A stretch of DNA of 64,000 nucleotides, taken from assembly GCA_964344235.1 (NCBI GenBank), contig CAYFMJ010000001.1, positions 348,875 to 412,874 on the forward strand, given 5' to 3'. Within the stretch, counting starts at the first letter, position 1; each line of letters begins with the position of its first letter. Source of the DNA: an uncultured Methanosarcinales archaeon (GTDB taxonomy: Archaea > Nanobdellota > Nanobdellia > Woesearchaeales > GW2011-AR9). The notes beneath the pieces are model-generated. The model ran no database searches. It saw nothing but the letters and a program-made list of their open reading frames with translations, and was not told the DNA's origin. The translations under genes were made by a program, and so were the position numbers. Of the stretch, positions 1-64,000 are shown piece by piece.

Positions 1-646
1 TGAGGAATCCCAACAGAGCAAAGACCATAATTAATGCGATCACTGAGAGCCAAGCTAGGTTGTGGATGTAACTTAGATAGCTGAGAGTGGCCAGGATAAT
101 AATTCCCTGACCAGCTTCTAGACCGTTATATCCTGCAAGCATATTAAACCCATTTGTTCCTACTGCGATGATTGTAGGGATTATAATGAGGGGGTAGAGA
201 AGGCCAAGACTAACCTGTCCTATGAAAGGTATCGTCATAATGTTAGAACCTGCATTAATCGCCATAATAGGAGCTGCAACAAGTAGTGTTAGTAGTGGTT
301 TTTGCCATTGTCGTAATCCAATTTTCCACCCTAGAATATCATCAATAATACCAACCATACCTGCGATGAGAATAGCTGCTAGTAAAGCGAGGATTTCCGT
401 GATGTTGGTGTTGGCTTGCAGGAAGAAAACACGCATAGCAATATAGCCCATCACACCAATGATGAACGTGAGAAGAACGGTGATCCCTCCCATTTCAGCA
501 ACTTCTTTCGGCTGTAGCTTGTGGATGTCTTTCCCTACCAAGTTAGCTCGTTTCGCCATCTTGATCCATGATGGGATGAATAACCAAGTGAGGATAAAAA
601 CAGCTACAAACAAGGGGATGAACTGGTTTACTATGACTGAATACAT
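1..646 (-). CDS. Glycosyltransferase family 4 (MraY/AglH-like polyprenyl-phosphate GlcNAc-1-P transferase), runs off left edge
   Basis: Manual translation from ATG at 646: MYSVIVNQFIPLFVAVFILTWLFIPSWIKMAKRANLVGKDIHK...EMGG...GIIDD...NGFNMLAGYNGLEAG; multi-TM; not in ORF track because the stop lies outside the window. Confidence 0.75.
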   Translation of the reverse strand, partial: MYSVIVNQFIPLFVAVFILTWLFIPSWIKMAKRANLVGKDIHKLQPKEVAEMGGITVLLTFIIGVMGYIAMRVFFLQANTNITEILALLAAILIAGMVGIIDDILGWKIGLRQWQKPLLTLLVAAPIMAINAGSNIMTIPFIGQVSLGLLYPLIIIPTIIAVGTNGFNMLAGYNGLEAGQGIIILATLSYLSYIHNLAWLSVIALIMVFALLGFL

Positions 647-739
647 TCTTTTTCTCCCTGAAAGTTGTTTTAAATAGTTTTTGGATTTGGGGTCGTTTTT
701 AAGGAAGATTTTAAAAGGGAATTGGGTTCACTACGCTTT

Positions 740-1204
740 ATGACTGTTTGTGAAATGTGTGGTCGTTCTGGTGCTTTATCAAACTCATTAGTTGAGGGCG
801 TTGAGTTGAAAGTGTGTGGAAATTGTGCAAAGTATGGTAAAGCTGCTGCTCTGAGAACAGTTCCCCGGAATGGATATAAGCGATCTTTTCAACGGAAAGA
901 GGAACCAGCGTTTCGAATTGTCCGGGGATGTGCAAATGTTTTGCGCTCTGCGCGGGAGAAACAAGGACTAAGCCAGAAAGAGTTTGCGTCTTCTATAGGG
1001 GAGCGGGAAAGTGTTGTTGCGAAATGGGAATCTGGTAGCATGAAACCCCGTGTAGGCGTTGCAAGGAGATTAGAAAAGAGGTTTGGGGTTGTGTTAGTTG
1101 AGAGTGATGAGAATAAGAACGTTAATGTTTCTGCAGATTCTGCGAAGAAAAAGAGCGATGTGTTTACGTTAGGGGATTTTATTAAAGTGAGAAAGAGGAA
1201 GTAG
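740..1204 (+). CDS. mbf1: Archaeal multiprotein bridging factor 1 (Zn ribbon + Cro/C1 HTH)
   Basis: CEMCG...VCGNC Zn ribbon, HTH AREKQGLSQKEFA...WESG, C-terminal TLGDFIKV. Confidence 0.85.
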   Translation: MTVCEMCGRSGALSNSLVEGVELKVCGNCAKYGKAAALRTVPRNGYKRSFQRKEEPAFRIVRGCANVLRSAREKQGLSQKEFASSIGERESVVAKWESGSMKPRVGVARRLEKRFGVVLVESDENKNVNVSADSAKKKSDVFTLGDFIKVRKRK

Positions 1205-1209
1205 AGTTC

Positions 1210-1659
1210 TTAGATTAACAGTACAATCCAATATGTGAGGAAGGCAAGTGCTATGCCACCGAGTAAATCAGTCCAATCGTGTTTTTTAAGATAAATTCTG
1301 GAGTACGTTGTAACAAGAGCAGTGATTGTGAAGAGGACTGTTAACAGTGTGTTGTTGAAGAATTGGATAAAGAGGATTGCCATGAATACAATACGGGTGG
1401 TGTGCCAGCTTGGGAACGAAGAAGCATCGAGTTTTTGGATGTATGTGACATGCTCATGTTTCTGTGGACGGTCTTTGAAATAGAATGTTCTGATGATGAT
1501 AACAACGAGAAGGCTGAAGAAAAACCCAATTAGTAAATCAATGGCAACTGTGGTTTGATTGAAGAGGTAGAAAAGAGCGGTGATGAGAAAATAAAACGGT
1601 GCACCACCAAATGTTGTGATGTCTCGAAACATTTCATACGTTGTGTTTGTTTTTACCAT
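1210..1659 (-). CDS. PAP2-family membrane phosphatase
   Basis: KDRP, SFPSWH and SRIYLKKHDWTD motifs. Confidence 0.8.
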   Translation of the reverse strand: MVKTNTTYEMFRDITTFGGAPFYFLITALFYLFNQTTVAIDLLIGFFFSLLVVIIIRTFYFKDRPQKHEHVTYIQKLDASSFPSWHTTRIVFMAILFIQFFNNTLLTVLFTITALVTTYSRIYLKKHDWTDLLGGIALAFLTYWIVLLI

Positions 1660-1660
1660 G

Positions 1661-2515
1661 TTACATATAGATTAGTGTTGCTGTTGTGATAATCCAGAGA
1701 AGCGTACCAATAAGTATTGGTTTGTCTTTAATAATTGTTTCGGGTTTGTACACTATTTCAAAACCCTCTTTTAGGAGAGCGTAGGTACGGAATATTGTAA
1801 AGAGTGCGAAGGGAAGAGTGTAAAGCAAATTGTTGAATGGGCTGAGGAATGAGTATAATGTGTATGACAGGATGAGCAGAGTAATGGAAACAGTCATTAG
1901 TGTGTTTGTTAATTCGCTTGTGTATTCTTTGAGAACTTCTTTTGTATGTGTTGCTTTCTCTTTTAGCTTCGTAACGTCAGTATGTCTCTTGCTTACGGAC
2001 AGGAATAATGAGAGGAAGAACGGTACGAGAACTAGCCAGGGGGATATGACAACATCAATAGCAAATGCACCGGCAATCGCTCGAATCACAAAGAGCGTGG
2101 CAATGGTTATAACATCAGCAAGGAAGATTTTTTTGAGAAAAAATGTGTATAACTGGGTTAGCAAAAAGAGTGTGAATGCTGCGTAGAGGAAGTATGGAGT
2201 AATGGTCCAGGCAATAAACAAGCCAATTGCTAGTAAGAATGTTAAGAGGATAATGGCACTTCCTGTTTTGATTGTTCCAGCAGCAAGTGGTCGATATTTC
2301 TTAATTGGATGTAAGCGATCTTTTGCAACGTCACGTAGGTCGTTGATAATATATCCGGCGCTTGAGATGAATGATAATGAAATGAACGCAAGAAGAGTTG
2401 TGACAAGAAACTCGGTGTTAAGAATATTTGCTGAGAAAAAAATAGCGAGAAAGACAACGAGGTTTTTGTACCATTGTTGTACACGGATGAGTTTAATGTA
2501 ATTTTGAAATGTCAT
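1661..2515 (-). CDS. UbiA-family prenyltransferase, decaprenyl-phosphate phosphoribosyltransferase-like
   Basis: LIRVQQWYKN start, YIINDLRDVAKDRLHPIKKYRPLAAG motif, SKR..D motif, multi-TM. Confidence 0.8.
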   Translation of the reverse strand: MTFQNYIKLIRVQQWYKNLVVFLAIFFSANILNTEFLVTTLLAFISLSFISSAGYIINDLRDVAKDRLHPIKKYRPLAAGTIKTGSAIILLTFLLAIGLFIAWTITPYFLYAAFTLFLLTQLYTFFLKKIFLADVITIATLFVIRAIAGAFAIDVVISPWLVLVPFFLSLFLSVSKRHTDVTKLKEKATHTKEVLKEYTSELTNTLMTVSITLLILSYTLYSFLSPFNNLLYTLPFALFTIFRTYALLKEGFEIVYKPETIIKDKPILIGTLLWIITTATLIYM

Positions 2516-4011
2516 TGCGTTGGTTTATCTGTTGGTAGGTAAATTGTATAGATACAGGGGGGCTCATCTTTTTTAAATGTATGTTGTGTCTGAAACACTT
2601 GTGTGTTCTCTTCAGCAATTGTGTTGAGGAGCGCGGCCTTCCGTGTGTGGCAATCTGCATCTTCAGGGGCACAATGAAAGTCACAGCTGTTCACAACGGC
2701 AATGCCATAGTTATTCTTTTCTCGTTCATAGATTGCTTCACCATAATCCATCCCTGATAGAAGGATTGGCTTGTTATCAAAATACGAAATGACGAAAGGA
2801 TGCGAGGAAAGGATTGGTCCAGTGATGTTATTGTCTGTAATGATTTGTTGGACTTCTTTGTGTAATGTAGGGGGATTGTTGAAGTCAATATTCCCTGGTA
2901 CGAAGCTTAGGGTAAGAATTATGCACACTGCCACGAGGCCAGACGGGTGGATGAATGGTTTCTTTTGTTTTTTGAAGTAATGATGGAGTTTAATGACACT
3001 ATATCCAATAAACATTGCGACAAATGGAAGTGCCCCAATCATGTAGCGCAGTTCTTTTCGTGGGACTGTGATAAAGTAGAGAATAATGATAATTGTCATT
3101 AGCACAGGTAGGATTTTATGTTGGTCTTTCCATTGTTTTTCTTTGAAGAAATAATAAATGAATGGGATGGAGAGGAGGTGGATTGGGTTTTTGAAAAAGA
3201 ATTCTTTGAAATAAAAGAATATGCCGCTCCCATACAACCATGTTCCAGTTGTGACGATCCATGATGCAGAGGTGAGTGGTTCAAGTGGATTGCCATATGT
3301 ATAGTAGTTGAAAATGAAGAACGGTGTTGTGGCAATGATGAAACCAATTGTGAGAAGGATTCCTTGCTTGATTTTTTCCACGAATGGTTTGGCGTAGATG
3401 AGGGTGAGAAGTCCTAACCCTGCGAGGTAGATGCCCTGTGGAAATTTTGCGAGAAAGGCTAAACCGCAAAAGAAGCCAGCGAGTGTGAGATTGAGGGGTG
3501 TCTTAGTTTCCTGTTTTGTGAAAAAATATACTCCAAGTAAACCGAGGAAAATTGATAACGGGTCTGCTAAGATAAGCCCTGTAAACATGAGGAATAATGG
3601 TGCGACCCCGAAAAACAGGGCGCTGATGATTGCAGTTTTTTTATCGAAGATTTTTTCTGTGATTCTGTATAGGAAGTATACTGAGAGTGTGGAGAACACA
3701 ATGTCAAGAATTCTCCCTCCAATGACGGGGCTGATTTTAAGTTTCCATACTATTCCAATAAGCAATGGATGAAGCAGGGCGCGGAATGGTTCCCAGATTC
3801 CTAATTCACCGTTAGAAAACAGGTATTTAGCCATGCCAATATACACGTGGGAGTCCCACCACAAGGATTGGTGGAATAATAGACTCAGAAGACGGATACC
3901 AATAGCAACACTTAGTATTGTGGTAATTGGATGTTCTAAAGAATAATTCCAAAATCGTTTTATTGTGTCAGCCATGGGAATGAGTTTATGAAACTGAAAC
4001 CTCTTGATCAC
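2512..4011 (-). CDS. GT-C fold glycosyltransferase (ArnT/PMT, GT39-like)
   Basis: WWDSHVY after TM1, AFLAKFP, KELRY motifs, many TM helices. Confidence 0.75.
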   Translation of the reverse strand: MIKRFQFHKLIPMADTIKRFWNYSLEHPITTILSVAIGIRLLSLLFHQSLWWDSHVYIGMAKYLFSNGELGIWEPFRALLHPLLIGIVWKLKISPVIGGRILDIVFSTLSVYFLYRITEKIFDKKTAIISALFFGVAPLFLMFTGLILADPLSIFLGLLGVYFFTKQETKTPLNLTLAGFFCGLAFLAKFPQGIYLAGLGLLTLIYAKPFVEKIKQGILLTIGFIIATTPFFIFNYYTYGNPLEPLTSASWIVTTGTWLYGSGIFFYFKEFFFKNPIHLLSIPFIYYFFKEKQWKDQHKILPVLMTIIIILYFITVPRKELRYMIGALPFVAMFIGYSVIKLHHYFKKQKKPFIHPSGLVAVCIILTLSFVPGNIDFNNPPTLHKEVQQIITDNNITGPILSSHPFVISYFDNKPILLSGMDYGEAIYEREKNNYGIAVVNSCDFHCAPEDADCHTRKAALLNTIAEENTQVFQTQHTFKKDEPPCIYTIYLPTDKPTQ

Positions 4012-4723
4012 ATTGGTTAGAATCCTCTAAAGAGTTACAAATGATTTCGTGCATTTGTTCCTTGCCAACGACACCTTCATACTTCTCTCCGTTGATGATA
4101 AGACTAGGCTGTTTTGTTATGTCAAATTGGTTCATGACAACCTCAACCATTGGCTCTTCTTCCCGTAAATCGAGATTGATTGGAAAGACAAGGACTTGTT
4201 CCCCGAATTGTTTTTTGAAGAATGTTAGTATTGTTCCCTGGTTTGGGCAGGAAGGACAGTCTGTTGAGTAGAAGTATAGAATTGGAACAATGTCGAGTTC
4301 ACATTTCTGCTGCGATTCTTGCGCTAGTAACCAGTATCGTAGGTTATCTAAGATATAGCGACGCATGATGTTTGTTTTCTGTGTTGCAGTGATTTCTTTT
4401 TCTTCCTCGAATGAGACGACTTCACTTAACGAGTCGGAGAGGTCTTTTACTGCTTCGTTTAATGTTGTTGCAACTGCTGGACAATTGTCCTGGTTGCTAA
4501 ATGCGTTAAGATAGAGAAATTGTAGTTGTAAGCTAAGGTATTTCACGTCTTGTTCCTGGTTAATTTCATCGATAATGTTGTATCGCTGATCCTCCAGGAC
4601 AAGACCGAGAGCTAAACCCAGTGCGAAGATGAGGAACGTAATTATTCCCGCAATGATGTATTTGTCTTTACTGACTTTACGCCAGGAAGCTGTTTCGTTC
4701 GTGTTTTTTGTTGTTTTTGTCAT
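3986..4723 (-). CDS. Membrane-anchored thioredoxin-fold protein
   Basis: N-terminal TM, YFYSTDCPSC (CxxC), PSLIING. Confidence 0.6.
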   Translation of the reverse strand: MTKTTKNTNETASWRKVSKDKYIIAGIITFLIFALGLALGLVLEDQRYNIIDEINQEQDVKYLSLQLQFLYLNAFSNQDNCPAVATTLNEAVKDLSDSLSEVVSFEEEKEITATQKTNIMRRYILDNLRYWLLAQESQQKCELDIVPILYFYSTDCPSCPNQGTILTFFKKQFGEQVLVFPINLDLREEEPMVEVVMNQFDITKQPSLIINGEKYEGVVGKEQMHEIICNSLEDSNQCDQEVSVS

Positions 4724-4730
4724 AATAGTA

Positions 4731-6005
4731 TTACCATTTTATTTTTCTGTTCCGGGAGAATTCTACAAGAGAGAGAAGAAAGATGCTGCCTTTTAAGAGA
4801 TAGTAAAATGCAAAGTAGGGGATAAGGGGAAGCCATCCAAACCGCATCATTCTTTCGTTTGCATTCTTATGGGCGCGGTAGAAAAAATAAAACCCAATGA
4901 CAAAGAGGAAGATAACGATAAAGAATGGTTTGAAATCAGTGAGGAGGAGTTCTAAAGGAGTGATTGTAGTATCGAGCGTTTGAATATACGGTGAGAGGTT
5001 GAATCGGACGATACTTAAATTTTTGAGGCCGTCTAAAGCAGGAAGGGCCAGGAAATATACTGCTGCTAAAAGTCCAGTGAGAGCAAGAATATACCCCGCA
5101 GTATTCTTGATCAATTGGATTAAACCAAAGTCGCCATATTTCTTGTTAGCGATCATTCTTCTATATTGATGTAAGCAGATCATGCCACCTAGATACCAGC
5201 GTCGTCGTTGTGAGTAGAATGGTTTGATCTTGTGTGGTGCTGTAGTGTACACGTAACCGTCGAAGCATTGTTTGATTTGGTAGTTGTGTTCCTGCACACG
5301 GTACGCAATTTCTTGATCTTCAGTGATGTTTTGTGGATCGAAACCACCGAGTTTTTTGATAATGGACGTTCTGTATAATGAAAAAGGCCCAGGAGCCACG
5401 TATAGTGAGTCTAAATGACTTGCTAGCCGTGCGATGAAAATGATGATAAGATATTCTAGCCATTGAACACGTTGGAGGATGTTTTTTGGGTTATCAACTT
5501 TCATTGCTGGGGTGATGATGGCAAGATTAGGGTTGTTTTCTTTCTCATACAGTGCCAGCATTTTACGGAGCGTAGAAGGTTCAACGAATGAATCAGCGTC
5601 GAGGCATGCAAAATATTCTCCCCGAGAGACTTTAAGCGCTTTGTTCATTGATGCTCCTTTTCCCATATTGGCGTGGGAGATAAGTCGGAAGTGTGGTTTA
5701 TTATGAATGAATGCTGTGACAACTTCTTTTGTTTGATCGGTTGATCCATCGTTAATGACAATCACGTCGAGTTTCTCTTTTGGATAGTCAATGTTGTTGA
5801 TTGATTGTAATGTTTTGAGAATTGTTTTTTCTTCATTTAATGCTGGGACAATAATAGAAACGATTGGAGTTTGTGAGAGTATGGTCGTTGATTGCTCCTG
5901 TTTAAATTCAGTTCGTTTATCAATGTATACTAACAGGAAAAATACAGAGAAATATAATGATAAAACGTATGCTACCCACAAAATAACGTTAATGATAATT
6001 CCCAC
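4731..6005 (-). CDS. Processive GT2 glycosyltransferase (PgaC/cellulose synthase-like)
   Basis: IVPALNEE, NDGSTD, LDADS, TED and QRRRW motifs; flanking TM helices. Confidence 0.85.
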   Translation of the reverse strand: MGIIINVILWVAYVLSLYFSVFFLLVYIDKRTEFKQEQSTTILSQTPIVSIIVPALNEEKTILKTLQSINNIDYPKEKLDVIVINDGSTDQTKEVVTAFIHNKPHFRLISHANMGKGASMNKALKVSRGEYFACLDADSFVEPSTLRKMLALYEKENNPNLAIITPAMKVDNPKNILQRVQWLEYLIIIFIARLASHLDSLYVAPGPFSLYRTSIIKKLGGFDPQNITEDQEIAYRVQEHNYQIKQCFDGYVYTTAPHKIKPFYSQRRRWYLGGMICLHQYRRMIANKKYGDFGLIQLIKNTAGYILALTGLLAAVYFLALPALDGLKNLSIVRFNLSPYIQTLDTTITPLELLLTDFKPFFIVIFLFVIGFYFFYRAHKNANERMMRFGWLPLIPYFAFYYLLKGSIFLLSLVEFSRNRKIKW

Positions 6006-6036
6006 AGTACACCCTCAAAACACTTTTTGAACATCT

Positions 6037-7368
6037 CTATTGCTCTTCTGTAAACTCCCAAACCTCTGATTGTTCGTGAGAATGTACTAATTTAAATCTT
6101 TCGTTTCTGAGCAGGAAAAGTAAGCCTTGGTCGGAAGACAGTGTTTGCTGGAATGAGTGGGGAATATAGAAGTGGGTGATTCCTTGACTTTCTAAGATTG
6201 GGAAGAGTTGCCTGATATATAGAGAATCAGTTATGTTTGAGGTTGTTGTGGCTGAAGTTCTATGTTTTTTGTGAGGAAGGGGGGTGGCGGTTCGTTGGGC
6301 AAAGAATTGCACGTAGTGTGCATGTTCGCCTACAGCAAAAATTACTGATTCTGAAGGTGTTTCTTCCTGAATCCATTGTAATGTTTCGATTTCTGACTGC
6401 GTTGGGCCATATTCTACGAGCCGATCACTATAACTTAGTGTTGAGAAGATGATGCCGAGTAATAAGAGGAAGAGGGTGAACTTTTTTAGTTGCTGGAGGG
6501 ACCAATTCCTGTTACTGAGCTGTGTTAAGGCAGTTGTTGCGAAAAGTGTTATAACGACCGTCAGAGGGAAGATTATGGCAGAACTTACAACGTATGCCAC
6601 TACAAACAGGACAAGGAGAATGTAGAGATAACGGAACTTCTTTTTCCGCCAGGCAGCTGTCGCTCCAATGATTGCTAGGATGAATGTGAAGAAACTGATC
6701 CCACTGAGACCTCCTAAATCTGAGATGAAGTCTGAGAGGAGGTGTTGCATATGGAATGGGCCAAGAATAAACTGTTGTTGTAGAAGAAAAATATTAATTA
6801 TAAGGAGGAGAGCGAGAGTTATGAGTACAGCAATGTGTGGTGTTTTAATTCTTTTTTTGTTCAATGAATGAATTATGATTATAGTCGCAACGGCGAGAGT
6901 TGTAAAGATGTCGAAGAACGTTGTTGCGGCAAGAGGAACGAGTGCTAGGAATTGGTATTTTTGTTTTTTCTCAAGAAGTAAGAGACCTAATAGAACGAGA
7001 GGTGTCACAAGAGCGTACGTTGTTATATTCGTGAAAGTATACATGAATGCAGGGGAGAGTGCTAGAAGAATGAGGAACCATGTAGTGAATTTTGGATCGA
7101 ATTTCCAATGTTTCGTTAATGCGAAGAATAATGTTAATGAAAGCAACCCGCTGATGAGGGGAATGATGTATAACATTGCTAATGGTACGGATTGTATGTT
7201 GCTTATGTTAAGCAATGAGAGGTAAAAGTAGCTTTCTCCAGCGGCGAGTGGAGCTTTGTTAAAAAATATGTTAAGGAGTAGTGGGAGAAGAAGGATTAAC
7301 AGGTACAGGAAGTACATCATCTTTTTGTGATGGCGGGGGAATGGAATTTGTAATGTTTCTGTTTTCAT
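6037..7368 (-). CDS. Multi-pass membrane protein, probable GT-C/STT3-like fold
   Basis: Many TM helices plus soluble C-terminal domain (LQWIQEETPSESVI); start placed at MKTETLQ, which overlaps the upstream stop (ATGA). Confidence 0.55.
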   Translation of the reverse strand: MKTETLQIPFPRHHKKMMYFLYLLILLLPLLLNIFFNKAPLAAGESYFYLSLLNISNIQSVPLAMLYIIPLISGLLSLTLFFALTKHWKFDPKFTTWFLILLALSPAFMYTFTNITTYALVTPLVLLGLLLLEKKQKYQFLALVPLAATTFFDIFTTLAVATIIIIHSLNKKRIKTPHIAVLITLALLLIINIFLLQQQFILGPFHMQHLLSDFISDLGGLSGISFFTFILAIIGATAAWRKKKFRYLYILLVLFVVAYVVSSAIIFPLTVVITLFATTALTQLSNRNWSLQQLKKFTLFLLLLGIIFSTLSYSDRLVEYGPTQSEIETLQWIQEETPSESVIFAVGEHAHYVQFFAQRTATPLPHKKHRTSATTTSNITDSLYIRQLFPILESQGITHFYIPHSFQQTLSSDQGLLFLLRNERFKLVHSHEQSEVWEFTEEQ

Positions 7369-8840
7369 TTTGCAGTCTCTAAGCCACATGTTGTGCGGTA
7401 TATTTTTGTCTGGTTACTGTATACTTGCTGGAAGCACTCTTCTGTTAGGAATGTAAAAGTTTCGTGCCCCGTTTTTTGTTGTGCGTGTGGTGTGAACACA
7501 AGATATTGGGAGCTGTATTCTTGTAGAACACCAATGGCACGTGTTTGTAACGAACTTCCAAAGACAGCATTCACGTCGATGAAGCGCTTCTCTACATCCT
7601 TAATAAGCCTGAATTGGTCATCAATAATGTTTTGTCTGTTGCTGTAATAGGTAATCAAGTGGCCTTCTTTAGTGAGAGCTAAGATACCAGTGTTTTTGGG
7701 AGCATGCTCGTTGAGCCATTGGAATGCTGCTATCTCTTCATCCTGTGGCGTTTCCTGTTGTAATGATGCCAAGATAGCTGGTGCGATTGTTGTTATGAGA
7801 AGAACGAAAATTACCAGTGCTGGGATATATTTTTTGAATGTATAAATTTTTGTTTGTTCAATGTATGCGATAATGTCATCGTAAAATGATGCGAAAAATG
7901 CAGCGAGAATTATACCGAAGAAGCTGAGGGAAAGTGTAAACTCGATAAGTCGGAACCATGTGAGTATTGTTGTTGAGATAGCGAAACTCAAGAGCAGGAA
8001 TAGTTTTTTGTTTCGTGTGAAAAATAATGACCTATAGGCTACAACAACTCCTGCAAGAAATGGAATAGCACTAATGAGGATAAGAGTTTCTGCAATCGTT
8101 GCTTGTGGGAAATATTGTTGAACGATTTGAGAAGGGATGTTTTGCCAAATAAATGAAATCCCCTGTTCTATGAAGACGTTTTTGAAGAAAAGGAATTGTG
8201 CCCAGATGAAGAAGAATACTGAGAAGAGAATCAGCTCAACTTCTGCTTTACTGACACGCTTTCGTTCAATAGCTGCTAAGATAAGGTAGATGCCAAAACC
8301 CATGATGAGGAGAAATGTAGCGGAAGAGGTGAGTGAGAGAGCAAGGAATGCTATAACATACGAAAAGAGCGCTTTTTCTTTTGTCAGGTTGAGGAAAAGG
8401 TAGATTGTGTAGAAGACTAGTGGTAGGAATAACGTTTGAGGTGTAAAGGAGTTGGTGTTGTACAGAATGGGGAGGAAGCCGGCGATCGATGCTGAGAAGA
8501 GAGGACCATGCTTTTTAGTACTAATTTGGGCACTAAGGTAATAGATGATAATTGTGAGTGAGGCTATGAAAATATTTGGCAGGATTTTGGCGACTAATGC
8601 TAATGGTAGGAATAAATCGAAGAATGCTGCGACGTAATGGAATAGTGGAAGGAAGAACAGTTCTCTCCCTCCGTAGGAGAGTGAGTCTTGGTATAAAGGT
8701 AAGCCATGTTCGGTGATATGTTCCACCTGCCGCATGTGATAATATGAGTCGTAGGTTAGATTTGGAACGGAGAACGCGAGGATAAGTCTTGCAGTTAATG
8801 TTACTAGAAAAATAATAATTAACCAGTGTTTGCTTTTCAT
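7365..8840 (-). CDS. Multi-pass membrane protein, probable GT-C/STT3-like glycosyltransferase
   Basis: YDSYYHMR after TM1, C-terminal FQWLNEHAPKNTGIL...GHLITY; probable paralog of the downstream gene. Confidence 0.6.
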   Translation of the reverse strand: MKSKHWLIIIFLVTLTARLILAFSVPNLTYDSYYHMRQVEHITEHGLPLYQDSLSYGGRELFFLPLFHYVAAFFDLFLPLALVAKILPNIFIASLTIIIYYLSAQISTKKHGPLFSASIAGFLPILYNTNSFTPQTLFLPLVFYTIYLFLNLTKEKALFSYVIAFLALSLTSSATFLLIMGFGIYLILAAIERKRVSKAEVELILFSVFFFIWAQFLFFKNVFIEQGISFIWQNIPSQIVQQYFPQATIAETLILISAIPFLAGVVVAYRSLFFTRNKKLFLLLSFAISTTILTWFRLIEFTLSLSFFGIILAAFFASFYDDIIAYIEQTKIYTFKKYIPALVIFVLLITTIAPAILASLQQETPQDEEIAAFQWLNEHAPKNTGILALTKEGHLITYYSNRQNIIDDQFRLIKDVEKRFIDVNAVFGSSLQTRAIGVLQEYSSQYLVFTPHAQQKTGHETFTFLTEECFQQVYSNQTKIYRTTCGLETAK

Positions 8841-8923
8841 GTGTTTGGAATGTATGTTTTGTTTTATAAAAGTGTGGGTGTGAGTGGCTAAATCTTTAAA
8901 TGTTGTAGTGTTGTGGAGGAAAT

Positions 8924-9595
8924 ATGAGAATTTCAACAGGAGCACAATTTTTTGATGCCTTCTTAGAGGGGGGGTATGATAATGATATCATCACCACGAT
9001 TTATGGTCCTTCTGGTAGTGGAAAGACGAATCTATGCTTGTTAGCTGCGGTTAAAATTGCTGAAAGTGGCAAGAAGGTGCTGTTTATTGATACAGAAGGA
9101 GGGATTGCTGTAGAACGAATTAAGCAAATTACTTCTCGAAGTGATGAAGTGTTACAGAATATTGTTTTTTTTAACCCTGTGACGTTTGAAGAGCAGAAAG
9201 AAATTTTTGAAACGATTCGGGAGATGGTGAACCCAGAGATTGGGTTAATTGTTGTAGATTCTATTTCGATGTTGTATCGGTTAGAGTTGGGTCGCTCTGA
9301 AGAGGTGTACGAAGTGAATTCTGCGTTAGGAAAACAAATAGCGTATTTAGTTGAGATTGCACGTCGTAAGAAGATCCCTGTGTTGATTACGAATCAAGTG
9401 TATGCTGATTTTGGAAATAGGGATAGAGTGAAAATGGTTGGGGGCGACTTGTTGAAATATGGTTCAAAGTGTTTGATTGAGTTGCGAAGATTTCGAGGAA
9501 GTCGAGGGATGGTGTTACAAAAGCATCGTTCGCTTCCTGAGGGTAAAGAAGTGATGTTCAATATTGTGGGAGATGGTGTTGAGGGAGTTTTGTAA
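8924..9595 (+). CDS. radB: DNA repair protein RadB
   Basis: GPSGSGKT Walker A, VVDS Walker B, RadB KHR motif (LQKHRS), no RadA N-terminal domain. Confidence 0.9.
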   Translation: MRISTGAQFFDAFLEGGYDNDIITTIYGPSGSGKTNLCLLAAVKIAESGKKVLFIDTEGGIAVERIKQITSRSDEVLQNIVFFNPVTFEEQKEIFETIREMVNPEIGLIVVDSISMLYRLELGRSEEVYEVNSALGKQIAYLVEIARRKKIPVLITNQVYADFGNRDRVKMVGGDLLKYGSKCLIELRRFRGSRGMVLQKHRSLPEGKEVMFNIVGDGVEGVL

Positions 9596-9640
9596 TTTTT
9601 GGAGTGAATTTATTTAAATTAAGTTTGTTTTGAGCACCTC

Positions 9641-10528
9641 ATGAAAATTGATCGAAGGAAGTTCTTTAGACGATCTGGAATTGGCCTTGCTGCAGGAGCG
9701 GCTGTTCTTACACTTGATCATCATGCCTGTATGGGAAGGGAAGTTACGGCAAGGGGAGAAGTTCTTTGTGACTTACAAGCACACCCGGCAAATTATTGGG
9801 ATTTAGAAGACACGGTTGATGTGTTATTGTCTCCTGGTTTAGTGGGTTTAGGGCATAATAACGCTACAACACGTAATTTGACGTATGAAGGCGTTTTAGG
9901 AGATCCTGAGTTACGGAAATATGTTGATCAGATTACGCTTGGCCAGCTGGCAATGTTTAGTGATGGGGAACGTTATGGTTTCTTCTGTAGAGCACAGGAA
10001 GTTCAAACAAGATATTTTGATATTCTTGCACTCGGCTTTGAAGGAGAGTATTTTGCATATGGACGAGAGGACAGTCATGTTGATGTGACGAAGGCCATTC
10101 ATGATCGTGGAGGTATTGCGATTGTTGTTCATCCTTTTGTAATTGGAAGAATGCCTATTACTGATGCGCATAGGAGATTGTTGTACGGGTGGATGGAGTC
10201 AAGTGAGGCACCAGACGCTGTTGAAGTTCATAATGCACAATTGATATTACACCTACGAGATTCGAATATTGAAGCCCTTACATTAGCAGAGCACTATCAA
10301 AAGCCGGGAATTGCAGCTTCTGATGCGCATAGAAGAATTGAGCAAGTAAAGATGTGTGGAATTGGTGTTCCTGAAGGAGTTATTCTCGATCGAGGGATGC
10401 CTGGTTTAGTTGACGCGGTTCGGAGTGGAGGATTTGTTCGTTACGGCGATCCACATGAAGGGCCGTTTGTTAGCTTGTACAGTTCGGTGATGGGCCAAGT
10501 GTACGAACAAGTGTTTGGTGGTAAGTGA
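9641..10528 (+). CDS. PHP-like metallo-phosphoesterase with twin-arginine-like leader
   Basis: DRRKFF leader; DLQAH, VHPF, EVHNA, ASDAH metal motifs. Confidence 0.65.
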   Translation: MKIDRRKFFRRSGIGLAAGAAVLTLDHHACMGREVTARGEVLCDLQAHPANYWDLEDTVDVLLSPGLVGLGHNNATTRNLTYEGVLGDPELRKYVDQITLGQLAMFSDGERYGFFCRAQEVQTRYFDILALGFEGEYFAYGREDSHVDVTKAIHDRGGIAIVVHPFVIGRMPITDAHRRLLYGWMESSEAPDAVEVHNAQLILHLRDSNIEALTLAEHYQKPGIAASDAHRRIEQVKMCGIGVPEGVILDRGMPGLVDAVRSGGFVRYGDPHEGPFVSLYSSVMGQVYEQVFGGK

Positions 10529-10571
10529 CTAAGACAAAAAGCTTAAAAGTTTAGAAAAAGTTCTTATTTCT

Positions 10572-10841
10572 ATGAAAAGGTTGAAAGCTGTTCGGAGAAA
10601 AATTATTGTGACATTCATTTTCTCAGTGTTTGCTTCTGTAGGGTTGATTATTCATGGTGTGTTTTTTGATTTAGATTTCAGCCAAATTAAAAGATTGTCT
10701 CTTGAAGGGTTCATATTGACGTTCTTAATTGTCTTTCCGGCCCTTCTCTTACTTGAATGGATTTTTGATTTAGGGAATCATGCAGAGTTTCAACAGATTG
10801 AGAAAAGAGTTACCAAGTTAGAGAAGAAACGGTTTAAGTAA
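10572..10841 (+). CDS. Small 2-TM hypothetical protein
   Basis: 89-aa ORF with upstream AT-rich TATA-like box. Confidence 0.55.
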   Translation: MKRLKAVRRKIIVTFIFSVFASVGLIIHGVFFDLDFSQIKRLSLEGFILTFLIVFPALLLLEWIFDLGNHAEFQQIEKRVTKLEKKRFK

Positions 10842-10886
10842 AGTTTTGTCCACAAATTTTAAAAAATAGGGGCGTTCTGAGTTTTT

Positions 10887-11277
10887 ATGGTGGAATATAC
10901 AGCACTAATACGGGAACATGATCATGGTCAAACTCTTCACTTAATGGATTCTACTGTGTATGCAGGTATGGTTGCAGAAGATCTGATTGATGAGCACCAA
11001 TGTGTTGGGGAACTTACTATTGATGTTCCGCCTCAAGGTCTGGCAGGAGTTGTTTAGTGCTCTTGCGTGTGATGATAAAGAAACGTGTACTCTCGTAGAG
11101 GCTATTGAGTTTAACCCACAGCCAGGACAAGATTATGTTGTTCGGGAAGAAGCAGGGGCTGCTGTGCATATTTCGAATGAGGTTTCTGAAGTTACTGAAA
11201 TATATGGGATGGTGGTAACTATTTTGGGGTATCACTTTGGAGATGAAGAGGCAGAGGAATTGCCACAATCTTTATAA
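10887..11277 (+). pseudogene. Probable single hypothetical gene split by a +1 frameshift
   Basis: ORF from ATG 10887 stops at TAG 11055-11057; a protein-like frame continues FSALACDD... to 11277. Confidence 0.35.
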
Positions 11278-11396
11278 AAAACTCTTCAAATAAGCGCAAT
11301 ATAGCCGAAATGTATCCATTGTAGGGTGCATGGAGCTGCATGAGGCAAAAGAAAATGCAGACGAGAAGTTATTTCTTGTTTGTTGGAGATTAGAAC

Positions 11397-11999
11397 ATGA
11401 CAGAACACGAAGAATTACTCTTAGATTCGAATGAGTACCTGAAGTCAGGGATTCACATTGGTACAAAGTTTAAAACAAAATATATGGCTGATTTTATCTA
11501 TAAAACACGGCCTGACGGATTAAGTGTTTTAAACCTGAAAAAGATTGATGAGCGACTACGATTGGCAGTTAACTTTCTTGCGCAGTACGAACCAGAAGAA
11601 ATTTTGATTGTATGCAGGCGAGAAAACGGTTGGAAAGCATTGAAGAAGTTACATGAATTAACAGGAATTAAAGTTATCGCAGGACGATACCCTCCAGGAA
11701 TTTTGACAAATCCAAACTTGGAAACGTTTACGGAACCGAAAGTTATGGTTGTTTCTGATCCATGGCCGGACAAGAATGCAGTTGAGGATGCGAATAAAAT
11801 TGGAATCCCTTTAGTTGCATTATGTGATACAAACAATCAAAGTAACAGAATTGATTTAGTTGTACCATGTAACAATAAAGGAAAGAAATCGGTCGGTTTG
11901 GTATTCTATTTACTTGCTCGTGAATATATGCGTAAGAAAGCTATGTTGCGAAGTGATGAAGAAATGCCAGCAGCGATTGAAGATTTTGTTGAAGCATGA
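11397..11999 (+). CDS. rps2: 30S ribosomal protein S2 (uS2)
   Basis: GIHIG...IYKTRPDG, GRYPPG, DTNN, PCNNKG. Confidence 0.95.
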   Translation: MTEHEELLLDSNEYLKSGIHIGTKFKTKYMADFIYKTRPDGLSVLNLKKIDERLRLAVNFLAQYEPEEILIVCRRENGWKALKKLHELTGIKVIAGRYPPGILTNPNLETFTEPKVMVVSDPWPDKNAVEDANKIGIPLVALCDTNNQSNRIDLVVPCNNKGKKSVGLVFYLLAREYMRKKAMLRSDEEMPAAIEDFVEA

Positions 12000-12580
12000 G
12001 ATACGACACAGCAGTTGTCTTATCACATTTTGTCGATCCTATGGGGCAATTGACGAAGCAGTCTCAAGACAGAGTTGATGCTGGAGTGCGTTTGTTAGAT
12101 TGTGGTGATTCTTCCACACTAACTTTGTCTGGGGGAAAAGTTCAGTTTGGTGAGGGAATCCATTATGCCCATGCGGAAAGAATGAAAGCGTATGTTCTGG
12201 GAAAGGGTGCTGATCCACGTTGTGTGTATACCGAGGAACAATCTCTTGATACAGTTGGCCAGGCCATACTTACGAGGAGAGACGTTGTTGAACCCAATAG
12301 CTGGGAGAGATTTGTTGTTGTTTCAAACGATTACCATATTCCACGCGTTCAGAAGATTTTCCGGTTCGTATTTCCTCATGATTTCTTGTTACACTTTGTT
12401 GGTGTTTCCACACGCGCAGATGATGGTTACGGTCCACGGACACCCGAACGAGAAGCAGCAAGCACTACAGCATTTGAGCAAACATTTCGGGGAGTACAAC
12501 CAGGGTGTTTACCGGAGCTCATCGATTGTCTTTTGACCCGACACCCATTATATGCGGATAATCCCCTTTTCGTTGATTAA
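11996..12580 (+). CDS. YdcF/DUF218 (ElyC/SanA-like) protein
   Basis: LSGG, EEQSLDTVGQA, VSNDYHIPR motifs. Confidence 0.8.
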   Translation: MRYDTAVVLSHFVDPMGQLTKQSQDRVDAGVRLLDCGDSSTLTLSGGKVQFGEGIHYAHAERMKAYVLGKGADPRCVYTEEQSLDTVGQAILTRRDVVEPNSWERFVVVSNDYHIPRVQKIFRFVFPHDFLLHFVGVSTRADDGYGPRTPEREAASTTAFEQTFRGVQPGCLPELIDCLLTRHPLYADNPLFVD

Positions 12581-12644
12581 CGAAACTTTTCTTCTCTTTT
12601 TCTAATTCATAAGTTTTAAAAACAATTTTCTGACTAAGTAGGTA

Positions 12645-13616
12645 ATGAAAAAAGTTGTAGTGATCGGTGGTGGAACAGGAAACTTTACTGTTCTTTCTGG
12701 TTTGAAACATCATCGTGTTGATTTAAGTTCTATTGTTACCATGGCTGATGACGGCGGAAGTACCGGGATTCTTCGGGATGAGTTAGGAGTCCTTCCGCCA
12801 GGAGATGTTCGGCAGTGTTTGGTTGCGCTTTCAGATTCTAGCAGGCTAATGAGAAGCCTAATGAATTATCGTTTTGAGAATGGTGGGTTGGGCGGACATA
12901 GTTTTGGAAATATTCTGTTATCTGCGTTAGAGAAAGTTACTGGTAGTTTTGAGAAAGCGGTTGAGGAAACGGGAAGAATCCTCTCGATCCAAGGAAAAGT
13001 TATTCCAGTAACGACACATCAAGTGCGTTTGAAGATGTTGCTAGAGGATAAGAAGTTGTTAGAATCACAGATTGCTATTTTTAAGTCTGAAAAGATTCAC
13101 AATGGGTATTCTAGTTTGTATCTTGAACCACACCCAACAGCAAACCCCAAAGCTATTGATGAGATCATGGCAGCCGATTTAGTGGTGTTGGGACCAGGAG
13201 ATTTGTATTCTTCTCTTATCCCTAACTTGTTAGTGGAAGGAATTAGTAAAGCACTTCGTGAAACCAAAGCGAAGAAAGTGTTTGTGATTAATTTAATGAA
13301 CAAAAAAGGTCAGACAACGGGGTTTGCGGCAAGTAATTATTTGAAAGAAATTACACGGTTTACGGGGGTTGATGTATTTGATTATGTTGTTGTTAATACC
13401 AAGCAGCCAGAACCTGAATTGTTACAGAAATATGCACCCCAACATGAGTTAGTTGAGAATGATCTAGGGGAAGATGAACGTGTTGTTGCGTGTGAATTGT
13501 TAGGTAAACCGATTAAACATAACAAGAAGGACGCTCTTGCAGCAAGGAGGAGTCTTATTCGTCATGACCCTAAAAAACTAGCAGAGGAATTGATGAAACT
13601 AACGGAGCGCTATTGA
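12645..13616 (+). CDS. yvcK: YvcK/GlmR (UPF0052, CofD-related) protein
   Basis: GGGTG, DDGGSTG, PPGDVR, GHSFGN, GPGDLYSSLIPNL, RHDP. Confidence 0.85.
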   Translation: MKKVVVIGGGTGNFTVLSGLKHHRVDLSSIVTMADDGGSTGILRDELGVLPPGDVRQCLVALSDSSRLMRSLMNYRFENGGLGGHSFGNILLSALEKVTGSFEKAVEETGRILSIQGKVIPVTTHQVRLKMLLEDKKLLESQIAIFKSEKIHNGYSSLYLEPHPTANPKAIDEIMAADLVVLGPGDLYSSLIPNLLVEGISKALRETKAKKVFVINLMNKKGQTTGFAASNYLKEITRFTGVDVFDYVVVNTKQPEPELLQKYAPQHELVENDLGEDERVVACELLGKPIKHNKKDALAARRSLIRHDPKKLAEELMKLTERY

Positions 13617-13624
13617 GGTTTGTG

Positions 13625-14293
13625 ATGTTAATTATATTTGATTTGGATGATACGCTGATTGACACGTCGGGGAGTTATATCCCCGCCAAATTACAGCAGG
13701 CTTTACAGGAGATGATTCAGCATGGTTTAGTTGTTGATTCTGAAGAGGAGGCATATCAATTATTGTTGGGATTGAATGAAACTGCGCCGAATGGTGCAAA
13801 AGGGTTGCAGGAATTTTTGCAAGAAGTTGGAGGGCATGAAAAGTTTCTTGAAATAGGCACTGCAGCGTATTATGGGCCAAGGGTGCCGAATGTACCTTTG
13901 CAGCGGCTTCCCAGGGCAGTTGCTGTCCTAGAAAAGCTGCGGCAACAACATACGTTGGCCCTTGTTAGTTATGGTGTAAAGGAAGCACAACTCCAAAAGA
14001 TGAAGCTGGCAGGTATTTCGGGGGATTTATTCTCAACTGTTCTTTTCACAGACCAGTATGATAAGAAAGAGTGCTATCAGAAATTATGTGCTCAGTTTGG
14101 TTACCAACCAGAGAACGTGCTTGTTTGTGGCGATAAGTTTAAAACAGATCTTGCTCCCGCTATAACATTAGGAATGAAAGTAGTTCATATGTTGTGGGGG
14201 AGGGGAATTAAGGATAAGCCTCCGACAGTGCAGTCCATCCGAGATTTGTCACTATTGCCGCAACTCATTGAGGAATTGCAATGCAAGCAGTAA
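13625..14293 (+). CDS. HAD-family hydrolase
   Basis: FDLDDTL motif I, CGD...D motif IV. Confidence 0.8.
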   Translation: MLIIFDLDDTLIDTSGSYIPAKLQQALQEMIQHGLVVDSEEEAYQLLLGLNETAPNGAKGLQEFLQEVGGHEKFLEIGTAAYYGPRVPNVPLQRLPRAVAVLEKLRQQHTLALVSYGVKEAQLQKMKLAGISGDLFSTVLFTDQYDKKECYQKLCAQFGYQPENVLVCGDKFKTDLAPAITLGMKVVHMLWGRGIKDKPPTVQSIRDLSLLPQLIEELQCKQ

Positions 14294-15426
14294 TCTTAGC
14301 AGCAGGGAAGGGAACGAGAATGTTTCCGATGGCAACAGAGAAGCCAAAACCATTGATTACGGTAGCGAATAAGCCAGTGTTGATGCATAATCTCGACCAG
14401 ATGGTCGGTTTGGCTGAGGAAGCAGTGATTGTTGTTGGATACAAAAAAGATATGATTATTGAAACTCTTGGGAATGTATATCGGGGGATTCGGTTGAAGT
14501 ATGTTGTACAGGAAGAACAGAGAGGAACGGGCCATGCATTGATGTTAGCGGAAGAACATATTTCTGGGAAATTTCTGGTGTTGAATGGCGATGATTTATT
14601 TTCAAGGAGAGATATGGAAATGCTTTCACATCACGCCCACGGAATTTTAGTGCAGTATAAGGAAGATACTTCTGCATTTGGTGTTGTTGTTGTGGAAGAG
14701 GGTATTGTGAAGAATATTGTTGAGAAACCTAAAGAATTTGTGTCACATTTTGTTAACACCGGAATGTATTGTTTTACCCCCGAGGTGTTTCCTATTTTGA
14801 AATCTCTTACGCCTTCTGTTAGGGGAGAATATGAGCTAACAGATGCTGTTAAAGTATTGGTAGAACAGGGAAAAATGTGTGCTGAGGAAGTGCAAGGACA
14901 CTGGATTCCTGTTGGGTATCCGTGGCATATTTTAGAGGCAACGGAGGAGTTGTTGAAAGGAGCAAGCGGTATCTCGATTAAAGGAACGATCGGCCAGAAT
15001 GTTGCAATTCATGGTTCGCTTGACGTAGGAGAGGGAACAGAGATTAAAGATAACGTGTTTATCCAGGGGAACGTGGTTATCGGGAAGAATTGTGTTATTG
15101 AAGATGGAGTAAAACTTATTGGCAGCATTGCTCTTGGGGATAATACTGTCGTACAAGCAGGCGCAGAGTTGCGGAATGTTATTGCGGGTTCCGGAACACA
15201 AATTCAAGCGGGATGTGTTGTGTGTGATTCTGTGTTGGGAGAGGGAGCGGTGTTGAAGAGTGGCGTAAAAGTTGACAGTTCTTCTGACGGAAGCACAGTA
15301 AAAGTGCATGCAAATGGTAAAGTGTATGATTCTGGAAGAGAGCAATTAGGTGCGTTTGTAGGGGATAAGTGTACGGTTCATAGAGAGTTGCAATCAGGTG
15401 AATGTTTTAGTAAGGAAGAGGAGTAG
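14281..15426 (+). CDS. Sugar-phosphate nucleotidyltransferase with left-handed beta-helix (archaeal GlmU-like)
   Basis: ILAAGKGTRM, PKP, GTGHA, NGDD, EKP; hexapeptide repeats. Confidence 0.85.
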   Translation: MQAVILAAGKGTRMFPMATEKPKPLITVANKPVLMHNLDQMVGLAEEAVIVVGYKKDMIIETLGNVYRGIRLKYVVQEEQRGTGHALMLAEEHISGKFLVLNGDDLFSRRDMEMLSHHAHGILVQYKEDTSAFGVVVVEEGIVKNIVEKPKEFVSHFVNTGMYCFTPEVFPILKSLTPSVRGEYELTDAVKVLVEQGKMCAEEVQGHWIPVGYPWHILEATEELLKGASGISIKGTIGQNVAIHGSLDVGEGTEIKDNVFIQGNVVIGKNCVIEDGVKLIGSIALGDNTVVQAGAELRNVIAGSGTQIQAGCVVCDSVLGEGAVLKSGVKVDSSSDGSTVKVHANGKVYDSGREQLGAFVGDKCTVHRELQSGECFSKEEE

Positions 15427-15430
15427 CTCA

Positions 15431-16636
15431 ATGGATATTTATGAGCCGGCTGAAGATTCATGTTTGCTGCAGAAATTTGTGAAAGAACGAGCAGTCGGTA
15501 GAGTGTTGGATATGGGAACGGGCTCTGGGATTCAGGCGTTAACCGCAGCAGAAAGCCCTCGAGCACGGGAAGTTGTTGCGGTTGATATTAATGAGAACGC
15601 TGTTGATACGTTGCAGAAAAGAGTAACTGAGAAGCGATTGCGAAAAGTAGTTGTGCAGCAAAGTGATTTGTTTTCGAATGTTTCTGGAAAGTTTAATTTG
15701 ATTATTTTTAATCCTCCTTATTTGCCGCAAGATGAAGGGATTGAGGATGCAGCATTGTATGGGGGAAAAAATGGTTGGGAATTATCACAGAAGTTTTTCG
15801 ATGCTGTGTCGAAGCATTTAATTGGGGATGGCGGGATTCTGTTTTTATTCTCTACACTTACGGATAAGCGGAAAATTGATGAGATGTTGCAACACAGGTT
15901 GTTTGAGTTTCGTTTATTGGGTTCAGAGAAGTTAGCGTTTGAAGAATTGTATGTGTATGAAATTACAAAATCTTTGCTGTTGCGGGAGTTGGAGGGGAAA
16001 TTAGTTGAGGGTGTTTGTTATTTTGCAGAGGGAAAGCGAGGAATTATTTACACGGGACTGTATGATAAAAATAAGTTGGTGAAGTCACACTTCTCTCGTT
16101 CTAAACAGAAGGTTAAAGTCGCTGTTAAAACTGTTAAACCAGAGAGTAAGGCTGTTGGAAGAATTGAGAATGAAGTGAAATGGTTGAAGTTGCTGAATAA
16201 AAAAAACATTGGTCCCCGTTTATTGTTTTCTGGAGAAGATTATTTTGTGTATGAGTTTGTAGATGGCGTAGAGATTTTAGATTGGTTGCGTCAGGGGAGT
16301 GTTGTGAAGTTGGAGGTTCTGAGGCTGTTGCGAGATGTGCTTGAACAGTGTTTTACAATGGACTCTTTGGGAGTAAATAAGGAAGAGATGCATCATCCGC
16401 AGAAACATGTTTTGGTTACTACTGATGGCCCAGTGTTGATTGATTTTGAACGGTGTAACCAAACAGAAAAACCGCAGAATGTTACGCAGTTTGTTGAGTT
16501 TATCTGCAGAATGAAAGACGAGTTGGTGAAGAAAGACATTATTGTTGGGGTGGAAGCCCTGCGCAATCTAGCTAGGGAGTATAAGGAAGTGTATACGCGG
16601 CAAGTATTTGAAGAGATAAAGAACGTTTTCAGTTAA
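15431..16636 (+). CDS. HemK2/MTQ2-like glutamine methyltransferase fused to a C-terminal protein-kinase-like domain
   Basis: YEPAEDS, DMGTGSG, NPPY; then GKRG, VAVK, ENE, IDFE. Confidence 0.8.
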   Translation: MDIYEPAEDSCLLQKFVKERAVGRVLDMGTGSGIQALTAAESPRAREVVAVDINENAVDTLQKRVTEKRLRKVVVQQSDLFSNVSGKFNLIIFNPPYLPQDEGIEDAALYGGKNGWELSQKFFDAVSKHLIGDGGILFLFSTLTDKRKIDEMLQHRLFEFRLLGSEKLAFEELYVYEITKSLLLRELEGKLVEGVCYFAEGKRGIIYTGLYDKNKLVKSHFSRSKQKVKVAVKTVKPESKAVGRIENEVKWLKLLNKKNIGPRLLFSGEDYFVYEFVDGVEILDWLRQGSVVKLEVLRLLRDVLEQCFTMDSLGVNKEEMHHPQKHVLVTTDGPVLIDFERCNQTEKPQNVTQFVEFICRMKDELVKKDIIVGVEALRNLAREYKEVYTRQVFEEIKNVFS

Positions 16637-16638
16637 AG

Positions 16639-17739
16639 ATGGTTTCATTATCATTGTGCATGATTGTAAAGAATGAGGAGAAATTCCTAGAAGCGTGTTT
16701 GAATTCCGTTACAGAGTTAGTGGATGAAATTATTATTGTTGATACGGGAAGTACTGATGCAACGAAAGAGATCGCGCAACGGTTTACTGATAACGTGTTT
16801 GATTTTGTATGGTGTGATGATTTTTCTGCTGCACGAAATGAAAGCTTGAAGCATGCAACGGGAGAATGGGTGTTGGTGTTGGATGCGGATGAAACGATTG
16901 CGGCAGAAGATGTAGCGAAGATGAGACGTTTGATTGAGGATGCAACGGAAAATGTTGGTGGATTTGTGTTGACGCAACGGAATTATGTTCAGAATGTTGA
17001 TGATTTGAAGTTGGGTTCTTTTGGTGATGTACGTGTTAAGGGAACGGGCCAGGATGGTTTTGTTGCTGCGACGGAGGATGTGTATGGAGAGAGTAACAAT
17101 GTTGCTGGGTGGTTGCCCACGCCAATTGTGCGGTTATTTCGGCGAGAAAGTGCGCTGTTTACTGGGGTGGTACATGAAGATGTTTCTGAATCATTGGGAA
17201 GGGAGGTTGTTACTGCAGATGTCCCTATTCACCATTATGGAAAATTGAATGTGGAAACATGGAAGCGAAAAGGGGATTTATATGGTGTATTGGCAGAGAA
17301 GAAAGTTGAGGAGAAAAAGGATTATCATGCCTACTTTGAGTTGGCTCGGCAATACGTTGCAGAAAAGAAATTTGTGGAAGCCCAGGAAATGCTGGAGAAA
17401 TCAATTGCTTTGAACCGCCAATTTTGGGTATCGTGGTCGATGTTGGGGGGTGTTTATTTGTTGCAAGAGAAAATGGATGAAGCGATTGTAGCATTTGAGA
17501 ATGCGAGAAGACTCAATCCTAACGTTGTTGATGTCTATAATAATCTTGGTGTGGCGTATTCTAAACAAGGAAATTTTGGTAAAGCAATTGAGATATTTAC
17601 ATTGGGACTGAATTTAGATGCAAAACGAGCAGATATTTTCAAAAATATGGCGCTTTGTTACCAGCAGATGGGGGATGTGCAACGAGCACAGTTAGCATTC
17701 AGAAAAGCAGTTGAGTTGAATCCTGCGTATGGTAAATAG
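16639..17739 (+). CDS. GT2 glycosyltransferase with C-terminal TPR repeats
   Basis: CMIVKNEE, DTGSTD, FSAARN, LDADE, VHE, HYG; TPR-like helices. Confidence 0.85.
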   Translation: MVSLSLCMIVKNEEKFLEACLNSVTELVDEIIIVDTGSTDATKEIAQRFTDNVFDFVWCDDFSAARNESLKHATGEWVLVLDADETIAAEDVAKMRRLIEDATENVGGFVLTQRNYVQNVDDLKLGSFGDVRVKGTGQDGFVAATEDVYGESNNVAGWLPTPIVRLFRRESALFTGVVHEDVSESLGREVVTADVPIHHYGKLNVETWKRKGDLYGVLAEKKVEEKKDYHAYFELARQYVAEKKFVEAQEMLEKSIALNRQFWVSWSMLGGVYLLQEKMDEAIVAFENARRLNPNVVDVYNNLGVAYSKQGNFGKAIEIFTLGLNLDAKRADIFKNMALCYQQMGDVQRAQLAFRKAVELNPAYGK

Positions 17740-17743
17740 CCAA

Positions 17744-18397
17744 TTATTTTGTAAAAAATTCTATCTCGTCATTATGGTGGATGCCTTGTTTTAGTTCTAC
17801 TGGTCGCCAATCGTCTATAATTAATGTTGCTTGTAGCCACTCTGCTAATGCTTGGGGATTGCCGATTGTAGCAGACAGTCCAACGAGTTGTGGTTTTATC
17901 ATCGTTTTGAGAAGTGTGAGGATGATCTCTAACGTTGGACCCCTACTCGGATCGTTTAGTAAATGGATTTCATCAATAACGACGACTTTAACATCATGTA
18001 GCCAGGGAACGTGGTGCCGAAGGAGTGAATCGAATTTTTCAGTGGTAAGAATAAGTAAATCGTAGTTCTGCAAGTATTGGGAGTCAGAATCAACATCACC
18101 TGTGGCCATCGTTACTTTGAATGGTGTATTTTCAAAGAGTTGTTTGTATTCTTTGTATTTCTCATTCGCCAATGCTTTGAGCGGGACTAAGTAGATTGTT
18201 TTGCCTTTCATGAGTTTTTTTATGATTGCCATTGTTGCAACGAGTGTTTTTCCTGAAGCTGTAGGCGCACAAATCAAGAGAGATTGGTTCTCAAGTAAGC
18301 CTGCTTGCACGGCTTTTTCTTGTATTGGTGTAAGATTTGGGAATTTGTTGTAGTAGTTTGAGAAAAATGTTGGTAGTGCTAATGCGTTGAAGTTCAT
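17744..18397 (-). CDS. Single-domain DEAD/DEAH (Hel308/Ski2-like) ATPase, RecA1 domain only
   Basis: Q motif TPIQ, PTASGKT, PLKALA, IDEIH, LSAT, WRPVEL then stop. Confidence 0.75.
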   Translation of the reverse strand: MNFNALALPTFFSNYYNKFPNLTPIQEKAVQAGLLENQSLLICAPTASGKTLVATMAIIKKLMKGKTIYLVPLKALANEKYKEYKQLFENTPFKVTMATGDVDSDSQYLQNYDLLILTTEKFDSLLRHHVPWLHDVKVVVIDEIHLLNDPSRGPTLEIILTLLKTMIKPQLVGLSATIGNPQALAEWLQATLIIDDWRPVELKQGIHHNDEIEFFTK

Positions 18398-18589
18398 GGT
18401 GTTACAGTTTTGGAAGCAATGCTTTATATATTGTAGTGCTTTTTTTTCACGCAATATAGAACAAACATAGAACTTTGTTCTATATCCCTTATTCATCATT
18501 TGAAAATGATGACTCCATGAAACTGCTAAATTTTATGGTTTAGTGGTCTGAAACTGGTTTCTGGCGTTTTGTACCTCTATTTTTTGCGA

Positions 18590-18783
18590 AAGACTTATAA
18601 ACCGATTTTTGGTACTTTGATGAAGATTAACTAGACTGCCGTCGATAATTTGGCGGGTGGTGCGAGTTCATCTGTGAAATCGAAAAAGCTGGCTTCGTGG
18701 CCAACTCTTCGAAATTTTTGCGGATGAATGAGCGAGAGTCTAAAAAAACAAACATGTTCAAACACGGAGGTGTGTTTTGTAAA
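18590..18783 (+). promoter_or_regulatory. Putative promoter and structured 5' leader of S-layer gene
   Basis: GAAAGACTTATAAA (BRE/TATA-like) at ~18588-18601; 13-bp stem 18667-18679/18716-18728 with three G-U pairs on the sense strand; GGAGGTG SD before ATG. Confidence 0.45.
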
Positions 18784-21447
18784 ATGAAAGTAAAAAGAAT
18801 GGTAAAGCGTTTATCTGCGATTGGTGCAGGGGCGCTAATGCTGGGGGCCACCGCAATGGGTGCGTTAGCAGCAGATTTGAGTGACTACCCAAATGATTTC
18901 GTGACAGACGGAACATTTAACGGTTGGTTTGTTGTTGGTGAGAACGCAGCAGCAATTGATAACTTAGCAATGACAGACATTGCTACTGGTATGAAAACCG
19001 GAGAAAGCTCTGGAACAACGACGAGTGTTTCGGGTGATGCTTGGATGGTAGGAACCAGCTCTAAGAAGCTTGAGATGTCCAACACTAACGGTACAGCTGT
19101 TGGTGAGCAGTTATATGACATTGAGCAGTTTATTAGTGAAGATGAGTTGGGCGGTTTAGCAGAGGGTGAATACTCTACAACTGGGTCCAGTTCAGCATAT
19201 CAGCAATATCTTTACTTTGATGTTCGTGGTGGATCAGCTGCAACGGATGCAGAGAACGAGATTGTTGTCTTTGTTGAGAACGACGATGATGTTACTGCTG
19301 ACCACTTCTACGTTAAAAGTGGAAGAAACATTGGTGAGTATATCTTAGAATTCTCATCTAGTCCAGAATCCACAATTCAGGACACAGCAGGGGCTGCAAG
19401 TGCGTCAGGTGTTGTTCTTGATGATTTCGAGGATACATCCCTTAGCATGTTTGGTATGAACTATGATATTGTTCTTGCACGACGACCACAGTCTACACCA
19501 GAAGATAGTATTAAGCTAACTCTTATGGGTGGTTCTTCAAGTGGTAGTTTGTTGGAAGGAGAAACAACAACTCTTAGCGTAAACGACAAGTCATACGATG
19601 TAACATTAACATTCGTCGATGAAACATATGCTAAGTTCACCGTAAATGGTGAAGGTACCGATAAGTTGCAGGTAGGGGACACGTTTAAGTTGTCTGATGA
19701 CACAGAGATTGGTGTTTCAGAAGTTCTTTACCAGAGTTACGCAGGTGGTATCCACAGTTCCGATTTCTTCATTGGGGCAAGTAAGTTAGAGTTAAGAGAT
19801 AACGACATCACAAACTCAGCTTCAAGCAGTGAGTTGAAAGTTGGAACAGAAACCATTAGTGGTGCAGATGTAATCATTGAAGGTACAGACGATAACACAA
19901 CCTTTACTATGACAAAGATTCGTGTTAACATGACTGCTCAGGATGATTACTTCGTTGGTGCTGGTTCAAAGCTAAGTGAAGCGATCGCAGCTCAGGGAGA
20001 CGATGAAGAGTTACTTTTCACAGGTAACTGGGATATCGAATACCTTGGTCTTGATCAGAGCGTAGAAGCGCACGAAATTAAGTTGCATTCAACCACCGAT
20101 AGGAAGTACAAATTACGGTACTACGATGGTGACGGTAACATGGTTGACATGCCGTTCTTGTATGCGAACTCTTCAACAACAGTTCAGCTATCAGAGGACT
20201 CGGATAGTAAGGCAGTTATTTTGGATGAAAGTCTTAACATCTCCAAAAACGACTACTTTGTCTTAACCGGTGGAACTGCAGCAGATGGAACTGCTAAATC
20301 CTATACATTACAGTATAAGGGTTCCGATAAATCTGGTGCAACAAGCCCAAAGATCAAGTTTAAGAACATTGGTAGCGGTGAGACATTAGAGTACGCTTTA
20401 GACACAGGTTCAACAAACGCTGTTGCAACCATTAAGCTAGGCGGTTACTCATTCGTTGTGAAGAACATCACAGACTCCGCAAAGACTTCAGCTGACGTGA
20501 GAATTAACGTTGACTTGAACGGTGACGCGACTCTTGGTGATGACTCAGTTGCAGCTAGTGAGATTGATATTGTAGATTACTACGGTTTGTCAATTGACTT
20601 TGGAAATCTATTGTATCGTGCGAACTTGACCAGTGATTTGTCAACTGGGTGTACCGGCGGTTCTATCAGTTCTGTTGTTCAGCCATTACAGTGTGAGATC
20701 GCAGGGGTTGAAATGAACTGGACAACGCCGAACTCTAACGACTACGACAACCAGCATCCTGAGCCAATTTTCATCTTGGCGAACGCTACAGCAACTAACG
20801 AGCTGAATGTTCAGACGTTGAGTACTGGACGAGTTGATGGAAGTGACACAGATTCTTCCGTTACACCGGAAGGCGAGGAGAACATTGGATACGGTTACAC
20901 CACCATGGGTGCAAAGTGGACGTATGAGTCACCAAGTAGCTCACCTAACCAGTTTACTTTAGAGTATCCTGAAGAACAGAGGCTACCTCAAGTATACGTT
21001 ACAACTGGTTCAGTTCAGAAAGCGTCAGTTGCTACCGGGGATTTAGTTCCAGTAACTGTTGTTGATGCTACAAAGCTTGATAGTGAAGTTGCTTCAGTAA
21101 CGTCACAGAACTTAATTGCTGTTGGTGGTCCGTGTGTAAACACTGTTGCAGCTGAGCTAATGGGGAACCCTGCTGACTGTACAGAAGGATTTACCCCAGG
21201 AAGCGCAATGGTTAAGTTGTGGGAACACGCAAACGGTAACGTGGCAATGTTAGTTGCAGGATTCTCAGGAGAGGATACAAGACTAGCAGGTAAAGTTCTA
21301 GCGAACATGCCATCAAAAGTTACAGGTGTTGGAGGTACTGAAGTAGTTATCGAAGGTACAACCACAAGTGATGCAACCGTTGCAGCACCTTCTGCGGCAG
21401 CAGCTCCGGCTCCTGCAGCTGAAGAAGAAGCTGACGCAGAACAATAA
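18784..21447 (+). CDS. S-layer protein
   Basis: Signal peptide, ADLSDYP...VVGENAAAID N-terminus, C-terminal NLIAVGGPCVN; acidic, S/T-rich, 887 aa. Confidence 0.85.
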   Translation: MKVKRMVKRLSAIGAGALMLGATAMGALAADLSDYPNDFVTDGTFNGWFVVGENAAAIDNLAMTDIATGMKTGESSGTTTSVSGDAWMVGTSSKKLEMSNTNGTAVGEQLYDIEQFISEDELGGLAEGEYSTTGSSSAYQQYLYFDVRGGSAATDAENEIVVFVENDDDVTADHFYVKSGRNIGEYILEFSSSPESTIQDTAGAASASGVVLDDFEDTSLSMFGMNYDIVLARRPQSTPEDSIKLTLMGGSSSGSLLEGETTTLSVNDKSYDVTLTFVDETYAKFTVNGEGTDKLQVGDTFKLSDDTEIGVSEVLYQSYAGGIHSSDFFIGASKLELRDNDITNSASSSELKVGTETISGADVIIEGTDDNTTFTMTKIRVNMTAQDDYFVGAGSKLSEAIAAQGDDEELLFTGNWDIEYLGLDQSVEAHEIKLHSTTDRKYKLRYYDGDGNMVDMPFLYANSSTTVQLSEDSDSKAVILDESLNISKNDYFVLTGGTAADGTAKSYTLQYKGSDKSGATSPKIKFKNIGSGETLEYALDTGSTNAVATIKLGGYSFVVKNITDSAKTSADVRINVDLNGDATLGDDSVAASEIDIVDYYGLSIDFGNLLYRANLTSDLSTGCTGGSISSVVQPLQCEIAGVEMNWTTPNSNDYDNQHPEPIFILANATATNELNVQTLSTGRVDGSDTDSSVTPEGEENIGYGYTTMGAKWTYESPSSSPNQFTLEYPEEQRLPQVYVTTGSVQKASVATGDLVPVTVVDATKLDSEVASVTSQNLIAVGGPCVNTVAAELMGNPADCTEGFTPGSAMVKLWEHANGNVAMLVAGFSGEDTRLAGKVLANMPSKVTGVGGTEVVIEGTTTSDATVAAPSAAAAPAPAAEEEADAEQ

Positions 21448-21490
21448 GCCTCACGGCTTTGTTTTTTCTTTTTTTTTCTTTTTCTTGTTT
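21446..21490 (+). terminator. Hairpin plus long oligo-T terminator
   Basis: AAGCC-TCAC-GGCTT followed by ~30 nt T-rich tract. Confidence 0.55.
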
Positions 21491-21534
21491 GACTAATTTT
21501 ATATAGTTGTTTTCGCTTGGGTTTGTGATTCGTT

Positions 21535-22587
21535 ATGCATACATACAAACGCTATATCCCTTTGGTTGTTATTGGGATTTTTGGACTATTATCGTTCTTG
21601 ATTATTAGGCCGTTCTTCCTTGCCATTAGTTTAGGGGCCCTGTTGGCATATTTATTCCATCCCTGGTATCGAGTTCTGTCAAATAAATTTCATCGAAAGA
21701 CGCTCCCTGCATTGATTGTCTGCTTATTTGTGTTGGCTATTTTTGGTGTGTTGAGTTTCTTTTTTGTCAATACGTTGATTCGAGAATCATATGTGTTGTT
21801 TGCGTTAGGAAAGCAGAAGTTGGCAGTAGGTTTATTCACAGGATGTGAGAACAGTTTCTGTAGACTTATTGAAGGGTTTGGGGAAGATCCAGCAATTGCG
21901 TTCCAGGCTCAAGAAGTCTTGAAGGCAGTTACGAATTGGATTATTAGCAAAGGGTCTTCTCTTTTACTGGGTTTACCTAATATGATCTTGGGTTTGTTTG
22001 TAACGTTCTTTACGATGTTTTATTTTCTGCGTGATGGAAAGAAGCTGTTGGGAAGGTTTTACGAGTTCCTGCATGCAAAACAGAAGCGGTTTGCGTTTAT
22101 TGAAAGACGGTTAAAAGAGGTTGTTCGCGGCGTTATTTTTGGTTATTTGGTTGTTGCTCTTATCCAAGGCGCATTCGGTGCGTTGGGTTTTTTTATGTTT
22201 GGTGTTTCCTCACCCGTGTTTTGGGGTGTAGTAATGGCATTATTGGCATTGGTGCCGTTTTTAGGAACAGGGTTTATTTGGGTGCCGGCTTCTGTGATTC
22301 TCTTTCTTGATGGTGTATTCCAAGACTCACCCTCGCTTATTGCAAAAGGAATAGGTTTGTTTGTGTATTCGTTTATTTTCGTCAGTAGTATTGATAATTT
22401 CTTACGTCCTAAACTGATTAGCCAGAAAGCAGGGATTCACCCTGCGATTATTTTAGTTGGGATTTTAGGAGGAATTGTATTAATGGGGCCGTTAGGAGTG
22501 GTATTAGGGCCATTGATTTTGTCTTTAACGTGGATTTTGGTTAACGCATATGTATTGCAGAAGGATGCGTTTGACAGTTTAGAATGA
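21535..22587 (+). CDS. AI-2E (PerM/UPF0118) family transporter
   Basis: FFTMFYFLRDG, LVPFLG, IDNFLRP, GIHP, GPLILS. Confidence 0.85.
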   Translation: MHTYKRYIPLVVIGIFGLLSFLIIRPFFLAISLGALLAYLFHPWYRVLSNKFHRKTLPALIVCLFVLAIFGVLSFFFVNTLIRESYVLFALGKQKLAVGLFTGCENSFCRLIEGFGEDPAIAFQAQEVLKAVTNWIISKGSSLLLGLPNMILGLFVTFFTMFYFLRDGKKLLGRFYEFLHAKQKRFAFIERRLKEVVRGVIFGYLVVALIQGAFGALGFFMFGVSSPVFWGVVMALLALVPFLGTGFIWVPASVILFLDGVFQDSPSLIAKGIGLFVYSFIFVSSIDNFLRPKLISQKAGIHPAIILVGILGGIVLMGPLGVVLGPLILSLTWILVNAYVLQKDAFDSLE

Positions 22588-23049
22588 GCGTTGTTTTGCG
22601 TAATTGATAAGTTGGTTTAGGTACGTTGCGATGTCAATTTCTTGAGGGATGTGGCGGAGATGAAAGTGGTTACCTAAGTTGATTGAATAGGTTTTGAAGA
22701 TTTTGTCCAAGAAGTGTTTTTCAGGTTTTGAGTTCATGACGTTGAGGTATGTGATAGATTTTTTCCCAAATTGAATGTGGCTCTGATAAAAGATAAATGG
22801 TTTATGGGCACGTTTAAACGTGAGGATAACACCAATAATGATGACGACGAGAAGAAGGCCCAGGCTGCTTATTTTAACGATGGTTTCCTCAGATGCAGTA
22901 AGGCTCAGAAGTGCGAGGTTTAGTAGAATACCAACGTAGAAAATAATGCCAAGGATGAGGAACGAGAGGATTTTTGGGATGACTGCTCGTGATTGTTTTT
23001 GTTGTAAAATGTATAATGGTTTCTGTTGTGGTGTTGTGGGGGGTTGCAT
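22579..23049 (-). CDS. Hypothetical 2-TM membrane protein
   Basis: ORF track; two hydrophobic segments plus soluble tail. Confidence 0.5.
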   Translation of the reverse strand: MQPPTTPQQKPLYILQQKQSRAVIPKILSFLILGIIFYVGILLNLALLSLTASEETIVKISSLGLLLVVIIIGVILTFKRAHKPFIFYQSHIQFGKKSITYLNVMNSKPEKHFLDKIFKTYSINLGNHFHLRHIPQEIDIATYLNQLINYAKQRSF

Positions 23050-23099
23050 GTGTGTAAGGAAGAAAAAGAGGTTTATATGTTTTTGGGAGAAGTGAGAAA

Positions 23100-23185
23100 T
23101 GGGCCCGCCCGGACTTGCAAAGAATTCTTGCACCGGGGATCCCCGCCAAGTCAAGGCGGTATCATAGCTACTAGACCACGAGCCC
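23100..23185 (-). tRNA. tRNA-Val(GAC) with 13-nt intron at position 59/60 (23114-23126)
   Basis: GGGCTCG/CGGGCCC acceptor, CCGCC-TTGACTT-GGCGG anticodon arm, CCCGG/CCGGG T stem; BHB with TGCA/TGCA helix and AG|A, AG|T bulges; mature length 73 nt. Confidence 0.9.
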
Positions 23186-23241
23186 AGGATTTTGTGGGGA
23201 TTAGGGTAATTTATTAATATTATGTTGATTTTTAGAGAATA

Positions 23242-23892
23242 ATGAAGAGAATGGACGCAGAAACGGAATTCTTGAGTGGGCTGATTGAGTTACAGTATGG
23301 AGTTGATGTTGAAGATAAGTTGCGTGATGTGGCCGATAATGTCGGATGGGTAAGGGGTTGGCCAAAGAATAAGAAAGCGTTTTGGAATGCCGAAGCGTTC
23401 ATGTGGGGTAGAAAAATTAGTAAGGAGAAACGAGCACTGATCGCAAATGAGTTGCGTTTTTTGGAAGGAGAAAAGAATTTAGACGTAGGGTGTGGGGCGT
23501 TTAGTTATGTAAAAGAAAGTGTGGGATTTGATATATCATCTAAAATGCTTGATTTTAATGACACTATCGGTGAGAAAGTTGTCGGTGATTTAGAGAAAGA
23601 GTTGCCGTTTGCCTCAGAGAGTTTTGATTCTGTCACTGCAGTGTTAGTGGTTAATTATGTAAAGAATGTTACTGGTTTGTTTTGTGAGTTACTGAGGGTT
23701 TTGAGGGATAGAGGGGTGTTTGTGATGGTTTTATCCAGCAAAAAAATTAATGAATGGCAGAGGCAGAAAGAAGTGACTAGTTTGCATTTTGGAGAGTGGA
23801 AAGATGTTTTGGAAAGGAGTGGTTTTACTGTTGAGGCGTATGAAGAAGAGAATGTATGGTTTTTTAGGTGTAGAAAAGAAAAAAGTTATTAA
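23242..23892 (+). CDS. Class I SAM-dependent methyltransferase
   Basis: LDVGCG, GDLEKELPFASESFDSV. Confidence 0.75.
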   Translation: MKRMDAETEFLSGLIELQYGVDVEDKLRDVADNVGWVRGWPKNKKAFWNAEAFMWGRKISKEKRALIANELRFLEGEKNLDVGCGAFSYVKESVGFDISSKMLDFNDTIGEKVVGDLEKELPFASESFDSVTAVLVVNYVKNVTGLFCELLRVLRDRGVFVMVLSSKKINEWQRQKEVTSLHFGEWKDVLERSGFTVEAYEEENVWFFRCRKEKSY

Positions 23893-23925
23893 ATACTATT
23901 GTGCTTTACCTTATGAAAAGGTGTG

Positions 23926-25353
23926 ATGATGGGACGTTCTGAACTATTGAAAGAATTTGGGTTTAAGGAAGAGGTTACGGAGACGTTAGAACGCCAGTAT
24001 GGAAAAACAGGCTTCCCCAAACCGCATAAGACGTATCGTATGTATTGGGAACTGTATGACCTAAGCATGGAAGAACCATATTTTTGGATTCTTGATACAT
24101 TAAAACAGAATTTTCCAATTATTGACAAGTTGGAAGATTCGTTTGCAGCTGCTGAGAATTCTGCTTTCTTTGGAGTGACACAACAACGGTTAGGGGCTCA
24201 GCAGGATAAAGTTTCACAGTTCCTTGCAACTACAGGAAAGATGATTAAGGAGCTGTTCCAGATGGTACGGGAGTTGCGGATTATCGATGAACGGTTAGGA
24301 TATTACAAACAAGTTGCTGTACAGCTGGAGAGAGATCTTAAGGCACGTGAAAAGGGAGCAGAGATTACATTAAAAGGGTTCTTTGTTGATTTAGTTCAGG
24401 GAGGGGGGAAAAGTGCTGCTTCTGTCTATGGGATGGCGAGGGAGTTAGAATTTATTACACTCCCCGATTTGTTTTTCGATGCGCCGCCATTCAGAACGAG
24501 CTCAGAGGTTGAGAAACATATTAACAGTTTAGAGAAAGATTTTAACAAGAATGTTTTACGAGTGTTACATCGGCATTTGACGCAATATATGCAGTGGAGG
24601 AAACGCACACACTCTGAGCATGTTAATAGGAAACAATTTATGTTGAAGTATCTGGATCAACATTTTCAGATTATTAATATGTATATTACGTGGATTAAAC
24701 CGTATTTACGGAATGTAAGAAATTTGTCATTGAACCAGAAAGCAATGTCCTCTGCTGATTTGATTTCTGGTTTTGAAGGGAGTATGCTCGACGTAGAATT
24801 TTTGGCCCGACGGAGGATTCCCATAGGAGATTCTGGGGCGAATGGTTGTGTTTTAGCGACGTTTCAATATAGAACACGACCGGAGATGAAAGTTGTTTCT
24901 GAAGGATATCAGCGAGGTCCAGTGCATATTGGCGGCATGACGATGGAATTGCGTGTGTATACGTGGACCGATGAGGAAGTTGAAAATTATAAGAAGCTAA
25001 AGCAGAAAGAAACGTTGGAGCTATTTGGTGATGTTTCAGAGTCAGTACGGGGTGCTATGGAATCGTTAGGAGATGTGCTAGAGAAATATTTAGAGGAAGC
25101 GCGTGGTTTGAAGAAGGAAAAGAAAGAGGAAAAAAAAGAGACGAAACAAAAAAAAGGATTAAAAGGTTTATTTGGGGAGTTTTATCGGTCGAGACCTAAA
25201 CGTGATAAAGATAAAGCTCAAAACAGTAAAGAAGCAAAGGTACTTAGCGATAAACTGAAATCTACAAATGAAGGTTTAATTAAGGGTGTAAAGTTTACTG
25301 CGTGGAATACGTATAAGAATTTTAAAAAAGCACACCGGATGATTCAGTGGTAG
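23926..25353 (+). CDS. Hypothetical protein (~475 aa)
   Basis: Long ORF with the local + strand codon style; first of a three-gene co-oriented cluster. Confidence 0.7.
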   Translation: MMGRSELLKEFGFKEEVTETLERQYGKTGFPKPHKTYRMYWELYDLSMEEPYFWILDTLKQNFPIIDKLEDSFAAAENSAFFGVTQQRLGAQQDKVSQFLATTGKMIKELFQMVRELRIIDERLGYYKQVAVQLERDLKAREKGAEITLKGFFVDLVQGGGKSAASVYGMARELEFITLPDLFFDAPPFRTSSEVEKHINSLEKDFNKNVLRVLHRHLTQYMQWRKRTHSEHVNRKQFMLKYLDQHFQIINMYITWIKPYLRNVRNLSLNQKAMSSADLISGFEGSMLDVEFLARRRIPIGDSGANGCVLATFQYRTRPEMKVVSEGYQRGPVHIGGMTMELRVYTWTDEEVENYKKLKQKETLELFGDVSESVRGAMESLGDVLEKYLEEARGLKKEKKEEKKETKQKKGLKGLFGEFYRSRPKRDKDKAQNSKEAKVLSDKLKSTNEGLIKGVKFTAWNTYKNFKKAHRMIQW

Positions 25354-25414
25354 TGTTTTGTATATAATACAGTATATTCCCACTATTTTTATAGTTCTCG
25401 TTTCTGAAGTTGTT

Positions 25415-26113
25415 ATGGTTGATGAATTAAAAGGCTTACCTCCGGAAGAGCGAATTAAGAAGTTACGGGAGTTAGAAGCGAAGAAGAAGAAAGAAATAGA
25501 GGAAGCTGCCCGTTTAATTCGAGAGAGTGAAGATGAATTAACTGATAGAAGAGCCTGGGAGGAGAAGGTTCCTATACCCGAAGTGGCACAGGAAGAACTT
25601 ACTGGGTTAAGTGTGGGAGCGAAGGATATTCTTAAAGTTCAAGGTAGAGTACAAGAGAAACAGGAAGTTGTTGAAGATCCTGAAGAGACAAAAGAGGCTG
25701 TTGAAAAAGAAGAGAGAAGTTTAGAGGATACGGTTGAAGCAGAGGTTGTTAGTAAAAGTAATGAGTTACAGAATGTTCAGTATGGTTTCCCCCAGGATTT
25801 AGCACATCCTCAAGCGAATGCAGAATATGCAATGCGTCTAAGCTATATGCCTGCAGAAGAATTACGAGATAGAGTTGAAGCGGTACGGGCTTCTGTGCAG
25901 GATAGGGGGTATATGACGCATGAGGAACAGAATTTTGTGATGGCAGCGTATGCGGCGTCTGAAAATAAAGAAAGAGCCGTACAGGAAGGGAAATATTCGA
26001 TGATAGAGGAGGCTGCACAGGCAACGTCTTTGATTGCACAGACAACCGGACGATTATTAGATCAAGCGTATCATGCACGACAAGAGGAACATAGGACGCA
26101 GTATCAGAGATGA
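25415..26113 (+). CDS. Acidic coiled-coil hypothetical protein
   Basis: E/K-rich helical ORF; start placed at MVDELKG. Confidence 0.65.
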   Translation: MVDELKGLPPEERIKKLRELEAKKKKEIEEAARLIRESEDELTDRRAWEEKVPIPEVAQEELTGLSVGAKDILKVQGRVQEKQEVVEDPEETKEAVEKEERSLEDTVEAEVVSKSNELQNVQYGFPQDLAHPQANAEYAMRLSYMPAEELRDRVEAVRASVQDRGYMTHEEQNFVMAAYAASENKERAVQEGKYSMIEEAAQATSLIAQTTGRLLDQAYHARQEEHRTQYQR

Positions 26114-26116
26114 ATT

Positions 26117-26257
26117 AGCTGCGTCCTAAATACCCTACTTCAGAGACGAGAACCCAATACTTATGTGTAGGAACCTCGTATCTTACGTCTGGCCATGCCA
26201 TCAATAACTCCGTTATTTCTGTCATTGATGGCACAGACGGTTATTTAAGACACAACT
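26117..26257 (-). ncRNA. Candidate structured RNA (three-way junction, ~141 nt)
   Basis: 16-bp closing stem with three G-U pairs only on the minus strand, two internal hairpins, TATA-like box at 26272-26280. Confidence 0.5.
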
Positions 26258-26301
26258 CAAATGACGATAAATTTTATATACGATAAACTGTTCTTTCTCC
26301 T

Positions 26302-28428
26302 ATGGCTGATTTTGGTGATGGATATTATATGCCGATGGACCGTGGACATGCACATGATCATGGACATCATGGTTTTCCAGGGGTTTCAGGGAAAGCAACA
26401 AGTGATGTAGGGATTTCTATCGGTGATTTAGGAACAAGTATGGGTTTAGGTCCGGTGCCGAATGTGCAAACTGTTAAATCGCGTCTTCATCCCGGAGCGA
26501 AGAAGTTAGAGTTCGTATTTTTTGGTCGAGGAAAAGGTTCTGCTCAGGGACATACGCCAGGACAGTATGGGTTTAAGCAACGACAAGCATTAGTAGAGAT
26601 TGGAAGATCAAATAAAGTTGATTTTACAACGCACTCTGCTGTTGGCATTATGGGTTTAGCAGGGATGGATCAGCAAGGGAATTTCTCAAAAGCAAGTAAG
26701 CAGGATTCTCTATTGGAGTTAAAGCGAGCAGTTGAATTCGCTGCAGATGTGGGACAGGGAGGGCCCGTTGTTGTTCATACTGGGGAGTTTGACAGGCCAA
26801 TTGTTGACGCTGAGTGGAACCAACAGGAAGGCGATCCGTACAAAGGGAAGTTTACTCGGTATGCTGATGAGGAAGGAAGAACGGAGTATAGGGTTGTTGA
26901 TAGAAGAACTGGAAGACTGGTACAGTCAGCTCAGAAGAATAGAAAAGTTTCCCGGCCAGTATGGAATGTTGCTACAGAGGGAGAAGAGTATGTCGACTTT
27001 GATGGGGTGACAAAAAAGGGTGAGAAAGGAAAAAAAGTGTATTTAGATTATGAGGGAAACCGCGTACAGCCAGAGTTACGAGTTCCGAAGTTTAACAAAG
27101 ATGATCAAAAATTCGAAGTGGTGCAGCTAGGGTGGGAAGATCTTGTTGAGGAAGCAAAAGAAATGACTACCCGTGCTAAAGAGGTGTGGAAAGATTGGAA
27201 AGCTGGTAGAATTAGTAATAAAGAGTTTGAAAAATCGTATTGGGCTCGATTTAGGGATGCGAAGAGTGTTAAAGATGTTAACGTCCGGGCTGAGGAAGCG
27301 TATATTATCTCAACATTAGAAACCAATGCTGCTAGGGACAGGGGTTGGGCGTTGTATTATGGGGGGAATTTTGATGATTATATCAAAAAAATGAAGAAGT
27401 TTAAGAAAGCGCTGGCGTTTTATGAGCAATTGGAAGAAGCAACTGATGAAGAAGAGAAGTGGCAATTGAAGCGCGAAATTGGCGAGTTGCGTTTACCGAG
27501 TGGGTTGGTGCCGCCTGATTCTAAATTTCCCTCTGAAATTTTGAGAGAGCAGATTAAAGAAGTTGATCGGCAAATGAAATATTCGCGTGAATCTTCAGCA
27601 GCACAATGGGCGCAATCAGAAGAAGCGGTGGAACAGATCAGGAATATTGAGAGTGCGGAGACGTATGCAATTAAAGAAGCGTATGATGCGTATGCACAAT
27701 CAGCAATTAGTGCAATGAGACAGAGTGATGCGTTAGAGAAGAAAGGTAAGTTGAAGAAGCCGATTGCAGTTGCTCTTGAAAATTTATTCCCAGAAGCATA
27801 TGGTTCACACCCTGATGAGTTAAAAAGTTTAGTGCTTGGGAGTCGGGAGAGGATGGTTGAGTTGCTGAAACAGCAAGGAATGGCTGAAGAAGCGGCTAAG
27901 AAGAAAGCCACAGCGCACATTACTGCAACATTTGATACCGGGCATCTTAACATGTGGCGGAAGTATTGGCGAGGGGATCCAAATAAAAGTATCAAAGAAA
28001 ATGATAAAGCATTTGATAAATGGATGTTAGATAAAGTTGGAGAGCTAGCAAAGGATAAGATTATTGGCCACGTACATATTGATGATAATTATGGGTATCA
28101 TGATGATCATCTCGCTCCGGGTGAAGGGAATACGCCGATTAAAGAGATGGTGAAAGTGTTAAAAAAGAACGGGTACAAAGGAGAATTAATTGTGGAGCCC
28201 GGTGCAGATTATTATACAGATACGGGAAATGGCTTTGCGTCACTTGCGAAGACATGGAAACATTTTGATCTACCAGTCTATGGACGAGGAGGGTTGTCTG
28301 GACAAGGAGCAACGTGGGGGAATGTGCAGTATGGTTTCTTTGGACATAATCAACCTGCATATTTCGTGTTTGGAGCATATAGCCCGTCGGAAGAATGGAC
28401 GTTGTGGTCAGGAGTGCCGTTGGAGTAA
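26302..28428 (+). CDS. Xylose-isomerase-like/AP endonuclease 2 TIM-barrel metalloenzyme with large insertion
   Basis: VVHTGE, ALENL, TFDTGH, HVHIDD...HL, IVE metal motifs. Confidence 0.75.
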   Translation: MADFGDGYYMPMDRGHAHDHGHHGFPGVSGKATSDVGISIGDLGTSMGLGPVPNVQTVKSRLHPGAKKLEFVFFGRGKGSAQGHTPGQYGFKQRQALVEIGRSNKVDFTTHSAVGIMGLAGMDQQGNFSKASKQDSLLELKRAVEFAADVGQGGPVVVHTGEFDRPIVDAEWNQQEGDPYKGKFTRYADEEGRTEYRVVDRRTGRLVQSAQKNRKVSRPVWNVATEGEEYVDFDGVTKKGEKGKKVYLDYEGNRVQPELRVPKFNKDDQKFEVVQLGWEDLVEEAKEMTTRAKEVWKDWKAGRISNKEFEKSYWARFRDAKSVKDVNVRAEEAYIISTLETNAARDRGWALYYGGNFDDYIKKMKKFKKALAFYEQLEEATDEEEKWQLKREIGELRLPSGLVPPDSKFPSEILREQIKEVDRQMKYSRESSAAQWAQSEEAVEQIRNIESAETYAIKEAYDAYAQSAISAMRQSDALEKKGKLKKPIAVALENLFPEAYGSHPDELKSLVLGSRERMVELLKQQGMAEEAAKKKATAHITATFDTGHLNMWRKYWRGDPNKSIKENDKAFDKWMLDKVGELAKDKIIGHVHIDDNYGYHDDHLAPGEGNTPIKEMVKVLKKNGYKGELIVEPGADYYTDTGNGFASLAKTWKHFDLPVYGRGGLSGQGATWGNVQYGFFGHNQPAYFVFGAYSPSEEWTLWSGVPLE

Positions 28429-28469
28429 TTGTTGCTGTATTTTTTCGACGACAAAATTGAGCGGAAGGT

Positions 28470-28638
28470 GTTATGCCCTGGGGACTTTACGTCCCCACGA
28501 GGAGCGTAGCGACGAAGAGTTTTTGAACTACCGTGCATTGACACTGGCGCCGATTAACACTTACAGTTTTTAGTTTTAGTATTTCAAAGAAGGGGGAGTT
28601 CCGTTAGTTTTAGTTACACATTAAAGGGGGGACAATTT
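28470..28638. repeat. Cassette 1 left arm
   Basis: GTTATGCCC, hairpin TGGGGAC-TTTAC-GTCCCCA, GGAGC-GTA-GCGAC, then blocks TTTTTGAACTACC, ACTGGCGCC, GATTAACACT, GGGGGAGTTCC, AGGGGGGACAATTT. Confidence 0.9.
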
Positions 28639-28640
28639 AG

Positions 28641-29402
28641 TTACTTGAAAGGTTTACTTTGTTTCCAGAACCATTCAAAATAATTTCTAAAAGAATCAGC
28701 AACTTGTTGACTTGTTATTTCAAAGGCAAAGGGCATTTCACCCTGAGGGATTGCAATGAGAACCACATCTTTGTAGATCATTACCCAAGAGGGAGATTCA
28801 ATATTGAGGGGCATTCTTCTGGCTTCGCAATATTTGTAACTATTTCTGTTCTTTAAGTTTTCATTAGTTACATCAGGATGATAAAGCATTCTGCATTTGA
28901 TTTTTTCTTTTGCCAAAATCTGATGGTGCTTTTTCCAATACGCATGATGAAAGCCCGGTTGTTGCGGAGGCAACCCGTACAAAACAACCTCATCTCCCTG
29001 TTTCAATTTTTGATAGCGGTTTTCGTAAGCAGTCATTAATCCTCTAAATCCCTCATACATATTAGCCTCACTTTTTTTGGCTAACTTTTGTTTAAGGATT
29101 AACTGGGGAATCATCTCTTGGATTTTCGCTTTATTTTGTTGAATCTCTTTTTCTCTAGTTTCAACATAATCCAAGAGTGTATTTGGCGGTGCTGCTTGGT
29201 AATACTTAGTTTTTTCTTTGGTCACATAGGAAACAAGCCCTTTCTTGATTAGTTTTTCAAGAATCCTATAGATGATTGATCTATTTACTCCAGATTTTTC
29301 AAGAATAGGGCCGATTGTTGACGAACCAAGCTCTAGCAAAGCCAAGTAAGTTCTTGTTTCACCATCAGTTAATCCTGCTTCTTGAAGGGCTGAAATGTCC
29401 AT
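28641..29402 (-). CDS. TrmB-family transcriptional regulator
   Basis: GLTDGETRTYLALL...SIIYRILEKLIKKGLV wHTH plus C-terminal effector domain. Confidence 0.85.
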   Translation of the reverse strand: MDISALQEAGLTDGETRTYLALLELGSSTIGPILEKSGVNRSIIYRILEKLIKKGLVSYVTKEKTKYYQAAPPNTLLDYVETREKEIQQNKAKIQEMIPQLILKQKLAKKSEANMYEGFRGLMTAYENRYQKLKQGDEVVLYGLPPQQPGFHHAYWKKHHQILAKEKIKCRMLYHPDVTNENLKNRNSYKYCEARRMPLNIESPSWVMIYKDVVLIAIPQGEMPFAFEITSQQVADSFRNYFEWFWKQSKPFK

Positions 29403-29521
29403 GCTTTGTTTATGATTGGTTGTTTTATTTAAATCTTTCTAATTAGCATACTAGTGGTGGTATGATAAAATTATTAAAGAAAGTAGTTGCTACTGTTAAA
29501 TAAATAACTTAGGAATTAAAA

Positions 29522-29971
29522 ATGACAGAAGAAAATAATGGGCTTGACGAGAGATTACTAACACAAGTACAGGCAATTAGCAGATTAGTAATTCCAGGTG
29601 TACAAACTGAATTTTGCAGGGGGGTTCCAAAGGAAGGCAGTACTAATGAATTTAGTCCAAGCACTAACATTCTTATTGAAAACTGTCTGGGTAGAACTGT
29701 TTTTGCATCATATATCCACACTCCGTATGGTAAGAATCAATTTAGGATGTGGTTAGACAATCGTCCAAAAATGTTGGTACCCGCTAGAGATCATTACGAT
29801 CGTGGAGGCAGTTCAAGAGAAGGCAGCCACTGGTTTTTTGAAGCTACTGGACTAACCGAACCAGTACAATCAATAAGAGATCTGTTGACGGATGGTTGGG
29901 AGAAAAAAGATGAATACAGCCATAGGGCAACTGCTATTCTTTACGCAAAAGGCGGGTTTTCGGATGAATAA
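29522..29971 (+). CDS. Hypothetical protein (cassette 1 cargo)
   Basis: 149-aa ORF with AGGA SD. Confidence 0.6.
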   Translation: MTEENNGLDERLLTQVQAISRLVIPGVQTEFCRGVPKEGSTNEFSPSTNILIENCLGRTVFASYIHTPYGKNQFRMWLDNRPKMLVPARDHYDRGGSSREGSHWFFEATGLTEPVQSIRDLLTDGWEKKDEYSHRATAILYAKGGFSDE

Positions 29972-29998
29972 TCAAGATGAAACTAGGAGCTAAATAAA

Positions 29999-30541
29999 AT
30001 GGCAAAAATTGAAAGCATTGAAAGAATACTTGTTGTTGAGGATACTGAACAACATATTCAGGCAGCTAGAGAACAACTTGGTGAGTATGAACTTACAATG
30101 GTGGGAGATTTCGAAAGATTCCTCGACGCAGTGAAAGGTACTTGTTTTGACGCGCCGAATAATAGAATGAAGCGTAATTATAACTTTCCTGAAGATCCAA
30201 AATTTGATGCTGTACTTAGCGATATGAATTTTCCTATGAATGTAAAAGACTTGTACAGTGGTTACAATTCCCCTGGTGTTTTAGGATATGCAGTAGGGAT
30301 GATCTGTTCACAAGCATCAATTCCATTAGTAGGAATTGTGTCTGCAACAAACCACCATGAAGGATCTGTTGCAGGAAGTCTAATGTACTTGAAAGCAACA
30401 AGACACGCTGATAGAATTTTTCAAGTAGGAGATACACGAATAATGTATTTTGATGATGACTCTTTTGGCACAAGGGATCAACCTAAGAGATGGGATAAAG
30501 CATTAGAATGTTTAAATGCAGGAACCAGAAATATTGATTAG
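29999..30541 (+). CDS. Receiver (REC)-like hypothetical protein (cassette 1 cargo)
   Basis: RILVVED and DAVLSDMNFP resemble receiver motifs. Confidence 0.55.
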   Translation: MAKIESIERILVVEDTEQHIQAAREQLGEYELTMVGDFERFLDAVKGTCFDAPNNRMKRNYNFPEDPKFDAVLSDMNFPMNVKDLYSGYNSPGVLGYAVGMICSQASIPLVGIVSATNHHEGSVAGSLMYLKATRHADRIFQVGDTRIMYFDDDSFGTRDQPKRWDKALECLNAGTRNID

Positions 30542-30697
30542 AAATTGTCCCCCCTCTTTTTTTTGTTTTTAGGAACTCCCCCGTTAAAGTTTTAGTGTTA
30601 ATCATAGTTTTAGTTCTTAGAAAGGCGCCAGTTAAGATTGTTTAATTTAGCGTTAGCGTAGTATCCAAAATAGGTAGTTCAAAAATTGGGCATATAC
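30542..30697. repeat. Cassette 1 right arm
   Basis: AAATTGTCCCCCCT, GGAACTCCCCC, AGTGTTAATC, GGCGCCAGT, GGTAGTTCAAAAA are exact reverse complements of the left-arm blocks, in mirrored order; then TT-GGGCATATAC. Confidence 0.9.
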
Positions 30698-30700
30698 GAT

Positions 30701-30819
30701 GTTATGTGCCCCCGACTTCACGTCGGGGTGCGTAACGACCGAAGGGAGTGGAGCAAGTATTTGAGTTGCGTCATAGAAAGGGGCTTGGCATAGTTTTGGT
30801 TTTTAGAGGGGCTTAAGTT
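30701..30819. repeat. Cassette 2 left arm
   Basis: GTTATGTGC, hairpin CCCCGAC-TTCAC-GTCGGGG, ACGACC-GAA-GGGAGT, blocks TATTTGAGTTGC, GGGGCTTGGC, AGAGGGGCTTAAGTT. Confidence 0.9.
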
Positions 30820-31155
30820 TTACTTTTTGAAAATGTTTACTAAAGAATCCTGAATCTCTTTGATTTTGTTTTCTTTCAAAGTGCCAATTTTTGAAGAAAT
30901 GATTGAAACATCGGCAGTGAAAAGCTTGTTTGGTCTTACAAGACTTGATACTGTCAATTTTCCAGTTTGAAAATTTTCTGTTTCAAGAGGAACTGCATAT
31001 TCATCGCTACGAGCAGAAGCAGTTGTTATCTGTGCAAGAATTAAATCGTCACCTGTGAGATTTGCCACCACTACTGCTGGTCGTTTCCGTGATGAACTTA
31101 GATCAGAGAAAGGAAAAAGAAGAACAACGACATCTCCTCTTACAAGTGTTTCCAT
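30820..31155 (-). CDS. mazF: PemK/MazF-family toxin
   Basis: RGDVVVLLFPFSDLSSSRKRPAVVV, LAQIT, RPNKLFT. Confidence 0.9.
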   Translation of the reverse strand: METLVRGDVVVLLFPFSDLSSSRKRPAVVVANLTGDDLILAQITTASARSDEYAVPLETENFQTGKLTVSSLVRPNKLFTADVSIISSKIGTLKENKIKEIQDSLVNIFKK

Positions 31156-31388
31156 GCTTCATCCTCCTCTTTAGTAAGCCAATCTTTTGCTAAAGATTTT
31201 TCACTGGCTAAAGCTGGAAACATTTTTTCATTGAATTGTTTTAACGGTCGTAGTTCTACTTTATTATCAAAGGCTAAAATTGCTACTTTTGTTCCCTCTT
31301 TGAATCCCTCAAGTTTTCTAATGTTTTTTGGGATAGCAATTTGACCTTTCTCTGTTACAGTTGCAGTTCTCATTTCGATTAATGGCAT
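31140..31388 (-). CDS. mazE: AbrB/MazE-family antitoxin
   Basis: TVTEKGQIAIPKNIR...EGTKV AbrB fold; overlaps toxin start; AGGTGA SD. Confidence 0.85.
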   Translation of the reverse strand: MPLIEMRTATVTEKGQIAIPKNIRKLEGFKEGTKVAILAFDNKVELRPLKQFNEKMFPALASEKSLAKDWLTKEEDEAWKHL

Positions 31389-31550
31389 TTTGATCACCTA
31401 CTTAGTAATTCTTACAAGTAGGATAAGTAAGAAATATATAAATTTTTCTGTATTTATGTTGTTACTAAATGATGAATAAATCAAGGAAAGATTTATAAAT
31501 GATTAGCCGTTTCTAAGACTATAATCATTAAAATCAAGAGGTCAATAAAA

Positions 31551-31853
31551 ATGTCAGAAAATAAATTAGTATTTGCTCGTGCATATTGGATGAATAGTCC
31601 ATTTGAAGAAGGACAAGCAGGATTCTTTGTAGGAGATCCAAGTAATCCATCTAAAGGATCATATGAAGGTAACAATAATTTAAGGTTTGCTGTTGCTAAA
31701 GTTGCTGAAAGAAGTTCTGAATTATCTACAACTGTTGATACAGAATTTGAAGGTCTAGCAAGAGATGGCAAAATGACTTTATTGTTGCAACCAATTGAGC
31801 AAGATACTGCTAAATACAAAAGTGTTGATGAATTAGCACGCATGTATCTTTAA
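31551..31853 (+). CDS. Hypothetical protein (cassette 2 cargo), AT-rich
   Basis: 100-aa ORF with GAGGT SD. Confidence 0.6.
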   Translation: MSENKLVFARAYWMNSPFEEGQAGFFVGDPSNPSKGSYEGNNNLRFAVAKVAERSSELSTTVDTEFEGLARDGKMTLLLQPIEQDTAKYKSVDELARMYL

Positions 31854-31870
31854 AATTATTTTTTCTTTTT

Positions 31871-32012
31871 AACTTAAGCCCCTCTTTTTCTTTTTACATT
31901 TTAGTTTTTAACATAGAGCCAAGCCCCATCAATAATAGAATTTCTGCATTCAGTTTATAGTCAGTAAACAGAAGCAGAGTAAACATCAAGCAACTCAAAT
32001 ATTGCACATAAC
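31871..32012. repeat. Cassette 2 right arm
   Basis: AACTTAAGCCCCTCT, GCCAAGCCCC, GCAACTCAAATA are exact reverse complements of the left arm; then TT-GCACATAAC. Confidence 0.9.
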
Positions 32013-32015
32013 GAT

Positions 32016-32097
32016 GTTATGTTGTGGGAGGTTCATCCTCCCAGCCGAGCGTTAGCGAGGAAGTTTAGAAATCAGGAACAAGCTTTACCCCCGCCAT
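32016..32097. repeat. Cassette 3 left arm
   Basis: GTTATGTTG, hairpin TGGGAGG-TTCAT-CCTCCCA, CCGAGC-GTTA-GCGAGG, blocks TTTAGAAATCAGGAA, TTACCCCCGCCAT. Confidence 0.85.
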
Positions 32098-32175
32098 TGT
32101 AGAATTTCACTGCCATACTCATCTTTTACTATTTTTTAGTAATATTTTTAAAGAAAGAGGTTTCTCATACTATTT

Positions 32176-32694
32176 ATGCAACAATTACTAACATACAGAG
32201 AATTTCCATTTGATCATTCATTATTTTTGGATAAAGGTATTAATGCAGGAGATTTGCATGTTACTCTTTATGATGAAATGGGTTGTACTCAAGATGGTGA
32301 CCAAAAGTTAAGTGAAGTAAATAGAAGAGTTCATAATGCTGCTGTAAGAAGTTTAGTTGGTAAATTTGCTGGTGATTTAGGACAAAGAGTTTCTTTTGGT
32401 GTTTCTAGATTTTTAAAAAAAAGTAAACGTGCTAGTCCTGATTATTCATTAAGTGAAGTTGCAGATGTTCTTGTTGGAGCAGGAGCGTATGAATCAAGAG
32501 AAGCAGCATTAGAACATTTACCTGAATTTTTAGGAACCTCTTTAAGGACTGATGGAAAACGAAAATATGCTAACTCAATGTGGACGGGAGTACAAACTAG
32601 TTTAGATATTGAAGTAAAAGATGAGTGGCATTGGTTTGGAAGAATAGATTCTGATAGTGGTGAACAGAAGGTATATTTACATAAGCAAAAATAA
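32176..32694 (+). CDS. Hypothetical protein (cassette 3 cargo), AT-rich
   Basis: 172-aa ORF. Confidence 0.6.
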   Translation: MQQLLTYREFPFDHSLFLDKGINAGDLHVTLYDEMGCTQDGDQKLSEVNRRVHNAAVRSLVGKFAGDLGQRVSFGVSRFLKKSKRASPDYSLSEVADVLVGAGAYESREAALEHLPEFLGTSLRTDGKRKYANSMWTGVQTSLDIEVKDEWHWFGRIDSDSGEQKVYLHKQK

Positions 32695-32698
32695 TTTT

Positions 32699-32755
32699 AT
32701 GGTGGGGGTTATTCAAGTTCTACGTCCTAATTCCTGATCTCTAAATTCAACATAC
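32699..32755. repeat. Cassette 3 right arm
   Basis: ATGGTGGGGGTTA and TTCCTGATCTCTAAA are near-exact reverse complements of the left arm; then TT-CAACATAC. Confidence 0.8.
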
Positions 32756-32935
32756 GGACTACTTAAGTGCACTTTGGGCTTAAGTAGTGAAATTCTTTGA
32801 ATTCAAAGCCTCTACTCAATCCCATAACGCAAAAAACTGTTACTACTTTGCATGGAAATGTCTCACTACCCACTCGACAACCACGGGTAGAGTATATAAA
32901 CGAGTTTCTTCACTAAGAATGTCGAGGTGATAGAA

Positions 32936-33061
32936 ATGAAAATGAAATTATTTCGGCGCGGTAAGTTGGTTGGTTTAGTGACTCCTAGTTTTTATATGGG
33001 GGAAGTGGAAAAAGAACGATTGATTTGGGATGATATTGATTTACCGTATCTTGAGGCGTGA
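32936..33061 (+). CDS. Small protein, 41 aa (MKMKLFRRGKLVGLVTPSFYMGEVEKERLIWDDIDLPYLEA)
   Basis: GAGGTGA SD and TATATAAA box upstream; below ORF-track size cutoff. Confidence 0.45.
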   Translation: MKMKLFRRGKLVGLVTPSFYMGEVEKERLIWDDIDLPYLEA

Positions 33062-33098
33062 GTAAGATTTATAACCTCTTATTCTTTTCTTTTTATTG

Positions 33099-33662
33099 AT
33101 GAAAAAGAAGGTGACGAAGAGAACAGTTCGTAGGAAAGTTGTGAAGCGTAAGCCTGCTGCAAAAAGAGCTACGAGAAGAAAGAAAGTTGTTAGGAAACCG
33201 GTTCGGAAAAAGACAGTGAAGCGATCTGTTAAAAGAAAGCCCGTAAAGAAGAGAGCTGTGAAACGAAAAGTTCTTCACAAAAAACCGCCACAGAAAAGAC
33301 GTGCGAGAGGATATATTCCGTTCGATGTTCTTGTCGATAAATTACAGCATTCTAAGAAGAAACAGAGTGTGCTTGATGTGACTGATTATTCTAAAGCCGT
33401 GAAGACTGTAAAGATGAAAGAATCGAAGGATTACATCCCAGTTTCACAGTTAGCAAAGCGGTTTGAGAAGAAACGAACACCAGAGTCGTATCGAAAGGAA
33501 ATTAAGAAAAAGATGCGGAAAGGTTTATTGCATCGGATTAAAGATAAAGTGAAAAGAAAGAAGCCAGTTAAACGGCGAGTTGTGAAAAAGAAGAAAACTG
33601 TTTCCAAAAGAAAATCTGTTAAGGGAAAAGTAACGAAGAAAAAACCACGTAAGAAAAGATAA
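33099..33662 (+). CDS. Lys/Arg-rich histone H1-like protein
   Basis: Repeated KKVVRK/KRKPVKK tracts at both termini around a small central domain. Confidence 0.6.
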   Translation: MKKKVTKRTVRRKVVKRKPAAKRATRRKKVVRKPVRKKTVKRSVKRKPVKKRAVKRKVLHKKPPQKRRARGYIPFDVLVDKLQHSKKKQSVLDVTDYSKAVKTVKMKESKDYIPVSQLAKRFEKKRTPESYRKEIKKKMRKGLLHRIKDKVKRKKPVKRRVVKKKKTVSKRKSVKGKVTKKKPRKKR

Positions 33663-33775
33663 TGCTCCCGCGAGGACTTTCATTCACGTTTGTGATTTTG
33701 AACCCCGGATTTCTAGGTCCGCAACCTAGCGTCCTATTTGCACTCTTTGAGAGATCCATGCTAGACGATGGGAGC
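33663..33775 (-). tRNA. tRNA-Arg(GCG) with two non-canonical introns: 19/20 (33738-33755, 18 nt) and 59/60 (33677-33696, 20 nt)
   Basis: CTAGG-TTGCGGA-CCTAG anticodon arm; D-loop BHB with GCAT/GTGC helix; T-loop relaxed BHB with TTCA/TGAA helix; splicing yields a 75-nt cloverleaf. Confidence 0.85.
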
Positions 33776-33808
33776 ACTAACGGTTCGAGAAGGAGTTATT
33801 TTAAAAAT

Positions 33809-34594
33809 TTATTGGCGCTTCGCAATATCGGCCCCACCAGCAGGTAAGAATTTAATGATATCATTTAAGTCTCCACCTTTCAATTTTGCTTTAATCTTTT
33901 TTGCTAATGCGGATTTTTTATTTCTTCCTGGAATGACAACGATGTAATTCTTTGTTTTTGTTTTAATTGCATTTAGCGGTCCTCCAATAATTTCTTCGTT
34001 TAATAGACCAATAGTGTATTGGGCTTTTGGGTGGAAGTATTGCGTTTTTCCATACACCATGAATGCGCCTTTAGGAAGATTTTCTCCGGCTTGCGCTTCT
34101 TTCGTCACCTGTTCTGGTTTTACATAGAAAACGTCCGCAGTGGTATGGCCGAGTTTCCATGCTCTTGAATATGCTGCAACAGCTTGCGCGGCTTCCTGAA
34201 TTGTTGTTTCAGTTGCTGCTTGTCCGTTTTTGATAATGAAGAAGGGGGAACCTGCCATGTCGGTGTGTAGGACTAGGTCGTCTTTCTCCATATGTTTTTT
34301 TACGATGATTTCGTTTGATGTTGCGTCTTTTCCTCCAATACAAAGAAAATCTTCAGAAGAGATAAACCAATGAAATTTTTCATACCACTCTTGTTTTCTC
34401 TGACGCTTCGCTTCCTTCTTCTCTTCCTCTTCCCAGAAAGTTGATTCTTGCTGTTTGAGAGTTTTAAGCTTATGTTGGCTGTCTCGCAGTGCTTTCTGTG
34501 CTCCTTCAAGTTTCTTTCTCGCTTTTTTTGCAAGGTTGAAGTATGTGCCAGCATTTTCATCTACTGATTTTGTGAGGTCGAATTCTATTTGCAT
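33809..34594 (-). CDS. Short NFACT-R (DUF814; RqcH/NEMF-related) protein
   Basis: SVDENAGTYF, WYEKFHWF, GGKDATSNE, HTDMAGSP, YSRAW, GAFMVYG. Confidence 0.8.
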   Translation of the reverse strand: MQIEFDLTKSVDENAGTYFNLAKKARKKLEGAQKALRDSQHKLKTLKQQESTFWEEEEKKEAKRQRKQEWYEKFHWFISSEDFLCIGGKDATSNEIIVKKHMEKDDLVLHTDMAGSPFFIIKNGQAATETTIQEAAQAVAAYSRAWKLGHTTADVFYVKPEQVTKEAQAGENLPKGAFMVYGKTQYFHPKAQYTIGLLNEEIIGGPLNAIKTKTKNYIVVIPGRNKKSALAKKIKAKLKGGDLNDIIKFLPAGGADIAKRQ

Positions 34595-34645
34595 GGGTGT
34601 AGGAAGAAGGGAATGCTTATAAAAATAGTGCTGAATGACTCGTAG

Positions 34646-34957
34646 ATGGAGAAACTGGCTTTCCCAAAACCGCAAATTCATGTATTTGTTTGTGTTAACG
34701 ATAGGTCTCATAAGTTGGGTGGTGCGACGCCAAGTTGTGGACCAACTGTCACTGCAGAAATGGTGCGAGAGGTTAAGCAATGGGTGTTATCCCAAGGTCT
34801 GGTGGGAAAAGTGTACGTGACGAAAGCAAGCTGTTTAGGGTTTTGTAATCCAGATGGAGGAGTGGCGGTGGTCTATCCTTCTGGTGATTTTTTTAAGGGT
34901 ATTAGAAGTGTTGATGATTTGAAGAAGATAATTATGAAGGGTCTTAACAATTTCTAA
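34646..34957 (+). CDS. Thioredoxin-like (2Fe-2S) ferredoxin
   Basis: HVFVC...SCG...SCLGFC...VVYP. Confidence 0.8.
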   Translation: MEKLAFPKPQIHVFVCVNDRSHKLGGATPSCGPTVTAEMVREVKQWVLSQGLVGKVYVTKASCLGFCNPDGGVAVVYPSGDFFKGIRSVDDLKKIIMKGLNNF

Positions 34958-35402
34958 TGTTTTCGAGAATGAGGGATTTTTCGGTACAAATTTGTTCTGC
35001 ATCAAAGAGAATAACTTTAGGTGTGATTTTGACTTGACGGATCGCTCCTGAGACGGCAGCGTTGTAGTTTACTTGACCGAGATATGTTCCTGCTTTAGTC
35101 ATTTTAGCATTATTTAATTCGAAAGTTTCTGCTTTATTTTGGCCAATGATGTTGACAATAAGACCCTCTACAGGGATGTTAACGCCATTTTCTACCGTGA
35201 ATTGAACTTTCTTTTGCGCGGTGTTGTAGCAGACTTGTTCTTGGTTTGAAATCTTTGCGAGTTTTAATCCAACGTCGATAGCACATTCCGCTTCTAATTC
35301 AACTTGTGCTCTCCCAAAATTCATAATTACCACTCCAAGCGCTACGGCGAATGAGATTAGGAGAAGTGTTGCAATAATGGGCGAGATCCCTCTTTTGTTC
35401 AT
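34944..35402 (-). CDS. Archaeal type IV pilin/archaellin-like protein
   Basis: Class III signal KRG|ISPIIATLLLI. Confidence 0.8.
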   Translation of the reverse strand: MNKRGISPIIATLLLISFAVALGVVIMNFGRAQVELEAECAIDVGLKLAKISNQEQVCYNTAQKKVQFTVENGVNIPVEGLIVNIIGQNKAETFELNNAKMTKAGTYLGQVNYNAAVSGAIRQVKITPKVILFDAEQICTEKSLILENIRNC

Positions 35403-35526
35403 CTGGTTTTATGATAGTTTTAGGTATATAAATATTCGGGGGGTTTTGTTACACTTTGATAGTGGTTACTTGCGGAAAGTTTTATAAATGGGTCTGAGAA
35501 TTTAGGGGTGGAGAAAAAGGTGACCC

Positions 35527-36156
35527 ATGGATCTTTTAGAGCTTAAGAAAGAGCAACTACGGTTGGCTGAGAAGATTGTACTTGCAGATCGTGTTAATAT
35601 TCGTGAGATTAAGACTGTAGGGGGAGCGGAGTGTGTTCACGTGGGAGATGATTTGGTTGCAGTTGTTGTAGTATGTGAGTTTCCTGCAATGAAATTGTTA
35701 GAGAAACAAACGTATCGGCTATCAAATCCGTTAGGGTTTAGAAATGGGTATCAAGCGTATCGAGAAATGCCAGCAATTATTGAAGCGTTTAACAAGTTGG
35801 AACAAGAGCCAGAGGTGTTATTGGTTAAGGGAACAGGGATAATCCATCCACGCCGTTTTGGTATTGCTTCTCACATTGGGTTAGCGTTGAATGTTCCTAC
35901 GGTTGGAGTGGCGGCGAAGCTGAATTTAGGTAGCGTTGAAAATGGTAAAGTAATTGTTGATTCTGAAGTTCGAGGATTTGAATTTCGGACGCGGGAACAT
36001 GCTAACCCAATTTACATTTCTCCTGGGCATTTAGTGTCGTTGGGTAGCGTGTTGGGAATTATGTCGAAGTTGGTTATTCCTCCCCATAAAATGCCGGAAC
36101 CGTTGCATATTGCACATAAGATTGGTAGGAAAATGAGTAAGAAGGTGAAAGGATGA
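35527..36156 (+). CDS. nfi: Endonuclease V homolog with degenerate active site
   Basis: KEQLRLA, YREMP, HPRRFGIASHIG, PTVGVA, ISPGH, PEPL. Confidence 0.75.
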   Translation: MDLLELKKEQLRLAEKIVLADRVNIREIKTVGGAECVHVGDDLVAVVVVCEFPAMKLLEKQTYRLSNPLGFRNGYQAYREMPAIIEAFNKLEQEPEVLLVKGTGIIHPRRFGIASHIGLALNVPTVGVAAKLNLGSVENGKVIVDSEVRGFEFRTREHANPIYISPGHLVSLGSVLGIMSKLVIPPHKMPEPLHIAHKIGRKMSKKVKG

Positions 36157-36356
36157 GTGAAAAACTGGAGAATCTTGCACGTATTGGCTCGGCAGTAGTG
36201 GGTTTGGGCATTGCGTATCTTGCCCATAATGGTTGTAATGCGGAATTTACTGAAGATTTTTCTCTAACTGTACGACAAACGTTAGAGTTTGGCTATATTG
36301 CAGCAGTGTATGGTGTTAGTTCCTGGTACGTTGGTGGTGATGAAAATGCAGGATAG
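36153..36356 (+). CDS. Small membrane hypothetical protein
   Basis: 67 aa; start overlaps the nfi stop. Confidence 0.45.
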   Translation: MSEKLENLARIGSAVVGLGIAYLAHNGCNAEFTEDFSLTVRQTLEFGYIAAVYGVSSWYVGGDENAG

Positions 36357-36891
36357 ATTCACTGCAGCAATTGATGTGCATTCTTCGTACAGGGAACATT
36401 TCGATAGGCTTTGGGAAGCAGGTGTTCAGTTAGACTATGAACTAGCTCTAGCTTACGCTGCACCAGTGCTTCAAGATAGTATTCCTGTAGCGGTGTCAGA
36501 ACTGGGAGAAATCCCTGAGCCGTATTTGACACGATTGTTCTCAGAGGGAACTCCTAATTTTTTTATTACGGGTGGTTTCTTTCTTGGGTGTTGCTTTAGA
36601 GCTACCGAAACGTTGGTAGCAGAGCAGGTTGCCAGAGGTTTGCCTTCCGTAACCTATACATTTATTGGTGATTTGTTGATTGACCCGAAAAGCACAGAAA
36701 ATTGGAGTGGTCGTCTTCATAGGGTTGGGAGATCTCCAAGAACAACACATGCTCGCCTCTTAAGACAGTTAGGAGGACAGCCCCATGTTTCTTTTAATGG
36801 AGAGAAGGTATATGTTGATGAATCGGCGTCTGGACCAGTGATTGATCTACAGTATTGGATAACTTTAGACAATTATGTTGAGGGAATATAG
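36346..36891 (+). CDS. Hypothetical protein
   Basis: ORF with GGTGGTG SD. Confidence 0.55.
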   Translation: MQDRFTAAIDVHSSYREHFDRLWEAGVQLDYELALAYAAPVLQDSIPVAVSELGEIPEPYLTRLFSEGTPNFFITGGFFLGCCFRATETLVAEQVARGLPSVTYTFIGDLLIDPKSTENWSGRLHRVGRSPRTTHARLLRQLGGQPHVSFNGEKVYVDESASGPVIDLQYWITLDNYVEGI

Positions 36892-36894
36892 AAA

Positions 36895-37013
36895 AGCCCC
36901 GGGCGAGAGTTGAACTCGCGACCTCCTGATATCTTACCATGCTTGTGCTCTATTGAAAACATAGCAGATAGATGGCTACAAGTCAGGTGCTATAGCCACT
37001 AAGCCACCGGGGC
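36895..37013 (-). tRNA. tRNA-Thr(TGT) with canonical 46-nt intron at 37/38 (36931-36976)
   Basis: GCCCCGG/CCGGGGC acceptor, CCTGA-CTTGTA|A-TCAGG; BHB with CTTG/TAAG helix and CCAT/ATGG. Confidence 0.92.
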
Positions 37014-37049
37014 AATATGTGGTACGGGGCAATGACTTCTTTATTAAGT

Positions 37050-37682
37050 TTATCCTTCTTTTAGGTGGGATGGCCAAGCCTGGGATGGATAGAAGTTCCG
37101 CGTTTCTTCGTATGGTAAGTAGCGCTTTAACTTAAACCATTGTTTGATGAAGTTGTTGAGAATGTAACATTCTTGATATAATGCTTTTTTCCGTGATTCA
37201 ATTGTTTTGCGATAAATTCTTTTATTGAAGATGCCAATAACGTTTTTGAGAAGTGAATGTTCTTTAAACTGTTTAAAATATAATGGTTCAATGAACGCCC
37301 GGATATGCAATTCACATTCTCCTTTATGGGCTTTAACTTTCATACCATCTTTGACAACCTCGGTCCCTTTAAGGCCAAGGCAGTGAAAGTCAAGATCTAA
37401 GTAATATTTTAACATCGGAGCATCAGGTGCTTGCTTTGCTAATCTCCAGCGAATCCATAGCTCTTTTGCGCCACCCTGGTCGACTTTTTCGAAGTAATAA
37501 CTCTCCCATTGTTCTTTATTTAGGTCACTCTCATCTGATTTCCAACCATGGTCCCACATCCACTCTTTAAGGGAGTCGTAAAAGGCTTTCATGTCAAAAA
37601 TATCTTTATATTTCATCCGCATGGGGCTAAATTCTGGGAATACGAAGATGAATTTGTTTTTCTTTGGATCCTTTAACGGCAT
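37050..37682 (-). CDS. Hypothetical protein
   Basis: 210-aa ORF. Confidence 0.65.
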   Translation of the reverse strand: MPLKDPKKNKFIFVFPEFSPMRMKYKDIFDMKAFYDSLKEWMWDHGWKSDESDLNKEQWESYYFEKVDQGGAKELWIRWRLAKQAPDAPMLKYYLDLDFHCLGLKGTEVVKDGMKVKAHKGECELHIRAFIEPLYFKQFKEHSLLKNVIGIFNKRIYRKTIESRKKALYQECYILNNFIKQWFKLKRYLPYEETRNFYPSQAWPSHLKEG

Positions 37683-37724
37683 GTTTAGAGGAAGAAAGAG
37701 AGTTATATAAATGTTTTTGAGGGG

Positions 37725-38240
37725 TTAGAATTGAATTTTTTTCTTAAACCACAGGTAGAAGAGCCATGCTGTGCCTAGCCCCATGTCAACAATTGCTTCT
37801 CGTACTGTTGCAATGAGTTGTTCGCCAGACATCTTAGAGAATCCAAATAGAGAGGGATCAAGTTGCATTATGCCGTCTTGGAGTGAGAAGAATAATGTGG
37901 AAGGCCATAACAGGGTGGTTCCGGGATATGTTAAGATATCGAGAGCAACGTGGGTGAGGATGCCGGCGGAGATTGCTGTCGCAAATTGTTTTTTTTCGTT
38001 TGATTTGTAGAATATAAAGTAAACGAGTGTGAACATAATAATGGCGAAGAGAATGCTGTGGCTGAATGTTCTATGCAAGTCTGTTTTGAAGACCCAATCA
38101 ATAATAAGATCTGCATCGGGGAGAATACTTCCGAATAAAAGGAAGAACCACGTATTGTGCGAGATGGTTTTTTTTGTGATTTTCTGGTAAATAGTACCAA
38201 CAATCCAGGCAACAATGAGGTGTGTAAATGCAAAAGCCAT
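37725..38240 (-). CDS. YdjM/DUF457-like metal-dependent membrane hydrolase
   Basis: THL, GSILPDADL, HRTFSHS, THVALD. Confidence 0.8.
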   Translation of the reverse strand: MAFAFTHLIVAWIVGTIYQKITKKTISHNTWFFLLFGSILPDADLIIDWVFKTDLHRTFSHSILFAIIMFTLVYFIFYKSNEKKQFATAISAGILTHVALDILTYPGTTLLWPSTLFFSLQDGIMQLDPSLFGFSKMSGEQLIATVREAIVDMGLGTAWLFYLWFKKKIQF

Positions 38241-38247
38241 TTTATCT

Positions 38248-38362
38248 GAGTTAAGCCTTTTTCAGTGAGCAGGGCACGGCACGATTACGGTGACTTATTG
38301 AATCTTTTATTCTACGCCACCGTGTGCCTCCATTGGCGCTGCTCACTTACACGGCTTAACTC
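38248..38362 (-). ncRNA. Candidate structured RNA or 5' leader (115-nt interrupted hairpin)
   Basis: Nested perfect stems of 10, 8, 5 and 6 bp; TATA-like box at 38381-38388; strand inferred from promoter position. Confidence 0.45.
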
Positions 38363-38410
38363 TTATTTTTTTACTTAATATTTATATAAGTACTGTTTTT
38401 TGGATCTAGC

Positions 38411-39604
38411 ATGTTAGTTGGAATTGTGGGAAAACCAAATGTTGGGAAATCAACGTTCTTTAAGGCGTTGACTCTGGCAGAGGCGGAGATAGCAAACTAT
38501 CCGTTCGCAACAATTAAACCAAATGAGGGTGTCGGTTATGTGCGTGTTAAATCTGCTGCGCAGGATTTTGGAAAAGAGCCGAACCCACGTGAAGGGTATT
38601 ATTTGAACGGCTGGCGGTTTGTGCCTGTTAAGGTAATAGATGTTGCAGGGCTGGTTCCGGGAGCACATGAAGGAAAAGGTATGGGTAACCAATTTCTGGA
38701 TGATTTACGACAAGCAGATGTGTTGATTCATGTGATTGATGTGTCTGGGGGAACGAATGAAAAGGGAGAAACGGTTGAAGTAGGAAGTTATGATCCTGTG
38801 GAAGATGTACGTTTCTTAGAAGTGGAACTAGATATGTGGTATCTTGGCATTTTACAGAAAGGTTGGGAGAAGTTTGCTCGAACAGTTGTGCAAGAAAAGA
38901 GAGAAATTCATGTTGCGCTTGCGAAACAAGTGTCGGGTTTAGGAGTTACAGAAGAGATGATTGAAGATGCTATTGGTGTTTTGAGTTTAGATAAAGATAA
39001 ACCGCAGTTATGGGGGGCTAATGATTTAAAGAAGTTAGCAGTTGCGTTACGCCGTAAGACAAAGCCAATGATTATTGCGTGTAATAAAGTTGATGTCCCC
39101 GGAGCAGCAGAGAATTTAGAAAGGTTGCGCAAGGAATTTTCAGATTATATGTTTGTTGGCTGTTCTGCCGAATCAGAGTTAGCGTTGAAAGAAGCGGCTA
39201 AAGGAGAATTGGTTGAGTATGTCCCTGGTAGTGAAAAGTTTGAAGTGAAAGGAGACTTGAATGAGAAGCAACAGGCAGCGTTACATTTTATTCAAGAGAA
39301 TATTTTAGGCAAATTTAATTCTACTGGTGTGCAGACTGTTATAGATAAAGCAGTGTTCGAATTGCTAAAGTATATCGCGATTTTCCCAGGAGGAGCAAGC
39401 AAGTTAGAGGATAAAGATGGAAATGTCTTGCCGGATTGTTTTTTATTGCAAGAGGGAAGTACAGCGCTTGATTTTGCATATAAATTGCATACAGATTTAG
39501 GTAAGAATTTTATCCGAGCGATAGATGTGCGGACAAAGAGGACGGTTGGAAAAGATCACCTATTGCAACATCGAGATGTAGTGGAGATTGTTGCAGGGAG
39601 ATGA
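38411..39604 (+). CDS. ychF: Obg-family ATPase YchF (archaeal type) with TGS domain
   Basis: [30 protein letters not shown]. Confidence 0.9.
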
Positions 39605-39670
39605 TATTGTTTTCTATCTATGGTTTCTTCTACCTAAATAGTTAAATATGCTTTTTTCAATAATAGTTTT

Positions 39671-40957
39671 ATGGGGTGGCTCCAACGTATTTTTAGTGGA
39701 TTGCGGTCTGATTCAGGGTCAGAGATGGTTGAAGTTCTGCCAGTAGCAGAGATTATTAGCTGGCTACAGACCCAGCGACAGCATTGCATTACTCGTTTTG
39801 AGTTAGAGAGGCATGCTAGCGTTTATTTGAAAAAATTGGCTTCTCGACGGTGGTTTGTTGAGTGTAAGTTAGATGAATGGGAAAAGAATGTTGCTGGTTT
39901 TTCAGATCCTATCCGTGAAGAGGTTGCTGAAATGTTTAGAGTATTACGCTATGCCCTTGATCAAATTCCAGAACGACAAGAAAGTCCCGTATCAACAGTT
40001 ATTATGTTTCATAGAGGGTTTGGGAAGTCTATTGAAGAACTTTTTAAGTTGCTTAAGAAAAGTGATTTTGAGCATTCTTTCACTCCAATCATGACAGAAG
40101 ATGATAAACGGGAACAGCAAGGGACTCTCGTTAACCCGTTCTATAAAGAATTATTAGAGTTAAATGACCGATGGTTGGTGTTTGAACAGCAAATTATTCG
40201 AAGTGGTTTAAAGAAGATGGATAGTATTGAGAAACGTGCTAGGGTTCTTATTGATAAAGAAGGGCAGTTACGTGAACTTGCTGAGACCGTAATGGAACGG
40301 CAAGAGCGGTTACGTTTGTTGGGTCGTAAGAAGATAGAAAAAGAAACCGAATTACAGGAGTTGCAGAAGGAGGAGGAGTACCAAGAATATGTTCAACACC
40401 AACGCATGAAAGAGAGTGTGCAAAGTCAAATGGTGCAGTTGGAACAAGAAATTGTTAACTTTTTCACACCAATCCTCCCTCTGTTTGCGAAGTTACCTCT
40501 TGGAGAAGAAACGCGTCGTTTCTTACAGAGATATAGCGATGATGTTGTGATGGCATTTCGGGATGATGAGTTTTTGCAAATTACACATTGTATTGATCAT
40601 GTGAAAGCTTTGCATGGTTCAGGAAAATTAGAAGAGATTTCGTTTGAGGCAACAGAATTATTAGAGAAAGATATTGCAGTCGTATTGAAAGATCTCCAGA
40701 GAAGACTCAATGTTTTGTCTCAAGAGAAAGGAAGAGTGAGGGTTTCCAGTGTAAAAAGTGATTTTGCACAGAAGGTGGAAGAAGTACAATATCGGGTTGA
40801 TCATTTTACACGCCAGCATGATAGCTTGGAGGAAGCGTTTGGTGAAGTTGATGAAAAGAAGCAAGAGCTTGAAGATACGTATACCAATAAGGTTCTGGAA
40901 TTCCAAAACCTGGTGAGTGTGGGGTTAGGCAAACAGATTCGGGTCACGTCTCGCTAA
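39671..40957 (+). CDS. Coiled-coil hypothetical protein
   Basis: E/K/Q-rich heptad pattern, 428 aa. Confidence 0.65.
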   Translation: MGWLQRIFSGLRSDSGSEMVEVLPVAEIISWLQTQRQHCITRFELERHASVYLKKLASRRWFVECKLDEWEKNVAGFSDPIREEVAEMFRVLRYALDQIPERQESPVSTVIMFHRGFGKSIEELFKLLKKSDFEHSFTPIMTEDDKREQQGTLVNPFYKELLELNDRWLVFEQQIIRSGLKKMDSIEKRARVLIDKEGQLRELAETVMERQERLRLLGRKKIEKETELQELQKEEEYQEYVQHQRMKESVQSQMVQLEQEIVNFFTPILPLFAKLPLGEETRRFLQRYSDDVVMAFRDDEFLQITHCIDHVKALHGSGKLEEISFEATELLEKDIAVVLKDLQRRLNVLSQEKGRVRVSSVKSDFAQKVEEVQYRVDHFTRQHDSLEEAFGEVDEKKQELEDTYTNKVLEFQNLVSVGLGKQIRVTSR

Positions 40958-42145
40958 TTTCTTAAACCGTTTGTAGTTTTTTTCTAATGCAATTATTGCA
41001 GGTAATGGTTTGCCTGAAAGGAGAAGTAAACTTGCTCCCCCTCCTGTTGAAACGTGGCTTAATTTATGTTCTAAATGGAATTTTGTTACTGCGTCAGCAG
41101 TTTCTCCACCGCCGCAAATAGTTGTTGCAGTGAGTGTCGTGAGGAATCTCCCTATCGTTTTTGTTGCAGTGGCAAATGGTGTCCATTCGTAATACCCAAG
41201 AGGACCGTTCCAAATAATTGTATGAGCTGTTCGTAGTTTTTGTTTGAAGAGTTTTATCGTTTCCGGCCCAAGGTCAAGGCCGATTTGTCGGTTTGTAAAT
41301 TGGTTGGCTTTTGTAGTTGTTGTTTTTGCTCTTGCTGAGAATTTTTCTGTTGTTATGAAATCAGGTGGTAAAATGATCTTTCTTGCATTTCTTTTTTTGA
41401 GAATCTTTCTTGCGATGCGAAATGATTGAACATCTGTTTTTGACATTCCTATTGGGAAACCTCTCGCTTTCATAAAAGCGAAGGCAAGCGCTCCTCCCAC
41501 GAGGATATAATCTGCTTTTTTGAGTGCTTGATTGATGGGTGGGATTTTGTCAAGTTTTGCCCCTCCTAAAATCCAGATTGCAGGGCGTTTTGGTTGTAAC
41601 GCTTTCTGAAGGTAATGTATCTCTTTTTCTAATGAAAGTCCTGGAAGTGATGGGATGAATTTCGTGATAGCGTGCATTGATGCGTGTTTTCGATGTGAAT
41701 TGGAGAACGCTTCGTTAATGTACACATCTGCTAAGTTGGCTAGGGCATGTGCAAACACTGGGTTATTGCTGCGTTCTTCTTTGTAAAACCGTACGTTCTC
41801 TAAAAGGATGATTTGTTTCGGCTTTGCTTTCTCAATTATTGCTTTGACGTGTTTACCAATACAATCGTTAGTGTAGGTGATTTTAGTTTGTGGGAAATGT
41901 TTCTTTAGTTCTTTCAGTAATTGTTTTGTTGAGAACTCTTTCGTGTGTTTACCTTTCGGCCTGCCTACATGTGTGAGAAGAATTATTTTACAATTTTGTT
42001 TTTGTAAGAATTTGATAGTGGGAATTGCAGAGAGAATACGCCAATTATTCATTACTTTTCCACTCTTCAATGGGACGTCGAAGTTTACTCTTACTAAAAC
42101 GGTTTTATTCTGTACTGGGAACGTTTTTAGAGAGAATAGTTTCAT
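40925..42145 (-). CDS. pgk: Phosphoglycerate kinase (divergent)
   Basis: THVGRP, LLENVRF, HAS, GGAK, WNGPLG, STGGGASL. Confidence 0.88.
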   Translation of the reverse strand: MKLFSLKTFPVQNKTVLVRVNFDVPLKSGKVMNNWRILSAIPTIKFLQKQNCKIILLTHVGRPKGKHTKEFSTKQLLKELKKHFPQTKITYTNDCIGKHVKAIIEKAKPKQIILLENVRFYKEERSNNPVFAHALANLADVYINEAFSNSHRKHASMHAITKFIPSLPGLSLEKEIHYLQKALQPKRPAIWILGGAKLDKIPPINQALKKADYILVGGALAFAFMKARGFPIGMSKTDVQSFRIARKILKKRNARKIILPPDFITTEKFSARAKTTTTKANQFTNRQIGLDLGPETIKLFKQKLRTAHTIIWNGPLGYYEWTPFATATKTIGRFLTTLTATTICGGGETADAVTKFHLEHKLSHVSTGGGASLLLLSGKPLPAIIALEKNYKRFKKLARRDPNLFA

Positions 42146-42176
42146 AGTTTGAAGAATTGTTTGGGGTATATAAAAT

Positions 42177-43394
42177 TTATTCCGTGTTAAGAAGCTTACT
42201 CATATCTTCTTTGACACGTTTTTGGAAGTCAGTGGTAGTTTCACCCTCTTTCTTTGTGGTGTTGATTGTGGTGAGGAGAGATTTGATAAGATGGAGTTCG
42301 GTTTCTTTGTTGAATACAGTGGTTTGTTGCAGGTGTTCTTTGATTGTTTCTTCTTCCACCGTTTCAGGGTTGGCAGCTTGACCCAGAGCAATTTCTTCGT
42401 ATTCTGATGAATTCAATTTTGCCGTGTTTTTCATCACAAAATACGCGTTTTTTTGATATAATTGTGTGAAGATCTCTTTGAAGTTGATGTTAGTTGTGTT
42501 GCCTGATGAAAGAGTGCCGTGGAAGCGTAGAGTGACAATGGTATTCGTGAGGTCTTGGTTTTCGAAGTGTTGGAGAGTTTCGTAAGTGATAATGTCAGGG
42601 GTTTTGTTATCGCAGTTGATTTTTAGTGAAGCATGTTTGATGACTTCTAATGGTTTCCATTCTACTGTTTCGTTTGTTATTAGGTAGTAGCCACCTTTCC
42701 CGTATTGTTCTAATTCTTGGAAGTTGTTTGGGAATAATGCGCCAGGGTAGGTAACGCAGGGATAGTTTGGCTGTTCTATTTTTGTTGGATGATGAATATG
42801 GCCGCCAGCGTAGTAGTTGAATTTTTTTGGGAGGAATGATAAAGGAGCAGAATCAATAATCGCTAAACTTTTAGGTAGCATTTCTGTGATTGAGGTATGG
42901 AACATAAAAATTTTGTAGCCTGGCTCGTTTTCTAGGGAGGGTCGGTGGAGGTTTTCGTAATAGGTTTGATCGAGTTGACCTTTTCTTCCTAAAATTCCTG
43001 TTATTTTTACTTGCGTTTTTGGATCTGTTGTGAATTTGAGATGGAGTTCTTTTGTTTCCTGGTTGATGTCTCCCTTGCAGACGTTTGTTAATAGACCCGC
43101 GTTTTCTAATACGCCAATCATTGTTTTTCCTGAAGGGGAGAAGTCGTGGGAACCTGCGATAACGTAGAGCGGAATGTTGTGATCTTTCAAATCTTTAATT
43201 TTTTTTGTTACTATTTTCAGTGTGTCTACTGCTGGAAGGGAAGTGTTGAAGAGATCTCCTGCGAAAAGAATGAAGTCTACCTGTTGTAGGATACATTCAT
43301 CGATTGCTTGTAGGAACGCTTTGGTGGAAAGAGCACGCATTTTTTCTTCTCGCCATGCACCTAAATGGAGATCTGCTAAGTGAGCATATTTCAT
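42177..43394 (-). CDS. mre11: Mre11/SbcD nuclease
   Basis: ADLHLG, AGDLF, GSHD, GHIH, YPG. Confidence 0.88.
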   Translation of the reverse strand: MKYAHLADLHLGAWREEKMRALSTKAFLQAIDECILQQVDFILFAGDLFNTSLPAVDTLKIVTKKIKDLKDHNIPLYVIAGSHDFSPSGKTMIGVLENAGLLTNVCKGDINQETKELHLKFTTDPKTQVKITGILGRKGQLDQTYYENLHRPSLENEPGYKIFMFHTSITEMLPKSLAIIDSAPLSFLPKKFNYYAGGHIHHPTKIEQPNYPCVTYPGALFPNNFQELEQYGKGGYYLITNETVEWKPLEVIKHASLKINCDNKTPDIITYETLQHFENQDLTNTIVTLRFHGTLSSGNTTNINFKEIFTQLYQKNAYFVMKNTAKLNSSEYEEIALGQAANPETVEEETIKEHLQQTTVFNKETELHLIKSLLTTINTTKKEGETTTDFQKRVKEDMSKLLNTE

Positions 43395-43473
43395 GCACTA
43401 TTTTTTGGCTGAGAAGTTTATATGGATTGTTGTTGTGGAGAAGGTTTTTATACAATCTTTCATTACTTGCTCT

Positions 43474-43980
43474 ATGGGAAAATTAGTAACTATTCCGAAT
43501 GTTATAACTCTTGTTCGTGGGTTTCTTTTAATTCCCGTGTTATACTACTTGTTTCAGGGAGATGTAATGGTGGCATCGGTTCTTGTTGCAGTGAATGTGT
43601 TTATGGATTTTTTGGATGGCTATCTCGCTCGGACATTGAAACAAGAGTCAGAATTGGGGAAGAAGTTAGATCCAATTGTTGATGGTATGTTCTCAATTAC
43701 GCTTTTGCTGAGTGTTTTTGTTTTGGATTATATCTCGTTGATAATTGTTTTAGTTATCTTATTAGCAAAATTGGTTTCTTTTACTGCAGGAACAATGCAT
43801 GTTCGTAAAGGAAAGCCAAAACTTCCTGTGCATCAATACTTTCATAGGCCCGTTGCTGGCTTGATTTTTTTTACGTTAATTGTAGCGTTGATTTATGGCG
43901 AAACAATTTATGTTCTTGTTAATGCAGTTCTGTATCTTTTAGTAAGTCTTGTGTACCTATACTATGCTTGGAAACTATAA
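43474..43980 (+). CDS. CDP-alcohol phosphatidyltransferase
   Basis: IPNVIT and DFLDGYLAR...GKKLDPIVD signature. Confidence 0.85.
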   Translation: MGKLVTIPNVITLVRGFLLIPVLYYLFQGDVMVASVLVAVNVFMDFLDGYLARTLKQESELGKKLDPIVDGMFSITLLLSVFVLDYISLIIVLVILLAKLVSFTAGTMHVRKGKPKLPVHQYFHRPVAGLIFFTLIVALIYGETIYVLVNAVLYLLVSLVYLYYAWKL

Positions 43981-44019
43981 CAAAGGAATGTTTTTATACT
44001 TTTGAAGAATCGTTTCCGT

Positions 44020-44478
44020 ATGGCGATGTTTTATGTTCTGTATTTTGGGTTAGGAATATTAGTGTCGCTGTTCTTTGCGTTGTTGGAGATACAAATTGAG
44101 GGAAAGAATGGTTGGGCACGAAAGTTGCCAACATGGCGGAAGAAGTTTTCGTTTACTAAGTTTATTCCAGGAGCTGATAAAGAAATTACAGGATATCATC
44201 TCTATATGGGTTTGTATCGATTTTCAATTTTACACGTTGTGTTTATTTTTATCGAATGGAGTGTTGGTATAGAATTGTTGTTAATTTCATTCCATTTGTT
44301 TGTGAGTAGAGTGGAAGACTTCCTGTGGTTTGTGCTCAACCCCGCGTATGGAATTAAGAAATTTAAGAAAGAATTCATCCCGTGGCATCCAACATGGTTT
44401 TTAGGATTGCCAGTACAGTATTACACTTCAATTATTGTGTGGGGTTTGTTGTTCTGGAGTGGATTACAATTATTGTAA
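44020..44478 (+). CDS. Hypothetical membrane protein
   Basis: EIQIEGKNGWARKLPTW, EDFLWFVLNP; hydrophobic. Confidence 0.6.
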   Translation: MAMFYVLYFGLGILVSLFFALLEIQIEGKNGWARKLPTWRKKFSFTKFIPGADKEITGYHLYMGLYRFSILHVVFIFIEWSVGIELLLISFHLFVSRVEDFLWFVLNPAYGIKKFKKEFIPWHPTWFLGLPVQYYTSIIVWGLLFWSGLQLL

Positions 44479-45150
44479 ATGGTTGAGAATTATTTCAGGA
44501 GCTTCTTGCCAATCCCTTATGGGAATGACATTGCCATTTTGACTTTCGTACTCTTCTGATCCTGGACCGAAAAGAAAGAATTTTCCTCTGTATTGTAGCC
44601 TCTCTGCATGACGAGCAATTCCAGTATTATCATCAAGCGCACCTGATACAATAGGATATAGCCTCTCTAAAACCATTGCTTTCCAGGTCGTATGATGGAG
44701 ATCTGCGATGGTTCTATCACGAAGCATGATTGGCTTTTGTGGAAACCCATGCTCTTCTAACCACTCCCGTGTTTCCTGTTCCATATCGTCAGTTCTTGCA
44801 GTCACATAGCATGATACTAGCCCTGCTTCTTCTAAGAGCTGTATCCCCTCTCGGGCACCTTTCATTGGTGAAAAAGTTCTGTGAAATGCAGGGTCGTACG
44901 CCATTGTTTTGTATAGTAGCCGTGCTTCCGGTAAACCACCCCAATAAATCGGTTCTCCATTAAGAGCATAGTGTCGCTTTGCACTTTCTACAGTAATGTG
45001 CATACCTGTGGGTGGAGGAAAATCTTGGCTAAGACGTTCAATAAACGCTGCAGTTGTTTCACTTAGGCTGTCATCAATGTCAATAGCTAAACCAGAATAA
45101 CCATTGAGCTGTGCACCGAATGTTGCGATTTGTTTTGCGAGTTTTCCCAT
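44470..45150 (-). CDS. HAD-superfamily 5'(3')-nucleotidase-like protein
   Basis: AIDIDDSL, YVTAR, LDD. Confidence 0.7.
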   Translation of the reverse strand: MGKLAKQIATFGAQLNGYSGLAIDIDDSLSETTAAFIERLSQDFPPPTGMHITVESAKRHYALNGEPIYWGGLPEARLLYKTMAYDPAFHRTFSPMKGAREGIQLLEEAGLVSCYVTARTDDMEQETREWLEEHGFPQKPIMLRDRTIADLHHTTWKAMVLERLYPIVSGALDDNTGIARHAERLQYRGKFFLFGPGSEEYESQNGNVIPIRDWQEAPEIILNHLQ

Positions 45151-45153
45151 AAT

Positions 45154-45462
45154 TTACTCTAGAATTTTTTGTAACTCTCCAGATTCGGCTAATTGTAAAG
45201 TAATATCGCAACCACCAATGAGCTTGCCGTTAACCCATAATTGGGGAAATGTTGGCCAATTAGCGAATTCTTTGACTCCCTGTCTGATAGATTCATCTTC
45301 CAGAACGTCAAACGATTTGAATTCTGCATTATGTTGTTTTAAAACTTCCACCACTTTCATTGAGAAACCACATTGTGGTTGTTCGGGAGTGCCTTTCATG
45401 AAAAGAAATATTCTACTTGAGTTAATGAGTTCTTGAATTCTGTGTTGTAATTGTTCGTCCAT
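45154..45462 (-). CDS. grxD: Monothiol glutaredoxin (Grx4 type)
   Basis: FMKGTP..PQCGFS, WPTFPQL, GGCD. Confidence 0.92.
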   Translation of the reverse strand: MDEQLQHRIQELINSSRIFLFMKGTPEQPQCGFSMKVVEVLKQHNAEFKSFDVLEDESIRQGVKEFANWPTFPQLWVNGKLIGGCDITLQLAESGELQKILE

Positions 45463-45474
45463 TTTATAGAAAAA

Positions 45475-45681
45475 TTATGCCTGCTGTGCTTCACTTAGTA
45501 CTTCTTGACTTAGTGTTTTGCTTGCATTTAACACTTCTACGCCAATAAGTTTGTCGTTTTCGTTGAAATCAAGAATTATGTTATCGTTTAAACCAATTGT
45601 TTTCTTTGCTTCACCCTCTTTGATGGGGTATTGCAAATAGATATAGGCTGCGTCTACTTCTTTGTCGTATTCTAATTTCAT
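45475..45681 (-). CDS. DUF2283-family protein (putative antitoxin)
   Basis: YDKEVDAAYIYL...ILDF...GVEVLNAS. Confidence 0.8.
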   Translation of the reverse strand: MKLEYDKEVDAAYIYLQYPIKEGEAKKTIGLNDNIILDFNENDKLIGVEVLNASKTLSQEVLSEAQQA

Positions 45682-45684
45682 TTT

Positions 45685-45894
45685 CTACATTATGGTTATA
45701 ATCTTTATATACTTTTCTTGCTCAGTGAAGATAATTCTAATTTGGCGGCTGTCCACTTCGCTTATTGCTTCTTTTCTGCCATCCGCTAATTTTCTTGTGT
45801 ACTTGGGATGTTTCAGTGCGAGGCGAATTTGAATGTCGGTAATGGCCCGCTGTTTCATCCTCTTTTTTGCGTGAGCAGAATATTGTAACTCCAT
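45685..45894 (-). CDS. DUF4258-family protein (putative RelE-like toxin)
   Basis: YSAHAKKRMKQRAI...IITI. Confidence 0.75.
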   Translation of the reverse strand: MELQYSAHAKKRMKQRAITDIQIRLALKHPKYTRKLADGRKEAISEVDSRQIRIIFTEQEKYIKIITIM

Positions 45895-45898
45895 AGTC

Positions 45899-46126
45899 CT
45901 ATTGTGTTCGTGTCTCTAATCCTAATGCGTGGACTTCTTCTTTTAATTCTTCTTTTAGTGTATCATACACCATACGATGTTGTTCTAATAATGGTTTGCC
46001 TTTAAACCCTGCGTAGATAACAATGGCTTTAAGGTGTATGCCGTCTTTTCGGGGATCTTCGATCCGGACCTTCGAACCTGGCAGGCCTTGCTCGATCTTC
46101 TGCTGGATTTGGGTGGTTGTTAACAT
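45899..46126 (-). CDS. bolA: BolA/IbaG-family protein
   Basis: DGIHL...FKGKPLLEQHRMVY...VHAL. Confidence 0.85.
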   Translation of the reverse strand: MLTTTQIQQKIEQGLPGSKVRIEDPRKDGIHLKAIVIYAGFKGKPLLEQHRMVYDTLKEELKEEVHALGLETRTQ

Positions 46127-46469
46127 TGTTTGTGTAGGAACTTTCAATCAATATAAGTGTTTCTTCTAATAAGCCTGCAGCAGGGTGAGTTGTCCAGTCG
46201 CCGTTAACGTAGTGTCTTGTGCTAATGTGCATTGTAGTGTAAGGAGGTTTTGCGGCGATAGAATTGCCTAGTTTAATTGGAGGGAGTTCTGCAGAGGGAT
46301 GTGAGTAAGATCTGCCGTTTCTTCGTTCGTACCCTAAGTTTTGAAGAATATCTGGCCATTGTCTTGCAATGTCTGGGTGGCCTGCTCCGATAATTAGGCT
46401 GTCGTCGCTTGCGATAACGTGTCCACCACGAGCGCGGATTTGTTTAATTGTTGAGAGTAAATCTGACAT
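46029..46469 (-). CDS. Hypothetical protein; C-terminus overlaps bolA
   Basis: 146-aa ORF with ~100-nt out-of-frame overlap. Confidence 0.45.
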   Translation of the reverse strand: MSDLLSTIKQIRARGGHVIASDDSLIIGAGHPDIARQWPDILQNLGYERRNGRSYSHPSAELPPIKLGNSIAAKPPYTTMHISTRHYVNGDWTTHPAAGLLEETLILIESSYTNNVNNHPNPAEDRARPARFEGPDRRSPKRRHTP

Positions 46470-46544
46470 AATGGTTGCGGTTTAGGTGTGTTATTTAAGT
46501 TTTATTATGGAAATGGTTAAATAGTTTGTAATCCTATAAGTTGT

Positions 46545-46862
46545 ATGGGTTATGATAAGCTTGTTCGAGATAAAATTCCAGACAAAATTAGGGGGAATGG
46601 AGAAGTGCCGATTACGCGTATAGCGTCTGATGAGGAGTATTTGGAACGGCTTCGGGAAAAGTTGCAGGAAGAAGTGGCTGAGTTCTTAGAAAGTGGAGAT
46701 GTTGAGGAATTAGCAGATATTTTAGAAGTTGTGCATGCGTTAGGGAATGTTCATGACGTTGATAAAGTGAAATTAGAGGAGATTCGGTCTCGGAAGGCAG
46801 AAGAACGCGGTGGGTTTACAAGTAGGATTATTCTAGATGATGTGAGGGATCAGGAGTTTTAA
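46545..46862 (+). CDS. MazG/PRA-PH-like nucleoside triphosphate pyrophosphohydrolase
   Basis: KLVRDKIP, KLQEEVAE, EELADILE. Confidence 0.8.
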   Translation: MGYDKLVRDKIPDKIRGNGEVPITRIASDEEYLERLREKLQEEVAEFLESGDVEELADILEVVHALGNVHDVDKVKLEEIRSRKAEERGGFTSRIILDDVRDQEF

Positions 46863-46976
46863 CAGTAATCTTTATAAAAAAGTCACTTTTCTACGTATTA
46901 TTACCAATGAGTTGGTATAAAAACAATATCAACAAGGTAGCTCTCATATTCTGAAAGTTACTGTGGAGGTTCAAAA

Positions 46977-47297
46977 ATGGCTGATGAAGCAAAAGTATTA
47001 GAAGCGGTTGAAATCGCACGAACAACTGGAAAGATCTCAAAGGGATCAAATGAAGTTACTAAATCTATCGAGAAAGGTAACGCAAAATTAGTAGTTTACG
47101 CAGGAGACGTTTCTCCGAAAGAAATTGTGATGCACTTACCATTACTTTGTAAAGAGAAGAATGTGTTATGTGTAGAGATTTCAAAGAAAGATGATTTAGG
47201 AGCAGCAGCTGGTTTACCTGTCGCAACAGCAGCAGTGGCAGTTGTGAAAGAAGGAGAAGCAAAATCATTAATTGAATCACTCAGCAAGGCTGAATAG
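46977..47297 (+). CDS. rpl7ae: 50S ribosomal protein L7Ae
   Basis: KGSNEVTKSIEKG, DVSP, LGAAAG. Confidence 0.95.
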   Translation: MADEAKVLEAVEIARTTGKISKGSNEVTKSIEKGNAKLVVYAGDVSPKEIVMHLPLLCKEKNVLCVEISKKDDLGAAAGLPVATAAVAVVKEGEAKSLIESLSKAE

Positions 47298-47304
47298 GTG
47301 AAAA

Positions 47305-47604
47305 ATGGCGAAGAAGCAAGCAACACCACAATCAAAAGGGAAAAAAGGCGCTGAAACGAAAGGGGCCGAGGGAGAAATTAGATTTGCTCCTGGAATTCCT
47401 GCTGAAGTGAAAGAAATTGTCGGAAGAACTGGTAGCAGAGGAGAATTATCACAAGTTATGTGCCAGGTACTTGAAGGGCGAGATCAAAATAAAGCGTTAC
47501 GACGAAACGTGAAAGGTCCTGTACAAGTGGGAGATATCTTAATGCTACTGGAAACAGAATTTGAAGCGCACCGTCTTGGAGGCGGTAGACGAGGACGGAA
47601 GTGA
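47305..47604 (+). CDS. rps28e: 30S ribosomal protein S28e
   Basis: [20 protein letters not shown]. Confidence 0.92.
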
Positions 47605-47610
47605 TGACTT

Positions 47611-47946
47611 ATGCCTAAATGTGCTTTTTCAGGAGAATCAATTAAGAAAGGAACAGGATTAATGTACGTGCTAAAAGATGGAAAGATCTTATGGTTTAAG
47701 AATTCTAAAGCTCGTAAAAACTTTTTACAATTAAAACGTAAACCTTTGCGGACAAAATGGACGGAACATTACCGTAAAGAGCATAAGAAGGGAGTGAAGC
47801 AGGAAGTTCCTGCTGCGAAAGCTGAAGCGAAGAAAGCTCCAGTAGAAGAGAAGAAAGAAGCGGCTCCTGCGGAAAAGGTTGAAACGAAAGCAGAGACAAA
47901 AGAGAAGGCGACCAAGGAGAAGAAAGGGGATTCCAATGGTAAATGA
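47611..47946 (+). CDS. rpl24e: 50S ribosomal protein L24e with A/E/K-rich tail
   Basis: KGTGLMYV.KDG, KWT. Confidence 0.9.
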   Translation: MPKCAFSGESIKKGTGLMYVLKDGKILWFKNSKARKNFLQLKRKPLRTKWTEHYRKEHKKGVKQEVPAAKAEAKKAPVEEKKEAAPAEKVETKAETKEKATKEKKGDSNGK

Positions 47947-48517
47947 ACTAATTGAACGAACATTTATTGCATTTAAACATGATGCTTTACAGCGGGGTTT
48001 AGTTGGGAGTTGCATTTCTCGGTTTGAAGATAAAGGCCTTAAGTTAATTGGTATCAAAATGATTCTGCCAACGGAAGAGATGGCGAAGCAACATTACAAA
48101 CTTACTCCAGAGTTTATTGAGAAATTGGGTAATAACACTCGAAAAGCTGCAGCTGCTAAAGGTATTGAAATGAAGGAGACGAACGAGGAAATTGCAACGA
48201 GAGTTCGTAATTGGAATGTTCAATATCTTACAGAGGGCCCAGTTATTGCAATGGTATGGGAGGGGTTCCATGCGATTGAAGTTGGCCGAAAGATTGTTGG
48301 GCATGCGGAATCACGACAAGCACCAATTGGCACGATTCGAGGAGATTTTAGTGTTGAGTCATACCAAATGGCTGATGCGCTGGCAAGACCATTACGAAAT
48401 TTAGTCCATGCATCGGGAGATAAGGAAGAAGCAGAAAATGAGGTAAACTTATGGTTTTCACCGGAAGATCTTCATAGCTGGAGTAAAGAACGTTGGAAAG
48501 TAATGCATAAATTATAA
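47936..48517 (+). CDS. ndk: Nucleoside diphosphate kinase
   Basis: ERTFIAFKHD, GTIRGDF, NLVHASG. Confidence 0.92.
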   Translation: MVNELIERTFIAFKHDALQRGLVGSCISRFEDKGLKLIGIKMILPTEEMAKQHYKLTPEFIEKLGNNTRKAAAAKGIEMKETNEEIATRVRNWNVQYLTEGPVIAMVWEGFHAIEVGRKIVGHAESRQAPIGTIRGDFSVESYQMADALARPLRNLVHASGDKEEAENEVNLWFSPEDLHSWSKERWKVMHKL

Positions 48518-49545
48518 TGAGAATTGTTGTTTTGGGGTCACCGGGTGTTGGAAAAGGAACATATACACAAGCACTGGTCGAAAAGACAGGAATTCTTCAT
48601 ATTTCTACAGGGGATTTGTTCCGCCACCACATTCGTGAAGCAACAGAATTAGGAAAGCAAGTGCAGCAGTATTTAGATGCAGGGAAACTTGTGCCTGACA
48701 CATTAACGATTGCTCTTATCAAAGAACGGCTGTGTGAAGATGATTGCTCACAGGGGTTTGTGTTGGACGGATTCCCACGGACCATAGCTCAGGCGGAGGC
48801 ACTAGAACAGTTTACTCCTATTGACTTGGTCCTTTCATTTTCAGCAGATAGAGAAGTTATCATTTCGCGGCTAACTGGTAGAATGATCTGCCGTGATTGT
48901 AGTAGGATTTATCACAAGAAAAACATGTTGCCAAAAGAGCACGGAATTTGTGATCTTTGTAATGGTGAGATCTATGAACGAGAAGATGATCAACCAGGAG
49001 CAATTCGCCAAAGGTTAGAGTTATATGAGAAAGAAACTGCACCGTTAATTGAATATTATACACAAAAAGGTTTGCTTAAGAATCTTCTCATTAATGAGGA
49101 TTTTGGGACGCATGGTCAGGAAATCATGGGGAAAATACTGGCGGTTCTTGATGAAGTGGCTCAGTCGCGGGGAGTTGCATTACAGTCAGCGCAGAGGACT
49201 GTTATGAAATTTAATGAAGAACGAGAATGGTTTAGTCGTCAGACAGATATCAAAGATCTTTTGCTTAACATTATGGAAGAGTGTGGTGAAGCGTGGAACC
49301 TAATCAAATGGGTCGATCTTGAGAAGCAGCGAGAGTTAGTGAAAGAACAGCATGATCAATGGGAAGACTTTATTGGTGATCAATTATATTTATTGTTGAA
49401 AATAGCAGCGCTTACCGGTGTTGATGCTGAGAAGGCGTTTGACAGAACTATGAAAGATTATGAGAAACGCTTTCCTGTTACGAAAGTTAAAGGAACTCAC
49501 ACAAACCTTCATGCAGGCGGGTATGATGGGAAATATGTGGGATAA
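48517..49545 (+). CDS. adk: Bacterial-type adenylate kinase fused to MazG-like NTP pyrophosphatase
   Basis: GSPGVGKGT, STGDLFR, LDGFPR, Zn-LID CRDC...CDLC; C-terminal MEECGE...EDFIGD. Confidence 0.8.
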   Translation: MRIVVLGSPGVGKGTYTQALVEKTGILHISTGDLFRHHIREATELGKQVQQYLDAGKLVPDTLTIALIKERLCEDDCSQGFVLDGFPRTIAQAEALEQFTPIDLVLSFSADREVIISRLTGRMICRDCSRIYHKKNMLPKEHGICDLCNGEIYEREDDQPGAIRQRLELYEKETAPLIEYYTQKGLLKNLLINEDFGTHGQEIMGKILAVLDEVAQSRGVALQSAQRTVMKFNEEREWFSRQTDIKDLLLNIMEECGEAWNLIKWVDLEKQRELVKEQHDQWEDFIGDQLYLLLKIAALTGVDAEKAFDRTMKDYEKRFPVTKVKGTHTNLHAGGYDGKYVG

Positions 49546-49625
49546 ACTATGGCAAAAGACTTAAAAAGAAGCTGGAAACACACTAAAAATAGCAAAAATA
49601 ATCATATTCACGGAGGAATTTCATA

Positions 49626-51821
49626 ATGGCAGAGAAAATGGTGGAAAAAGTGACTCGATTAATGAAGTCGCCAAAAAACATTCGAAATATTGGGGTATGT
49701 GCACATATCGATCACGGTAAAACAACGTTCTCAGATAATCTATTACAAGGAGCTGGCATGATGTCAGAGGAACTTGCAGGAAAAGCAAGACAGTTAGACT
49801 TCCATGCAGATGAGCAAGAGAGAGGAATTACCATTGACTCTGCGTCCGTTTCTATGGTTCATGAGGTTGAAGGAGAAGAATTCTTAATTAACTTAATTGA
49901 TACACCTGGTCACGTTGATTTCGGTGGGGACGTTACCCGAGCTATGAGAGCAGTAGATGGAGCGATTACATTAATCTGTGCGTCCGAAGGACCGATGCCA
50001 CAGACAGAGACTGTATTACGGCAAGCATTGAAAGAAAGAGTTCGACCAGTATTATTCATTAACAAAACTGATAGGCTAATCAAAGAATTAAAATTAACAC
50101 CGCAACAGATGCAAGAGCGGTTTGTGAAGCAGATTGCGGAAGTTAACAAAATCATCCGAAACGTAGCGCCAGAAGAGTATAAAGAGAAGTGGCAGGTAAG
50201 CGTTGAAAAAGGGACGGTTGCATTTGGTTCTGCATTCCATAATTGGGCTGTGAGTTTACCATTTATGCAGAAGAAAGGAGTAACATTTCAGGAAGTAATT
50301 GATGCATACCAAGGAACAGATGAAGAGATTAAAGAAAAAACACGAGCATTAGCTCGAAAAGCACCACTGCATGAAGTTGTGCTTAACATGGTTATTGAAC
50401 ATCATCCTGGTCCTGCAGAGGCACAGGAATATAGAATTCCACGATTGTGGCAGGGAGATTTAGAGAGTACTGATGGAAAAGCATTGTTACGGTGTGATCC
50501 TAACGGTCGGTTATTCTTCGTTATTACTAAAGTAGTTGTCGATCCACAGGCTGGAGAAATTGCAGCAGGTAGGTTATTTGGTGGGACAATGAAGAAAGGT
50601 GAGGAAGTCTATCTTAACTTAGCGAAATCACCAGCACGTGTACAGCAAGTCTACATTTACAATGGAGCGAAGCGGGAGATTGTTGATAATGTTCCTGCAG
50701 GGAATATTATTGGTATCGGTGGAATGCGAGCAGGTATTCCTGGAGAAACAGTTACCTCTGGCGGTCCAACAGAACCGTTTGAAAAAATTACGCACATCTT
50801 CGATCCGGTTGTGACAAAAGCTATTGAAGCAAAGAAACCATCAGACTTACCAAAGTTAATTGATGTTCTCCGACAGGTACAGAAAGAAGACCCTACCATC
50901 GTTATTGAAATTAACGAAGAAACTGGTGAGCACTTGATGCACGGTATGGGAGAGTTACACTTAGAAGTTATTGAAAACAGAATCATTAAAGAAAAAGGAG
51001 TGGAGGTAAAAACATCTCCTCCGATTGTTGTATACCGAGAAGCTGTAACCACAAAAAGTGGAGAAGTAGAAGGAAAGTCTCCGAACAAACACAACAAGTT
51101 GTACTTTGTTGTTGAACCACTTGAAGAAAACGTTGTGGAAGCGATTAAAGAGGGGCAACTTCCGAAAGGCCGATGGAAGAAGAAAGATAATGATAACGTT
51201 GCAGTATTACGTGAGTTAGGATGGGATACAAAGGTTGCGTCAAAAGTTAAGGGAATTTTTGATGGTAACATGTTTATCGATCAGACACGTGGTATTGTTC
51301 AAATTAACGAGATCATGGAGCTAGTGTTGGATATGTTTGAGGATGTGATGAAAGCAGGCCCTCTGGCGAAAGAACCATGTTTAAACGTAAAGGTAAGCTT
51401 AATGGATTGTAAGTTGCACGAAGATGCCATCCACAGAGGTCCATCACAGATGTACCCTGCTGTACGAGAAGGAATTAGAGGAGCGATGATGCAAGCAAAG
51501 CCTGTACTGTATGAGCCATTACAAGTGATGCGAATCGAAGCTCCTAACGAGTATGTGGGAGAGATCTCTAAGTTAATCTCAGGTAAGCGAGGTCAGTTAC
51601 TTGATATGAATCAAGAGGGAGATGTCACTGTTGTGAAAGCTAAATTACCAGTAGCAGAATTGTTCGGTTGGTCGAATGATTTACGATCCGCAACTGGCGG
51701 TCGTGGAAACAGTTCACTAGTTGACCAGACATTCGAGAAGTTACCTGGAGAGTTGCAGGATAAAGTTAAGAATCAAATTGTGCAGCGGAAAGGGTTAAGT
51801 CAGGGAAGTTTGGGGGCTTAG
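49626..51821 (+). CDS. fusA: Elongation factor 2 (aEF-2)
   Basis: AHIDHGKT, RGITI, DTPGH, NKTD, diphthamide loop HEDAIHRG. Confidence 0.97.
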   Translation: MAEKMVEKVTRLMKSPKNIRNIGVCAHIDHGKTTFSDNLLQGAGMMSEELAGKARQLDFHADEQERGITIDSASVSMVHEVEGEEFLINLIDTPGHVDFGGDVTRAMRAVDGAITLICASEGPMPQTETVLRQALKERVRPVLFINKTDRLIKELKLTPQQMQERFVKQIAEVNKIIRNVAPEEYKEKWQVSVEKGTVAFGSAFHNWAVSLPFMQKKGVTFQEVIDAYQGTDEEIKEKTRALARKAPLHEVVLNMVIEHHPGPAEAQEYRIPRLWQGDLESTDGKALLRCDPNGRLFFVITKVVVDPQAGEIAAGRLFGGTMKKGEEVYLNLAKSPARVQQVYIYNGAKREIVDNVPAGNIIGIGGMRAGIPGETVTSGGPTEPFEKITHIFDPVVTKAIEAKKPSDLPKLIDVLRQVQKEDPTIVIEINEETGEHLMHGMGELHLEVIENRIIKEKGVEVKTSPPIVVYREAVTTKSGEVEGKSPNKHNKLYFVVEPLEENVVEAIKEGQLPKGRWKKKDNDNVAVLRELGWDTKVASKVKGIFDGNMFIDQTRGIVQINEIMELVLDMFEDVMKAGPLAKEPCLNVKVSLMDCKLHEDAIHRGPSQMYPAVREGIRGAMMQAKPVLYEPLQVMRIEAPNEYVGEISKLISGKRGQLLDMNQEGDVTVVKAKLPVAELFGWSNDLRSATGGRGNSSLVDQTFEKLPGELQDKVKNQIVQRKGLSQGSLGA

Positions 51822-51882
51822 AAATGCAACTCTTTGAGCTACTGAACTTTCAGGTAGGTTTGGAAACCGTGTTGAGGCTGAG

Positions 51883-52140
51883 GTGCCTCTCTTGGTGCAC
51901 AATAGGCCCTCCGTTGGAGAAGAAGTTTTGATATCTTCGGTTGGGTATTGGCCTTCTGAACAATGGTGCACCGCTTCAGCAGTTGTTGTTGACCCAGATT
52001 ACTCAGAAAATGGCCGGCGCTTTGTTGAAGTTAAACTCTTAGGTGAACCTGGTTTTCGTTACAAATCTAGAGGTTGCACTTATGTTCCTGGGCAGAAGTT
52101 TTTTGTTCCAGAAGAAGATGTTTTCCTATACGAAAGCTAA
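51883..52140 (+). CDS. Hypothetical protein
   Basis: 85-aa ORF with GTG start and GAGG upstream. Confidence 0.35.
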   Translation: MPLLVHNRPSVGEEVLISSVGYWPSEQWCTASAVVVDPDYSENGRRFVEVKLLGEPGFRYKSRGCTYVPGQKFFVPEEDVFLYES

Positions 52141-52470
52141 TTGATTATTGACTCTTATTTTTCCTTTCGATTTGTTTTTTGCTAATTCTATGACATACTG
52201 TGCTTTGTTTTTTGACTTCCAGAACGTGAATGGTCTAAAGTTCTGTTTTATTTCGATAACTTCTTTGTTTTTGTTTAGTAAGATGATGTCTATAGGATAG
52301 AACACAAAGAAATTGTGAAGTGAGACTCTCTTTGGTTCTTTGAAAACCATGATGAGGTTTTGTTTTTTTCTAAACATTAATCCACGTGTCTGCTGTACAG
52401 TGGTAGTGCAGAGGATTTCTTTGTCTGAAATCTTTTTGTTTGTTGTTTTGTTGATTATCATAGATTCCAC
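52126..52470 (-). CDS. DUF192-family protein
   Basis: RGLMFR, FYPIDIILLN, YVIEL. Confidence 0.8.
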   Translation of the reverse strand: MESMIINKTTNKKISDKEILCTTTVQQTRGLMFRKKQNLIMVFKEPKRVSLHNFFVFYPIDIILLNKNKEVIEIKQNFRPFTFWKSKNKAQYVIELAKNKSKGKIRVNNQLAFV

Positions 52471-52910
52471 ACCTCATCTCCCACGTAATGGATGTTTTTG
52501 ATTACTTTACCAGAAGTTGCATTTTGCATTTCGGTTGTGTCGAGAAGTGCGATGCCAATGGCAAGTGGTTTCTGGTTGTTTTCATCGACAATGGTGATGA
52601 ATTCTTCTTTTGCAATGTTGTCTGCGATGTTAGTGATACCTGGGCGCATAATGTCCGCCCCTTTGATCACAAACTTCACTGCACCCATATCAACTGTGAT
52701 GTGTCTTAGTATGTTTGGGTGTGTTTGTAAGTATTTTAATGTGGGAAGAATTGTGTTGTTGTAGTAAAAGAATGAAATAATGTCATTGATAACGAGGAGT
52801 TTATACTTTTCCGTTTGGACAGATTCTATTTTATCTTTCTTTGAATGCTCTATGTTGTATGGTTCTAATAACTTGTTTGCGTCCTTTGCCTTAATACGAG
52901 TACGTTTCAT
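52458..52910 (-). CDS. PUA-domain RNA-binding protein (DUF1947/MCT-1-like)
   Basis: VDMGAVKFVIKGADIMRPGI, IHYVGD. Confidence 0.88.
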   Translation of the reverse strand: MKRTRIKAKDANKLLEPYNIEHSKKDKIESVQTEKYKLLVINDIISFFYYNNTILPTLKYLQTHPNILRHITVDMGAVKFVIKGADIMRPGITNIADNIAKEEFITIVDENNQKPLAIGIALLDTTEMQNATSGKVIKNIHYVGDEVWNL

Positions 52911-53066
52911 ACGTTAACCTAATAATGAAAGCATTAATAATTGTTGTTGTCTCTGGCGAGTGGTGTTTGGTGGAAACTTTTATACTTTGCGAATACTTGC
53001 GACAGAGCTTCTGATCCACGAAAATTTGGACATTTGAGAAAAATAAGAAACGGAGGCTTCGTAAAA

Positions 53067-53447
53067 ATGGTAATAATTCGCAAAAGTGTTTTTGACAAGT
53101 TGGAAGAAGTAAAGCAACTCATCCACCAAATTGATCCAGAAATAGAAAATATCTCTGTTCTACTTGGGAAGATAGGCACACACCATTACAATAAGAAGAA
53201 AGGGATGTTGTTAGGAAAACACAAAGAAATATACAACATACTCAGAGAGAACAGTATAAACCCCTACACGGCGTACAAATGGAGCCTCTTAGAACGCGTT
53301 CCTGAAGAAATTAAGTATCAACTGCAGCATAGATTACTTGGCCAGAAGAAAGCAAAGAAATTTGCGACAAAACAAAAGAGATGTACAGATTCAGCGCTTC
53401 AAATTGATATTAAACAACGTGGAATGATGTTAATCAGGGGTCTTTAA
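53067..53447 (+). CDS. Hypothetical protein
   Basis: GGAGG SD; coupled to the recombinase gene. Confidence 0.6.
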   Translation: MVIIRKSVFDKLEEVKQLIHQIDPEIENISVLLGKIGTHHYNKKKGMLLGKHKEIYNILRENSINPYTAYKWSLLERVPEEIKYQLQHRLLGQKKAKKFATKQKRCTDSALQIDIKQRGMMLIRGL

Positions 53448-53448
53448 C

Positions 53449-54195
53449 ATGGCAAATATTCGAGCAGTTAAACAGAAAGGGAGAAAACTTCCGAATGTCT
53501 TTAGTAAGAAACAATTGGTTGATCTCTTTCTTACAATCCGGGAAACAGAAATCTTTGTCGCTGCATTACTGGCGTTGTTCTGTGGTTTTCGCATTAGTGA
53601 AATATGCAAGCTAAGAAAAGATGACGTTGATTTGGATTCAGAGAGGATTAAAGTTGTACAGGGAAAGGGACATAAAGATCGCTATGTAATGGTGCCATCA
53701 AAACTGGTTCCATTTTTGAAACAATGGTTCCGCGTTCACCCAGATACTCCCTATGTCATCCCAGCACCGTACAAGGGACATTATAATGTTGGTTCGTTCC
53801 AAGCAAAATTTAGGAAATACCTTAAAGAAGCAGGTTTGTCCATGAAAGTTGGTCAGTCATCAACTGGGCTGCCTATTTATGCCTACAAATTTCATACATT
53901 ACGTCATACATATGCAACATTATTGTTAGAGAGAGGTGTTGATTTACATTATATCCAACGTGCACTCGGTCATTCTGACCTTCATACAACCCAAATTTAC
54001 GCGTATATTGGACAGAAAGATCTCCACAATAAGATTAATGCAGCGTTTGGTTCTGGACGTTCAAAACAGCGTCAAGCGCACAATACAACGGATCCAATTC
54101 AGTTGTTACAACTTAAATTAGCTGAGGGGGATATTGGCAAGAAAGAATACTTAGATAAACTGGACTTATTACAGCAAAGTTCAAGTTTGGCCTAA
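53449..54195 (+). CDS. Tyrosine recombinase, catalytic domain only, with C-terminal SHOCT-like helices
   Basis: GFRISE (R), GKGHK (K), HTLRH, LGH, TTQIY; tail DPIQLLQLKLAEGDIGKKEY. Confidence 0.9.
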   Translation: MANIRAVKQKGRKLPNVFSKKQLVDLFLTIRETEIFVAALLALFCGFRISEICKLRKDDVDLDSERIKVVQGKGHKDRYVMVPSKLVPFLKQWFRVHPDTPYVIPAPYKGHYNVGSFQAKFRKYLKEAGLSMKVGQSSTGLPIYAYKFHTLRHTYATLLLERGVDLHYIQRALGHSDLHTTQIYAYIGQKDLHNKINAAFGSGRSKQRQAHNTTDPIQLLQLKLAEGDIGKKEYLDKLDLLQQSSSLA

Positions 54196-54230
54196 ACATT
54201 TAAATAACAGTTCGATTTATCATACTAAAA

Positions 54231-54767
54231 ATGGAAGCAAAATTTAAAAGATTATTTTTTGATGAGACTCTACGAAGATGGCATTTTGGAACCATTGTGC
54301 GGGAGGCGGGTGTCAGTAGAGAAAGAGTTCACCATTTCCTTAAAAAACTGTGTAAAGAGAAATTCATCAAACGAGTAAAGCCACAAGGTAAAATGCCCTA
54401 TTATATCGCGAATCGTGATCTTCCTTCATTTCGTGCAGAGAAACGTCTTTTTGGGCTTCAACAATTGGAAGAACTCTTTAGTCACCTTACTCAATGTACA
54501 GGTGTTACGACAGCTATTCTTTTTGGGAGTTTTGCACGAGGCGATTGGAGTAAATCAAGTGATATTGATTTATTTATCTATGGTGACGATAGCCAGTTTG
54601 AAAAGGGGAAATTTGAAACAAAATTGGGAAGGGAAATACAAGTATTTTCTTATAACAATTCAAAAAAAGTACAAGAGAGATTAGACCCAAAAGTCATTCC
54701 AAATATCATTAAAGGGTTTCATATTACAGAAAGTATTGAACCGTTTGAGGTGACTGTCCATGCCTAG
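54231..54767 (+). CDS. Minimal nucleotidyltransferase (MNT) antitoxin with N-terminal HTH
   Basis: LFGSFARG...SDIDL. Confidence 0.85.
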   Translation: MEAKFKRLFFDETLRRWHFGTIVREAGVSRERVHHFLKKLCKEKFIKRVKPQGKMPYYIANRDLPSFRAEKRLFGLQQLEELFSHLTQCTGVTTAILFGSFARGDWSKSSDIDLFIYGDDSQFEKGKFETKLGREIQVFSYNNSKKVQERLDPKVIPNIIKGFHITESIEPFEVTVHA

Positions 54768-55218
54768 AGAATACACTCCAGACCAGATTTATGATAAGTT
54801 AGTACGTGAAGGAGCATACCACGAGGCGCATCTTGATAAAGATGAAGTGAGAAAAGTTCTTACAATGACTATAGAAGATTACACCTTTGGTAAAGAAATT
54901 AGGAGATCATCCAATCCAAGTTGGCGCGTCGTATTTAATGTTCATTATGACGTATTCCGTGAACTCTGTGACCAATTAATACGTTTTCACAAGCAAAAAA
55001 TAAGTAACCATCAAGGGTTATTTGCATTTATTATACTCAATTTTAACGATCTTGCTTTAGATTGGGATTTTCTTGAGAAAATCAGGACACTCAGGAACAA
55101 AAATAAGTATGAAGGTCTTGATATTAGTAAAAAAATGTGGCAACAAGTCGAATTACAATTTGATTTGTATATCTCCGCAATTCGTAAAGAGATTGAGGAA
55201 GGATTAAACGCTCTCTGA
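54760..55218 (+). CDS. HEPN-domain protein (putative toxin)
   Basis: Downstream of MNT; RNKNKY motif; NHQGLF. Confidence 0.65.
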   Translation: MPREYTPDQIYDKLVREGAYHEAHLDKDEVRKVLTMTIEDYTFGKEIRRSSNPSWRVVFNVHYDVFRELCDQLIRFHKQKISNHQGLFAFIILNFNDLALDWDFLEKIRTLRNKNKYEGLDISKKMWQQVELQFDLYISAIRKEIEEGLNAL

Positions 55219-55731
55219 TGTCGCCCACACTCGCTTAAAATCTTCCAGGACTCTCTGCCCTGAATAATTAAGATAAATATCTGTCGTTTGGATACTTGAA
55301 TGCCCTAAAATTCCCTGTAATGCACGGAGATTCCCTCCTCGATGTAAATACGTGACTGCGAATGTATGCCGTAGCACATGAGGCGTTACTTTCTTCCTAA
55401 TTCCTGCCCTTTCAGCAACTCGTTTCACGATTTGCTGTGCCCAACGAGATGTCATTTTTATTCTATCCCTACGGTGGAAATATGATTGAAGATACTTCCT
55501 TGCACAATTACTCATTGGGATCACGCGTCGTTTGTTTCCTTTTCCCCATGTGGTAATACAATCTCTCTGCCAACTAATTTGGTCAACAGAAAGAGTAGTT
55601 AATTCACTCACTCTCATCCCTGTTTCCAGAAGGACATTGATAACTAACTGTTCGCAAAAGGTTTTACATGCCCTTCGCAAAAGCACTATTTCATTTTCTT
55701 CCAATGGTTCTCGTTTGTATGTAAAAGCCAT
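55204..55731 (-). CDS. Minimal tyrosine recombinase (175 aa, catalytic domain only)
   Basis: TGMRVSE, GKGNK, HVLRH, LGH, TTDIY. Confidence 0.9.
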   Translation of the reverse strand: MAFTYKREPLEENEIVLLRRACKTFCEQLVINVLLETGMRVSELTTLSVDQISWQRDCITTWGKGNKRRVIPMSNCARKYLQSYFHRRDRIKMTSRWAQQIVKRVAERAGIRKKVTPHVLRHTFAVTYLHRGGNLRALQGILGHSSIQTTDIYLNYSGQRVLEDFKRVWATSESV

Positions 55732-55797
55732 AATATCTCACCTATATATTATGGGTTGTTCATTGGTTCTAGAAATGTATGACAATTGTCATACAAT

Positions 55798-56004
55798 TTA
55801 TTTCTTCAACGCTTCAATGACACGGGAAACACGAAAAAGAGTGTACTCTAAATCAGTAATATGGGTTTCTCTCTCAAGTTCCTTGTCAAGGAGGTGACGC
55901 ATAAAATCAGAAATTTTTGTGTATCCCCTCTTGTTCATAAGATGAACTACTTTTTCTCGCTCTTTTACACCAAGGCGGAATTGCATCACTTCAATTTTTG
56001 CCAT
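55798..56004 (-). CDS. Ribbon-helix-helix (CopG-like) protein
   Basis: QFRLG strand followed by helices, ISDFMR; GGAGG SD. Confidence 0.6.
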   Translation of the reverse strand: MAKIEVMQFRLGVKEREKVVHLMNKRGYTKISDFMRHLLDKELERETHITDLEYTLFRVSRVIEALKK

Positions 56005-56689
56005 AGTGCTCCTCCACAAGACGTGATACCTGTTTCACCGATTCAAGGGTCACATCCCCAACCCGACACAATTCTATCAGACGTATCCCAACGTTATGCT
56101 GTTGACTAAGATAATAGAAAACGCCACAAAACACTGTTTTCATTCCTTTTTTGTGGAAATGTTGAGAATTGAAGATTGTAATGGCTTCTTTGATTAATTC
56201 CTGTGGAAAGTGTAATTGCTGACCATACTGAATGAGCATTGCCTCATTACTTTGTGGGATGACAACAGGAAGGGAAAAGTGTTTTTTGATCGTTTTTGCA
56301 TATTTCGTGTTAAGATCATATTCTTTCTTGTGAAGTAACCCTGCTAGATATACGCATGATTCAAGCACTGCATCTCTGTTTCTTCCCTTTGAGATTTTAT
56401 TTTGTACACATTGCTTCCATAAATTGAGAGCATCTTGCTCAACGAATGAGGGAAGTTGCATCAGTTGGATGTCATCCTTCCCATCAAGATATTCTCGTTC
56501 TTGTGGTGAATAGATGTACCCTGTCGGAATTCTTTTTGGTGCAACGGGTTCACCCCCAGCAAGGTGATGATCTGCGAATGTCTCTTGTGTGAAAGAAGAG
56601 TGATCGTACATAATATCAAGAACAAGACCACACTGTCTGCATGTGATTTCTCCCCGTTCTCTTCTTGTTTGTGTGTGTTTGCATGGCAT
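55991..56689 (-). CDS. TFB/TFIIB-like protein (Zn ribbon plus degenerate cyclin repeats)
   Basis: CKH...GEITCRQCGLVL, KGR..DAVLESCVY; 232 aa. Confidence 0.7.
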   Translation of the reverse strand: MPCKHTQTRRERGEITCRQCGLVLDIMYDHSSFTQETFADHHLAGGEPVAPKRIPTGYIYSPQEREYLDGKDDIQLMQLPSFVEQDALNLWKQCVQNKISKGRNRDAVLESCVYLAGLLHKKEYDLNTKYAKTIKKHFSLPVVIPQSNEAMLIQYGQQLHFPQELIKEAITIFNSQHFHKKGMKTVFCGVFYYLSQQHNVGIRLIELCRVGDVTLESVKQVSRLVEEHYGKN

Positions 56690-56790
56690 GGCTCACGCTA
56701 CCTCCTGTTATTGTTTATTATTATCAATCCTTATACTCCTTTCAAAGTTAAACTACTATATAAAGTACTGTCGTACAATTCTGTACCCGC

Positions 56791-56814
56791 TTCGGGTACA
56801 AATTTGTACCCGAA
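56791..56814. promoter_or_regulatory. Perfect 24-bp palindrome (operator or recombinase/replication site)
   Basis: TTCGGGTACAAATTTGTACCCGAA, preceded by partial copy GTACAATTCTGTACCCG (56773-56789). Confidence 0.6.
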
Positions 56815-56819
56815 AAGAT

Positions 56820-57125
56820 TTACTTTTTACAGAAATAGAGTAAAGAAGGAATGATTTTCTCTTCCATGATAAGTTGTTGTAATCTTTCAAGAAGCATTTC
56901 TTTATTAAGGCTCACTTCAATAACATACGAAGAGCTATTGTTAAGGTTTGGGAATAAGTCTCTAAAATTCTTTGTCAGTTCAATCCTTTTTCTATCGCTG
57001 GCGCAGGAAATAGCTCCCTCAAACTGTGTCACTTGCTGCAACGACAATAATTGCTTCTTGGATTGCGTAGTAACCACCCCCATGTCTACCACCCGTTTAC
57101 TGATTAAGAATTTTCTGTGTTTCAA
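56820..57125 (-). CDS. Hypothetical protein
   Basis: 101-aa ORF overlapping the upstream gene. Confidence 0.5.
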   Translation of the reverse strand: MKHRKFLISKRVVDMGVVTTQSKKQLLSLQQVTQFEGAISCASDRKRIELTKNFRDLFPNLNNSSSYVIEVSLNKEMLLERLQQLIMEEKIIPSLLYFCKK

Positions 57126-57729
57126 GGATTACGCGCACTTTCTTTTTCCAATCTTTCTTCTTCGGTAAGTATTCTAACAACTCTTTCTGTCTTCCCTCTG
57201 CGAGCCACGACGTCACGGCAACAGTGAATGCAGAGAAATTATCTTGCGAGATACCTTTCTCTTTCAGCTTTGAAAAAAGTGTTGCTAAATCTCCATCTAC
57301 AGTTATATTAAGGTAATGTTTGTCAAGATATTTTCTTACTTTTAGATATGATTCTTTTGCTTTTGAAACATTCTGATAATATCTCTCATTTTTTATTATG
57401 TTAACTCCCATACCACCAGATGCCCCTGTTTTTTCCTGAAGGTATAACCAGAAGTTTATAATCTCCATCTGAGTGAATGGGCTTTTTGATAATAACTCAC
57501 GAAGTTCATTCTCCCATTTCACAACTTCAGGATCCTCCTTTGACCACATATTGATTGTTACTTCTCCACCTACTTTCAGTCCTAGACTATCAAGAACTTT
57601 CTTCTCAATAATAATACCATGTGAATTCCCTATTTTGATGATTGAGGCATTAAATTCAGCTTCCCGATCGTCTTCTTTTGCTACTACTTTATCCTTGTAC
57701 AGTTGTTGAAAATAATCTAGTTGTTCCAC
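57097..57729 (-). CDS. AbrB/SpoVT-domain regulator with C-terminal extension
   Basis: IIKIGNSHGIIIEKKVLDSLGLKVGGEV. Confidence 0.7.
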   Translation of the reverse strand: MEQLDYFQQLYKDKVVAKEDDREAEFNASIIKIGNSHGIIIEKKVLDSLGLKVGGEVTINMWSKEDPEVVKWENELRELLSKSPFTQMEIINFWLYLQEKTGASGGMGVNIIKNERYYQNVSKAKESYLKVRKYLDKHYLNITVDGDLATLFSKLKEKGISQDNFSAFTVAVTSWLAEGRQKELLEYLPKKKDWKKKVRVILETQKILNQ

Positions 57730-57747
57730 GTTATAACTTGTTATAAC
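57730..57747. promoter_or_regulatory. Tandem GTTATAAC palindromes at AbrB-like gene start (possible autoregulatory operator)
   Basis: GTTATAAC-TT-GTTATAAC. Confidence 0.4.
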
Positions 57748-57968
57748 TTTCTCCTATTTAAACTTTTTGGCGGTATTTTGAAATTGGTTTGATTCCACTT
57801 TGATTAGCACGATCTGTAAACTTTCCGTTAAGAGCATGAATCTGCAATTTTTTATCTTGCTCTTCTGTCAGCATGAATTTGTATCGTTTCTTCATAAATA
57901 CCTCAATGTTGAGATAAAAATACATCAACATCCATTCTTTCGCAGTAGCAAGACGTTATTATAAAACT

Positions 57969-58991
57969 ATGGCGATCAAAATTAGCAAGAACGGGAAGAT
58001 ATTTAAACATAAGTGCCATCCATTGCATAAATTGAGGAATAGATTGGACAAAAAAGATATTTCACTTCTCTGGGAGCTTTCACAAGATGCCACACTCCCC
58101 CTCGTTAAAATTGCCAAAAAAGTCAGTTTACCGAAAGAAACAGCGAAGTATCGTTTTGAGCAACTCCAGAAAAAAGGAATTCTCAAGAAATTTTATGCTA
58201 TTGTCAACTCCTCAGCATTAGGCTTACGATTCTATGAGACGTTCATTAAATTACATGGTATTCCGCCAGAAAAGCTGCAAAAGTCTATTGAAAAACTGAA
58301 AGCATACAAATTTACCGGGTGGTTGTTAAGTACATCCGGCCCATTTACCTTATGTTGCACGTTCCTTGTACGAACACCAGAACAATTCTATGAAGCGTGT
58401 TTCTACGTGCGTTCCATGTTTGGCAAATATTTAAAGAAAATATGTACAAACCATGCAGTGGAATCAAAACAATTCTCGTACCCGTTTTTTAAGGAATTTG
58501 AAAAGTTTTCCCTTAAGACATCAAAACATTACACAACGCCCGTCTTGCTTGATCCTATTGATACGAAGTTGTTAGAAGTCTTAACAGAGAATTGTCGCAC
58601 ACCAAAGAAGTTTATCGCGCAACGCGTTGGTGTCACGGAAAGAACAGTACGTTTGCGAAGCAAATCTTTAGAGAAGAGAGGAATAATTAAACGCTATACT
58701 GTTTTACTACACCCTGGCCGAGCAGGATATTACTTCTATATATTACTTATTCACGCATCTCTTCCTAATGATGAACTTGAATCGTATCTTGTAAATCTAC
58801 CAGAGATTTTCTATATTAAGAAAAGAAGTGTTGGCTTTTATGATTACAAAGTTGAGCTGTATGTTAGCGCTGAAAGCAGAATCCATGCAATTGAAGAAGA
58901 ACTATACCGGAAATTTAGTGAAATTGTACAGGATATTGATATCGTGCACGTGAAGAAAGAGCACATCATAAGGTATTTTGTCGATGCGTAG
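57969..58991 (+). CDS. Tandem Lrp/AsnC-family regulator
   Basis: Two AsnC HTH units: LDKKDISLLWELSQDA... and LDPIDTKLLEVLTENCR... Confidence 0.8.
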   Translation: MAIKISKNGKIFKHKCHPLHKLRNRLDKKDISLLWELSQDATLPLVKIAKKVSLPKETAKYRFEQLQKKGILKKFYAIVNSSALGLRFYETFIKLHGIPPEKLQKSIEKLKAYKFTGWLLSTSGPFTLCCTFLVRTPEQFYEACFYVRSMFGKYLKKICTNHAVESKQFSYPFFKEFEKFSLKTSKHYTTPVLLDPIDTKLLEVLTENCRTPKKFIAQRVGVTERTVRLRSKSLEKRGIIKRYTVLLHPGRAGYYFYILLIHASLPNDELESYLVNLPEIFYIKKRSVGFYDYKVELYVSAESRIHAIEEELYRKFSEIVQDIDIVHVKKEHIIRYFVDA

Positions 58992-59026
58992 AAACTTTTA
59001 TTACACTTATTCTCTTTCTTCCTGAG

Positions 59027-59221
59027 ATGAGTCAAGATTCAGTCTATCAATTTCTTAAGAAGAACCGTGGTAAATGGTTTACTTCAAAAGAGATTCAAGA
59101 AGCTCTCAAAACAAGTTCCTCGTCAGTTTCTACAAATTTACTTCGATTACGAAAGCATGGTGCGATATTCTTCAAACACAATCCTGAGAGAAGTAGTATG
59201 TACTTGTATATGGTCAAGTAA
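59027..59221 (+). CDS. Small winged-HTH protein
   Basis: FTSKEIQEAL...SVSTNLLRLRKHG. Confidence 0.7.
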   Translation: MSQDSVYQFLKKNRGKWFTSKEIQEALKTSSSSVSTNLLRLRKHGAIFFKHNPERSSMYLYMVK

Positions 59222-59271
59222 TGAAAAGTGTTTTTAGTTAGCTTTATAAGTTTCAGGCAATTTATTTCCAG

Positions 59272-59682
59272 ATGGAAAAGAGGTTGAGATATCCCAGCGC
59301 TGATAGAATAATCGAGTATAATGTCCTCGCTCTTACAATCATAAAAGTAAAGAAAGCTGATAGGGCAGAGGTTCTTAGCGGACCGAGGATTGATCGCATT
59401 ATCAAAGAATGTAAAGACCTCGATGGAGACGTATATGACAAAGCCGTCAGTTTGTTTAAAGGAATTATTCAATTACACCCCTTTGCAAGCGGGAATAGAA
59501 GAACAGCTTTTATAGTAACTAAAGAGTTCTTGGAAGAAAATGGGGGAAAGTTTAATATAAAGGATGACCCTAAACAAGCTAGAGTAATGCTTGGGGTACG
59601 TGAAAAGTATTACTCAGATGATGAGATCAAGGAGTGGATCAAACATGGAAAAATCAAAGCGTTCAAAAGGTTTGAAAGATAA
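59272..59682 (+). CDS. Fic/Doc-family protein (variant motif)
   Basis: KAVSLF..IIQLHPFASGNRRTA. Confidence 0.8.
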   Translation: MEKRLRYPSADRIIEYNVLALTIIKVKKADRAEVLSGPRIDRIIKECKDLDGDVYDKAVSLFKGIIQLHPFASGNRRTAFIVTKEFLEENGGKFNIKDDPKQARVMLGVREKYYSDDEIKEWIKHGKIKAFKRFER

Positions 59683-59776
59683 GCAAAGGCATAAAATCGT
59701 TGTGGAAGAAATCAATAGATTTAATGCTCTTGTGAAGGGTCATAAGAAAATCTTAGAAGCTATTGGTGGTTTGTAA
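59645..59776 (+). CDS. Small protein overlapping Fic gene (possible antitoxin)
   Basis: 43 aa; overlaps the Fic C-terminus. Confidence 0.45.
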   Translation: MEKSKRSKGLKDKQRHKIVVEEINRFNALVKGHKKILEAIGGL

Positions 59777-59879
59777 GCTATTTCTTAATTCCTCCGCAAA
59801 ATAATTTGTTCTGAGAATTGCCCCTATGTTCACTTAGGGTATATTCACTAAAAACGTAAAAAATCGTGTCTAGAACGTA

Positions 59880-59911
59880 CGCGGGATTTTCAGCTCAGCT
59901 TCTCTTTCGGA
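59880..59911. repeat. Degenerate direct repeat, copy 1 (CGCGGG-ATTTT...TCTCTTTCGGA)
   Basis: Matches 62174-62204. Confidence 0.4.
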
Positions 59912-59926
59912 GGTTAGTTCTTTTAG

Positions 59927-60532
59927 TTATACAATACTAGCAGGGTTTTTCAATAAGTATCCTACGAGGCCTTTAAGCAGATATATTTGTGTGTTCATAT
60001 ATTCTGCCGAGTTCTCCCCACTATAATCAGTCAGAACCAATTTTAGTTGAAAATTATCTTTAGCTTTAATAGTAGGGAATCTACCCTCGCTCTCAAGTAA
60101 AGTTGGTGGTCCTCTTTGGAACCCAACTGATCTTCGATGTGATGGAGTATCAGTTTTCCTGGATGGCTTATATGTTGCCTGTAAAGTTTCATAATAGCTT
60201 ACAGATTGGTGGGGAATCTCAGAACGGATAAAGTCTCCAATATGTTCTGGGAGAGGTCTATGTATTTCTAATATTGGATCTAGTTTCTCTGTAATGATTT
60301 CTATGAATTCATAGAGGGAGGGTAAAGACTCTAAAGAGAAAAATAGATCCTGCAAGTGTAATCTGTAAACTTCTCTTCTATTTACATATAATCCACTTAT
60401 CCTCTCGTACATACCATCAATTTCTTCTCCAAGCCCCATTGCTTTAAATGGGACTCGGGCAAAATTACAACCTAGGTTATTTAGCCCAATTTCTCTCCCC
60501 GTTAGTTCGATTCTTAAGACATCATTTGTCAT
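59927..60532 (-). CDS. Hypothetical protein
   Basis: 201-aa ORF. Confidence 0.55.
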   Translation of the reverse strand: MTNDVLRIELTGREIGLNNLGCNFARVPFKAMGLGEEIDGMYERISGLYVNRREVYRLHLQDLFFSLESLPSLYEFIEIITEKLDPILEIHRPLPEHIGDFIRSEIPHQSVSYYETLQATYKPSRKTDTPSHRRSVGFQRGPPTLLESEGRFPTIKAKDNFQLKLVLTDYSGENSAEYMNTQIYLLKGLVGYLLKNPASIV

Positions 60533-60634
60533 TTGTAATCACAAAAGGCAATTTAGTAAAATCTTGATTAATATTTGGTACAGAAAAAATTAAACCAAAA
60601 GTTTAAATACGTTTAACATAACACTATTAGTTAA

Positions 60635-61513
60635 ATGGCAATGGAAATACTTACCCCGGAATTAGGTAAGGCAAAGAAATCAACGAAAGATCTAGTTGTG
60701 AGTGTGTTAATGTACAATTATCCAGTTACTCTAGCAAAAATCACTAATGAAATCAAGAGAAAATTTCAAGCTTCGGTGACTTTTCAAGGAGTGAGAAAAG
60801 CAGCAAATCAACTAGTGGAAAATGATGTTGTTGTGAAAAAAGGGAAAGAATACTCTCTAAGCAAAGAATGGATTTTGAAGTTACGCCAGTTTACAGAAAA
60901 ATTACACGAATCCTATTTTACAGAAAGCAAGAGAGTAAGAAATATTGAAGCAATTGGAGAGGATATTAAGGTTTATACATTTGATAATCTTGTTGATGTT
61001 GATATTTTCTGGAACAGTTTAATTGGAAAATGGTTTGATGAAGATAAGAATAGTAAAGAAGAGAAATATTATGTACAGCAATCTGGTCATACTTGGTATG
61101 TCCTTGCAAATCTTGAAGAAGAAACTCAAACTCTGGAGAAGATACAGAAAAATAAGATTAGGTTCTATACTTTAGCAATTGGGAAATTGGTCTTAGACAA
61201 ATGGAGTAAAAAATATTATGAAGATCATGGATTTTATTATACAACTTTGAAGAAGAAGAAGAATGATACTTCTAAGTATTTTGCAGTTTATGGCGATAAT
61301 GTGATTCAATGTACCTATCCAGTAGAATTAACCAAAGAGATGGACCAGATTTATCATCAGGCAAAAGATTTTGAAAGTTTTGATGTTACGAGGTTGATTA
61401 AGTTGTTGAGAAGAAAAGTGGAGCTGAAAATGACTGTTATGAAAAATCCTGTTGTTGCAGAACAATTGAGGAATTATGTACTGTCCCACTTTAAGAAGAA
61501 TGGCCGTTTTTAG
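60635..61513 (+). CDS. wHTH-containing hypothetical regulator
   Basis: VTFQGVRKAANQLVENDVV...YSLSKEW. Confidence 0.65.
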   Translation: MAMEILTPELGKAKKSTKDLVVSVLMYNYPVTLAKITNEIKRKFQASVTFQGVRKAANQLVENDVVVKKGKEYSLSKEWILKLRQFTEKLHESYFTESKRVRNIEAIGEDIKVYTFDNLVDVDIFWNSLIGKWFDEDKNSKEEKYYVQQSGHTWYVLANLEEETQTLEKIQKNKIRFYTLAIGKLVLDKWSKKYYEDHGFYYTTLKKKKNDTSKYFAVYGDNVIQCTYPVELTKEMDQIYHQAKDFESFDVTRLIKLLRRKVELKMTVMKNPVVAEQLRNYVLSHFKKNGRF

Positions 61514-61692
61514 TGTTAGAACATTTTAGTCCACATCGGGGCGGTTCTTAACAATCTGGATAAAAAACATACAGAGAATAAACACACAATTGTCCTCCTA
61601 TAACATTTTTCCGAGGATTTTTCCACTAAAGTGTCACCTCATAGTAGTTATTCGCCGAAAGATTTATAAAGAAGTAAACAAACTATGTAAAA

Positions 61693-62019
61693 ATGGAAAT
61701 GACAAAATATATTGTGAGAGGTGGCGTAGCATTAGCTGTTGCAAGTGTTATTGCGTTAGAAGGGTTTGTTTTAGACAGATCGGCAGCTTATATAGATGGG
61801 TGTGTCACTAATGAAGTGCGAGTCTCACCATCAGAGTTATGTTATGCTGTCCAAGAATGTTCTGGGGGAGAGGAAAGAGTGTGTATTACTGGCCCAGAAG
61901 GCAAGTTGAATTATTTACAATTTGGTGTTGGGAATAACAGTAGACTGCGAGTACGCACAGGATGGTTTGATAATACTGCTACGGTTGATGACGTTGTAAT
62001 ACCTGATCTAGATCGCTAA
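61693..62019 (+). CDS. Hypothetical secreted/membrane-anchored protein
   Basis: Hydrophobic N-terminus, Cys-containing. Confidence 0.55.
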   Translation: MEMTKYIVRGGVALAVASVIALEGFVLDRSAAYIDGCVTNEVRVSPSELCYAVQECSGGEERVCITGPEGKLNYLQFGVGNNSRLRVRTGWFDNTATVDDVVIPDLDR

Positions 62020-62173
62020 TTCCCAAAGTATTATTTCGTTGTTTGACATTTACAACTTTCCAAACACCAGAATCAGCTCTTACGGTATAAAATGCACGTG
62101 TTTTTTTAAACATTCCCCTCATTTTCGTGGTGGCGTTTATTCATGTGCCTGTGAATAACCCTGTATAAACAAG

Positions 62174-62204
62174 CGCGGGTTTTTATGAGAATGTCTCTTT
62201 CGGA
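62174..62204. repeat. Degenerate direct repeat, copy 2 (CGCGGG-TTTTT...TCTCTTTCGGA)
   Basis: Coincides with the truncation point of the capsule gene. Confidence 0.4.
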
Positions 62205-63238
62205 TATTTTTTAATCTCTTTATGAAAACCTGAAGGCCTCTTAGAATAATTCCTACGATGTTCTTTAACATATAATTTGTAATCACAAGGAAGGCTCTTC
62301 GCAATTTTTTCTATAAGGTCAAGTTGGTTAACGAACCACTTCGCCCGCACAGACGTCGATGCCTCTGGCTGTGTTTGCAAAGGAAAGAAGACGTATTTAT
62401 CATTATTCCTAGGAAATTCAAAGCGGGATGAGTTTCTCAAAAGTTTATCTTTTAAGGGGTACCACACCCATTGCCGTAGATCAGGTAGTTGTCTCCGATA
62501 AGACAAAACCTTTGCATAATACTTTAGTTGATTTACCCTTTGCTTCATGGTCCATGTTTTCTTAGCAGAATCATCTGGCCTGAATGGTTTATCACGAAAC
62601 TTATTAACTAACCCTAAAGCCTCATCACGTTCTTTAGGTTTCAAACCCCTTCGCTTAATCTCATTATATCTCTTCAATACTAAAGGCCATTCAGAGCGTA
62701 ATTGGTTATCGAATGTGAATTTACCCGGCAGCCTAGCATTTGTCAATTCAAGAACAGGAATATTTTTTTGTAATAGAATTTTGTAAGCAATCACATACAT
62801 ATAGCCTGCAATTCCCGTAATAACTGCATAATCTGGCGTAACAGTTGCGATATGTTTCTCCAGTTTTTTTATTGTATATTCCATGCGTCCTAAAATTTCC
62901 TTTGCAGACATCTTTAGACGTTTCTTTTTTCGAGGAGCAGCTATTTGCCATAGGTCAAATAACTTAATTCCATATAGGTCCTCTCTCTGACGCAAGAAGG
63001 CAGTATCAATTTTTGGGGCAACGGGCTGTTCGTCAGGGAGAATAGCACTATATTGACTTCGAGGGACACTCTTTGACTGGTAGTAATCATCACCACCTTT
63101 AGCAAACGAAATAAAGGAAGGAACAACATCAAGAGTCTTTTTGAGTTCATCCGCTAATGTAAACATTAACTCATCTCTTCCAGAAGGACCTCCAATAAAC
63201 AATACGTTTTTTTTGTGAAGCTTTTTTACCCTTACCAT
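62183..63238 (-). pseudogene. Capsule polysaccharide biosynthesis (KpsS/Capsule_synth-like) protein, C-terminally truncated
   Basis: FPLQTQPEAS...Q...IEKIAKSLP...LYVKEH, then stop a few residues after KYP; the expected downstream T-G-EA/GKP motifs are absent. Confidence 0.6.
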
Positions 63239-63381
63239 TCACCAGGAAGAGCCAGCTCACCATTTATAAATATTCGGAAACAAGGGGTGTCTTATTTAGC
63301 AATAATCAAACAAATCAATTTGAGTAATGTTGCAGGAGGATTATTTAGTTTATAGCAAGCCATCTATCCTTTTCTCTTTGT

Positions 63382-63666
63382 TCAAATCTTTTGTTTTTCT
63401 TCCCTCAGGACCAATTGAATCTGAGCAATATACCCTGGTAGTTTATTGCGAATCTTATTCAAATTCGCTTCAAGCAAGGTAAGTTTCTTGATAGCATCAT
63501 CTCGTATCGCTCGCTCACGATCTGGGTCAACAACCATTGTCATTGATCTTTCAGTCTTTTCATTGAGTTCCCTTCTATGCCTTAAAATTTCAGCAATTTC
63601 GTTAAACCACTCACCTAAAGTCCTCATCTCTTTTTCTATATTCACTAGATTCTTAGATTGATCCAT
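63382..63666 (-). CDS. Coiled-coil hypothetical protein
   Basis: 94 aa; GAGGTGA SD. Confidence 0.6.
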   Translation of the reverse strand: MDQSKNLVNIEKEMRTLGEWFNEIAEILRHRRELNEKTERSMTMVVDPDRERAIRDDAIKKLTLLEANLNKIRNKLPGYIAQIQLVLREEKQKI

Positions 63667-64000
63667 ATTTTCACCTCATTACATCACGCTCTTCTCATGC
63701 TAATTGTTCCAATTTATCCCCATATTTTTGCACTCTTCGTTTCAGACTTTGAAGTTCATCACCACAATCAGTTACCATAACTTACAACAGACTAATAAAT
63801 ACTTAAACCTTTTGCTTGTTCTGTGTATAATCGTCCAGAAACGGTTTGACCTAAGAATCGTGTGTATGTTCTAACTATGATTGTTTATACTTTTGGTAAA
63901 CAAAGGTGATCTGAAAATCGTCTCCCTTCAACATTGTTTACAGATTCGGAGGATTTTCTAATTCTTGAGCTTTCGGACTAATCTTGCTGTAGGGGCCGCT

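Follow-up and report, generated by a model that had tools for sequence, protein, structure and literature searches.

In integrons, each cargo is followed on its 3' side by an attC site, a contiguous imperfect hairpin (R''-L''...L'-R') of about 57 to 141 nt with the crossover at its 3' end. The CTX phage integrates at dif, and its single-stranded genome folds to make the site; elements that enter at chromosomal dif rely on the host's one system for chromosome-dimer resolution and on its unique dif site. On Acinetobacter plasmids, pdif modules are bordered by complete XerC/XerD sites in alternating orientation and depend on the host XerCD. Published accounts cover IntI, attI and attC arrays, sedentary chromosomal integrons, integrase-less attC clusters and archaeal integrons (Ghaly et al. 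2022, PMC9668308), the archaeal XerA/dif system (PMC2958812) and, for comparison, pdif modules (PMC11705084). No paper was found that describes archaeal Xer-linked cassette arrays of the kind reported below.

The window, that is, the whole 64,000-nt stretch of DNA analysed here, comes from a very small archaeal genome and contains three adjacent gene cassettes which were compared with these systems. The locus is probably an integrase-less satellite array of a family-wide integron-like cassette system, run in trans by a clade of XerA-like recombinases. The initial annotation had set it apart from both canonical integron attC arrays and insertion sequences, and this distinction was upheld.

Structure of the window array

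Cassette 1 (2228 nt, 28470 to 30697), cassette 2 (1312 nt, 30701 to 32012) and cassette 3 (740 nt, 32016 to 32755) lie on the plus strand and are separated by GAT spacers at 30698 to 30700 and 32013 to 32015. The mirrored complementary blocks first reported for them were recovered in place and far above chance. The left-end module of cassette 1 (28470 to 28518) consists of the P1 strand GTTATGCCC (28470 to 28478), hairpin 1 with the loop TTTAC (28479 to 28497) and hairpin 2 with a GC-GTA-GC apex (28498 to 28518). It is followed by the left arm (28520 to 28638), in which five private blocks (28520-32, 28543-51, 28552-61, 28592-602 and 28625-38) are joined by TAGTTTT-type linkers. These exact blocks, of 13, 9, 10, 11 and 14 nt with a further 7 nt at the termini, are mirrored at 30542 to 30685 in the right arm (30542 to 30697), which also carries a TTAGCGTTAGCG motif and a dif-like half-site ending ATTGGGCATATAC, with its P1 strand at 30688 to 30697. 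Cassette 2 has exact blocks of 12, 10 and 15 nt (30758-69 with 31990-32001, 30780-89 with 31918-27, and 30805-19 with 31871-85) together with the 9-nt termini GTTATGTGC and GCACATAAC; its P1 strands lie at 30701 to 30709 and 32004 to 32012, hairpin 1 at 30710 to 30728 and hairpin 2 at 30729 to 30757. Only near-perfect blocks were found in cassette 3, pairing 32063-32078 with 32731-32746 and 32087-32097 with 32699-32709, each with one mismatch; the P1 strands (32016 to 32024 and 32748 to 32755) are one base short of complete, and the hairpins occupy 32025 to 32043 and 32044 to 32064. The inner blocks were confirmed to adjoin the cargo: 28638 lies by the trmB end (28641), 30542 by a stop (30541) and 30819 by the mazF end (30820).

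When exact matches of at least 8 nt were chained, the two arms of the same cassette gave 57, 46 and 22 nt for cassettes 1, 2 and 3, compared with 0 to 12 nt when the arms came from different cassettes; 200-nt windows paired at random 2000 times gave a mean of 4.6 nt and a maximum of 27 nt. The arms had been described as private to each cassette. This held for block pairing, but the left arms of all three also carry a common conserved module, composed of GTTATG-NNN, a 7-bp hairpin with a TTYAY loop and a second small hairpin. The structured common junction, its dif-like core, the terminal site and the wrapping of unrelated cargo by one arm pair had been overlooked in the initial annotation.

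To the left, the array begins directly 3' of the stop codon of a conserved 708-aa gene, with a degenerate right-end-like half-site, ATTGAGCGGAA plus GGT, at 28456 to 28469 on the plus strand. It resembles ATTNNNCWTAA-C-GAT, though with one base fewer and with two mismatches, and in eleven relatives no junction was present 3' of the ortholog of this gene. After the last cassette end, a terminal, attI-like site was located on the plus strand at 32756 to 32773 (right arm TTAAGTGCACT, 32763 to 32773), homologous to the dif-like site that, in relatives, separates arrays from the integrase gene. Beyond it, the plus strand at 32785 to 32900 is 80% identical to G000:C3:19848-19722, which immediately precedes the array-linked integrase gene on contig 3 of the window genome. 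This copy is not followed by an integrase gene, and none was found within 20 kb of the window array.

The cargo of cassette 1 comprises a TrmB-family HTH regulator of 253 aa (28641 to 29402, minus strand; PF01978, E = 4e-17) and two plus-strand proteins without a family match, of 149 aa (29522 to 29971) and 180 aa (29999 to 30541). Cassette 2 encodes a MazF/PemK-type toxin of 111 aa (30820 to 31155; PF02452) and a MazE/AbrB-type antitoxin of 85 aa (31140 to 31397; PF04014), both on the minus strand, and a plus-strand 100-aa protein with no family match (31551 to 31853), which is replaced in the homologue in genome G004. In cassette 3, a single 172-aa ORF of no family was found (32176 to 32694). 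Thus, trmB and mazEF run antisense to the array, and no transposase genes were present among the window cargo. Cassettes of this system carry one to four genes on either strand, and a comparison set of 45 non-redundant cassettes from seven genomes had 39 cargo ORFs on the array strand and 32 opposite.

The conserved junction and the linked recombinase

All three cassettes share the junction ATT-NNN'-CWTAAC-GAT-GTTAWG-NNN, followed by two hairpins. Searched for with a covariance model, it was detected in 65 of 114 genomes in the archaeal family of the window (41 of 58 genera) but, among 135 genomes belonging to the phylum's other families, in just one. Further loci with this architecture, a check proposed at the outset, were thereby found. 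The exact pattern of the commonest variant also matched 62 stretches of metagenome contigs. Junctions always occurred in same-strand, head-to-tail arrays and were not scattered, and the GAT spacer was found at most junctions in all genomes examined, giving a 5-nt gap (CGATG) between the TAA and TTA arms. By itself the junction region folds only into hairpins 1 and 2, and no match to Rfam was obtained, even at E = 1. Pairing in hairpin 1 held in 99.2% of cells for 90 distinct sequences, and double changes numbered 243. It accommodates eight G.U pairs, and counts of G.T versus A.C gave no decision on the folding strand. In hairpin 2, a G-N-A triloop and tandem G.A pairs are frequent. The linker motifs are strand-polar, being direct rather than inverted in both arms (TAGTTTT, 26:0; TTAGCG, 23:1).

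In 15 genomes, an array was located 1 to 6 kb upstream of a tyrosine recombinase gene on the same strand; two such loci belong to the window genome, which therefore has at least two recombinase-linked arrays in addition to the window array. The array-linked recombinases form a single clade of 15 with support of 100/99, made up of 14 of them and the second one from the window genome; that of G099 was left out because a contig end cuts the gene. The clade is sister to the best-scoring XerA-like proteins (252 to 263 bits). Against the XerA model NF040815 (cut-off 220), scores of 236, 219.4 and 210.3 bits were obtained, and the best PDB matches, 4a8e and 5hxy, are XerA. Scores against the IntI model TIGR02249 were 178 to 217 bits, below the cut-off of 265, in two stretches that skip model positions ∼183 to 234, and IntI4 (2a3v) likewise aligned in two stretches only. 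With the IntI-specific insert missing and the score below threshold, identity as an IntI integrase was ruled out. Among 114 genomes, integrase and junctions were both present in 45, integrase only in 20, junctions only in 20 and neither in 29, a moderate association (odds ratio of 3.3, uncorrected for phylogeny and fragmented assemblies). The suggestion that the enzyme is supplied in trans was supported by this dedicated XerA-like clade, encoded beside such arrays in 15 genomes.

Between array and recombinase gene, relatives carry a dif-like terminal site of the form ATTNNNCWTAA-CTCTNN-TTATGNNN, an 11-6-11 arrangement that is nearly palindromic in G004 and G099. The Pyrococcus abyssi dif, ATTGGATATAA-TCGGCC-TTATATCTAAA, is also 11-6-11, the dif layout being two inverted 11-bp arms about a 6-bp spacer. 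In both sequence and length, the CTCTNN spacer of the terminal site is distinct from the CGATG of the junction.

Recurrence of cassettes and pairing of their ends

Arm pairs homologous to those of cassette 1 were found in genome G057 (88% identity) and on metagenome contig L123 (89 to 91%). On L123 the neighbours differ from those in the window, and in G057 the arms wrap unrelated cargo, as does one arm pair common to G044 and G010. Homologues of cassette 2 lie at G004:C24 (85%), inside an integrase-linked array, and on metagenome contig L126 (89%), where neither cassette 1 nor cassette 3 was found alongside. Duplicate cassettes and empty cassettes both occur, and in two genomes of one genus, whose integrases are orthologous, the cassettes are unrelated. 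Cassettes 1 and 2 are thus units that recur in other contexts, and cassette content, which it had been proposed to compare between relatives, is variable. These comparisons indicate that the cassettes are independent mobile units. The initial annotation had further envisaged a mobile unit able to fold as a giant stem or to close as a circle; mobility was supported on comparative grounds, and the folded and circular forms are conjectural, with no excised circle, excision event or population-level polymorphism seen. No empty sites were seen either, and none of the genomes compared was close enough to reveal one at the window position.

That the two ends and arms of each cassette pair together was borne out by the 45-cassette set and by changes between homologues. 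The median exact chained match was 32 nt for a cassette's own arms versus 8 nt for those of other cassettes, and block 1 was complementary at a median of 12/12 positions versus 7/12 in random pairs. The terminal repeats differ from cassette to cassette; all five variable positions of the 9-nt ends were complementary in 33/45 own pairs, compared with 2/45 pairs across a junction and 5% of random pairs, and end pairing was imperfect in about a quarter of cassettes. Homologous arms showed compensatory changes, such as TTTTTG../..CAAAAA versus GTTTTG../..CAAAAC and G6/C6 versus G5/C5.

Relation to known systems and proposed mechanism

Since related arrays adjoin a special XerA-type recombinase, the system would operate as bacterial integrons do, though with other components. 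Like an integron, it has a tyrosine recombinase gene adjoining a one-strand array of small cassettes, a distinct primary site by the integrase (here in relatives and at the two other loci of the window genome), site structure that is conserved while site sequence is private, site "families" common to different cargo, toxin-antitoxin cassettes, duplicate cassettes and integrase-less satellite arrays. In addition, the left-end core GTT... is complementary to the inverse core ...AAC at the right end of the same cassette (33/45 against 2/45). Unlike in integrons, the recombinase lacks the IntI-specific insert and falls under the family threshold, and the site is no contiguous hairpin 3' of the gene but has complementary halves on opposite sides of the cargo. 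GTT and AAC stand at the open rather than the inner end of the stem, with GTT 5' and AAC 3' on both strands, the reverse of attC. The array lies upstream of the integrase gene and is co-oriented with it, and the cargo is not co-oriented (39 versus 32), whereas integron cassettes are mostly promoterless, co-oriented and served by a common promoter.

Likeness to Xer/dif systems is seen in the best family and structure matches (XerA), in the half-site ATTNNNCWTAA, which resembles the Pyrococcus dif arm ATTGGATATAA, in the 11-6-11 terminal site and in the tandem stacking of elements at one site. In contrast to those systems, the recombinases form their own clade apart from the likely housekeeping XerA, and the clade recombinase occurs twice in the window genome and was not found in some near-complete array-free genomes (the one next to nre being absent from near-complete genomes without arrays). 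The internal junction spacer is 5 nt rather than the 6 nt of dif, and what is integrated is a small gene cassette flanked by private arms rather than a phage or an island. With pdif modules the cassettes share small size, frequent toxin-antitoxin pairs, Xer-type borders and varied combinations, but pdif modules lack private interrupted arms, a conserved hairpin module and an adjacent dedicated recombinase.

In the proposed mechanism, a cassette would comprise its cargo and one long imperfect palindromic recombination site, split at its centre on integration so that its two halves wrap the cargo. The right end is a dif-like half-site, ATT-NNN'-CWTAA-C, and the left end G-TTAWG-NNN with the two conserved hairpins, the private complementary blocks lying further in. 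Crossover would take place between ...TAAC and GAT-GTTA...; this point, between CWTAAC and GTTAWG, would be the centre of the palindrome in a circle, in agreement with the "inside-out" site, relative to attC, that was postulated earlier. New cassettes would enter primary arrays at the dif-like terminal site adjoining the integrase gene. Private arms would zip the ends of one cassette into a four-way junction (P1, hairpin 1, hairpin 2 and arm stem), bringing two junctions together so that one cassette and no more is excised. Entry at the terminal site would involve a single strand exchange resolved by replication, as in attC x attI or CTX-phage integration, and the CTX phage provides a precedent for an Xer enzyme acting on a folded single strand.

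The substrate is likely to be folded single-stranded DNA. Positions that vary freely still pair with the other end of their own cassette, which a protein reading a duplex would not require. The strand-polar motifs in both arms were also counted toward this substrate, as were the G-N-A triloops and tandem G.A pairs of hairpin 2. The same platform could instead act on duplex DNA only, with a XerA-like enzyme exchanging both strands at the palindromic core in the manner of dif, cer, psi, Acinetobacter pdif and dif-stacking elements, with the long arms as accessory elements for architectural-protein binding, cruciform extrusion or a topological filter. The XerA-like recombinase and the resemblance of core and terminal site to dif half-sites are consistent with such exchange, and the conserved polar linker motifs could be protein-binding sites. 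As one spacer is found at all internal junctions, junction-by-junction excision could equally run on a duplex with no special mechanism. This reading was considered unlikely: it gives no reason for free-varying ends or 100- to 170-nt private arms to stay complementary and leaves the compensated arm changes unexplained, and the difference between CTCTNN and CGATG in sequence and length, from which mismatches would result, argues against classical two-strand exchange between terminal site and junction.

Arms acting at the RNA level, in a plus-strand transcript, would form a processing stem (of the archaeal rRNA type or for bulge-helix-bulge circularisation) or a structure that insulates or terminates, the junction being an RNA element. 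Strand-specific, T-rich linker motifs with stop codons and the eight G.U pairs tolerated in hairpin 1 would fit. This is very improbable given cargo in both directions (39 versus 32), with trmB and mazEF antisense to the array strand, the lack of an Rfam match at E = 1, and boundaries that coincide with those of units moving between genomes, beside a recombinase and a dif-like site. Least probable are side-by-side non-autonomous transposons of the MITE or IS200/IS605 passenger type, in which a transposase would read the subterminal hairpin and GAT would be a target duplication or site: a hairpin ∼9 nt from just one of the ends, recalling single-strand transposons, GAT on both sides of cassette 2 and inverted repeats in the terminal 9 nt would fit such elements, but this identity was rejected because the genome yielded no Y1 transposase and the cassettes encode no transposase of any kind, GAT stays the same at most junctions of every genome and so is part of the site, the terminal repeats of the cassettes are unlike one another, and copies occur only in one-strand head-to-tail arrays next to a tyrosine recombinase gene.

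Returning to folded single strands, the system may show that archaea with small genomes invented the integron principle, either independently or ancestrally, with a XerA-derived recombinase acting on folded single-stranded DNA and the arm-zipped four-way junction as the true substrate, a tentative reading. If so, the "attC" would enclose its cargo, crossover would occur at the palindrome centre, and arm privacy would guarantee excision of a single cassette. A 78-nt cassette without cargo was found to fold as a four-way junction (z = -5.6).

Private arms and conserved junctions

Window positions 28200 to 33100 were read, and exact reverse-complement matches were chained between the first 200 nt of each cassette and its last 200 nt. 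Cassette 1 (28470-30697) carried exact mirrored blocks of 13, 9, 10, 11, and 14 nt, with a further 7 nt at its tips, cassette 2 (30701-32012) exact blocks of 12, 10, and 15 nt plus tips of 9 nt, and cassette 3 (32016-32755) two blocks, each containing a single mismatch, reproducing the blocks listed in the initial annotation. Its claim that each arm matches its own cassette and not the other modules was also borne out: the chains totaled 57, 46, and 22 nt for the own arms of cassettes 1, 2, and 3, compared to 0 to 12 nt for arms of different cassettes and a maximum of 27 nt for random window pairs (n = 2000), confirming private mirrored arms. Canonical attC phasing, in which the right arm would pair with the following cassette's left arm, was tried and rejected with scores of 0 to 12 nt.

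Cassette 1 encodes a TrmB-type regulator and two orphan proteins, cassette 2 encodes MazF, MazE, and one orphan, and cassette 3 encodes one orphan protein. The orphans had no match in a defense-system scan or an NCBIfam scan. Rfam searches of the whole window at gathering thresholds and of 28300-33000 at E = 1 gave no match within the array locus, the latter assigning the arms, annotated initially as part of a candidate undescribed system, to no Rfam family. A bacterial promoter and terminator scan stayed at shuffle level, its models being bacterial and the host (1.19 Mb, 37 contigs, 96% complete) archaeal. The window's only Rfam match was a tRNA of 119 nt at 36895-37013 on the minus strand (56.6 bits), missed by ARAGORN, presumably owing to an archaeal intron.

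The left ends of all three cassettes began with GTTATG-NNN, followed by hairpin 1 (7 bp, TTYAY loop) and by a second small hairpin around GCGT..CGA..GAAG (hairpin 2). The hairpin 2 motif was the informative pattern, with three occurrences in the window versus 0.05 expected by chance; the plain CATAAC-NNN-GTTATG pattern alone was not above chance there. The junction consensus was block1'-(A)ATT-NNN'-CWTAAC-GAT-GTTAWG-NNN-hairpin 1-hairpin 2-(A)AGT-block1, where W is A or T. In an alignment of 13 junction copies from 11 genomes, 7/7 pairs of hairpin 1 covaried. Across 90 distinct copies, 99.2% of hairpin 1 cells were paired, with 243 double changes, versus 58.7% paired after shuffling. The wobble count in hairpin 1, used as a guide to which strand folds, was 8 G.U versus 5 nonstandard cells and favored neither strand clearly. 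Hairpin 2 had the constant shape ((..((...))..)) with tandem G.A positions, and 14/30 copies had a G-N-A triloop, known as a very stable DNA mini-hairpin.

A covariance model built from the 13 aligned copies matched 65/114 genomes and 41/58 genera of the host's family and, in a phylum-wide sample, 12/16 genomes of the family versus 1/135 from other families. The exact pattern of the commonest junction variant was found in 62 metagenome-contig stretches. Junction matches formed head-to-tail arrays on one strand, with 12 junctions in relative G010, 10 in G018, 9 in G027, and 7 in each of G050 and G044.

The arms were then compared in 47 cassettes from seven genomes (45 nonredundant), with lengths of 78 to 3827 nt (median, 1025 nt) and one to four ORFs each. 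The median exact-block match was 32 nt between own arms and 8 nt with the arms of other cassettes, and 33/47 own pairs exceeded 25 nt, the 99th percentile of other-cassette pairs. Within the 9-nt ends, the five variable positions were all complementary in 33/45 own pairs, compared to 2/45 across the junction and 5% at random; 22 different end 5-mers were in use, and the W of GTTAWG covaried with the W of CWTAAC. The 12 nt beside the right-hand half-site matched the left arm at a median of 12/12 positions (7/12 for random pairs), with the left-arm partner starting 40 to 58 nt into the cassette. The linkers between blocks had no mirror symmetry. Both arms carried TAGTTTT and TTAGCG, the former 26 times on the array strand and 0 times on the other, the latter 23 times versus once. 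Two copies of a cargo-less 78-nt cassette in G027 (contig 11, stretch L084, 2612-2689 and 695-772, plus strand) gave a clean four-way junction fold consisting of the end stem, hairpin 1, hairpin 2, and the arm stem (-14.7 kcal/mol, z = -5.6). This predicted fold would place cargo in the loop of the last stem, and on the folding model the 78-nt cassette is the minimal form of the element.

Dif-like terminal sites and one recombinase clade

The last cassette was separated from the recombinase gene by a terminal site, ATTNNNCWTAA-CTCTNN-(T/A)TATG-NNN-A.., whose two 11-nt arms and 6-nt spacer resemble the layout of Pyrococcus abyssi dif, ATTGGATATAA-TCGGCC-TTATATCTAAA (PMC2958812). The right arm of the G050 terminal site was identical to the Pyrococcus arm, and the G004 site was a 10/11 palindrome. 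Internal junctions had the same left arm as the terminal site and a spacer of 5 nt (CGATG).

In G010 and G050, the array ended 1 to 2 kb upstream of a co-oriented recombinase gene, followed by the gene nre, and contig 3 of the host genome had the same layout. A second host copy of the recombinase lay at the start of contig 15, with its terminal site cut by the contig end. In 15 family genomes, a junction and a recombinase with at least 45% identity were on the same strand, 1 to 6 kb apart. The array-linked recombinases scored 210 to 236 bits against NF040815 (XerA; cutoff, 220), their best solved relatives were XerA of Pyrococcus and Thermoplasma, and they aligned to IntI in two pieces only, skipping the IntI insert. 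In a maximum-likelihood tree, 14/15 array-adjacent recombinases and the contig-15 copy formed one clade of 15 (support, 100/99); the recombinase of G099, cut by a contig end, was left out. The sister group was the pair with the highest XerA scores (252 to 263 bits), one from an array-less genome, and other XerA-like paralogs fell outside the clade.

At the genome level, co-occurrence was moderate: 45 genomes had both recombinase and junctions, 20 the recombinase only, 20 junctions only, and 29 neither (odds ratio, 3.3, uncorrected), counts on which the tendency of assemblies to break at arrays bears. The gene nre was rejected as a platform marker; it comes after the integrase in four genomes, but as a conserved, single-copy gene it also occurs where no integrase adjoins it. 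In three genomes with no junction matches, or weak ones elsewhere, nre was present with no recombinase beside it. It is a neighbor of the platform, not a component.

The host genome has 11 tyrosine recombinase genes, none adjoining the window's array, and 0/11 reached the integron-integrase threshold. Two tyrosine recombinase genes in the window, at about 53527-54003 (plus strand) and 55264-55704 (minus strand), about 21 to 23 kb downstream of the array, had about 30% identity to the array-linked clade, fell in the outgroup of the tree, and probably belong to another integrated element.

At the end of the window's array, the right arm TTAAGTGCACT (32763-32773) was homologous to the terminal-site right arm, and the 116 nt after it were 80% identical to the DNA directly upstream of the contig-3 recombinase gene, yet no recombinase gene follows. 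This makes the locus a satellite array, the counterpart of integrase-less attC clusters in integrons. At its left edge, a degenerate half-site directly follows a conserved housekeeping gene (708 aa). This gene was kept in 11 other genera, in which downstream synteny was not kept and nothing comparable to the half-site was found downstream; no empty site was identified among them. A promoter-like element at 32864-32932, consisting of two ACTSGACA-type half-sites and then GGGTAGAGTATATAAAC, was 98.5% identical to contig 8, 1907-1975, of the same genome, with two further copies on contig 1. A similar motif occurred about 30 to 60 nt upstream of the start codon of the array-linked recombinase in most genera examined. 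The element may combine a shared operator with a TATA box. GC skew was positive nearly throughout the window (1-64000), the cumulative value rising steadily to about 13; with no inflection at the array, the satellite array is not at a skew switch.

Cassettes distributed as units

Homologs of cassette 2 with 85 to 89% identity, including both arms and mazEF, were found in the integrase-linked array of G004 and on metagenome contig L126; in these, the 100-aa gene was replaced, and neither of the window's other two cassettes was found alongside. The arm pair of cassette 1 recurred at 88 to 91% identity in G057, where it wraps an unrelated 2-kb cargo, and on metagenome contig L123, where only the TrmB gene was common (47% protein identity) and both neighbor cassettes differed. 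Three cassettes of G044 and G010 had arms 78 to 94% identical and different cargo, and G010 contained a duplicate cassette (93% identical). The congeneric G050 and G076 had recombinase genes with 72% nucleotide identity and unrelated adjoining cassettes. The initial annotation had proposed a system of mobile cassettes from the window's locus; the same architecture recurred at many other loci, and cassette content varied between relatives. Changes in homologous arms were compensated in both arms, and arms were better conserved than cargo. The arms behave as the functional site, in a manner similar to the attC families of chromosomal integrons.

Exact searches of metagenome and genome collections with the cassette 1 right end and cassette 2 left end gave no match. 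One public read run contained 5% of sampled words and gave only two short contigs, on cassette 2, too little to bear on circles, empty sites, or expression. Array fragments lay at contig ends of the host genome (C17:8388-8525, C9:260-349, C26:1275-1339, and C15:1-210), that on contig 17 being a right arm with the inner blocks of cassette 1. As arrays appear to break the assembly, the genome would hold more cassettes than are visible. The integrase-proximal cassette of contig 3 (17000-32000, stretch L089, minus strand, about 5900-8900) was 3.2 kb long and encoded another TrmB-type regulator as well as a membrane protein, with a methyltransferase-like gene in addition. This cassette had a degenerate right end (ATTGCACTTAG), and the preceding junction was a perfect palindrome across the junction.

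Proposed exchange and relation to known systems

The analysis shows the architecture with its covariation, a link to a single recombinase clade, sites that resemble dif, and a unit-wise distribution of cassettes; as a whole, the reading of these as a platform served by that recombinase is probable. Crossover would occur inside the invariant ...TAAC-GAT-GTTA... stretch, since the variable positions to its left and right remain with the cassette to which they belong. The substrate would be a folded single strand, because freely varying positions must still pair with the other end of their own cassette. Private arms would join the two ends of a cassette like a zipper, setting its two junctions side by side, which would explain why the arms of neighbors must differ. 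Entry at the terminal site would leave the new cassette's own GAT on the left and the site's TCT.. spacer on the right, the pattern expected if one exchange took place after TAAC on the array strand. Like integron attC x attI recombination and CTX-phage integration, this would be a single-strand exchange resolved by replication. Within the platform reading, the prospects of this single-strand version are close to evenly balanced. An ordinary duplex mechanism in which the arms are accessory is rather unlikely. Because the two spacers differ in sequence and length, the cassette site and the terminal site are unlikely to recombine by classical two-strand exchange. An RNA-level reading of the arms is unlikely, as is a transposon reading of the modules; the cassettes also differ from dif-integrating phages and islands and from pdif modules.

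The array system works like integrons, combining a recombinase with a primary site and with structured sites private to each cassette, but lacks two of their defining features: the IntI insert, and an attC that is contiguous and has the crossover at its end. The archaeal integrons of Ghaly et al. 2022 (PMC9668308) have canonical attC and IntI. The recombinase and core resemble those of Xer/dif, but the recombinase forms a separate clade, is duplicated in the host genome, and was not found in some array-less genomes. No published description of XerA-linked private-arm cassette arrays was found in the literature searched.

Integrons are the standard textbook example of gene capture in bacteria, and we know of no established origin for them or their attC sites. 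Here, a whole archaeal family carries arrays with integron logic, with junction matches in more than half of the sampled genomes; the enzyme of these arrays is of the XerA type and lacks the integron insert, and their site geometry is different. If confirmed, the integron principle would not be tied to IntI, and the arrays would represent a natural intermediate between dif recombination and cassette capture. They would also explain part of the accessory-gene turnover in ultra-small archaea, including toxin-antitoxin pairs, regulators, and many orphan genes, and offer a compact 78-nt substrate and a 270- to 300-aa enzyme for biochemical study.

The 66-nt left-end module (end stem and hairpins 1 and 2) of the integrase-proximal cassette was 95% identical between G004 and G007 (L090, 7363-7428, and L091, reverse complement, 6464-6529), and these cassettes were unrelated beyond it. 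Cassette 2 and its G004 homolog showed the converse pattern. Together, these comparisons suggest a second exchange point after hairpin 2.

Follow-up and report, generated by a model that had tools for sequence, protein, structure and literature searches.

Integrons are the model both for structure-specific recombination of single-strand sites and for gene capture, and how they arose from Xer-like enzymes is not yet settled. There is precedent for Xer action on a folded single strand in XerCD, which uses the folded single-stranded attP of the CTX phage, and the pdif modules of Acinetobacter plasmids are a precedent for groups of genes with dif-like sites at their ends. Overlap regions of tyrosine recombinases are usually 6–8 bp long, and GNA loops together with covarying hairpins are typical of the substrates of HUH nucleases. 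Archaeal integrons and integrase-less clusters of attC sites have been described (Ghaly et al., 2022; PMC9668308). Archaeal and bacterial dif sites have 11-nt arms and a 6-nt spacer (PMC8371274), and in vitro XerA needs no partner to recombine duplex dif (PMC2958812). We found no description in the literature of a Xer-paralogue-linked cassette system of the kind presented here. In our analysis, a two-hairpin module at the start of each cassette is probably the structured, polarity-giving part of a cassette recombination site in an integron-like platform of a Woesearchaeota family.

The window, which is the whole 64,000-nucleotide stretch of DNA that was analysed, contains three modules (starting at 28470, 30701 and 32016), each composed of GTTATGNNN, a 7-bp hairpin with a TTYAY loop (HP1) and, directly 3' of it, a second hairpin (HP2) with a GNA or GNNA loop and tandem G·A pairs (Table 1). 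The three stems following the 9-nt termini were found where the original prediction had placed them and with the sequence it described, as was the second hairpin with its G–A mismatches after each HP1; to this description can be added that HP2 usually carries an extra covarying outer stem (TGC/GCA, TCC/GGA, TCG/CGA and others). All three modules lie on the + strand, and the exact pattern of core plus loop occurs within the window at these three places only. The source genome holds nine perfect copies spread over four contig groups, and a chance origin of the module is excluded. All junctions and modules of an array have one orientation, in line with the co-oriented, polar array that had been proposed. 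The GGT at the left boundary also precedes the first module of the array on contig C3. No match to Rfam was obtained within the array at gathering thresholds, and a tRNA-like or att-in-tRNA reading was rejected, with no tRNA at the array. The GC skew of contig C1 is positive across its whole 413 kb and is thus no guide to the direction of replication.

Table 1. Features of the cassette array, in window coordinates.
Feature	Position	Strand	Details
Array left boundary	28467–28478	+	GGT, then cassette 1 left terminus R' GTTATGCCC (28470–28478)
Cassette 1 HP1	28479–28497	+	TGGGGAC-TTTAC-GTCCCCA; 7-bp stem, TTTAC loop; covariation on 104 copies
Cassette 1 HP2	28498–28520	+	GGAGC-GTA-GCGAC core with G·A pairs; conserved AGT at end
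Cassette 1 left arm	28521–28640	+	Five private blocks complementary to 30542–30684; first block TTTTGAACTACC directly after AGT
Cassette 1 cargo	28641–30541		TrmB-family regulator (28641–29402, −); ORFs 29522–29971 (+) and 29999–30541 (+) without family match
Cassette 1 right arm and terminus	30542–30700	+	ATT at arm end (30685–30687), R'' GGGCATATAC (30688–30697, one extra T), GAT (30698–30700)
Cassette 2 module	30701–30758	+	R' GTTATGTGC (30701–30709); HP1 CCCCGAC-TTCAC-GTCGGGG (30710–30728); HP2 (TGC..)ACGACC-GAA-GGGAGT(..GCA) (30729–30755), outer stem TGC/GCA, GAA loop; AGT
Cassette 2 left arm and cargo	30759–31853		Left arm 30759–30830
Cassette 2 cargo genes			MazF/PemK (30820–31155, −); MazE/AbrB (31140–31397, −); 100-aa ORF (31551–31853, +)
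Cassette 2 right arm and terminus	31854–32015	+	Perfect right terminus GCACATAAC (32004–32012), GAT (32013–32015)
Cassette 3 module	32016–32064	+	R' GTTATGTTG (32016–32024); HP1 TGGGAGG-TTCAT-CCTCCCA (32025–32043); HP2 CCGAGC-GTTA-GCGAGG; AGT
Cassette 3 left arm and cargo	32065–32694		Left arm (32065–32110); 172-aa ORF without family match (32176–32694, +)
Cassette 3 right arm and terminus	32700–32755		Right arm (32700–32747, ATT at end); right terminus CAACATAC (32748–32755)
Array end	32759–32902	+	9-bp hairpin containing CTTAAG (32759–32787), then block of ~118 nt (32785–32902) sharing the hairpin's last three bases

The module was present in 62 of 114 genomes of the source's Woesearchaeota family and in 1 of 149 genomes of the order's other families. 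Among 104 distinct copies found by a covariance model, 99.0% of the HP1 cells were standard pairs, against 38–57% with the partner slid; double changes occurred at all seven pairs, only the loop was conserved, and wobble was rare (~6 of 722 cells). In a second set, picked by core and loop sequence alone and with pairing not required, all seven pairs were kept in 71 of 99 archaeal copies and six in another 17, with 45 different stems, whereas chance matches to the pattern in bacterial genomes mostly had 0–2 of the 7 positions paired. HP2 is also general across copies and typically has 4–5 Watson–Crick pairs, two G·A pairs and a GTA, GAA, GCA or GTTA loop; a hairpin with at least four Watson–Crick-pair equivalents was found in 80% of 98 copies versus 16% of shuffles, with exactly two G·A pairs in 53 copies and at least one G·T(U) pair in 27. 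It is strand-asymmetric and stable on the + strand only. Both hairpins are therefore kept in further copies and are under selection for pairing, so that the expectation of selection on structure rather than on sequence holds for each of them.

In no copy does any nucleotide separate the module from the 9-nt terminus. The inverted 9-nt termini (GTTAWGNNN…NNNCWTAAC) are private to each cassette and perfectly complementary to each other in 40 of 66 cassettes, and GAT, which is the reading at most junctions, links one cassette to the next. Since cassettes are joined head to tail via this conserved GAT, every junction (NNNCWTAAC-GAT-GTTAWGNNN) is an inverted pair of half-sites, like dif or a 'simple site' of integrons. 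At 3 nt, the centre that separates AAC from GTT falls short of the overlap length typical of tyrosine recombinases, and in the terminus consensus GTTAWGY the A variant fits the R-box GTTRRRY, whereas the commoner T variant breaks one position. The arms of one cassette were complementary to each other in 55 of 62 cassettes, and no complementarity was seen between neighbouring arms across a junction. The closing helix that they form is anchored, the right arm always ending in ATT and the left arm starting with xGT, and at least five private consecutive pairs (mostly 11–14) start exactly at this anchor in 37 of 59 cassettes, against 5 of 463 controls. This private closing helix begins exactly beside the module. 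Comparative evidence thus supports each helix of the proposed four-way junction, and the four-way junction of the original prediction is backed by private complementarity in all four; simulated circle junctions of cassettes 1 and 2 fold as a four-way junction. Compensatory change in the arms was sought among homologous cassette pairs, which are too similar to show it (1 double versus 24 single changes).

A different account of the module is that it acts as RNA, either as a structured 5' or 3' transcript element (processing, stability, termination) or as a small RNA, and that its position at the cassette boundary is incidental. The module is indeed strand-specific, the tandem G·A pairs and G·T(U) pairs of HP2 would suit RNA, and a polar T-rich motif, TAGTTTT, lies on the same strand in both arms. 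This account is nevertheless quite improbable, as the scarcity of wobble in HP1 and its G·T to A·C mismatches (13 versus 9) are unlike RNA helices, two of the four helices pair sequences that the chromosome separates by 1–3 kb and that only excision as a circle would bring side by side, both strands carry cargo genes, and the unspaced abutment on a DNA terminus and the lack of an Rfam family also speak against it.

A second alternative is a duplex-only system of the Xer/dif type in which the 21-bp junction is an ordinary core site and HP1, HP2 and the arms are sites for accessory proteins or by-products of cassette origin that never fold. The junction is a conventional inverted half-site pair resembling the inner arms of dif, and is similar to the E. 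coli dif sequence. The activity of XerA on duplex dif without partners in vitro (PMC2958812) agrees with such a system, as does the lack of a significant strand bias in the mismatches of HP1 and of the arms (G·T versus A·C, 13 versus 6 in the arms). Since this bias is missing, the single-strand reading rests mainly on HP2 and on a conserved G·T beside the junction. We regard the duplex-only system as unlikely, because a duplex reader would conserve sequence, whereas at least 45 HP1 stems keep pairing with the loop alone conserved; moreover, the private complementarity of termini and closing helix would have no role, and the G·A/GNA design of HP2 is meaningful only in a folded single strand.

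As candidate enzymes, IntI-like integrases, RAYT/TnpA(Y1) transposases and Rep HUH proteins had been put forward, and the tyrosine recombinase is the one that stood, in the form of a clade of XerA paralogues linked to arrays in fixed orientation. The array-linked recombinase is XerA-like (NF040815, 219 bits), and its group, here called group A, scores 210–240 bits on this model (cut-off 220) and forms a clade with 99/100 support, sister to canonical XerA; a second group (252–263 bits) is a separate clade and is never array-linked. Alignments to solved XerA and IntI4 cover the conserved active-site motifs AGLRVSEL, HxLRHSFATH, LGH and IYTH at the level of motifs. Against VchIntIA (2A3V), query residues 175–189 stand opposite IntI4 residues 182–238, so that ~40 residues are missing from the linked recombinase, which scored 195 bits on TIGR02249 against a cut-off of 265. 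Lacking the IntI-specific insertion, it is not strictly an IntI. In more than 20 arrays a gene of this clade lies downstream on the same strand; about 23 group-A genes share strand and contig with modules upstream of them, 20 of them at 1.3–9 kb, and the presence of modules is associated with that of group-A genes (43/19/20/32; odds ratio 3.6); one group-A gene (G086:C3) had no module detected within 12 kb upstream. Within 20 kb of the array in the window there is no recombinase gene, only an orphan copy of the recombinase-upstream block at the array's end. Over its first 63 nt this block matches, without a single difference, the stretch immediately upstream of the array-linked recombinase gene on contig C3, although no recombinase gene follows in the window; its motif CCACTNGACAACNACGGNTAG and a TATA-like box are conserved upstream of linked recombinase genes in seven other loci, and a search of metagenomes with the docking-block sequence gave no match.

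The Y1/RAYT part of the proposal did not hold. A family of REP/BIME-like or IS200/IS605-like hairpins handled by an HUH nuclease (Y1/RAYT or Rep) would match the GNA loops and covarying hairpins of the module, and its TTTAC and TTCAC loops bear a loose resemblance to cleavage sites of the TTAC type. However, the search for Y1_Tnp (PF01797) in genome G000 (96% complete) gave no match, with controls responding in 6 of 14 genomes, and the modules, rather than being dispersed, are confined to the boundaries of cassettes whose arrays are linked to a clade of tyrosine recombinases. The Viral_Rep search was also empty and is uninformative, as its positive controls were silent. Taken with these observations, such a family is highly improbable. 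Serine recombinases were rejected as well; they comprise three near-identical, insertion-sequence-like copies, one of them near an array on contig C19, and are not consistently array-linked.

The cassettes behave as discrete units common to several genera. Whole-cassette homologues occur in different genera with homology stopping at the cassette ends, one pair being 99.9% identical, and within the source MAG one upstream unit has three different units as its downstream neighbour, the switch falling exactly on the junction. The metagenome contigs yielded no circular contig and no excised cassette circle, the sole circular-looking candidate (L245) being a chance match inside an ORF, and comparison of the junction pattern with viral contigs gave no match and no viral or plasmid carrier.

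Considering the above results, the module is best read as the attC-like half, carried by the cassettes themselves, of an integron-like cassette platform of Xer type, for which we propose the following model. The cassette is ordered R'(GTTAWGNNN)-HP1-HP2-AGT-left arm-cargo-right arm-ATT-R''(NNNCWTAAC), and the dedicated XerA paralogue, whose gene follows the main arrays in the same direction, would recombine two junctions and release a circle. In this putative circle, R'' and R' of one cassette would come together with HP1, HP2 and the closing arm helix in a four-way junction that leaves hardly any linker unpaired. The recombinase or a partner may read this folded form, either as single-stranded DNA or as an extruded cruciform. 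Strand and orientation could be set by the conserved TTYAY loop and by the strand-specific G·A/GNA hairpin, comparable to the extrahelical bases in attC, and the docking site beside the recombinase gene, which has no hairpins, could take the role of attI. Counting against this model are the searches that gave no circle and no viral or plasmid carrier, the missing recombinase gene near the window's own array, the group-A gene G086:C3, the scarcity of double changes in the arms, the lack of a mismatch strand bias and the short 3-nt centre. We see even chances for and against the broader view that Woesearchaeota have another kind of integron besides the bacterial one, either its sister or of independent origin. 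In it, a XerA paralogue would capture and excise cassettes, and a DNA four-way junction built from the R''/R' stem, both hairpins and the closing arm helix would stand in for attC. As this junction would form only when the cassette is excised or single-stranded, the cargo would lie inside the hairpin instead of beside it.

The system combines a Xer-type enzyme without the IntI insertion, half-sites like those of dif and the attC R-box, and a cassette-borne site whose shape is supported by covariation in four helices, and its design could reveal a path from a chromosome-dimer resolvase to a gene-capture machine. The cassettes, shared between genera with up to 99.9% identity, probably serve tiny DPANN archaea as a means of exchanging genes, and the module offers a defined substrate for asking how a tyrosine recombinase reads branched DNA.

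Compared with known systems, the module shares with REP/BIME-RAYT elements and IS200/IS605 ends the short GC-rich hairpins of conserved shape and the GNA-type loops stable in ssDNA, but its elements stand strictly at cassette boundaries, tyrosine-recombinase-linked rather than dispersed, and no HUH gene was found. Like the elements that exploit Xer (IMEX such as the CTX phage, and pdif modules), the cassettes go with a Xer-family enzyme and dif-like core sites and accumulate in tandem at one locus. Here, however, the enzyme is a dedicated paralogue and not canonical XerA, the sites have 9-nt arms and a 3-nt centre rather than the 11+6+11 of dif, all sites are in direct orientation and not alternating and inverted as in pdif, replication and morphogenesis genes, as in IMEX phages, are missing, and many copies occur per genome, unlike the single dif per chromosome of dimer resolution. 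Integrons differ in that their recombinase has the IntI-specific insertion (between patches II and III), whereas the one here groups with XerA and is encoded downstream and co-directionally. In place of a contiguous attC of 57–141 nt (R''-L''-variable region-L'-R'), only 21 nt (R''-GAT-R') lie between cassettes, with the R-type half-sites 3 nt apart; as the paired arms flank the cargo, the cargo occupies the place of the attC variable region, and two extra hairpins make a four-way junction. The cassettes are also often multi-gene, with genes on both strands. As in integrons, nevertheless, promiscuous cargo cassettes, toxin–antitoxin pairs included, form a tandem array, with a gene for a Xer-related tyrosine recombinase nearby in more than 20 arrays, and the termini (GTTAWGY/RCWTAAC) are close to the attC R-box consensus (GTTRRRY/RYYYAAC), the T variant being off at one position. 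The left terminus of a cassette pairs with its own right terminus, perfectly so in 40 of 66 cassettes, structure is conserved rather than sequence, and each junction resembles one 'simple site' of the 59-base element. Like attI, the docking site next to the recombinase gene has no hairpins, and the design of the site is specific to the lineage, as it is in sedentary chromosomal integrons.

The three co-oriented + strand modules of the original prediction were recovered where it had placed them when positions 28200-32400 were read, and each of them had HP1, seven perfect base pairs capped by a TTYAY loop, abutting the 9-nt terminus. HP2 lay directly 3' of HP1 and combined two G-C pairs with G·A pairs and a GTA, GAA or GTTA loop. 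Within the window, the exact core and loop pattern occurred only at these three positions. A scan of the entire assembly (1.19 Mb, 37 contigs, 96% complete) counted nine perfect matches spread over C1, C3, C9 and C26, and placed more diverged ones on C19 and C22. Private 9-nt inverted termini, GTTAWGNNN at the left end (R') and NNNCWTAAC at the right end (R''), enclosed each unit, which was joined to the next via GAT. Private blockwise inverted arms lay inside the termini of each window cassette, and the cargo genes were found on both strands.

Modules and cassettes of the window array
Feature	Position	Strand	Content
Module 1	starts at 28470	+	9-nt terminus GTTATGNNN
Module 2	starts at 30701	+	9-nt terminus GTTATGNNN
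Module 3	starts at 32016	+	9-nt terminus GTTATGNNN
Cassette 1	28470-30697		TrmB regulator and two ORFs without family match
Cassette 2	30701-32012		MazEF pair and 100-aa ORF
Cassette 3	32016-32755		172-aa ORF

Other genes of the window, NFACT and a 119-nt tRNA match, indicated an archaeal chromosome. The tRNA match (36895-37013, - strand; Rfam 56.6 bits, with no report from ARAGORN in bacterial mode) is presumably intron-bearing, which fits an archaeal genome. The GC skew of C1 was positive along all 413 kb with no sign change, and therefore origin and terminus could not be placed by it.

Covariation of the HP1 stems, as originally proposed, was borne out by further copies. Among 104 distinct copies, 99.0% of the HP1 cells were standard pairs, with double changes at all seven pairs, and a slid-partner control gave only 38-57%. 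Because this alignment had been fitted to the model, the count was redone on copies selected solely for their core and loop sequence, of which 71/99 paired at 7/7 and 17/99 at 6/7, with 45 different 5' stems; HP1 pairing in the bacterial chance hits was mostly 0-2 of 7. If the array were a Xer site acting only as duplex, which we consider unlikely, it would be unexplained why pairing is kept though the stem sequence is free. Wobbles in HP1 were few and unbiased (G·T 13 versus A·C 9 in 973 cells), and for this reason the pairing looks like that of DNA rather than of an RNA helix.

HP2 started immediately 3' of HP1 in 68 of 94 scored copies and was followed by a conserved AGT(T). Typically it had 4-5 Watson-Crick pairs and a GTA, GAA, GCA or GTTA loop, with exactly two G·A pairs in 53 of 98 copies. 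A hairpin scoring at least 4 Watson-Crick-pair equivalents was found in 80% of copies versus 16% of shuffles, and the outer stem covaried (TGC/GCA, TCC/GGA, TCG/CGA, TCAACC/GGTTGA and others). On the opposite strand the G·A pairs become T·C pairs and the GNA loops become TNC loops, so HP2 is a + strand structure.

The remaining two helices are formed by the termini and the arms. The private termini were perfectly complementary in 40 of 66 cassettes parsed from many genera, and GAT stood at nearly all of their junctions. ATT was present directly 5' of R'' at the right-arm end in 40/40 cassettes and the left arm opened with xGT directly 3' of HP2, which gives the closing helix a conserved basal G·T. 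From these exact anchors, the closing helix ran for at least 5 consecutive private Watson-Crick pairs in 37 of 59 cassettes, most of these having 11-14, versus only 5 among 463 mismatched controls. Left and right arm of one and the same cassette were complementary in 55/62 cases, and complementarity between arms facing each other across a junction was looked for and was absent. In simulated circle junctions of cassettes 1 and 2, folded with DNA parameters, the closing stem, the R''-GAT-R' hairpin, HP1 and HP2 met nearly without linkers. Since the private complementarity of termini and anchored arms adds to that of HP1 and HP2, the four-way junction of the original prediction is backed by comparative evidence for each of its four helices. 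In the chromosome, the partner sequences of two helices are separated by 1-3 kb, which restricts the fold to a cassette that is excised or single-stranded. An RNA element would explain neither the helices joining such distant sequences nor the scarcity of wobble pairs, and we regard it as improbable.

In most cassettes, left and right arm alike also carried the T-rich motif TTTAGTTTT / TAGTTTTTA (e.g., 28570-28615 and 30600-30620). This motif is polar, lying on one and the same strand in the two arms and almost never as the reverse complement; it is rare in cargo and may be a terminator or a host-factor site. TTAGCGT was a right-arm-only motif in 11 of 59 cassettes.

A covariance model built from 12 copies identified the module in 62/114 genomes and 41/58 genera of the same GTDB family, with the largest arrays comprising 11-15 modules; among 149 genomes of the order's other families, just one had it. 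In an exact-pattern scan of 185,579 species genomes, multi-hit loci were confined to MAGs bearing the title Woesearchaeota or Nanoarchaeota, to some under the title "uncultured Methanosarcinales", which are taken to be mislabelled, and to one Saccharibacteria-titled contig, which is presumably mis-binned and whose two module copies both paired 7/7. One Pacearchaeota-titled contig had a single hit, and single bacterial hits were as many as expected by chance.

Movement of the cassettes is indicated by whole-cassette homologues in different genera, with similarity stopping at the cassette ends (e.g., 91.7% over 1026 of 1029 nt and 99.9% over 789 nt), and the MazEF cassette of the window had an 85% relative in another genome (G004). 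Within the source MAG, one non-coding unit of ~130 nt had three different downstream partners, each attached exactly at the junction. This unit had its own inverted ends, GCTAAATT...AATTTAGC, and lay between cassettes on C9 (~1821-1960) and, in two copies, on C26; short gene-less units with ATTATGCG-type ends were seen on C26 and C19. Searches of metagenome contigs for an excised circle and of viral contigs for a viral carrier found none.

The source genome contained 11 tyrosine-recombinase matches, one of them encoded 3.6 kb downstream of the C3 array on the same strand. The search for an IntI-like gene yielded an array-linked tyrosine recombinase, but one that is XerA-like: about 40 residues of the IntI-specific insertion were missing relative to IntI4, the archaeal XerA model gave 219 bits (cut-off 220), and the best solved relatives were the XerA structures 4A8E and 5HXY, with alignments covering the conserved active-site motifs. 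By identity to the C3 protein, the recombinases of the family fell into group A (46-62%) and group B (33-44%), which scored 210-240 and 252-263 bits on the XerA model, respectively. Group A formed a clade (support 99/100), with the XerA core as its sister. In 19 genomes, a total of 20 group-A genes shared contig and strand with a module and lay 1.3-9 kb downstream of it, and relaxed searches added three module-linked genes, one resting on weak matches. G086:C3 was the one clear exception to linkage, and many other group-A genes lay <1.5 kb from a contig start, on the side expected for the array. No group-B gene of the family genomes was within 40 kb of any module. Presence of the module was associated with presence of group A (43/19/20/32, odds ratio 3.6, p = 0.0013), which is to be read as indicative because relatives are non-independent and MAGs fragmented. 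We consider an HUH system very improbable.

Further recombinase genes were observed in the source genome. A second group-A gene (C15:212-1063, L002), 52% identical to the C3 gene and 211 nt from the contig start, likely marks a second platform with an unassembled array, because it has the conserved upstream motif. Two other-family tyrosine recombinase genes of the window (53449-54195, +, 248 aa; 55204-55731, -, 175 aa), at a distance of ~21 kb from the array, are possible signs of a further integrated element. A serine recombinase gene (~214 aa) was present in three near-identical copies (C5:3973-4395, C19:1092-1514 and C28:769-1191), which are probably an insertion sequence; the copy on the small contig C19 shares it with cassette units.

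On C3, a conserved docking block separated the recombinase start codon from the last cassette. Its first 63 nt recurred identically at the end of the window array, from 32785, where the block spans ~118 nt and no recombinase gene follows; the window array resembles an integrase-less cluster and would depend on recombinases encoded on C3 or C15. The 3' part, CCACTNGACAACNACGGNTAG and a TATA-like box, was conserved upstream of group-A genes at seven other loci in six genomes. In two genomes (G010 and G066) the last R'' was followed by TCK-TTATAT with neither HP1 nor HP2. The hairpins are therefore cassette-borne and the platform site is plain, a parallel to attC versus attI in integrons. Upstream of the recombinase gene in G010 (L049, ~1770-1800), ~220 nt from its start codon, stood four tandem R''-like half-sites, AAACTTAAC CACTTAAC ATCTTAAC AACTTAAAC, reminiscent of the accessory repeats to which the integrase binds in attI.

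We have proposed a plausible model for cassette movement. Two half-sites in inverted orientation make up the junction, NNNCWTAAC-GAT-GTTAWGNNN, and because each cassette retains its own W position and private triplets, crossover must fall within TAAC-GAT-GTTA. A group-A recombinase would recombine two junctions, excising the cassette, and would integrate cassettes at the docking site. The recognised form would be the four-way junction of the free cassette, with the TTYAY loop, HP2 and the conserved G·T setting the choice of strand and orientation. Folded DNA as the substrate we infer from selection on pairing, and the group-A recombinase is the putative acting enzyme.

The junction resembles the inner arms of dif. 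Archaeal and bacterial dif sites have 11-nt arms and a 6-nt spacer (PMC8371274), compared with which the half-site spacing here is unusually short; the system is not a dif site, and it is not a pdif module array either. The system would work in the manner of an integron, and the junction resembles one "simple site" of the 59-base element. However, by the defining tests of an integron it lacks both the IntI insertion and a contiguous attC, and its paired arms enclose the cargo rather than adjoin it. Archaeal integrons were reported in 75 of 6718 genomes by standard IntI/attC criteria (Ghaly et al., 2022; PMC9668308), including a few Woesearchaeales genomes with 4-5 attCs and no IntI, which may overlap with the present system. 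Full-text searches found no description of this cassette system in the literature. It belongs among site-specific cassette platforms, to which the present results newly add a two-hairpin module specific to the family, the statistics of its covariation and the anchored position of each of the four helices.

Follow-up and report, generated by a model that had tools for sequence, protein, structure and literature searches.

The short matched ends of the gene cassettes in this archaeal DNA, and the GAT that joins one cassette to the next, probably constitute the Xer-type crossover core of an integron-like cassette platform; we put the probability of this reading at roughly two in three. Because the half-sites recur at hundreds of boundaries beside a gene of the XerA type, the array seems to be an archaeal equivalent of the bacterial integron, so far undescribed, and our literature searches found no published description of such a cassette system. 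Integrons are the textbook bacterial device for collecting and shuffling accessory genes, and neither where they came from nor why most archaea lack them is settled. An earlier note on the window, the whole 64,000-nucleotide stretch analysed here, had offered two possibilities for the junction, a tyrosine-recombinase-type core or a GAT copied from the target on tandem insertion. The first is supported by 75 conserved junctions, an exchange point inside the core and a XerA-family gene at array ends; the second fell away.

The window contains three cassettes whose boundaries can be read directly: c1 (28470-30697), c2 (30701-32012) and c3 (32016-32755). Each runs from a left end GTTATGNNN to a right end NNNCATAAC, exact in c2 and with one indel each in c1 and c3; all site features given below lie on the plus strand. 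The array opens at 28467-28469 with GGT where a GAT spacer would stand, a boundary placed by direct reading and by comparison with other arrays. No half-site resembling the right terminus lies upstream of it, and a second array in the same genome, on contig C3, likewise starts GGT-GTTATG. The left half-site of c1, GTTATGCCC (28470-28478), was found by direct reading and by the left-end model, and is followed by a module defined by folding and covariation (28479-28519), in which a first hairpin, H1, with a 7-bp stem and the loop TTTAC (28479-28497), precedes a second, H2, with tandem G-A mismatches. The right end of c1 (30686-30697) consists of TT (30686-30687) and the terminus GGGCATATAC (30688-30697), which carries a 1-nt insertion relative to GGGCATAAC and pairs with 28470-28478 on cofolding. 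A GAT spacer, read directly at 30698-30700, leads into c2, whose left end (30701-30757; reading, folding and left-end model) comprises the terminus GTTATGTGC (30701-30709), H1 (30710-30728) and H2 (30729-30757) and is the top match of left-end model R1 at 47.3 bits. Its right end (32002-32012), again by direct reading, is TT (32002-32003) followed by GCACATAAC (32004-32012), a perfect 9-bp complement of 30701-30709. The next GAT spacer (32013-32015) has the putative exchange point, TAAC^GAT, at its 5' edge, as judged from reading and from cassette copies. The left end of c3 (32016-32063), placed by the same three approaches as that of c2, consists of GTTATGTTG (32016-32024), H1 (32025-32043) and H2 (32044-32063), and its right end (32746-32755; reading and folding) of TT (32746-32747) and CAACATAC (32748-32755), a 1-nt deletion relative to CAACATAAC. 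The matched 9-bp termini and GAT joints described in the earlier note were borne out on direct reading, exactly in c2, with one nucleotide more in c1 and one fewer in c3, as was the TT directly before the right terminus, found in all three window cassettes and in 51 of 52 cases across arrays from 13 genomes. It is plausible that the indels mark c1 and c3 as immobilised; indels of this kind are rare in other arrays, and no recombinase gene is left at this one.

The cargo was assigned by family search. Cassette c1 (cargo block 28641-30541, mixed orientation) encodes a TrmB-family regulator on the minus strand (28641-29402) and two plus-strand ORFs without a family (29522-29971 and 29999-30541). 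Cassette c2 (cargo block 30820-31853, also mixed) encodes a MazF/PemK toxin (30820-31155) and a MazE antitoxin (31140-31397), both on the minus strand, together with a plus-strand ORF without a family (31551-31853), and c3 encodes a 172-aa plus-strand ORF, again without a family (32176-32694). Empty cassettes of 81 nt are present in arrays.

Across 75 distinct junctions from 13 genomes the consensus is TT-NNN-C-W-TAAC-GAT-GTTA-W-G-NNN. The central 11 bp, TAAC-GAT-GTTA, are the sole invariant or near-invariant part, flanked by positions that vary; the GAT spacer is kept in at least 70 of the 75 and lies on the same strand at every junction. Much of the variation is paired: positions 5-9 of the terminal helix covary (TA/AT, GC/CG, TA/CG and others), and pairs such as GTTATC..GATAAC and GTTAAG..CTTAAC show that this includes hexamer positions 5 and 6. 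The earlier note had held that the NNN is matched within a cassette and not across a junction, and the arrays of the 13 genomes agree, with perfect pairing in 45 of 61 neighbouring pairs within cassettes versus 6 of 76 across junctions; the NNN is a property of the cassette, not of the junction. Cognate arms gain a median of -23 kcal/mol from pairing, whereas non-cognate or across-junction arms gain -6.

The signal is specific to the composite junction, since the window has no excess of GTTATG as a hexamer on its own (31 found versus 33 expected); for the 15-mer junction CATAACGATGTTATG with up to two mismatches the chance expectation is 0.13. The whole-genome collection of CATA(A)C-N-GTTATG sites that the earlier note had proposed gave only the two window junctions and one chance match in 1.19 Mb. 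Within one GTDB family of tiny archaea the core recurs at hundreds of cassette boundaries. Of seven genomes sampled from this family, five contain the exact 13-mer junction; in the order's other families its frequency is close to that of the controls. Left ends were sought with a covariance model, as exact 9-bp inverted termini, ranked by the gapped alignment of their arms, had discriminated poorly; the model matches 67 of 114 genomes of the family, and the matches are clustered. One left-end-like match, at 1551 on contig C15, was rejected as a false positive inside an ORF.

Outside the core, pairing alone is kept, not sequence, over the outer 5 bp and 80-170 nt of arms. The left arm adds two covarying hairpins, of which H1 is 100% paired, with compensatory changes at all seven of its seven pairs across cassettes. 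With sequence kept only in the central 11 bp, and the arms kept as pairing and hairpins, structure probably plays at least some part in how the site is recognised, and what is read may be a folded single strand rather than a duplex.

Structure of this kind could also act in RNA or transcription, with ends, arms and hairpins providing insulation, termination or processing stems and the junction being a processing or termination site. T-runs behind H2 on the top strand and behind the right terminus on the bottom strand give both cassette ends the look of terminators facing inward, unrelated cassettes have blocks such as GGGGGACAATTT in common in their arms, and G:T slightly exceeds A:C in the terminal helix and H1 (13 to 4). 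The arms, however, show no wobble enrichment (12 to 9, alongside 38 transversion mismatches); an apparent strand asymmetry there (276 to 125 for raw G:T-type versus A:C-type) disappeared when isolated mismatches in solid helices were considered with a correction for composition (12 to 9; expected ratio 1.33). Moreover, the longest ORF per cassette lies on the plus strand in 28 cases and on the minus strand in 21, so no single transcript would usefully cover both arms. A search of the window at Rfam gathering thresholds returned one tRNA only, with no known RNA family at the junction (ARAGORN reported no tRNA in the window), and duplication of whole units of DNA with exact boundaries, linked to a recombinase, needs a DNA mechanism. 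We therefore consider a purely RNA-level or transcriptional explanation unlikely, although such a role can coexist with a crossover core as a second function of the arms.

The recombinase linkage is seen beyond the window. A gene for a XerA-family tyrosine recombinase lies 0.15-3.7 kb past the right end of arrays, behind a terminal site, downstream and on the same strand as the array, on contigs C3 and C15 of this genome (G000) and in relatives G109, G008, G011 and G032. Its best family is NF040815 (recomb_XerA_Arch), with 219.4 bits for C3, 240.3 for C15 and 236 for G109 against a cut-off of 220, and the best structure matches of the array-linked recombinases by sequence are the XerA entries 4a8e and 5hxy in the PDB. 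The array-linked genes form a clade with 46-62% identity, separate from a second Xer-like clade at 33-42%. Against the integron integrase model TIGR02249 they score 194-217 bits where the cut-off is 265, with an alignment broken into two parts that cover model positions of about 5-182 and 239-306, and the IntI-specific insertion, an extra domain around patch III, is missing from them. The array-type XerA clade and left-end matches co-occur imperfectly (31 of 40 versus 11 of 21), in a sample of fragmented MAGs and related genomes.

A XerA-family enzyme also invites the explanation that the arrays built up in tandem at the chromosomal dif site through housekeeping XerA, as IMEX-like integrative elements with no dedicated cassette system. 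The E. coli dif site has a core of the CATAA-N-TTATG type, which the junction resembles, and in G011 the single strong Xer-like gene is the array-linked one. Most genomes, however, carry an additional, more distant Xer-like gene away from arrays, and no GAT-type junction was found in the examined flanks of the other strong Xer-like genes of G109, G008, G111 and G045. This genome has two array-linked paralogues, on C3 and C15, each with its own junction type. The units are bare gene cassettes rather than phages or plasmids and lack replication or transfer genes, and IMEX would not need cassette-specific arms. A dif site serves dimer resolution as a single copy per chromosome, in the region where replication terminates; the many directly repeated sites per array argue against a pure dimer-resolution role. 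Taken as a whole, accretion at dif is very unlikely. With Xer/dif recombination and the IMEX that exploit it, such as CTXphi, the arrays have in common the enzyme family, the CATAA-spacer-TTATG core type and the tandem accretion beside one site. Known Xer/dif sites have two 11-bp inverted arms and are cut at either edge of the 6-bp spacer between them (PMC2958812, PMC3646895), and XerA in particular cuts at the edges of a 6-nt spacer (PMC3646895). Here, by contrast, the centre is odd, at 3-7 nt, conserved arm positions span only 6 bp, the outer arm positions are free but paired, and a dedicated XerA paralogue is apparently used.

A terminal, attI-like site closes the window array at 32756-32788, where a 3-nt spacer precedes a hairpin (-9.3 kcal/mol, z -4.3) whose stem is CTACTTAAG/CTTAAGTAG and whose loop includes TTTGGG. 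In at least 13 relatives this arrangement of TAAC, three bases and a hairpin stands upstream of the XerA-type gene, at a distance of 130-750 nt. The CATATAC variant at the right terminus of c1 also resembles the terminal-site arm in relatives. The segment at 32785-32900, compared by sequence and by promoter-like boxes, has its homologue on C3 in the promoter and upstream sequence of the array-linked recombinase, with a 63-nt identical run followed by about 80% similarity as far as a TATA-like box. No recombinase gene follows in the right flank of the window array, which instead has a 44-aa ORF (32927-33061). A recombinase gene adjoining a dedicated insertion site at the array end is thus encountered in relatives and on C3 and C15, whereas the window retains only the hairpin and promoter region, the recombinase gene of its array having been lost.

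Copies of cassettes in different contexts locate the exchange point. They diverge directly past TAAC, and the shared part begins with GAT. In G011 and G032 one cassette occurs twice and identity stops exactly past TAAC or TAAT, with one of the G032 copies internal and the second at the terminal site adjoining the recombinase; duplicate copies in G074 are identical from GAT onward. One cassette end is common to two contigs of this genome, which part directly past CACTTAAC, and two cassettes have arms about 94% identical around different cargo. These comparisons make TAAC^GAT the most likely exchange point. GAT belongs to the site, as copies fork past TAAC and begin with it, and the idea of a 3-bp target duplication was not sustained: GAT is constant across genomes, copies take it along, and array ends differ, the left one carrying GGT and the right one GGA, TCT, TCC or ACT.

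An exchange point at TAAC^ would also fit peel-and-paste transposition of the IS200/IS605 type, in which a HUH (Y1) transposase would read H1, cut past TAAC and insert by the end of a resident copy. IS200/IS605 elements and their palindrome-associated derivatives likewise have subterminal hairpins and insert beside a fixed tetranucleotide with no target duplication; here a covarying subterminal hairpin is found at one end only, and tandem stacking would be expected from the mechanism. But no Y1 transposase (PF01797) was found in this genome or in five well-assembled array-bearing relatives (G109, G008, G045, G011 and G111), whereas 6 of 14 control genomes were positive. The linked gene is a Xer-family tyrosine recombinase, and the cassette ends pair with each other, unlike those of IS200/IS605, all of which makes this mechanism highly improbable. 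Hardly any credence attaches to non-autonomous TIR transposons inserted in tandem, with GAT as a target-site duplication or preferred target: each unit does have inverted ends (9 bp exact in c2) that continue into long arms, and c2 has GAT on either side, but c1 is flanked by GGT and GAT and c3 by GAT and GGA, a GAT this constant is no copy of variable target DNA, no transposase is array-linked where the Xer-type recombinase is, the ends vary among cassettes yet remain complementary, which a sequence-reading transposase would not tolerate, and no scattered single-cassette insertions with variable 3-bp duplications were seen.

Integrons, with IntI, attI and attC cassette arrays, include sedentary chromosomal integrons and CALINs, and those in archaea have been treated by Ghaly et al. 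2022 (PMC9668308). The arrays described here share with integrons a one-directional layout of small accessory-gene cassettes, including toxin-antitoxin pairs, and, at one end, a gene for a tyrosine recombinase that follows a special terminal site and is transcribed away from the array. The core in part resembles GTTRRRY/RYYYAAC, the cassette start is complementary to the core at its own far end, sites are kept more as structure than as sequence, and orphan arrays occur, the window array being one. Within the core consensus of GTTA-W-G-Y and R-C-W-TAAC, GTTAAGY fits the integron GTTRRRY, whereas GTTATGY, the form in the window, has T where R is demanded. In integrons every cassette has at its 3' end an attC site, an imperfect but contiguous hairpin (R''-L''...L'-R') about 55-140 nt long, with crossover at G^TT of R'. 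The window junctions, by contrast, are R''-GAT-R' with nothing between, and long complementarity joins the two ends of the same cassette, so that the hairpin is split and the exchange point is central rather than at an edge. A linker hairpin between R'' and R' was observed only on small contigs of this genome, in arrays of a different type. Two extra hairpins on one arm and mixed ORF orientation are further differences, as is a recombinase that lacks the IntI insertion and scores as XerA. Without that insertion and a contiguous attC, the system is not a canonical integron. In the pdif modules of Acinetobacter plasmids, XerC/XerD sites flank resistance and toxin-antitoxin genes, and adjacent pdif sites alternate in orientation. 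These modules resemble the cassettes in being small, often toxin-antitoxin modules with Xer-type sites whose arms face each other, and differ from them in the constant strand of GAT here, the archaeal host, and the long private arms and hairpins.

How might such a site work? Each 9-bp terminus would be half of the cassette's own recombination site, and a junction would join the right half-site of one cassette (TT-NNN-C-W-TAAC) through GAT to the left half-site of the next (GTTA-W-G-NNN). The joined half-sites would give a Xer/dif-like core, possibly to be read with a 5-nt spacer as CWTAA-CGATG-TTAWG, where the array-linked XerA-family recombinase would exchange strands, most likely at TAAC^GAT. 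Recombination between two flanking junctions would free the cassette as a circle, GAT-GTTA...TAAC, and the arms of the site on that circle would match perfectly, which would explain why the NNN is matched within a cassette. Insertion at the terminal site adjoining the recombinase gene would then make cassettes stack as they do in integrons.

Some observations sit uneasily with a Xer-type crossover core. With one base, the A of GAT, as the midpoint of the dyad, the palindrome centre must be 3, 5 or 7 nt. At the window array the recombinase gene is missing, and of the three right termini only that of c2 is free of indels. Neither a circular junction nor an empty site was observed. As a guide to single-strand folding, the mismatch counts point both ways, with G:T to A:C at 13 to 4 for the terminal helix plus H1 and at 12 to 9 for the arms. 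The centre of the terminal site (TCC, TCT, GGA and others) is also unlike GAT, and a classical two-strand exchange with homologous overlap would therefore fail there. One tentative proposal, to which we give less than even odds, is that the split hairpin is a structure-specific substrate, in which a dedicated XerA paralogue would read a folded strand and make a single exchange at TAAC^GAT that replication would resolve. Paired cassette ends would form the terminal 9-bp helix and a four-way junction with the two hairpins and the long arms. Folded-strand recognition as in the integron attC and the CTXphi attP offers a model for the site; according to Val et al. 2005, the single-stranded attP of CTXphi reportedly folds into a forked hairpin on which Xer acts by one strand exchange.

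The site grammar set out here, with its 11-bp invariant centre, covarying outer positions, TAAC^GAT and terminal hairpin, describes a widespread archaeal cassette platform with a Xer-type enzyme. It makes the strand used, the cut made and the acting Xer paralogue directly testable, and permits automatic annotation of arrays in DPANN genomes, where their cargo consists of regulators, toxin-antitoxin pairs and many genes without a family, and where the arrays break assemblies. If the folded-strand reading is true, these archaea would have solved the integron problem independently, or in an ancestral way, with a chromosome-dimer resolvase as the basis, and would show a route from a Xer enzyme to a cassette integrase.

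The array in the window consists of three tandem cassettes, c1 (28470-30697), c2 (30701-32012) and c3 (32016-32755), each bounded by the cassette-specific termini that the earlier note described. Cassette c1 starts GTTATGCCC and ends GGGCATATAC, c2 starts GTTATGTGC and ends GCACATAAC, and c3 starts GTTATGTTG and ends CAACATAC; the spacer GAT lies at 30698-30700 (c1/c2) and 32013-32015 (c2/c3), and TT directly precedes the right terminus in all three. By itself, the hexamer is no commoner in the window than chance predicts (31 copies, 33 expected); it is the composite junction that is enriched (expected count 0.13 at two or fewer mismatches), and the genome-wide collection that the earlier note had proposed, a scan of all 1.19 Mb, found this junction type only in arrays. 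The 9-bp match is the tip of a longer end-to-end pairing, with cofolded arms of ~170 nt in c1, ~120 nt in c2 and ~80 nt in c3. Because two hairpins are inserted in the left arm alone, H1 (a 7-bp stem with loop TTYAY) and H2 (with tandem G-A mismatches), the paired cassette ends make a four-way junction. In c1 the cargo is a TrmB regulator plus a pair of ORFs without a family, in c2 a MazEF pair plus one such ORF, and in c3 a single ORF without a family. G+C content is 35.8% in the array and 39.6% in the window as a whole.

The arms contain further recurrent sequence. GTAAC-GAC or GTAGC, resembling a buried right terminus plus spacer, often stands immediately 3' of H1 in the H2 region (window 30729-30745, and left modules of relatives), and DNA folding sometimes pairs the left-terminus GTTA with it. 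Blocks of the type GGGGGACAATTT and GGGGAGTTCC, with their complements and then T-runs, are repeated in arms of unrelated cassettes (window 28590-28640 and 30545-30580; contig C17 of the source genome, 5750-5880 and 8390-8450), and may be shared terminator or protein-binding modules.

The source genome, a DPANN-like archaeon in 37 contigs, has a second array on contig C3, and its small, low-G+C contigs carry arrays of a variant type. From seven copies, a covariance model was built that takes in the spacer, the left terminus and H1. Within the GTDB family of the source genome it has matches in 67 of 114 genomes, clustered in groups of as many as 18; in its alignment H1 is 100% paired, with compensatory changes at all 7 pairs. 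Arrays from twelve further genomes, fetched and searched again with this left-end model, gave 78 hits. The logo of 75 distinct junctions reads A-A-T-T-N-N-R-C-W-T-A-A-C-G-A-T-G-T-T-A-W-G-Y-N-N, in which only TAAC-GAT-GTTA is near-invariant. This bears out a tyrosine-recombinase or dif-like core, of which a 5-nt spacer is one among several possible readings; that GAT is a target duplication from tandem insertion is contradicted by its near-invariance across 75 distinct junctions. The exact 13-mer TAACGATGTTAWG occurs in five of seven sampled genomes of the family and, in the order's other 135 families, is about as frequent as a reversed control pattern, so the GAT-type junction is family-specific. 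Cassettes range from 78 to 3827 nt (median ~1 kb), and their longest ORFs are of mixed orientation (28 plus, 21 minus).

As the earlier note supposed, the outer three bases of the termini match within a cassette and not across a junction: those of the left terminus are perfectly complementary to the cassette's own right terminus in 45 of 61 neighbouring pairs, as against a match across the junction in 6 of 76. Core positions 5 and 6 covary (GTTATC/GATAAC, GTTAAC/GTTAAC, GTTAAG/CTTAAC), and across arrays TT stands directly before the right terminus in 51 of 52 cassettes, which again agrees with the earlier note. With DNA energy parameters, the median pairing gain is -23 kcal/mol for cognate arms, -6.4 for non-cognate arms and -6.1 for arms across a junction. 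Exceptions to the three-base rule are chimeric cassettes (for example at 6766 and 7942 in array locus L048 and 2059 in L055), probably made by homologous recombination between common H1/H2 modules.

Repeated cassettes help to place the exchange point. In relative G011, one 505-nt cassette is present twice, and identity stops just after ...CTTAAT, where unlike neighbours begin. In G032, a 562-nt cassette is also present twice, with identity ending just after ...CATAAC; the internal copy continues with GGT-GTTATG and the other with TCT-TTTTATGCGG, a terminal site ~530 nt upstream of a XerA-type gene. G074 has three copies of an 81-nt empty cassette, consisting of termini, H1, H2 and a 16-nt arm hairpin without cargo (locus L057 from its contig C11, reverse-complement coordinates 3312, 5229 and 5923, minus strand), and between two of them upstream identity begins only at GAT. 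This minimal unit offers a natural substrate for biochemistry. In the source genome, contig C15 shares 55 nt at its start with the end of C19 (read as reverse complement); the two fork directly after CACTTAAC, one branch leading to a recombinase gene and the other to the next junction. Because unit identity must extend on both sides at least as far as the exchange point, the boundaries in these three independent families and at the contig fork locate the exchange at TAAC^GAT to within one base, which we regard as a lead and not a proof; the mobile unit would therefore be GAT-GTTA...TAAC. Cassettes on C19 (4500-3125, minus) and C26 (3020-1475, minus) are ~94% identical in both arms and unrelated in cargo; the arms thus serve as a shell that can be reused, with exchange of the cargo inside it.

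Tyrosine recombinase genes lie 0.15-3.7 kb past the right end of arrays on C3 and C15 of the source genome and in G109, G008, G011 and G032, and coordinates of left-end matches and Xer-like genes give the same placement in G100, G022, G049, G097, G037, G014 and G018. They are encoded on the strand with GTTA-H1 and are therefore transcribed away from the array. Many are 0.1-1.3 kb from a contig end, as expected if arrays break assemblies. The proteins (271-301 aa) form one clade with 46-62% identity, a second Xer-like clade standing at 33-42%; no GAT-type junction was found beside genes of the latter in the four cases examined. A link to XerA, which the earlier note had raised, holds up: their best family is archaeal XerA NF040815 (219-240 bits, cut-off 220), and the nearest solved structures are XerA 4a8e and 5hxy, then IntI4 2a3v. 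The integron-integrase model matches them only as two pieces and under its cut-off, so the IntI insertion is missing; the system is not a canonical integron. No Y1 HUH transposase was found in six array-bearing genomes. Two more tyrosine recombinase genes, shorter (248 and 175 aa) and unrelated to the XerA-type clade, stand in the window at a distance of ~21 kb from the array, at 53527-54003 (plus) and 55264-55704 (minus).

In at least 13 genomes, the array-linked gene has upstream of it a right terminus that continues not with GAT-GTTA but with TCC, TCT, TCG or ACT and an arm YTATAWGC. A copy of this arm ~25 nt on often pairs with it, and the resulting hairpin encloses the motif ATATTTTGG. 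The window keeps this layout, with CAACATAC then GGA, a hairpin at 32758-32788 (loop with TTTGGG, z -4.3) and, at 32785-32900, a stretch homologous to the upstream region of the C3 recombinase that includes a 63-nt identical run and loses similarity at a TATA-like box. A 44-aa ORF takes the place of the gene, which makes the array an orphan comparable to the CALINs of integrons, though the enzyme encoded on C3 or C15 could still act on it in trans. Right-terminus indels may mark c1 and c3 as immobilised, a suggestion that agrees with the lost recombinase gene and with how seldom indels of this kind occur elsewhere. Just downstream is a 188-aa ORF (33096-33662, plus) that is very rich in lysine and arginine, contains internal repeats and belongs to no Pfam family. 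This ORF also holds one arm of the longest inverted repeat in 28000-34000 (28433-28466 and 33316-33349; 34 nt, 79% complementary), whose other arm lies immediately left of the array. The array's left flank is also similar to a box close to the promoter of the C15 recombinase.

The simplest account covering everything, and the most likely, is that the linked XerA paralogue carries out site-specific recombination at the junction core. Two junctions would recombine to release a circle joining a cassette's own two half-sites, which would explain why the outer three bases match within a cassette, and circles would integrate at the terminal site. Classical two-strand exchange across a homologous overlap is unlikely there, because the centre of the terminal site differs from GAT; exchange of one strand at TAAC^, then replication, would fit it. 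Integron attI x attC recombination and CTXphi integration proceed in this way, by single-strand exchange and then replication. The keeping of pairing, not sequence, outside the central 11 bp, together with covarying hairpins on one arm, points to possible recognition of a folded strand. In a test for such folding, G:T outnumbers A:C by 13 to 4 when the terminal helix and H1 are taken together, and by 12 to 9 in the arms, which also contain 38 transversion mismatches. Pyrococcus XerA also binds stem-loop sites in unrelated att sequences, at lower affinity (review, PMC8371274). T-runs after H2, and after the right terminus on the opposite strand, suggest that the arms may also insulate each cassette against outside transcription.

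A second junction type is found on contigs C17, C19, C22 and C26 of the source genome (loci L013-L016; for example L015:900-1080), in the order right terminus (...CWTAAC), ATC, a linker of 80-150 nt that folds into a hairpin by pairing of its own ends (for example GCGATTAAG...CTTAATCGC), T or GAT, and GTTA. It is much closer to attC (R''-L''...L'-R') and accompanies the more divergent recombinase on C15. The whole 5.5-kb contig C23 (19-5475) lies between inverted ends starting GTTAATGTA, with extended arm similarity (score 27), and may be another bounded element. Elsewhere in the window, Rfam places a tRNA over 119 nt (36895-37013, minus; 56.6 bits) that ARAGORN missed and that probably contains an intron.

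Archaeal integrons (Ghaly et al. 2022) have an IntI with an extra domain and canonical attC sites (PMC9668308), whereas the array-linked enzyme here lacks the IntI insertion. Published archaeal Xer/dif systems use a single dif site, built of 11-bp arms about a 6-bp spacer, that in Thermococcales does not adjoin xerA (PMC2958812). In the full texts searched, a collection short of most subscription journals, cassette arrays linked to a Xer enzyme were not described for any archaeon. What is new here is the site grammar, the exchange point as a lead, the consensus of the terminal site and the recognition that the window array is an orphan.
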